The notes under the pieces: model-generated
Database searches by the model: none
The model's input: only the letters and a program-made list of their open reading frames with translations
What the model was told of the DNA's origin: nothing
NCBI GenBank assembly: GCA_016806715.1
Contig: CP060531.1
Coordinates: 705,966-729,965 of the forward strand
Direction of reading: 5' to 3'
From: Thermoplasmatales archaeon
GTDB lineage: Archaea > Thermoplasmatota > Thermoplasmata > Thermoplasmatales > Thermoplasmataceae
DNA length: 24,000 bases
Position numbers and translations under genes: made by a program
Part shown: one piece after another, positions 1 to 24,000 of the stretch
Layout of the letters: each line of letters opens with the position of its first letter
Position numbering within the stretch: position 1 is the first letter of the stretch

Positions 1-304
1 GCAACCCCGGATTTTCCGGCGTGTTTATGCAGAAATACTGTGTCGTAACCGCAAACTTGTCCTTGGTCCCGGCGTAAGTGATTCTCTTCCTGCTTATTCT
101 GAGGTGCCTTGCCAGAGTTATGAGAAATTTATTGGTGTCCCACTCCCTGAGCCGCACCTTAAGTATCAGGTATTTTCCACCGTCGGTCCTGGCCAGCGGA
201 GCCGGTATTTCCTCAACAATAAAATCCTCTGGAGTCCCCTTTATCTTTCCTCCCATGCCGGGAAGCGCGGAAAGAAAGCAGCCTATCCCATACTTCTCGT
301 CCAT
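1..304 (-). CDS. truD: tRNA pseudouridine synthase TruD/Pus7 family, N-terminal part. The gene runs off the left edge.
   Basis: My own minus-strand translation from ATG 304..302 gives MDEKYGIGCFLSALPGMGGKIKGTPEDFIVEEIPAP...YAGTKDKFAVTTQYF. PEDFxVxE and the GxKDxxAxTxQ catalytic-Asp motif are TruD hallmarks. The ORF is absent from the supplied track because it lacks an in-window stop. It starts 6 nt downstream of the stop of the preceding minus-strand gene. Confidence 0.8.
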   Translation of the reverse strand, partial: MDEKYGIGCFLSALPGMGGKIKGTPEDFIVEEIPAPLARTDGGKYLILKVRLREWDTNKFLITLARHLRISRKRITYAGTKDKFAVTTQYFCINTPENPGL

Positions 305-310
305 CGATCT

Positions 311-1417
311 TCAGCCGGTTGTATTTACTGGCCTGTAGAGGTTGTCACGCTCCACGGGTATCATACCCAACTGCTTTATGCTGTTTATGATTGCCTCTTT
401 TCTGAGGTTCCCGACCATTTTTCCCGTAGCTGGTATAACCTTCTCGTCATAAATGGTACCACCCCAGTCATTTGCGCCAAACAGGATAGCCATCTGTCCC
501 ATCTGAATCCCGTTGGTGAGCCATGAACTCTGTATAACCGGAAGTTCCCTGTTGAATACAATTCTTGAAATTGCTATATTCCTGAGCACGTCCATGCCGC
601 CAGTCCTGTACCTGATTCCGGCTGTTTGCTGCAATTTCGTGTTTCCAGGTTCAAAATTCCATGGGGTAAAGGACATGAAGCCGTGGTACTTCTTTTGAAG
701 TTCCAGGATGGAAAGGAGGTGTTCTGCCTTGTGCCTGCTCTCCTCGACGTGCCCGAACATCATTGTTGATGAAGTCTTTATGCCCAGCTTGTGTGCTTCT
801 TCCATTACTGAAAGCCACTGTTTTCCGCTCCCTGAAGGCCTTCCAAGGATCTTGCGCACCTCATCCGAGAATATCTCTGCCCCGGCGCCAGGGATTGTCT
901 CCAGTCCACTCCTGACAAGAATCTCCAGCAAATCCCCTACACTCATTCTTGACTTTCTTGAGATAAATGAAATTTCCGAAGTGGACAAACCATGGATGCC
1001 AAGCTTCGGGTATGTCCTGTGTATAAGACTGAACATGTCAGTATAATAATCGAGGTCCAGGTCGGGGTTCACGCCCCCCTGTATCAGGAGCTGTGTTATG
1101 CCAAGCTTCTCGTAGAACGGCCGTATCCGGTCCACCACCTGTTCCTTTGTCAGCAGGTAGGAGTCGTCCTCCTTCCCGGTCCTGTAAAAAGCGCAGAAGT
1201 TACACCTCACATTGCAGATGTTGGTGTAGTTGAGTATCATGTTTGAAACAAAAGACACCTTTTTACCGCTGATTTCAGCGGTTATGTTTGCTGCAAGCTT
1301 TCCGAGCATGTTCAGGTCAGCTTCATCATACATGAAAATTATGTCTTCCCTGTCCAGCTCTTCGCCTTTTTTCACCTTGTTGCCAATGTAGTCAAGCGAC
1401 TGCGACGAAGCGATCAT
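311..1417 (-). CDS. Radical SAM enzyme of the futalosine (mqn) menaquinone pathway, MqnE/MqnC family (aminofutalosine synthase or cyclic dehypoxanthinyl-futalosine synthase).
   Basis: 368-aa ORF with an NYTNICNVRCNFCAFY CxxxCxxC cluster, a GG..PDL motif and an overall CofH/MqnC/MqnE-like layout. It is divergent from a paralog and next to an mqnA-like gene. Confidence 0.8.
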   Translation of the reverse strand: MIASSQSLDYIGNKVKKGEELDREDIIFMYDEADLNMLGKLAANITAEISGKKVSFVSNMILNYTNICNVRCNFCAFYRTGKEDDSYLLTKEQVVDRIRPFYEKLGITQLLIQGGVNPDLDLDYYTDMFSLIHRTYPKLGIHGLSTSEISFISRKSRMSVGDLLEILVRSGLETIPGAGAEIFSDEVRKILGRPSGSGKQWLSVMEEAHKLGIKTSSTMMFGHVEESRHKAEHLLSILELQKKYHGFMSFTPWNFEPGNTKLQQTAGIRYRTGGMDVLRNIAISRIVFNRELPVIQSSWLTNGIQMGQMAILFGANDWGGTIYDEKVIPATGKMVGNLRKEAIINSIKQLGMIPVERDNLYRPVNTTG

Positions 1418-1537
1418 GATCCTTTAGCTTAAATCGATTATTAACTGTTTCCACGTTCCGTCTTTACCGGAGCACAAGCCCTGTAACCGAAACAATAAAA
1501 TGCAAATGGTTATTAGTTCAATTCCACTTTTGGAGCC

Positions 1538-2653
1538 ATGGAGCAGATCCAGTCATATCGCTATAAATACTGGGAAGAACGCCTCCGCGATGATCCTCTG
1601 ATCTCAGCCGGGGATGCGAAGTCACTTGTATCAGACCTTTCGCTTTACGATATGATGGCACTGGCCAATGCGCTCACATCCGTACAGGTTGGTGACGTTG
1701 TCTCATATGCAATCTCCTATAACATCAACTACTCAAATTACTGTGCCGCTTCCTGCCCTATCTGCGCCTTTTACGTGCCAATGAAAATTAAGGGGAAAAC
1801 TGACAAGGGGTATGAACTGAGCCTTGAGGACATAAGGAAGGAGATGCAGAAAGCTAAAGCCATAGGCGCCACTGAGATACATATCGTAGGTGGATTCAAC
1901 CCTGACCTTCCGGTAGAGTACTATGAAGATATCTTCCGGCTTGTGAAAACCGAAATGCCTGGAGTTACCCTGAAGGCGTTGACCATACCTGAAATAGATT
2001 TTATAGCGAGGACTCACGGCCTATCGATCAAGGAATTTGTGTCAAGGCTCCGCGATGCAGGCATGGACGCACACACCGGAGGAGGAGCAGAAATTTTCGA
2101 CCCTGAAGTCAGGAAAATAATAACAACAAAGGAGAAGATTTCAGGGGAAAAATGGCTTGAAGATGCAAAGATCATTCACAAAATGGGTATAAGGGGGAAT
2201 TCCACGATGACTTATGGCCATGTGGAAAACTTCGACCAGATAATAGACCACATAGTAAAGTTGCGGGATAACCAGATCCAGGTTCCCGGATTCCTCTCAT
2301 TCATACCTCTAAAGTTCAGTATTGAGAACACACCGCTGCTCAGGATGGGAAAGGTGACTATGCCAGCTTCCGGAGAGACTGACCTTAAGGTGATTGCAAT
2401 GGCCAGGATAATCGCAGGCGCTTACATAAAGAACATCAGCGTATACTGGGTAGCCGTCGGGAAGGAAATTGCACAGATAGCGCTTAATGGAGGGGGAAGC
2501 GACCTGGTCGGCACGGCGTTCAGCGAAAAGATATTCGGCGCCACGGATCGGCGCGACGTCACTACGTCTGAAGAGCTTGATCACCTCATAAGGGAGGCTG
2601 GCAAAATCCCGGCTCAGAGAGACACATTCTACAACATCCTGCGGTACCCATGA
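1538..2653 (+). CDS. Second radical SAM enzyme of the MqnC/MqnE family. I cannot tell by eye which paralog is MqnC and which is MqnE.
   Basis: 371-aa ORF with NYSNYCAASCPICAFY (CxxxCxxC), IVGGFNPDLP and GGGAEIF motifs, colinear with the 311..1417 paralog. Confidence 0.8.
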   Translation: MEQIQSYRYKYWEERLRDDPLISAGDAKSLVSDLSLYDMMALANALTSVQVGDVVSYAISYNINYSNYCAASCPICAFYVPMKIKGKTDKGYELSLEDIRKEMQKAKAIGATEIHIVGGFNPDLPVEYYEDIFRLVKTEMPGVTLKALTIPEIDFIARTHGLSIKEFVSRLRDAGMDAHTGGGAEIFDPEVRKIITTKEKISGEKWLEDAKIIHKMGIRGNSTMTYGHVENFDQIIDHIVKLRDNQIQVPGFLSFIPLKFSIENTPLLRMGKVTMPASGETDLKVIAMARIIAGAYIKNISVYWVAVGKEIAQIALNGGGSDLVGTAFSEKIFGATDRRDVTTSEELDHLIREAGKIPAQRDTFYNILRYP

Positions 2654-2681
2654 CAGGGATTGGGAATAGATCGGATTTTAA

Positions 2682-3422
2682 GTGGTTTCATTGATCGGAC
2701 TTATCAACTTCAGCCACACAGAACCTCTTGCCATGGCCATGGATGACAGAACTTATATCAGGGAACACCCGCGTGACCTGCTTGCCCATGTCCTTGATGG
2801 CAACCTGGAATGTGCCATGATCTCGCTGGTGTCATACCTGGAGAATCGCGACAGGCTTGCCATTATGGAGACGGCAAATATCCACTCGAGGAGGGGAACG
2901 CTATCCACGCTGCTTGTGTCAAAGGGAAAAGGGATTGAGAAGGACATGAACATAGCCATAACCGCGCATACACACACAACATCGTTTTATCTTGAAAGGA
3001 TACTCTCTGCCATGGGCATAACGCATAGAAGCATTACCAGGCAGGGCACCCTTGCAGCTGACCTTCTGTCTGATTCTGATTATGCACTTGTAATAGGGGA
3101 TGAGGCATTGGAGGTGTTCAATGGCGGTTACAGGATACTTATGGACATAGGATATGAATTTTCAAGAATCTTCTTAATGCCGCCGTTGTATGCGGTCACG
3201 GTCTACAGGAAGGACCATGCATACCCCCGGGAGGATCATGATCTCCTTCAGGATGGAGTGGCACAGTCACATCTGTTCAGGGCAAAGGCCGTAGAGAAGA
3301 TGTCCACGACTCTCCACATACCGAGGAGCGTGATGGATTCATATTACAGGTGCATAGAGTATGATTTCAATCCTCTGGTAAGAGGCACTGCAGACTTTGT
3401 CCAAAGAGAGCTTGTATCGTAA
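2682..3422 (+). CDS. mqnA: MqnA-like chorismate dehydratase (menaquinone biosynthesis MqnA/MqnD family).
   Basis: 246-aa ORF with a GTG start. The N-terminus VSLIGLINFSHTEPL resembles the MqnA iGxIxYlNxxPL signature. It lies directly downstream of the mqn radical SAM gene. Confidence 0.6.
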   Translation: MVSLIGLINFSHTEPLAMAMDDRTYIREHPRDLLAHVLDGNLECAMISLVSYLENRDRLAIMETANIHSRRGTLSTLLVSKGKGIEKDMNIAITAHTHTTSFYLERILSAMGITHRSITRQGTLAADLLSDSDYALVIGDEALEVFNGGYRILMDIGYEFSRIFLMPPLYAVTVYRKDHAYPREDHDLLQDGVAQSHLFRAKAVEKMSTTLHIPRSVMDSYYRCIEYDFNPLVRGTADFVQRELVS

Positions 3423-3463
3423 CTTTGCGTCACTTTTATTTATCAATTTTACCTTAGGGTAAC

Positions 3464-4921
3464 ATGTTTGAGGATAAGTTCCAGAAAGTGAAGGATGGTT
3501 TCACTTTCGACGATGTGCTTCTGTTACCATTCAAGGCATATGTGGAGCCGAGAGACGTTGACGTTTCATCCAGGCTGAGCAGGCACATAAAGCTCAGAGT
3601 CCCCATATTGAGTTCACCAATGGACACAGTTACTGAGGCAGAGATGGCAATAGCCATGGCAAGATACGGCGGGATTGGCGTCATCCACCGGAATATGTCA
3701 ACCAATGAACAGATTCTACTGGTAAGGCAGGTCAAGAGGGAGGAATCCATAATAATAAGGGATGTTCACACCGTTGATCCCGATACACCACTCGAAGTGG
3801 TAAGGAGCATAATGAAGAACAAGCACATCGGCGGTCTCCCGGTTGTAAGCGGAGAGAAACTGGTCGGAATTGTAACCAAGAGGGATATTGAATTTGCAGA
3901 CAAACAGAAGAAGACTGTTTCTGATATAATGGTAAGCAAGGTGATATCAGCCGGAGACGACATCACCATAGAACAGGCAACAGAAATACTTTTCAAGAAC
4001 AGGATAGAGAAACTTCCTCTTGTTGACAAGAAAGGCAGGCTTGTTGGCCTCATCACTGCGAAGGACATTTTCACGAGGGAAAAATATCCCGATGCCACAA
4101 GGGACGAAGAGGGAAAGCTCATGGTATCAGCAGCCGTGGGCCCCTTTGACATAGACAGGGCGGTGAACCTTGAGAAGGAGGGTGCGGACATGATCGTGGT
4201 CGATACTGCGCATGCCCACAACCAGAACGTTATGGAAAGCGTAAGGAAAATGAGGAAGAGCATCGGGGTGGATCTTGTCGTTGGGAACATTGCGACAAAA
4301 ACAGCCGCGGAAGACCTTATTTCACTTGATATTGACGGACTCCGCGTCGGGATAGGGCCGGGATCCATCTGCACAACCAGGATCATAGCCGGGATCGGCG
4401 TCCCGCAGCTGACTGCTGTTTCAGAGGTTGCTGAATATGCCGACAAGCAGGGTATACCTGTCATCTCGGACGGAGGGATCAGGTATTCAGGAGACATAGT
4501 GAAGGCATTTGCGGCAGGCGCCAACTCAGTGATGCTTGGATCACTATTTGCCGGGACAGACGAAAGCCCTGGAGCTGAGATGATAATAAACGGAAGGAAG
4601 TACAAGTCATACAGGGGGATGGGCTCAATCGGTGCCATACAGAAAGGGGCATCTGACAGGTATGGCAAGCTGGGCCAGAACAAATTTGTCGCTGAGGGCG
4701 TGGAAGGAGCCGTTCCTTACCGCGGAAAGGTGCATGAGGTTCTTTTCCAGCTGGTTGGAGGGCTGAAGTCCGGCATGGGCTACTCAGGAGCCAAAGATAT
4801 AGAGGAACTCAGGAAGAATTCAAGGTTCGTGAGGATCACCACCAATGGTCTCAGGGAAAGCCACCCGCATGACATCAGGGTACTCACGGAACCGCCAAAC
4901 TACCAGAATTATGAACTGTAG
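3464..4921 (+). CDS. guaB: Inosine-5'-monophosphate dehydrogenase with a tandem CBS insert.
   Basis: 485 aa with FDDVLLLP, SSPMDTVTE, GIGPGSICTTR (catalytic Cys loop), GGIRYSGDIVKA and YRGMGS motifs. Confidence 0.95.
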   Translation: MFEDKFQKVKDGFTFDDVLLLPFKAYVEPRDVDVSSRLSRHIKLRVPILSSPMDTVTEAEMAIAMARYGGIGVIHRNMSTNEQILLVRQVKREESIIIRDVHTVDPDTPLEVVRSIMKNKHIGGLPVVSGEKLVGIVTKRDIEFADKQKKTVSDIMVSKVISAGDDITIEQATEILFKNRIEKLPLVDKKGRLVGLITAKDIFTREKYPDATRDEEGKLMVSAAVGPFDIDRAVNLEKEGADMIVVDTAHAHNQNVMESVRKMRKSIGVDLVVGNIATKTAAEDLISLDIDGLRVGIGPGSICTTRIIAGIGVPQLTAVSEVAEYADKQGIPVISDGGIRYSGDIVKAFAAGANSVMLGSLFAGTDESPGAEMIINGRKYKSYRGMGSIGAIQKGASDRYGKLGQNKFVAEGVEGAVPYRGKVHEVLFQLVGGLKSGMGYSGAKDIEELRKNSRFVRITTNGLRESHPHDIRVLTEPPNYQNYEL

Positions 4922-4975
4922 ATCCGGGACCTGCCTTTTTGCCGCTAAATGGCACAATCCAGAGGCTAAGGAAGG

Positions 4976-5593
4976 TCACTGGATTATCTTCACATCATAG
5001 TTCCTTACTATGTCGTCAAGCGTATCTATTTCAACGTCCCTTGCCAGCCTGGATATGGTATCGAAGTTTTCCCTGAACTTTACACTTCTCTTCGGGTTCC
5101 TGAGTATGGCTGCAGGATGGAACTGCGGGATCACGAATGTTTTCCTGCAATAGTATATGGTGCCTGAAATCTCGGTGACCTTTCCGAAATTATTGTTCAG
5201 GATTTCTCCCAGCGCCTTAATCGCAGAGTTTCCCATGGGCACAACAAGCCTGGGCCTTATTGCATCCATCTCCTCTCTCAGGTACGGAGAGCATGCCCTT
5301 ATCTCTGAGTTCCGGGGGGTTTCACCAACCTTCGGCCTGCATCTGACCGAATTTGTGAGATAAACCTTGATCTTCGGTATCATGGCTGACTCCAGGGTCG
5401 CATCCAGCAGCTTGCCACTCCTTCCTACAAAGGGTTTTCCGGCTTCGTCTTCCTTGGCACCCGGAGCCTCTCCTATGATCATTATTGTGGACTGGGACCC
5501 TCCGAATCCACATACCGGCTTCTTGCGTGAAAACTGCAGATCACATTTCTTGCAGTTCCTGATCTCGTTGCAGAGATCCGGTAGACTTTTCAT
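4976..5593 (-). CDS. udg: Uracil-DNA glycosylase, family 4 (Fe-S type).
   Basis: 205 aa with CKKCDL, the GEAPGAKEDEAGKPFVGRSGKLL motif and further conserved Cys residues and an HP(A/S) motif. Confidence 0.85.
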   Translation of the reverse strand: MKSLPDLCNEIRNCKKCDLQFSRKKPVCGFGGSQSTIMIIGEAPGAKEDEAGKPFVGRSGKLLDATLESAMIPKIKVYLTNSVRCRPKVGETPRNSEIRACSPYLREEMDAIRPRLVVPMGNSAIKALGEILNNNFGKVTEISGTIYYCRKTFVIPQFHPAAILRNPKRSVKFRENFDTISRLARDVEIDTLDDIVRNYDVKIIQ

Positions 5594-5615
5594 TGATGGA
5601 AATAATCCAAGGATA

Positions 5616-6509
5616 TTATAGACTTATTGATTGCGGCTCATTCCCCATGTTTCTCTGGCTTCTGGATGTCAGGTATATTCCAACTGCAACCAGCGCGAAT
5701 CCTCCGTAGGTGAAAATAGTATTTGTCTGCCCGAGGATCAGGAAGCTGAACAGTATGGATAGGGCAGGAACCAGGAAAAAATATGAAGATATGGCTGGGA
5801 CAGAATACTCCCGGTAAAGCTTAAGGTAGATAAAATAAGCCACTGCGGTGCCAAGCACCCCGATGTACAGGCTGATCAGCAGGAACTGCCATGTTATCCC
5901 CGAAAGGCTGAAACTTTCAGTCGCAAAAGCCCACACAGTTATGAATGGCAGCGCGTAAATATACTGTATGGCATTAACGGTTGCAGGGTGTGTCGTGTGT
6001 ATGTATTTCTTATAGAATATTGTTCCACCTGCCCAGCTAAGAGCGGATAGCAGCAGGAGTATGAGGCCTATTCCCGGGCTTATGGACAGTTGATCCACAA
6101 ATATCAGGACAATACCCGCGAAGCCAAGAACTGAACCTGCTACTGTAAGGGGCCCGATCCTGTCTGCAAGGAAAATTGAGGAGAATATTATGGAGAATAT
6201 GGGGTATGTGTAAACAAGGATGGACGAAATTGAGGCACTCTCCGTGCCCTCCCCTATGAACCAGAGTCCCATGAACAGGGTTATGTTAAGTGCAGAGAGT
6301 ATGACCATCTTCAGGTTTGTAACAAGATCCCTGGGAAATTTCAACCCGCCCTTGATCAGGAAGAGCGAGAATATGGCAGCAAACATGACCCTGAACAGCA
6401 GGAGCATTAGCGGAGGCTCGTACAGGAGGGCAAATTTTACCATTATGTAGTTCAATCCCCAGAATGACGACATTGCCATGAATCCCGCAACATCTATTGA
6501 CTTAGGCAC
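5616..6509 (-). CDS. EamA/DMT-superfamily transporter.
   Basis: 297 aa with about 10 predicted TM helices and a duplicated EamA-like architecture. Confidence 0.8.
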   Translation of the reverse strand: MPKSIDVAGFMAMSSFWGLNYIMVKFALLYEPPLMLLLFRVMFAAIFSLFLIKGGLKFPRDLVTNLKMVILSALNITLFMGLWFIGEGTESASISSILVYTYPIFSIIFSSIFLADRIGPLTVAGSVLGFAGIVLIFVDQLSISPGIGLILLLLSALSWAGGTIFYKKYIHTTHPATVNAIQYIYALPFITVWAFATESFSLSGITWQFLLISLYIGVLGTAVAYFIYLKLYREYSVPAISSYFFLVPALSILFSFLILGQTNTIFTYGGFALVAVGIYLTSRSQRNMGNEPQSISL

Positions 6510-6868
6510 CGCTACTGATTTAAGCAGGATATATCATAATTATGTTTGTGAGTGCAGAAGCCTATTGTAAACTCGGCTGCCTGAGATTGCCCGTAACCGT
6601 ACTTTTTGCTGGGGAAAAAATTGAAGCAGAAATCCATCTCTTCCTCGAAGATCGTGGCTGCAGTAAGAGATTTAACATTCACTACCTTCTATATTTATGA
6701 TGACAATTTTAGCATCCGTGACCTGTATTCCGGCACAGCCACGCAGAGCTGGCCGTGGAACCATCTCGTGAGCACCACTGCCAATATTCCTCCGGGTTAT
6801 TAAGGCAAGATAGCTCCATGCGAATCAACAGAGTTTTAAATCCCACGGCATTAATGGATTGATCAAAA

Positions 6869-8272
6869 TTGCTATTCCAGGACAAGGTCTCGATTCTTGA
6901 GTATTTTAACAAGCATGGGCTTCTGGTTTCACCACAGGCCCTGGAAATAATACTCAGCAGGAGCCTTGGAGACATGATACCCAGGCTGGTATCTGAAGAC
7001 GTGGTCAGCACTGGCTACGTCGATGAGAAAACGGTCAAGAGCATACTTATCGGAAAGACCAAGACTTCCCCGGAGGATTTTGAGGTTTACATCCCGGACA
7101 TCAAGGTAAGGAGCTCCGTAGATGATTTCCGGAATCACTTCGTAAGCAAGTACACCAAACTCAAGAAGATCATAGCCACATCCAGCTCTATGCGTGGAAG
7201 CACTGACATCCGGAGCGTGAAGAAGACCGCAGGGGAGGTGAAGTTCGTCGGGATGGTTTCCACGGTTGAAAAAACGAAGAACGGACACAAGAGGATAGTA
7301 GTCGAGGATCTTGAGGACAGCGTCAGTGTGATCCTTATGAAAAGCAAGAACATGGCTGATGAGCTCATACTGCAGGATGAAGTAATAGGCATTGTGGGCA
7401 ATACATCAAACGGCCAGGGGGAGACAGTGATTTTTGCTAACGAGATCATCCGGCCGGACATACCGTTCAGGATGATTGATGAAACCCGGAGAGAACCGGT
7501 ATTCCTGGCCTCGCTGTCAGACATACATGTGGGCAGCAAGACGTTCAGGAAAGACGATTTCATGCATATGATATCATGGATCAAGAGCTCGGATGAAGAA
7601 GCACAGAACCTCAAGTACCTGATCCTGAGCGGTGACGTGGTTGACGGTATAGGCGTATACCCTTCCCAGGAGGAAGACCTGGAAATAATGAATCCATTTG
7701 AGCAGTATGCTAAACTCGGGGAATATCTGTCTCAAATTCCTGAGGACATAAGGGTGTATGTAATGCCGGGAAATCATGATAGCGTTAGACTGGCCGAGCC
7801 ACAGCCGGTATTTTCTCAGAAGATCGCACAATCACTGGGAAGGAATGTTACACTTATTCCAAACCCGTACACCCTGCACCTCGAAGGAAGGAACGTCCTG
7901 GTATACCACGGGATGTCCCTGAACGACATGGTTGAGCTGGTTCCCGGTGCAAATTTTGAGACCATAGGCAAGGCGATTGAGGAGATACTCAAGAGGAGGC
8001 ACCTTGCACCGAGATATGGAGGAAAAACACCGCTGATACCGAGCCCGGTCGACTACCACGTAATTGAGGAAGTGCCTGACATTTTCATAACCGGCCATGT
8101 GCATTCCCATGCACTGGGAAACTACCGCGGCGTCAGGTACGTGAATTCATCCACATGGCAATCACAGACAGAATACCAGAGGATGATGAACTTCAGCCCC
8201 AATCCTTCCAGACTGACGATGTTCGACCTGAACTCGAAGACCACAATAGTGAAGAAATTCGGAGTGGACTAG
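6869..8272 (+). CDS. polB: DNA polymerase II (PolD) small subunit DP1.
   Basis: 467 aa with a TTG start. It has calcineurin-like phosphoesterase motifs (LSDIHVGS, SGDVVDG, GNHD, GHVH) after an OB-fold region and a typical DP1 N-terminus (GLLVSPQALEIIL). Confidence 0.9.
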   Translation: MLFQDKVSILEYFNKHGLLVSPQALEIILSRSLGDMIPRLVSEDVVSTGYVDEKTVKSILIGKTKTSPEDFEVYIPDIKVRSSVDDFRNHFVSKYTKLKKIIATSSSMRGSTDIRSVKKTAGEVKFVGMVSTVEKTKNGHKRIVVEDLEDSVSVILMKSKNMADELILQDEVIGIVGNTSNGQGETVIFANEIIRPDIPFRMIDETRREPVFLASLSDIHVGSKTFRKDDFMHMISWIKSSDEEAQNLKYLILSGDVVDGIGVYPSQEEDLEIMNPFEQYAKLGEYLSQIPEDIRVYVMPGNHDSVRLAEPQPVFSQKIAQSLGRNVTLIPNPYTLHLEGRNVLVYHGMSLNDMVELVPGANFETIGKAIEEILKRRHLAPRYGGKTPLIPSPVDYHVIEEVPDIFITGHVHSHALGNYRGVRYVNSSTWQSQTEYQRMMNFSPNPSRLTMFDLNSKTTIVKKFGVD

Positions 8273-8370
8273 TACTTAACCACCCCACCTACGCCCGTAT
8301 GACCCAAGATTTGGAAGTTCGCATTTTTGGCAGCCAAGCGACTGGGCTATAAACACAATCAGGTGCTGGA

Positions 8371-8712
8371 TCAGAGTGTTCTTTTTATAATCTCTTCAAT
8401 TTCACTTTGGAAAGAGCTGAGGAAATCGGTCATTGCCTCGTCTTTTATTGACTTCGGGGCAGTTGCAACTCCGATCTTTGCTGTGACCTTTGCCATTTTT
8501 GCCATGGAGTCGTACTCCTTGAGCCTGGCTTCCATGTATTCTTTCAGCACTTCCATTATTTCCAGCCTCAGGCCCTCGCTCTCATTGATCTTCTTCTTGA
8601 TGTATTCCTTGATAATGTCTTTCATTATTTCACGTATTGCCTCGAAGTAAAGCTCTTCGGATGGCATTGTGCTCATGAAACGCTTTATGTACAAGTCCAG
8701 ATTTTCCTTCAC
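8371..8712 (-). CDS. Hypothetical helical, Lys/Glu-rich protein.
   Basis: 113-aa ORF with natural-looking helical composition. The overlapping plus-strand ORF 8327..8650 is Ser/Ile-rich and looks like an antisense artefact. Confidence 0.5.
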   Translation of the reverse strand: MKENLDLYIKRFMSTMPSEELYFEAIREIMKDIIKEYIKKKINESEGLRLEIMEVLKEYMEARLKEYDSMAKMAKVTAKIGVATAPKSIKDEAMTDFLSSFQSEIEEIIKRTL

Positions 8713-8824
8713 GACACATTTAGATAGATATGGTAAATAAACTTTGGCTGGAAATTGAAAAAATAGTTATAAATAATCATAGGCAATATGGAGACACGCT
8801 TTATCTCGAATAAAGCATGCCATG

Positions 8825-8832
8825 TATAAAAT
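8825..8832 (+). promoter_or_regulatory. Candidate archaeal TATA box for the rpl41e-tRNA-Trp unit.
   Basis: TATAAAAT ends 26 nt upstream of ATG 8858. That spacing would give a leaderless or near-leaderless transcript. Confidence 0.35.
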
Positions 8833-8857
8833 TCAAGTGATATAAACTTGGGGTGAA

Positions 8858-8968
8858 ATGTTGAAGAGAAGTTCAAGGGACTGGAAGAAACGCGGCAATA
8901 TGCGCTGGAAATGGCGCAAGAAAAGAATTAGAAGATTAAAGAGAGCAAGAAAAGCAAACAAGATGTAA
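8858..8968 (+). CDS. rpl41e: 50S ribosomal protein L41e (36 aa).
   Basis: Hand translation gives [36 protein letters not shown]. The MRWKWxKKRxRRLKR core is the L41e signature. The ORF is below the length cutoff of the ORF track. Confidence 0.75.
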
Positions 8969-9109
8969 GGGCGCATGGGGTAGTCAGGTATCCTAACGGG
9001 CTCCAGTCAGGGTGTGATTAGCTATGGGTCAACTGATCTTATGATGAGTGACTGGAACTATGAACCGGGAAGAGACCCGTAGATCTGGGTTCAAATCCCA
9101 GTGCGCCCA
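8969..9109 (+). tRNA. tRNA-Trp (anticodon CCA) with a 68-nt intron at the canonical 37/38 position. CCA is not encoded.
   Basis: Acceptor stem GGGCGCA/TGCGCCC with discriminator A. Anticodon stem ACGGG(8996-9000)/CCCGT(9076-9080). Anticodon loop CUCCAG|A with CCA at 9003-9005. T-arm CTGGG-TTCAAAT-CCCAG. Exons 8969-9006 and 9075-9109 give a 73-nt mature tRNA. Confidence 0.9.
9007..9074 (+). ncRNA. tRNA-Trp intron encoding a box C/D guide RNA with two 12-nt guides.
   Basis: Box C is GTGATTA at 9014-9020 (one mismatch to RUGAUGA). The D' guide is 9021-9032 and box D' is CTGA at 9033-9036. Box C' is ATGATGA at 9041-9047. The D guide is 9048-9059 and box D is ATGA at 9060-9063 (variant of CUGA). 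A terminal stem pairs GGT 9011-9013 with ACC 9064-9066. Confidence 0.7.
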
Positions 9110-9367
9110 TTTGGTCTGAACGGCTCCCGCCGGAATACCGACCAGAGAGTTCATTTTATCCTCGCTGCTAAAGAGTTTCTTGACAGTGAGTTCCTTTTTA
9201 GCCAATGTGAATTCACGCATAGGCATGAGACTCATCTATTATCTACCTGTTGTTCAAACGGCAACGCGCGATATTTGATCGAAATAAACCAAACCGATTT
9301 TACTGAGGAGTCAAATTGTTATTCCGAAAGATAATTGCAAAAGGAACATACGGAAGTGTGTAAGCCA

Positions 9368-9390
9368 TTACACATTTATAAAATGTGTAA
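9368..9390. promoter_or_regulatory. Perfect 10-nt-arm palindrome centred on a TATA-like core; candidate promoter/operator of the downstream ATPase gene.
   Basis: The sequence is TTACACATTT-ATA-AAATGTGTAA. Additional TGTGTAA/ATGTAA copies lie at about 9356 and about 9412. A second AT-rich box, AATAATTAATATAT (9401-9414), lies 20 nt before ATG 9434. Confidence 0.4.
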
Positions 9391-9433
9391 TACAATACGA
9401 ATAATTAATATATGTAATGTGATACATATAATA

Positions 9434-10726
9434 ATGGAAAAGGCATTAATATTGAAGATCCTTGATTCATGGAATTTTTGGAGTCACGACCTGGATACAG
9501 GAATAAGCCGTAACAATTATGTAAACACCATACTAAGATTCATTGACGAATCCCAGATACCGATTGTTATCGAAACCGGGATCAGACGAGCTGGTAAGTC
9601 CTTTATCGCCAAGCAAACAGCAAGGGCGTTAATTGACAAAAACCTGCACAAGACCCAGGTCTTGATCATTAACCTCGAGGATGAACGTCTGATTGATAGG
9701 AACTATGAAACTCTCCTGGAAATGTACGAAGCTTACAAGACTAATATCAACCCGAGCGAGAAGACGATAATAATTCTCGATGAGGCCCAGGAAATAGATG
9801 GATGGGAACGATTTGTTAGAGGACTCACTGAAAGAGAAGAAGCAAAGTTCCTGATTACAGGTTCGTCATCGAAGTTGCTCGATTCTGAGTATTCAACATT
9901 GCTTTCCGGACGGCAGGTAGTGGTATACGTTCATCCTCTTGACCTTCTGGAATACAGGGAATTTACGAAGCGTGAGGGAAGCTTAAGCCATATCTTAAAG
10001 GAAGGGGGATTTCCTGCGGTCGCCCTTTCCAAGAGCAAGAATGATATCGTGTATAGCTACTTCAATACCATAATCCTGAAGGATGTTATCCAGAGATATC
10101 GGGTCAGGAAACAGGACGACCTCATTCACATCGCAAAATTTTATGTCACTAGTGTGGGCTCAAGGATTACATTTAACAGAGTGGCAAAATTCCTCGCTCT
10201 TCCGGTTAAGACTGCCTACAATCTTTCCAAGTATCTGGAAAACGCTTATCTTGTTTTTTTTGTGGAAAGGTTCTCATTTTCCAGCAAATCACAGAATAAC
10301 AGCCCCAAGAAAGTCTATTCCATAGACAACTCTTTTCCATCGCTTATAGGACTGAATCATGTTGAGGTCCTTGGAAGGCTCCTTGAGAACCTAATCGCAA
10401 GCACCCTCTACAAGATATCAAGACAAACGACTGATTTTCGATTTTTTTACTGGCACGAGAATGGGAAGGAAGTGGATTTTGTAGTGAAACGTAAAACGAA
10501 ATATGAGGCGTTCCAGGTCGCATATTCAGTCAAGGATGATAAAACAAAAACCAGGGAAATTTCGGCTTTGCTTGACTGTGCTGCGTATCTCAATCTGGAC
10601 AGTTGTCAAATAATAACCATGGAATATGCTAATGAGGAGGTGGTAGGAGGCATCACCATTACTTATGTGCCAGCCTCAGAATGGATAGCCGACATGCTGA
10701 ACAATTACGTTGCAGGATCTGCTTAA
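9434..10726 (+). CDS. AAA+ ATPase of the COG1373 type (AAA_14 N-domain plus a DUF4143 C-domain).
   Basis: Walker A-like GIRRAGKS, Walker B IIILDEAQEI, then ITGSSSKLL..LSGR and a C-terminal FFYWHENGKEVDFVV DUF4143-like block. I prefer the start at Met34 of track ORF 9335..10726 (MEKALILKIL), because the upstream 33 codons cover the AT-rich palindromic promoter region. Confidence 0.85.
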   Translation: MEKALILKILDSWNFWSHDLDTGISRNNYVNTILRFIDESQIPIVIETGIRRAGKSFIAKQTARALIDKNLHKTQVLIINLEDERLIDRNYETLLEMYEAYKTNINPSEKTIIILDEAQEIDGWERFVRGLTEREEAKFLITGSSSKLLDSEYSTLLSGRQVVVYVHPLDLLEYREFTKREGSLSHILKEGGFPAVALSKSKNDIVYSYFNTIILKDVIQRYRVRKQDDLIHIAKFYVTSVGSRITFNRVAKFLALPVKTAYNLSKYLENAYLVFFVERFSFSSKSQNNSPKKVYSIDNSFPSLIGLNHVEVLGRLLENLIASTLYKISRQTTDFRFFYWHENGKEVDFVVKRKTKYEAFQVAYSVKDDKTKTREISALLDCAAYLNLDSCQIITMEYANEEVVGGITITYVPASEWIADMLNNYVAGSA

Positions 10727-11462
10727 TATGATGTACATAACTGACATCATTCAGCGTTAAACCTATCAACCCAGCTAGAGTCCACCATTAACCAAACGCG
10801 TCATAACTGGAAAATTAAGGTAATCAGTACTGGCTATCCAACAATGCTCGCAGAACTTCTTTCGTCTTGATTAAATGTACCGCTTTTTCTTTCAGTATGA
10901 ACGGATATGTCAATAAGTCTAGCTACGCTTGGTATAACTACCAAACACCTTAATAATTGAAGAAACGTACTATTCGTACTTTTACTATGCGTATTTGGAC
11001 TGGCTTTATCTGAAATGTGCAAAATCTCTTCTTAATATATTGCGTAATGTCAAAATTGCAAAATAATCAGATTACTTTGGAATCATAAAGAATCATCAAG
11101 TTATAGATAATTTGCTGGTCCTGAATTAAAAATAAGTCCACACACTATAATTTTGCGTTTCCGAAATACTATAGTTAGATAGGTATGATAAGGAATACTT
11201 ATAATAATCATTGAACGCTCTTTGCGATTTTACAGTGCTTTCACTACACAATCGAGGTGAGCATGAACGTCAAACTTGTGTATATTGCACATAAGAATCC
11301 CTTGAACGCTGTCTTGTGCAATAAAATTGGGCATATAACGATGGCTCATTGAATAAGAAAACACTCTTCCACTCTGCGAAAAATTTATTAGTTAAAAACT
11401 CAATACAATTTTAGGGGTTAATACCTCATATCAGGAATTTTCCCTTTTTGTAGTGAGCCAAA

Positions 11463-12713
11463 ATGGAAACGGAAATGATTACGACCACATTGGAAGCGGC
11501 AAAAAGGCTAACCATAAACAAACAGTTTCTTTCCGGCAATGCACCGGATGGCTCATTCAACAATAAGCTAAAAACAATAATCAGGAACACAGGATACATT
11601 CAGTGGGATCCTGTTACAGTGGTGGCACCTTCGCATCTAATCTCAATATGGAGCAGGATCGGCAAATTTGACCATTCCGACCTGGATAATATGATGTGGA
11701 AAGACAAGGAGGCTCTCTTCCATTGGTCACCGACCGCCTGGATCGTCCTTACCGAGGACTATCCTATATTCTACTCATTAATGAAGCGCTACCCGGATTC
11801 CATGAGAAGAGGGTGGACATCTCACATTGAATCAGCGAAAAAAATTCTGGAATCCAACAATGGCCTGAAACAGAGGGTAATAAGCAGGTTGAAAGCAGGA
11901 CCGGCTGAAACAGGACACTTCAGGGGTTATGGTAACATAGAGAAAAGCCAGGACGGTTGGAGTTCTGGAAATGAGGTAAGCCAGTTGCTTTTCCACCTCC
12001 ATATGACGGGCGAAGTCATGGTTGTGGGACATTCAGCAAACCAGAATGTCTGGGCCTTAACCGATGATTTCCTTCCAGAGTGGGCTGATAGAACTATTTT
12101 TCCTATAGAAGAGTTAGAAAAAAGAACGGCAATTAGGGCACTAAAAGCTCTTGGGGTTGCACCTGAACTTGACATTTACCGCTATTTTGTTAGGGGTAGA
12201 TACACAAACCTCAAAGGTGTCCTGAAGCAGTTGGTTGAAGATGGGATAGTGGTTAAGATAAGAATCGAAGAACAGGCTAATGCCAAACCACATTACCTGT
12301 TGTCAGATGATAAGCGGTCGCTTGATTCCATCATGTCAGATAAGTGGGAGGCCCGCTTGAACCTCATTTCTCCATTTGACAATATGATCACATTGAGAGA
12401 GAGGGCTCAAAGAATGTTCAACTTTGATTATATTCTCGAACAGTTTCTTCCCAAGGAAAAGCGGAAGTTTGGAACATATGTGCTTCCTATTTTGTGGGAT
12501 TGCAACCTTGTTGGGAGGTTGGACGCGAAATTTGACAGGGATAAGGAGACTCTAAACATCAAAGGCGTATTTGCAGAACCTAAATTCCATAAAGACACCA
12601 TCATTGGAATCAATCTGCATAAGAAAGTTGAGGAATTTGCTGAATTTCTGGGCGCGGAGAAAATCCTATATGGCAAAGAGAAGCCGGAGAAATGGGCAAA
12701 ATATCTTAACTAA
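11463..12713 (+). CDS. AlkZ/YcaQ-family (DUF1006, winged-helix) DNA glycosylase homolog.
   Basis: The C-terminal block ISPFDNMITLRERAQRMFNFDYILEQFLPKEKRKFGTYVLPILWDCNLVGRLDAKFDR aligns by eye to E. coli YcaQ LSPFDPVVWDRKRAEQLFDFSYRLECYTPAPKRQYGYFVLPLLHRGQLVGRMDAKMHR. N-terminal IQWDPVTVVAPS matches YcaQ LQIDTINIVARS. Confidence 0.85.
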   Translation: METEMITTTLEAAKRLTINKQFLSGNAPDGSFNNKLKTIIRNTGYIQWDPVTVVAPSHLISIWSRIGKFDHSDLDNMMWKDKEALFHWSPTAWIVLTEDYPIFYSLMKRYPDSMRRGWTSHIESAKKILESNNGLKQRVISRLKAGPAETGHFRGYGNIEKSQDGWSSGNEVSQLLFHLHMTGEVMVVGHSANQNVWALTDDFLPEWADRTIFPIEELEKRTAIRALKALGVAPELDIYRYFVRGRYTNLKGVLKQLVEDGIVVKIRIEEQANAKPHYLLSDDKRSLDSIMSDKWEARLNLISPFDNMITLRERAQRMFNFDYILEQFLPKEKRKFGTYVLPILWDCNLVGRLDAKFDRDKETLNIKGVFAEPKFHKDTIIGINLHKKVEEFAEFLGAEKILYGKEKPEKWAKYLN

Positions 12714-12961
12714 TTCGATTAATCGAACAAGATTTATGAACAGGGCAATAAGTGATTTATTATCCCATCTTTCATTTTATGCTCGCTAACGACATCATAA
12801 AATTAGTATCATGGGGAAACCTGAGTCACACCTATACAGATCGCTCCCTGATTCTTCTCCCCCTAATAACGCTGAGGTCCAGTATCCAATTCGGTGTGGA
12901 GACTTACTTAGGCAGTTCTTAGATTCCGAAAGGTATTTCGTGCGAAAAGCGATTATAAATC

Positions 12962-13522
12962 ATGATGCCGAATTTCGAAAGCCAGATAAAAAAGGAAGAC
13001 AGCGCACTAATAGTCTGGGATATACAGGACACTCTGGTTTCCAGAGCTTTTAATGGTAAGGAGATACTCGGAAACGTGAAAACGCTTATAGATGCCGCAA
13101 GGAAAAACTCTGTTCCGGTCTTCTACACCAAGATCACGCCCCTCCCAGAGAAATTTGAATCCCCTTTGAGGAAGTCAATGGGCCGCGGAGGATTCAATCC
13201 AGGTGTCATAGCAAAGGAGATTTCACCCGCTGATGGGGATGTGGTTCTCAATAAGAATACCGCCAGCATTTTCATAGGCACCAATTTTGAACTGATGACA
13301 AGAAATGCCGGAATTCACACCCTGATATTTACTGGCATATCCACCGAGATAGGGGTTGAGACTTCTGCCAGGCACGCACAGAATCTCGGTTACCTGCCTG
13401 TTATTGTAGAGGATGCAGTAACCTCGTCAGATAAGGATGCTCATGAGCGAAGCCTGAAGAACTTGGCGAGAATGATGCCTGTCCTGAAGACTGGCAATGT
13501 TGTCAGGATAATGGAGAAGTAG
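12962..13522 (+). CDS. Isochorismatase-family hydrolase with Gly at the position of the usual nucleophilic Cys.
   Basis: 186 aa with ALIVWDIQD (Asp20), [11 protein letters not shown] (Lys98) and [19 protein letters not shown], where most family members have TxxCVxxT. Confidence 0.8.
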
Positions 13523-13610
13523 GTTTTGCATAAGTAATGCCTCCTTGGTATCAAAAGTGGAAGAATAATTCCTGGAGATTGATCTCTTTTACTCTTCGAC
13601 AGGACTTACC

Positions 13611-13656
13611 GGGTGATGCCAGTCTGCCCCAAGCTACCATGACTTGGGCATCACCC
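13611..13656. repeat. Long near-perfect inverted repeat (hairpin) in the non-coding gap.
   Basis: GGGTGATGCCAGTC (13611-13624) pairs with GACTTGGGCATCACCC (13641-13656), giving 14 bp plus a 2-nt bulge and a 16-nt loop. It lies about 90 nt downstream of the isochorismatase-family stop codon. Confidence 0.4.
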
Positions 13657-13965
13657 CTATTTTCTTATTTTCGATTATTATCCACTTTTCCAGAAGCCCT
13701 CTAGTTTGGCATGCACATTGTTTAACTTGCTGCTTGGAAAATCTTTGCTATAACACACAACCTCAGATGTTAAAGAGCTCCCGGTTCCTATACCCTGGAC
13801 AGCTTAATTTCAACCATTGAGTGCTATGCCTTTGTTGTGGTTTTCTCTCAATCAGTTCAAAATTTCAGTTTTGGGCTGGTGACCGATATAAGTGTTAGTT
13901 TCATGGGATACATATAACTCGTCCATTTTTAGGTACCCTTTTATTTCAACCCGCGATTATCAAGA

Positions 13966-14259
13966 ATGATTATTGCAGACGTTACGTTCTACCCGATAGG
14001 AAATGGAGTTTCTGCTGGAAAAACCATCAGGGAAGCCATTACCAAACTGAAGGAGAGTGGTTTCAAGTGCTACCCGAACAGCATGGCGACAGTGATTGAG
14101 GCAAACACACTTGAGCAGATATTCAGCGCGATTTCAAATGCTGAATCATTTATTGTCTCGAAAGGTTTCCAGAGAGTGGAAACTATAATCAAAATAGACC
14201 ACAGACTGGATCTTGAGAATACTGTTGAAAGGAAACTCAAGGCAATCAGGGAAGCTTAG
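13966..14259 (+). CDS. MTH1187/YkoF-family (DUF77) small thiamine-binding-type protein.
   Basis: 97 aa. The size and the N-terminal VTFYPIGNG..S pattern (ferredoxin-like fold) are typical of the MTH1187 family. Confidence 0.7.
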   Translation: MIIADVTFYPIGNGVSAGKTIREAITKLKESGFKCYPNSMATVIEANTLEQIFSAISNAESFIVSKGFQRVETIIKIDHRLDLENTVERKLKAIREA

Positions 14260-14621
14260 TGCCAGAGTGGAAGGATCACTACCAGTAACGGAGGTCAGCT
14301 GAATGCCATTTTCTGGGAACCATAATACCTGGTTCTTCTGTTAAGGTATTTCTGTAAGATTCTGTGTGATTATTGATGGTTTCCTCATCTTAACCAGAGA
14401 AACCGTACTGTCTATGAAATCAATAATCCATCGGATCTGCTTCTTCGGAGTACTAAAATATCCTCAAAGTGTTCGATATATACCTGTTATTTCATAAAAC
14501 CTGAGACGCCGAATAGTTGATTCATTCCTAATTTCATTGAACAGGACTGCGAATACATTTTGTTTTTGAATTGCCCTGAGAATTATTATTTATATGTAGA
14601 AGTCGTAGGAAAAGAGTAGAA

Positions 14622-14915
14622 ATGCTGAAACAGGGGTTATACGAACAGGTAATTAACCAGATTATTAGAAAAGAACTGGATTCTGATATACCACCAGTTT
14701 CCTCCATAGTTCCTATTGACCGGAAAGAAATCCCGAAGATATTATCTACATACCTTGCAGATATCATTGAAAAGGGCCTTGAAAGTGCCATGAATAAGGG
14801 TATCAGCCCTGCAACTCAGATAGGCTTGATCAATTCAACCATAAAGTCACTGTCAGATAAATTCGGAGATCCAGAACTGGCTGGGCTTTCTGTTGCAACT
14901 ATCCCTTTGCGCTGA
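14622..14915 (+). pseudogene. Orphaned N-terminal leader fragment of a PLD-nuclease/helicase/DUF3427-type protein (truncated gene remnant), or a small standalone ORF.
   Basis: MLKQGLYEQVINQIIRKEL....STYLADIIEKGL....QIGLINSTIKSL matches, from memory, the GLYEQLI...L / YL...I.KGL / QI.L.N.II..L N-terminus of large DUF3427-containing helicases. The ORF stops after 97 codons and is flanked by 362 and 377 bp without ORFs. Confidence 0.4.
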
Positions 14916-15292
14916 CCGCCCCACTATTTGAGGCGTTTTAATTATCTCAGGATAGTATCCCAAATCTTGGGTAATTCTAGAAGCCAATTCCAGGATCATT
15001 AGAGAAATGTTCCATATGAGGTATCCTTTATAAATGCACAAGCCTTGGGACACTATGTTTGACCTAATCCTACGTATTCTTGAAGAAACAAAGTTATTGA
15101 GTTTATTATAGGAACAAGAGTAATCTAATCACTCATCCAGTGGTAATATTTCTGATCCGCATATTCCTAGACCGTTTCTAATCAGCTTTGAGGCCATGAT
15201 AGCTTTGGTATTGCTGCAATATTTGTTAACTCAGTTCCAAAATAAATGTATGTTACCTTAACTGATTTCGGAGGTTTTCAGTGATACCCGTT

Positions 15293-16525
15293 TTACACAA
15301 CTATCTTCAGAGATACTGTATATTCATTTCCGTTTAGGTTAAACCGGATCAAGTTTTCATTGAGTTCTAACACCACTCTGCTCCCATAGTCAAACTCCTT
15401 ATGGTGATTAGGACACAGCACCAAAATATTCTTTGGCTCCTCTTTGCCACCCAAGCTTTTAGCCTTTATGTGCGCCCCCTCAATGTATAATCCCCCATTT
15501 TCCTTCTTAATAGAAACCCCACAAATCTGACATTTGAAACCTCTATTTTGTTTAATAAGAGAGATTGCCACTAGATCCCTTTTTAGACGCTTCCCATTAA
15601 TAACTATATACTCGTCCGGATTAGGACTCAGGGACCTGAGGCGATTTGCTACATCATCAGGAGATAAACCCTTCACGATTTTTTCGGTTCTCTCCTCTTC
15701 TTCAAAACTTGTTTGAGTTAACACTTCCAACTTAACATCAGTTGGCACTTTTTTAACTATGTTTGAGGAGAATGTTTGATTTGGAGGCCAAGGGCTTATT
15801 TGCCAATTAAAAAATATTCGATCGTCGGTATTAGTTACGGTAGAAAGGTACTTCAAAGTCCCTGCATAATAATATTTTTTATCCCCTTCAACTCTAATAA
15901 ATAGGTAAATTAGATCTCCTCGATTATTAGATTCTTTAAATCTTTGGATTTGGGGGTCACTTCTTTTCTGATGTTTTTGTGGGTGCCAACGAAGGATACC
16001 ACTTTCGTCAACCCACTCTTCACCAATGCCTTGGCTTCCCAGAGTCACGAAAAACAAAGTATCACCTTCTGAGGTTTTAACTGAAATTATGCCCGACTGT
16101 CTCCATGTTGGGGTCATTTCAGATTCTCCAAAAATCCTCAGCAAATCCTCTCTGCTATACAGATTATAAAGAACTAGGGAAGATCCAACAGTTCTCTGCA
16201 AATCAACCCTATACACTTTGAAAGACCCGTTAACACTTTTAATCCCCCAAATACCATGAATTGCAGGGTTGTAAAGTGTAACTGAAGCTCTCCCAAGCTT
16301 GAAAAGGAAATCATATTTCTCGCGAGGTTCCACAACCTCGCGTTGGTTGAAAAAATAATTTATTCTACCTAGGGAATTAACAGATGCAGAGTTAATAGTA
16401 TCTATCATGGACTGTTTATTGTCGTGTTCATAATGAGTTAATGCGTATTGTATAATTTCTTTATTAGTAGCAGTACCACCACTTGACATTACTGCTTCTT
16501 TGACCATTTCATACAAAGTTGGCAT
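15293..16525 (-). CDS. Three-domain nuclease: N-terminal winged-helix-like domain, central DUF3427-like domain and C-terminal HNH (HNH_2-type) endonuclease.
   Basis: The HNH region has C332xxC335, EGAHIKA (His352), N366, and LCPNHHKEFD (Cys371, His374/375), at nt about 15386-15538. The central region YSREDLLRIFG...DTLFFVTL...ILRWHPQ...DLIYLFIRVEGDKKYYYAGTLKY (nt about 15791-16174) follows the DUF3427 pattern. The N-terminus MPTLYEMVKEAV..GGTATNKEIIQYAL resembles Mrr_N-like wHTH modules. The gene is clearly AT-richer than the housekeeping genes. Confidence 0.75.
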   Translation of the reverse strand: MPTLYEMVKEAVMSSGGTATNKEIIQYALTHYEHDNKQSMIDTINSASVNSLGRINYFFNQREVVEPREKYDFLFKLGRASVTLYNPAIHGIWGIKSVNGSFKVYRVDLQRTVGSSLVLYNLYSREDLLRIFGESEMTPTWRQSGIISVKTSEGDTLFFVTLGSQGIGEEWVDESGILRWHPQKHQKRSDPQIQRFKESNNRGDLIYLFIRVEGDKKYYYAGTLKYLSTVTNTDDRIFFNWQISPWPPNQTFSSNIVKKVPTDVKLEVLTQTSFEEEERTEKIVKGLSPDDVANRLRSLSPNPDEYIVINGKRLKRDLVAISLIKQNRGFKCQICGVSIKKENGGLYIEGAHIKAKSLGGKEEPKNILVLCPNHHKEFDYGSRVVLELNENLIRFNLNGNEYTVSLKIVV

Positions 16526-17046
16526 ATTTAGTGTACGTTTTTATAAATAAAAACTTAAGCCATACAATTTACTCTTCTCAATCATCTGACCAATTGTCTT
16601 ATTCTTCATTTTAAGATGACTCATTCCATTTTTCTCAACACAATTCTCCCATCCTTAACGGAAATTCAACATCACCTAAGTTCTCGTAACCCTTGCATCT
16701 CCTCACTTCTGGAAGCATATACTCTACATCATCATTCATATCCATCCTTCCACATTTGTCCTCATTCCGAGACCGGCCACACCCTCATAATATCTCTTAT
16801 GGGCTTTTCTGCAATGAGGTTGCACATACTTTCCTAACCTCTTATGCCCGGCGAAATAGGAATATTCCTCTGGACAGGTTCCATCATTCATTGGTTCACG
16901 TCTGCTTTCTCTTTCCAACAGACTCTTCAATTTTACAGAGTTCCGCAAATTGCTACATTTGTTGAACTTTTGATGAGGCAAAAGTATTAATCTAAGTTAT
17001 GATATGAAGTTCAACACGGTTCCATGGGTATTAGACGGGGTAGATA

Positions 17047-17925
17047 ATGAGATATAGCGATGTTGAAAAAAGGCTTGACATGAAACTTACTCTGACCATG
17101 GAGCAACAACACCCCATACTTCCACTTCTTGAGAGGGAGATTGATACAATTCCTCTTGATTCACAGAATACCGGAAATGAAGCTTTCGTAGATCTTTTTA
17201 TTTGCGGATCAGCCGCACAAAAGCTGGAGGGCGTTCTTTCCAAATTTCAGCCGGATATCATGGGCGGATGCCTGGTAATTAGGATGAAGGCAGAGGAGCT
17301 GGGAACCGCATCGTCTATTCTTGGTCAGCTGGCTGAGATACCGCTATGCGCCCGTGGTAGCCTATACCTTATGGATCGGAAGATCTTCGCCGATTACAGG
17401 ATGGCTTCATCCGACATTTCGTCTATAACAGAAATTGAGAAACGAATTATCTCCATGAATAACCGTGTCAGGATTTCCGACTTTGGACCCGGAGCAGGAG
17501 GAATTGCAACCATAGATGCAGTCAACTCCAGGATACCTCTGGGGATTGTATCCTATGAAGCGGATATCATGGGTGACTTCGGCGATGCAATGGAGGGGGA
17601 TTGTTTCATCGAGTACAATTTCAACCAGGTGGACTCAAAGGGATTCAGGGCTATTGTCTATAACGCGGAAGGGCAAAAAACCACCTATCTTGATTCACCT
17701 TTCCTGAGGGAAGTACAGCGGCTATCGGTTGACCGGAAGATCCCAAAAGCGGCAATATTTGCCAGGCCAGAAAACGGAAAATACCGATCGTTCACGTTCC
17801 TTCCGGACTCCATGATAGATAACCAGGTATCGATGCTTTACGAGGCCACAGCAAAGTTCACAGAGGCAAATTTCAAGCTACGCGCAATCCGATCCTACAA
17901 CAGCGAAGCTTGGCAGTGGATATGA
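17047..17925 (+). CDS. Hypothetical protein (292 aa) with no motif I can recognise.
   Basis: Long ORF with ordinary globular composition and the Gly-rich segment DFGPGAGGIATIDAV. The start could instead be at a downstream Met. Confidence 0.55.
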   Translation: MRYSDVEKRLDMKLTLTMEQQHPILPLLEREIDTIPLDSQNTGNEAFVDLFICGSAAQKLEGVLSKFQPDIMGGCLVIRMKAEELGTASSILGQLAEIPLCARGSLYLMDRKIFADYRMASSDISSITEIEKRIISMNNRVRISDFGPGAGGIATIDAVNSRIPLGIVSYEADIMGDFGDAMEGDCFIEYNFNQVDSKGFRAIVYNAEGQKTTYLDSPFLREVQRLSVDRKIPKAAIFARPENGKYRSFTFLPDSMIDNQVSMLYEATAKFTEANFKLRAIRSYNSEAWQWI

Positions 17926-17981
17926 ATTACGCACAATTTTACTTGACCTATTCTTAAAATACCCAGAGGAATTGCAAAAAA

Positions 17982-18224
17982 ATGGAGCTATTTTCAACAC
18001 TCAATATTTTAGGCTCTGTTGACCTGACTGTCATGCTGATCTTCTATGTTTATGAGGGCAGGAACCCCATTTATTCCCTTCTTTTCGGGTTTACCTGCAT
18101 AGGATCTTCTGCCTATGCCTTCCTTTCTGGAACCTGGCCTTTTGGGGTGATAGAGATTGCATGGGCTGTTTTCAGTATGAAAAAATTTTTTACAGGGAAA
18201 AAGCTTCGAGTCGCGACAGGGTGA
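17982..18224 (+). CDS. Small membrane protein (2-3 TM helices).
   Basis: 80-aa hydrophobic ORF with no competing frame. Confidence 0.5.
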   Translation: MELFSTLNILGSVDLTVMLIFYVYEGRNPIYSLLFGFTCIGSSAYAFLSGTWPFGVIEIAWAVFSMKKFFTGKKLRVATG

Positions 18225-18289
18225 GAAGAGAGGGCGGGGCCTGACATGACCATTGCGTATGCCTGCCCTGAAAATACTGACAGGCAGGG

Positions 18290-19099
18290 TCAGAACAGCT
18301 TCTTCTGCCTGTCGACTTGATCCGGCAGCATACTTAGCTGCCAGTTTACAGGTTTTCTTCCCATTGCTTCCAGAAAATGATTCGCTGTCCCCGGCCCAAA
18401 ACCCTGAAAGTGATTGTTTGAGAACACATGGGCGCTAGCAATCTCGTCTTCTCTGGATTTCAGTTCTGCTGCCCATTTACTGATAGAAGCGGACTTATTC
18501 AGGCGAATGGCACCAAATTCACGTTCGCCAAGCGACCTGTCACCAACCAGCCTGAGGTATACGTCCTGCGATGTCATTATTGCTGGTATTTCAGCGAATG
18601 GAGCCTCAGACCATGCGAACGTAACTCCTGCTCTCTCCAGTACCGAGTAGACGTCCTTGCGATACCAGGAATCGTGCCGGAATTCCATTGCGAACCTGAA
18701 CTCTTCAGGCAGTGTTCCGAGGAATTTTTCCAGGTCATCGAAACCTTCCATGTACCTGAAGAAGGGAGGCAGCTGGACAAGTATGGTTCCTAACCTGCTT
18801 CCAAGCTTGTTCATGGTTTCAATGAAAGAATCAAGTATCGCTCCAGAGTTTGCCAGCCTTTTCTCATGTGTGATCTCACCCGGGATTTTTGGGTAAAACC
18901 TGAAATTCTCAGGTGTTGATTTACGCCATGACTCCACAGTGCCCACAGCAGGAATCCCATAGAACGTGGAATCTATCTCCACCGAGTCAAAGACCTTGGA
19001 GTACAACTGCAGGAATCTATCCGGACTGGTGTGTGAGGGGTAAAAAGGACCCACCCACGCCCTGTAACTCCATCCGGAACAACCTATCCTCAATTTCAT
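18290..19099 (-). CDS. DUF72 (YecE/UPF0759) family protein.
   Basis: MKLRIGCSGWSYRAWVGPFYP and the subsequent FDSVEIDSTFY and LVQLPP blocks are characteristic of DUF72. Confidence 0.85.
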   Translation of the reverse strand: MKLRIGCSGWSYRAWVGPFYPSHTSPDRFLQLYSKVFDSVEIDSTFYGIPAVGTVESWRKSTPENFRFYPKIPGEITHEKRLANSGAILDSFIETMNKLGSRLGTILVQLPPFFRYMEGFDDLEKFLGTLPEEFRFAMEFRHDSWYRKDVYSVLERAGVTFAWSEAPFAEIPAIMTSQDVYLRLVGDRSLGEREFGAIRLNKSASISKWAAELKSREDEIASAHVFSNNHFQGFGPGTANHFLEAMGRKPVNWQLSMLPDQVDRQKKLF

Positions 19100-19676
19100 G
19101 CGTTCTGCTGATATATTAGAAAGTGAGTTAATAAAGATTCAATGAGGGGAACCATTACCGCTTGACATCAGAGCGAAATGCGTGAAACTATTGAGGTATC
19201 ACTATGCAACACCGCAAACCTGCTCTTAATTCTCCCTGGCCTGCTTACGGGGAATCTAGCAAGAAAGCTCCGACCTTCAGGTAGGAGATGAATTGCGAAC
19301 ATTAACGCAATCATTATTAGGGATACAGCGAATCTGGAATCAAGCACGAAACTACTACGGGCAATGTTCCCGGAGGAAGTCGTTGCAGAAAAATCCCCAT
19401 GAACCGATTGCTCCGAAAGGACTTCGCCATGAGGTTGGGAATGTTTCCATTCCGCAGTCTTTGCAGAGGAATGGATCTGAAACATATCCCGATTGCATGC
19501 AGACAGGGATGCATGCAAAGGGAACACTAATATCCCTAAAGAGGCAACGTTCAGGACTGGAGCGACCCCAGAACTCTGTAATAGGTTCCCGCAAAACTGT
19601 CTAGACCGTGAGGAATGAAAGCAAAAACGAAGAAAAAGCGAGAACCTCCGAAGCTTCAGCGAGGAGAGTATGTCAG
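19100..19676. other. ORF-poor, hairpin-rich 577-bp region; candidate structured ncRNA, long leader or decayed gene.
   Basis: Only short, mutually overlapping ORFs with unnatural composition in several frames. Perfect hairpins are GGAATG(19438-19443)/CATTCC(19448-19453), with a third GGAATG at 19468-19473, and TTGCATGCA(19493-19501)/TGCATGCAA(19510-19518). Base composition is closer to coding DNA than to the AT-rich spacers elsewhere in the window. Confidence 0.3.
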
Positions 19677-20618
19677 ATGGTCTTCCAAACAACAGAATCG
19701 ATTAAAGCACATATTTATGATACGCAGTGTTTATCAGTTGTGCTTAAGCCTTTAGTGAAATGGGCTGGGGGGAAGAGGCAGTTGCTGCCTTCAATACTGA
19801 AGATGCTTCCCGAAAGCTTTGAAACATACATTGAACCCTTTGCCGGAGGCTGTGCGGTTCTTGTTGGGATCTACAACATTGGTAAGCTAAAGCATGCCAT
19901 TATTTCAGACCTTAATGAAGAGCTCATCAACCTTTATGCAGTTGTCAAGAATGACCCGGAGGCACTCATAGCTGAGATTGACGGCATGTCTTTCACCAAC
20001 GACAGTAAGTCATACTATCTGTGCAGAGATAGGTTCAATGCCTTGCTTGGGCAGTCCAGTTTCAGTAAGGAACGGGCGGCATTGTTCCTGTACCTTAACC
20101 GCCATGGATATAATGGACTCTGGAGAGTAAATGGATCCGGAAAATTCAACGTACCATTTGGGAGATACAGCCATCCGCTTATGCCTGCCCCGGATCATAT
20201 CAGGGAATTCAGCGCAATGCTCTCCTCTGTCGACATATACAGCGGGGACTTCGCCGGAACATGCAGGATCGCATCGGGCGGAGACCTGGTTTACCTGGAC
20301 CCCCCGTATTTTCCCGTATCCATTACGTCAAACTTTACAGGATATTCAAGAGGTGGATTTTCCATGGAACAACAGAGCCGCCTGAGAACAGAGTGTGAAG
20401 ATATGGACAGAAGGGGAGTGAAGTTCATTTTCAATAATTCTTACACTCCCGAAATCTCGAGGCTTTATGATAGATTTTTCACGTACAGGGTGCCGTCTAC
20501 AAGGATGATAAACCGCAATTCAGACGGGCGCATGGGACACTATGACCTGCTTGGATCAAATTTTGCTGTAGCCGGAACAGACAGCATGATCGTGGATGAC
20601 TCACCGTATCCCAACTGA
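19677..20618 (+). CDS. dam: Dam-family (D12 class, alpha-group) N6-adenine DNA methyltransferase.
   Basis: KPLVKWAGGKRQLLP, EPFAGGCAV (FxGxG SAM motif), NGLWRVN and DPPY (nt 20298-20309). I prefer Met24 of track ORF 19608..20618 as the start. Confidence 0.9.
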   Translation: MVFQTTESIKAHIYDTQCLSVVLKPLVKWAGGKRQLLPSILKMLPESFETYIEPFAGGCAVLVGIYNIGKLKHAIISDLNEELINLYAVVKNDPEALIAEIDGMSFTNDSKSYYLCRDRFNALLGQSSFSKERAALFLYLNRHGYNGLWRVNGSGKFNVPFGRYSHPLMPAPDHIREFSAMLSSVDIYSGDFAGTCRIASGGDLVYLDPPYFPVSITSNFTGYSRGGFSMEQQSRLRTECEDMDRRGVKFIFNNSYTPEISRLYDRFFTYRVPSTRMINRNSDGRMGHYDLLGSNFAVAGTDSMIVDDSPYPN

Positions 20619-20682
20619 ATTACAGGTTTTTTCACTGATTGCAATCTGCAACATTTTATATTCAAGAAATCGTTGCATTTTT

Positions 20683-21261
20683 ATGGATGCAGATACGGCA
20701 AGTACCGTGAGAAGCAAACTGATCTGGTTCGGAATTGTATCACTTGCATCAATCATTCTCTGGATATCTACGGCATGGATCATCAACCCATGGTTCAATT
20801 TCCAGACAGGTGCTCTGAGCGCACTTGGGTCTCCCGGAGCCAATGACCCATGGGTTTACAATGTGGGGCTGATGTTCACCTCCATCCTTATTGTTGTATA
20901 TTCGGCAGGACTTATAATGTACTCCAGGAATGTTATACAGAACGTTGGGGTTTCATTCTTCATAGTGGCTGCAATGTTTCTTGCCCTGATCGGAATTTAC
21001 CATGGAGGGACCTATCCGCATGACTTTGTCTCCATGTGGTTCTTCATTCAGGCGGATCTTTCTATAATCATATGGGGAGCAGGGACTTTCCCGTACAGAA
21101 AGCTAATTGGCTCCTATTCCATTGCAATCGCACTTTTGGCTACATTTCTTGCGTATGCCTTAAACTGGCCGTCTTCCGCTGAACTTGAGATATTTGGGAC
21201 ATGTGCCATATCTCTCTGGGTTGTTATTACGGTTTTTTTCGCCAGGAAGGGAAAGCTGTAA
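20683..21261 (+). CDS. DUF998-like integral membrane protein.
   Basis: About 6 TM helices and an ALSALGSPG segment resembling the DUF998 ALSDLG motif. The start is taken at Met30 of track ORF 20596..21261. Confidence 0.55.
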   Translation: MDADTASTVRSKLIWFGIVSLASIILWISTAWIINPWFNFQTGALSALGSPGANDPWVYNVGLMFTSILIVVYSAGLIMYSRNVIQNVGVSFFIVAAMFLALIGIYHGGTYPHDFVSMWFFIQADLSIIIWGAGTFPYRKLIGSYSIAIALLATFLAYALNWPSSAELEIFGTCAISLWVVITVFFARKGKL

Positions 21262-21322
21262 AGACATGCATAATAAAGATATCCAGCGGAGAAATGACAT
21301 AACTACGAAAACATGGTGAAAA

Positions 21323-21991
21323 ATGACTGAAAGAGACCACTCACTGAGACGAGGCATGCAATTGCTCATTTCTGACTTCATGCTTATCTTCCCTTTCCTG
21401 GTGAGCTTCATCGCGGCCCTGGTAATCGAAACTATCATGGTGGGATTGCTTGCCGCATCTGCATACTTCGGCCTGTTCACTACAGGAAATAGCATCATTG
21501 GACTTTCCATCTGGGCTGTCATCCTTGATTCCGTTGTGGTCTTTATAGTCATAATCATAGAAACTTTCGGTGTGATTTGGCAGTCCGATTCCGCATCAAT
21601 TCGAGGCAAGGGATACAGGTTCGGTCTGGAATCGTCTTTCAGGGGAACGGCAGGGTCAATTAGCAAATATGCAATGATAATGGTTTTTATGGCAGTTGTA
21701 GGTGCGGCCATTAACCTCATTCCTCTATTCGGAGGTTCACTGTCCAACCTCTGGCTGGCATATTCCGCTTTTGCACTGATGCTAAGCGTCATTACCGGCA
21801 GGAGCTTTTATGACACTCTTTCTGGCGGTGCCAATCTTCTCCAGAAGCTGTACGAAGATGAATCAAGCACAGGTCTCTTTTTTGCGCTTGTGATAATTGT
21901 ATCAGTTGTTCCGGTGATATCCGGACTGGCGCTACTGATAGAGATCATATTTGGATCTGCGGTCCTGGTCACATACGAGGAGAACAAATAA
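21323..21991 (+). CDS. Hypothetical polytopic membrane protein.
   Basis: 222-aa ORF with 5-6 hydrophobic helices. The antisense ORF 21160..21792 has artefact-like composition. Confidence 0.55.
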   Translation: MTERDHSLRRGMQLLISDFMLIFPFLVSFIAALVIETIMVGLLAASAYFGLFTTGNSIIGLSIWAVILDSVVVFIVIIIETFGVIWQSDSASIRGKGYRFGLESSFRGTAGSISKYAMIMVFMAVVGAAINLIPLFGGSLSNLWLAYSAFALMLSVITGRSFYDTLSGGANLLQKLYEDESSTGLFFALVIIVSVVPVISGLALLIEIIFGSAVLVTYEENK

Positions 21992-21995
21992 TGCG

Positions 21996-23222
21996 TCATG
22001 GAGAAGTATCCGGCAACTTGCGCAGAATACGGCCAGCGTAAAGATACACCATGTATGAAAGGATTATGCCCAGCAATGCCAGCGGCCCCCACATGAGTAC
22101 AGGGTCTGCATAGAAATATGAAAGCATAACAGTACCAGCAAGCGGGGCAATAGGCTGCACAAGGCCGATGACGAGCTGGGCAGCGCCGAAATACTGCCCC
22201 CGTTTGTCTGCAGGTGACATCTTTCCTATAATGCTGTAAATCACGGGAGAGATCACGTTTTCTCCCATTGTTATTGCTATCACATCAATTATGAGGAAGA
22301 CAGTGCCATTGAAGAAGGCCAGCGCGAGGAATGAGAAGGAGTAAATCAGCCCGCCTATTGCTATCCGCGTGCTGTCACTTATCTTTCTAAAGATTGCATT
22401 TGTCGGCATCTGCAGGAACACAACGGCAAATCCGTTGACTGTGTACAGTATTCCTATTTCTCTGTTAGTGATGAAATCAACCCTGCTCCAGAAGAGGGTA
22501 AGGGTGGTACCCCACTGGCCGGCTACAAAGAATATTGATCCTATCAGGAGGCTGATTATTATGAACTTTGTATCCTTCTTCGGGAAGGAAAATCCCTTTG
22601 AAGATAGGCTGGTGACATGCGGCGTCTCCTGCACGTAGAGGGCGTAAATGATCCATTCAACCGCAGTAGATACCGCCGGGAACAGGAAAACATAGCCGTA
22701 GTTGAGATAAGAAAGGAAACCTCCTATTGCAGGCCCTGCTGAGAAACCTATGTTTGCCATTATCCTTACAACGCCGAAGGCATCTGTCCTGTCGGCCTCC
22801 TTCACCGTATCGGTTATTATGACATTGTCGAGTATTCCCTGTATGCTCATCATGGGCTCAACCATCACGAACGCTACGTATATCACGTAGATGTATGAAT
22901 TCAGGAAAATGAGCGTTGAGATCACGATGAAAATCAGCATAATCAGGGGAGGCGTTATGAGGGCCAGTTTTCTTCTTCCGAACCGGTCTATGAGGTTTCC
23001 ACCATATATGGAGAATGGGAGGGATATTATTGCAGTTATGAAGAAGAGGAAACCAATCACAGGATACTGGACATGCCTGACAATAGAAAGGTACAGGGGG
23101 ATGAATATCCACGCCTGCGAGCGCCCGAGGACCCTGATAAGCTGCGCTACCGATATGGCTCTCACATATCTGTTCGAAAAAATTCCACCTGCCCTCAATG
23201 ATGATAAATAGGAACCCGACAA
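21996..23222 (-). CDS. MFS transporter.
   Basis: 408 aa with about 12 TM helices and the MFS loop motif GNLIDRFGRRK between TM2 and TM3. Confidence 0.85.
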   Translation of the reverse strand: MSGSYLSSLRAGGIFSNRYVRAISVAQLIRVLGRSQAWIFIPLYLSIVRHVQYPVIGFLFFITAIISLPFSIYGGNLIDRFGRRKLALITPPLIMLIFIVISTLIFLNSYIYVIYVAFVMVEPMMSIQGILDNVIITDTVKEADRTDAFGVVRIMANIGFSAGPAIGGFLSYLNYGYVFLFPAVSTAVEWIIYALYVQETPHVTSLSSKGFSFPKKDTKFIIISLLIGSIFFVAGQWGTTLTLFWSRVDFITNREIGILYTVNGFAVVFLQMPTNAIFRKISDSTRIAIGGLIYSFSFLALAFFNGTVFLIIDVIAITMGENVISPVIYSIIGKMSPADKRGQYFGAAQLVIGLVQPIAPLAGTVMLSYFYADPVLMWGPLALLGIILSYMVYLYAGRILRKLPDTSP

Positions 23223-23321
23223 GTTGAAGCGGTAGCTTATCGGGAATTAAATACATTTGTTATTGAGGGCATTGCCAGATTCTGTTTAATTTCCACGAGG
23301 AAAATGTGAAAAAGGAGTCAC

Positions 23322-24000
23322 TCAGAAGTTGTCCTGCTGGCTTGATGTGTCTTTCCTGAATATTGAACGAGTCTTTTTTCTCTTGATGGCGGATTTCACA
23401 TCATCCTCGTTGATACCGTCCGGAAGGCCCTTTCCATTTACATAATCAAACAGAACCAGCTTGACGATGTTCAGGTATGTATAATTCAGGATCACCCCAA
23501 CAACTATAAGCATGATTCCGGCAACTATTAAAATAGCCAGCACAAAAACGGGAATGGCAGTTGATATCAGCATAAATCCTCCTATGAACGCAAACACGCC
23601 ACTGAGCGTGAAGATCAGTGTGTAAAGATCTACGTAGGCAACGCCTCCAAAGGTTTGCCCGAAGTGGTTTTTTATTGTTGCCACACTGTTCTTAACTGCA
23701 TCTATGGGCCCCGACCTGTTGTCAAGTATGGAAGGAATGGCGAAAAAAGTTGCTATGGCTATCATCATGGATCCAATTGCACCGATTACAAACTGCCCAA
23801 TACCCCGAAAGCGTGATTCAATGATCCTGAGTAAAACCATGAGCAGTGTGTAAAAAATAGCCCATTCAAGGGCTTGCTTTCTGTAAGACCACGCCGTTCC
23901 CAATGCGGTTCTCAGCGAAACGGGATTCCCTGAATTATGTGCCCTGTAGGCTATTAGCATAGCTAGCAGGATTATTGTTGACAGAAAGCCAACGGCTATA
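23322..24000 (-). CDS. Membrane protein (DUF6159-like). The 5' end probably lies beyond the window.
   Basis: The reading frame stays open upstream of Met 23960 to the window edge (IAVGFLSTIILLAM...). It has several TM helices and a Lys/Arg-rich C-tail. Confidence 0.5.
   Translation of the reverse strand, partial: IAVGFLSTIILLAMLIAYRAHNSGNPVSLRTALGTAWSYRKQALEWAIFYTLLMVLLRIIESRFRGIGQFVIGAIGSMMIAIATFFAIPSILDNRSGPIDAVKNSVATIKNHFGQTFGGVAYVDLYTLIFTLSGVFAFIGGFMLISTAIPVFVLAILIVAGIMLIVVGVILNYTYLNIVKLVLFDYVNGKGLPDGINEDDVKSAIKRKKTRSIFRKDTSSQQDNF

Follow-up and report, generated by a model that had tools for sequence, protein, structure and literature searches.

The locus considered here raises the question of whether one archaeal polypeptide of 410 amino acids could recognise modified DNA and cleave it by itself. 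The gene lies in a stretch of 24,000 nucleotides from a Thermoplasmatales archaeon (this whole stretch is called the window from here on), and the identical protein has been deposited at NCBI as QRF75260.1 (Thermoplasmatales archaeon, 1.96-Mb contig) under the name 'putative HKD family nuclease'. A first-pass annotation, made from the sequence of the window, had read it as a single-polypeptide sensor-nuclease of Type IV character carried by a mobile defence-type gene, in which an Mrr_N-like winged helix and a DUF3427-like domain precede an HNH_2 nuclease. The core of that reading is upheld as a prediction, and the protein is probably a stand-alone and ATP-independent Type IV (modification-dependent) restriction endonuclease.

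The gene, its product and its base composition

The features of the locus are collected in Table 1. The open reading frame was found as it had been annotated, uninterrupted from its ATG, and an in-frame TAA upstream of this codon rules out the longer start that was called for the orthologue P0002. The A/T-rich element TTTTTATTTATAAAAA, judged from its letters, is a putative archaeal promoter (TATA box) of a leaderless mRNA.

Table 1. Position of the gene, of the domains that it encodes and of the neighbouring features in the window.
Feature	Position	Strand	Basis or remark
Gene of the 410-aa protein, stop included	15293..16525	-	ORF listing; ATG start, no internal stops
DUF7669 domain, residues 1-110, winged-helix-like with an added four-stranded beta meander	16196..16525	-	Pfam, AF2
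DUF3427 domain, residues 112-250, SRA-like fold, predicted modified-cytosine reader	15776..16192	-	Pfam, profile, AF2, Foldseek
Acidic linker, residues 251-300 (about 50 aa)	15626..15775	-	Sequence
Zinc-stabilised beta-beta-alpha-Me HNH_2 nuclease, residues 301-410 and stop	15293..15625	-	Pfam, PDB sequence matches
TATA-box-like A/T-rich element TTTTTATTTATAAAAA	16538..16553	-	13-28 nt 5' of the ATG, read from the sequence
97-aa ORF	14622-14915		ORF listing
D12-class N6-adenine methyltransferase (Dam-like)	19608-20618		3.1 kb from the 410-aa gene

Neither the HxK(x)4D motif nor a Walker A motif was found in the protein by motif search, and the PLDc and helicase families of Pfam gave no match to it. 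The deposited name is therefore misleading and was dropped; most likely, it is an annotation carried over from SauUSI-like proteins, with which the DUF3427 region is the only part in common. Automatic defence annotation reached the C-terminal part of the protein alone: PADLOC matched the HNH part with a Type IV model, and NCBIfam matched the same part with the phosphorothioate-dependent ScoMcrA family, at a score far under the cut-off.

The gene is AT-richer than its neighbours, as had been noted, but the contrast of 30% against 55% GC that had been given for it and guaB is too large: the actual values are 38.3% and 50.1% (44.8% for the whole window), and a contrast of that size appears only at GC3 (34.5% against 57.8%). 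The gene belongs to a low-GC islet (14260-17046) of 37-41% GC throughout, whereas the genes on both sides have 43-47%. A search of this islet for signatures of mobility revealed neither tRNA genes nor any convincing repeats at its flanks.

The central domain and its predicted ligand

The domain on which the proposed function mainly turns is the central one. Its relation to DUF3427 (PF11907) was borne out by HMM search, with 35.4 bits against a gathering cut-off of 27.7 over residues 112-230. The match covers positions 122-247 of the 280 of the profile, that is, the C-terminal half only, which corresponds to the SRA-fold target-recognition domain (TRD) of SauUSI. A profile built from 47 sequences (residues 108-262) retrieved this same TRD (7clg_A, residues 799-924, E 2.3e-8) and nothing else meaningful. 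The AlphaFold2 (AF2) model of the domain, which was built separately from that of the N-terminal domain, has a pLDDT of 83 and a pTM of 0.83. The comparison with known folds that had been proposed for this region was carried out with Foldseek: the best PDB match of the model is again SauUSI (7clg_A, E 1.7e-6, TM 0.61), followed by the SRA domains of SUVH5 and SUVH6, with SUVH5 bound to methylated or hydroxymethylated DNA, and then by the SRA-like readers of AspBHI, LpnPI, ScoMcrA and AbaSI. The likeness to SRA is at the level of the fold only (SUVH5 SRA, E 5.5e-5, 17% identity), and SAD_SRA (PF02182) gave no match in the 410-aa protein at E up to 1.

DUF3427 had been presented in the first-pass annotation as an unexplained module that stands where other enzymes carry SRA-type readers. 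However, that this domain recognises the 5mC/5hmC targets of SauUSI was already proposed in 2011 (PMC3141236, PMC3874153), and the crystal structure of that enzyme has revealed that its residues 806-953 adopt the SRA fold (PMC7913695). Since DUF3427 is itself SRA-like, the supposed contrast with SRA readers disappears. Fusions of such readers to nucleases have also been reported. The screen of Lutz 2019 brought together 'PUA or DUF3427' readers fused to 'HNH or PD-(D/E)XK' nucleases (PMC6765204), and Jablonska 2017 observed that DUF3427 tends to co-occur with His-Me fingers of the HNH_2 group, for which a restriction role was suggested (PMC5714182). The closest relatives of the present reader are the McaZI-type DUF3427-DUF3883 proteins, which make up 56 of the 118 related representatives and have 30-39% identity to it. 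Of this type, McaZI, BwiMMI and EfaL9I bind 5mC/5hmC DNA and restrict phage T4gt, with poor cutting in vitro (PMC6765204).

The base-flipping pocket modelled for SauUSI consists of M829, Y831, F841, I842, D858 and W868 (PMC7913695). Mapped by profile alignment, that is, through sequence only and with uncertainty near a gap, these residues correspond in the window protein to I147, V149, F159, V160, E170 and W180, respectively. E170, W180, F159, V160 and I147 vary little or not at all across the family, whereas V149 takes the place of the methyl-contacting Y831. Compared with the McaZI-type consensus, the family has a deletion of 3 residues by which a conserved His-containing loop is lost, and TV replaces a conserved HD. 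Besides, the window copy itself departs from near-invariant positions: S182P, next to the stacking Trp, is found in it alone, although 45 of 46 sequences keep the same residue there, and P236R and V237I are common to it and P0002. These three changes could mean an altered or weakened function of the window copy.

The loop deletion, the change of HD to TV and V149 also mean that the ligand of the family could differ from 5mC/5hmC. A reading in which the sensor-nuclease architecture is the same and the ligand is another one (a hypermodified base of archaeal viruses, N4-methylcytosine, 6mA, a lesion, or a particular sequence or structure), and in which the enzyme may nick instead of cutting both strands, would account for these family-specific changes and for the modest identity to the McaZI-type readers that have been tested. 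It has a precedent in ScoA3V, a PUA-like-HNH enzyme that is a 6mA-stimulated nickase (PMC6765204). On the other hand, the stacking Trp and the acidic residue that contacts the base are kept, all the significant structural neighbours of the reader model recognise modified cytosine, and the resident Dam-like methyltransferase, if active, would make a reader of 6mA in GATC toxic to its own host. This reading is thus considered rather unlikely, and a modified cytosine is preferred as the ligand.

The HNH_2 nuclease module

The C-terminal module was described from the beginning as an intact HNH_2 nuclease, and so it is: PF13391 matches residues 332-381 with 32.4 bits (cut-off 21). By motif, the zinc ligands are C332, C335, C371 and H374 and the catalytic residues H352, N366 and H375, at the positions first assigned to them, and none of the seven varies among the four orthologues or in 33 homologous HNH modules. 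The best PDB sequence match is TagI (6ghs_A, E 2.8e-8, residues 316-386), and EcoKMcrA (6ghc) is matched at E 3.6e-5, both being 5mC-dependent enzymes.

This module, which extends from about residue 260-296 to residue 410, is a widely shared cassette that hundreds of proteins carry (45-57% identity), among them proteins of Bacteroidota, Thermoplasmata, Nitrosopumilus and Patescibacteria. The C-terminal part of the acidic linker forms part of the conserved module ahead of the HNH, and the homologues of the HNH module align from about residue 255-296. The proteins that carry the cassette have 227, 263 or 340 aa, and their N-termini match neither the reader profile nor that of the N-terminal domain. 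In two Thermoplasmata genomes (loci L006 and L008) the module comes after a short N-terminal domain, beside an NPPY methyltransferase. Consequently, this type of HNH does not by itself imply Type IV behaviour, and that inference rests on the reader domain.

The N-terminal domain

An Mrr_N-like winged helix had been assigned to the N-terminus. This assignment could not be maintained as to the family, because Mrr_N (PF14338) gave no match in the protein at E up to 1 and was found in two of the 118 related representatives, elsewhere in those proteins. The family is instead DUF7669 (PF24706). The window protein itself scores under the threshold (residues 6-79, 14.9 bits, gathering cut-off 23), but its relatives are clear members: the orthologues P0002-P0004 have precomputed DUF7669 matches, that of P0004 at E at most 1e-5, and the profile of the N-terminal domain reaches proteins whose own DUF7669 matches are strong (about E 1e-42 or better). 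When residues 1-260 were compared by phmmer with 1.84 billion representatives, two independent modules emerged (residues 1-108 and 115-250), and DUF7669 was strong in 12 representatives.

As to the fold, winged-helix-like remains an appropriate description. In the AF2 model (pLDDT 94.9), helices and a single short strand precede a beta meander of four strands; the profile has a weak match to the winged-helix globular domain of histone H5 (E 0.02), and the best Foldseek matches are the winged helices of forkhead, Rok, STIV F93 and Z-alpha, none of them significant (E at least 0.07). DUF7669 can thus be regarded as analogous to Mrr_N, but it is not a detectable member of that family.

The domain occurs in diverse arrangements: in tandem pairs; fused straight to an HNH_2 of a different subtype (P0126); separated from that same different subtype by a middle domain of about 190 aa (P0127, P0128 and P0139), which has no Pfam match and no PDB sequence match; with Hypoth_Ymh; and with C-termini judged PD-(D/E)XK-like on visual inspection. 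Because it is found in several nuclease arrangements, DUF7669 behaves like a putative accessory DNA-binding head of restriction-type nucleases. No mention of it was found in the literature searched. A bolder version of this idea combines two elements, namely, that DUF7669 is an unrecognised and widely reused DNA-binding module and that the re-tooled SRA-like pocket beside it recognises a different modification from 5mC/5hmC, such as a hypermodified base in viruses of archaea; its probability is considered low.

Distribution and genomic context

The full DUF7669-DUF3427-HNH architecture is very rare. Among 5.8 billion proteins it forms four clusters at 90% identity (100, 89, 74 and 53% identity), which collapse to one representative at 50% identity. 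No further full-length relatives were found in 185,579 GTDB species genomes, 241 million JGI metagenome records or IMG/VR, where the scans gave relatives of the HNH module only, or nothing, and a tblastn search of plasmids for the architecture gave single-domain matches only. When the best 150 representatives were searched by phmmer with the HNH region of the window protein, an HNH was found beside DUF3427 elsewhere only in P0197 and P0224.

The orthologue loci present three different gene contexts, one of which is that of the window. The locus of the 89% orthologue (L001) shares synteny with the window, with a nucleotide identity of 94.7%. In that of the 53% orthologue (L002) the gene comes after a four-gene cluster with weak matches to BilC (JAB) and BilD (E1), and the sequence ends about 110 bp past the gene; in that of the 74% orthologue (L003) it comes after a MazE-like gene. 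Between the window and its syntenic counterpart, 44 of the 70 differing codons of the 410-aa gene change the amino acid, most densely in the HNH module, whereas this share is 24-43% in the flanking AlkZ, isochorismatase and Ta1207 genes and one in eight differing codons in the thiamine-binding gene. The pattern is that of a patchy, mobile and fast-evolving accessory gene; with rare homologues and three gene contexts, it is not a conserved syntenic housekeeping gene.

The same data bear on whether the gene might have no present role in defence, either as a passenger that is decaying or inactive or as a selfish HNH of the homing type. The departures of the window copy at S182P, P236R and V237I, the high share of amino-acid-changing differences from its closest relative and the extreme rarity of the architecture would all agree with such a reading. 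Nevertheless, none of the four clusters, the one at 53% identity included, has lost the frame of 410 codons, and about 200 alignment columns do not vary, with every catalytic and zinc residue among them. The promoter-like element TTTTTATTTATAAAAA is present, and there is no sign of an intron, intein or homing context. A passenger of this kind is thus highly improbable, and a functional enzyme is the preferred reading.

A second possibility is that the protein is one part of a multi-gene system (classical restriction-modification or a two-component defence) that needs the 97-aa ORF, the Dam-like methyltransferase or an NTPase. Methyltransferases and NTPases are frequent neighbours of DUF3427 fusions (PMC6765204, PMC5714182), the related HNH module adjoins the NPPY methyltransferase in the two Thermoplasmata genomes mentioned above, and the 97-aa ORF is kept without stops in the syntenic locus L001, where 7 of its 14 differing codons change the amino acid. 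This ORF had been taken for the remnant of a DUF3427-helicase gene, an identification that had to be abandoned: it has no Pfam, PADLOC or plasmid match, its PDB matches are limited to spurious ones with designed helical repeats, and among 5.8 billion proteins it matches itself alone. Its lack of homologues elsewhere also speaks against a partnership. The solitary Dam methylase that had been noticed about 3 kb away is indeed a D12-class enzyme; however, it lies beyond the housekeeping genes Ta1207 and DUF72, which have normal GC, and it is absent from the orthologue loci L002 and L003. No methyltransferase directly adjoins the gene in the window or in any of the three orthologue loci, and the upstream neighbours in the two loci with other contexts are the Bil-like operon and the MazE-like gene, with no methyltransferase or NTPase genes called in either (the former ending, as mentioned, shortly after the gene). 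Dependence on such partners is accordingly quite improbable, and a stand-alone enzyme is favoured.

Proposed function and implications

The prediction of a stand-alone Type IV enzyme draws on the identities of the domains, the SRA-like fold and homology of the central one to the SauUSI reader, the full set of catalytic residues, the lack of any ATPase or HKD motif, and the rarity and variable context of the gene. As to its mode of action, we infer the ligand, base flipping, dimerisation, cleavage and the role in defence in the following terms. The central DUF3427 domain would flip a modified cytosine (5mC, 5hmC or a derivative) of incoming DNA into its hydrophobic pocket, DUF7669 would give extra affinity for DNA or context, and the C-terminal HNH would cleave nearby, probably as a dimer like TagI. 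The DNA of the host would be spared because it would lack such a modification in the recognised context. One caution comes from the DUF3427-PD-(D/E)XK fusions, which have little or no nuclease activity in vitro and for which an NTPase partner may be needed (PMC6765204). As these fusions cut poorly in vitro, binding of DNA by the reader does not guarantee autonomous cleavage.

The combination of three domains had been put forward as undescribed. This stands for the exact combination, which is very rare, but not for its logic, given that DUF3427-nuclease fusions (PMC6765204) and the co-occurrence of DUF3427 with HNH_2 (PMC5714182) were already known. Since both the type of reader and the type of nuclease are known, the protein most likely represents a rare new combination of known domain types and not a new kind of system, and no new class of defence system is opened by it. 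If active, it would nevertheless be the first characterised DUF3427-HNH enzyme and among the few Type IV enzymes from archaea of the Thermoplasmata type. It would provide a small, ATP-independent and modification-dependent enzyme with a reader of the SauUSI clade, of possible use in epigenetic mapping, and it could reveal how a base is chosen by the DUF3427 branch of the SRA-like domains in an enzyme that has no translocase to complicate the picture. Apart from this, DUF7669 acquires a first functional context as an accessory domain of restriction-type nucleases.

Comparison with known systems

The SRA-HNH enzymes TagI, ScoA3IV/Sco5333 and TbiR51I are similar in layout. Like the window protein, they are single polypeptides without an ATPase in which a base-flipping reader of SRA fold (predicted in the present case) is followed by a C-terminal zinc HNH, and by analogy with TagI a dimer of the window protein would be expected to recognise 5mC and cleave close to it (PMC6212794). 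They differ from it in that their reader belongs to Pfam SAD_SRA, whereas that of the window protein belongs to the DUF3427 clade, and in that the window protein adds the N-terminal DUF7669 domain and the acidic linker of about 50 aa. In the alignment, the zinc site of McrA is of the CCCC type, whereas that of the window protein is CCCH.

SauUSI, the Type IV enzyme of S. aureus (PDB 7CLG), recognises S5mCNGS and S5hmCNGS, and its TRD is both homologous to the reader of the window protein and its top structural match. The rest of the enzyme is different: SauUSI has 953 aa and combines a PLD (HKD) nuclease with an SF2 ATPase/translocase and a coupler domain, whereas the window protein has an HNH and neither HKD nor Walker A motifs. 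The group of McaZI, BwiMMI and EfaL9I, which contains the nearest relatives of the reader, consists likewise of compact DUF3427-nuclease fusions without an ATPase. Nevertheless, their nuclease is of the PD-(D/E)XK type (DUF3883/NOV_C), for which the HNH_2-bearing window protein gives no NOV_C match, they have no DUF7669, and their reader shows neither the loop deletion nor the HD-to-TV change of the window family.

Finally, DUF3427 has been joined to HNH nucleases in other proteins too. P0197 and P0224 carry an HNH of a different subtype (PF01844, McrA-like CxxC...CxxCH) and have no DUF7669. WP_052015257 and WP_052747245, two DUF3427-HNH fusions for which a restriction role was proposed from their neighbourhood (Jablonska 2017, PMC5714182), follow the same logic of a reader plus an HNH as the window protein, with which they are compared here by description only.

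Database name and allele of the HNH gene

The product name under which the protein of the HNH gene (window 15293-16525) is deposited (QRF75260.1, 'putative HKD family nuclease') was rejected, because both the PLD/HKD motif and the corresponding domain are absent and the nuclease is an HNH one. Serine occupies residue 182 in 45 of the 46 aligned DUF3427 domains, including those of the three closest relatives of the window protein; the window allele carries proline. This position lies two residues past the invariant Trp, which is predicted to stack on a flipped base.

Neighbouring genes

The features discussed are listed in the table. A second low-GC region (window 8273-11462, 34-43% GC), which may be a further accessory or defence islet, lies approximately 4.5 kb from the HNH gene and contains the AAA_14 + DUF4143 ATPase; this protein scored 318 bits against the candidate defence family PDC-S01 of PADLOC. 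No endonuclease gene adjoins the D12-class methyltransferase gene, which fits the Type II and the orphan methyltransferase models of PADLOC alike and whose 3' end is overlapped by a downstream DUF998 ORF starting at 20596. The only detectable homologue of the 97-aa ORF, a putative gene, is the copy in the syntenic locus L001, which shares 93% amino acid identity with it and is free of stops. The cluster at the beginning of the window belongs to core metabolism and is unconnected with the HNH gene finding.

Features of the window and of the related loci L002, L006 and L008
Feature	Location	Strand	Remarks
Two radical-SAM CofH/MqnC-type genes, then VitK2_biosynth gene	window 311-3422		radical-SAM genes divergent; VitK2_biosynth of the futalosine pathway
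AAA_14 + DUF4143 ATPase	window 9335-10726	+	463 aa; PADLOC PDC-S01 match
ORF (putative gene)	window 14622-14915	+	97 aa
Codon 182 of HNH gene	window 15980-15982		Pro
D12-class (Dam-like) N6-adenine methyltransferase	window 19608-20618	+	PADLOC Type II and orphan methyltransferase models
Four-gene cluster	L002 340-3339		95, 176, 161 (JAB) and 530 aa (ThiF/E1); weak PADLOC BilC and BilD matches
HNH-module gene	L006 7650-8402
NPPY-motif DNA methyltransferase-like gene	L006 5714-7030		438 aa
HNH-module gene	L008 7653-8402
NPPY-motif DNA methyltransferase-like gene	L008 5579-6895		438 aa

Related proteins and loci

Three DUF7669 proteins (P0127, P0128 and P0139) consist of DUF7669, a middle domain that is roughly 190 aa long, carries the motifs NFWS...FFFKT...IAGYA and has no matches in Pfam or among PDB sequences, and an HNH_2 subtype other than that of the window protein. 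Their layout parallels that of the window protein whereas the middle module differs, which suggests that sensors could be interchangeable among proteins of this kind. In P0126 the same HNH_2 subtype is joined directly to DUF7669, with no middle domain between them.

Upstream of the 53%-identity homologue in L002 there is a four-gene cluster similar to a Bil-type defence operon for ubiquitin-like conjugation, the BilC and BilD matches being weak. In two Thermoplasmata genomes (L006 and L008), the HNH module of the window protein recurs at about 50% identity on a short N-terminal domain, and its gene adjoins the methyltransferase-like gene in divergent orientation; the pair looks like a classical restriction-modification pair built on the HNH cutter that it has in common with the window protein.
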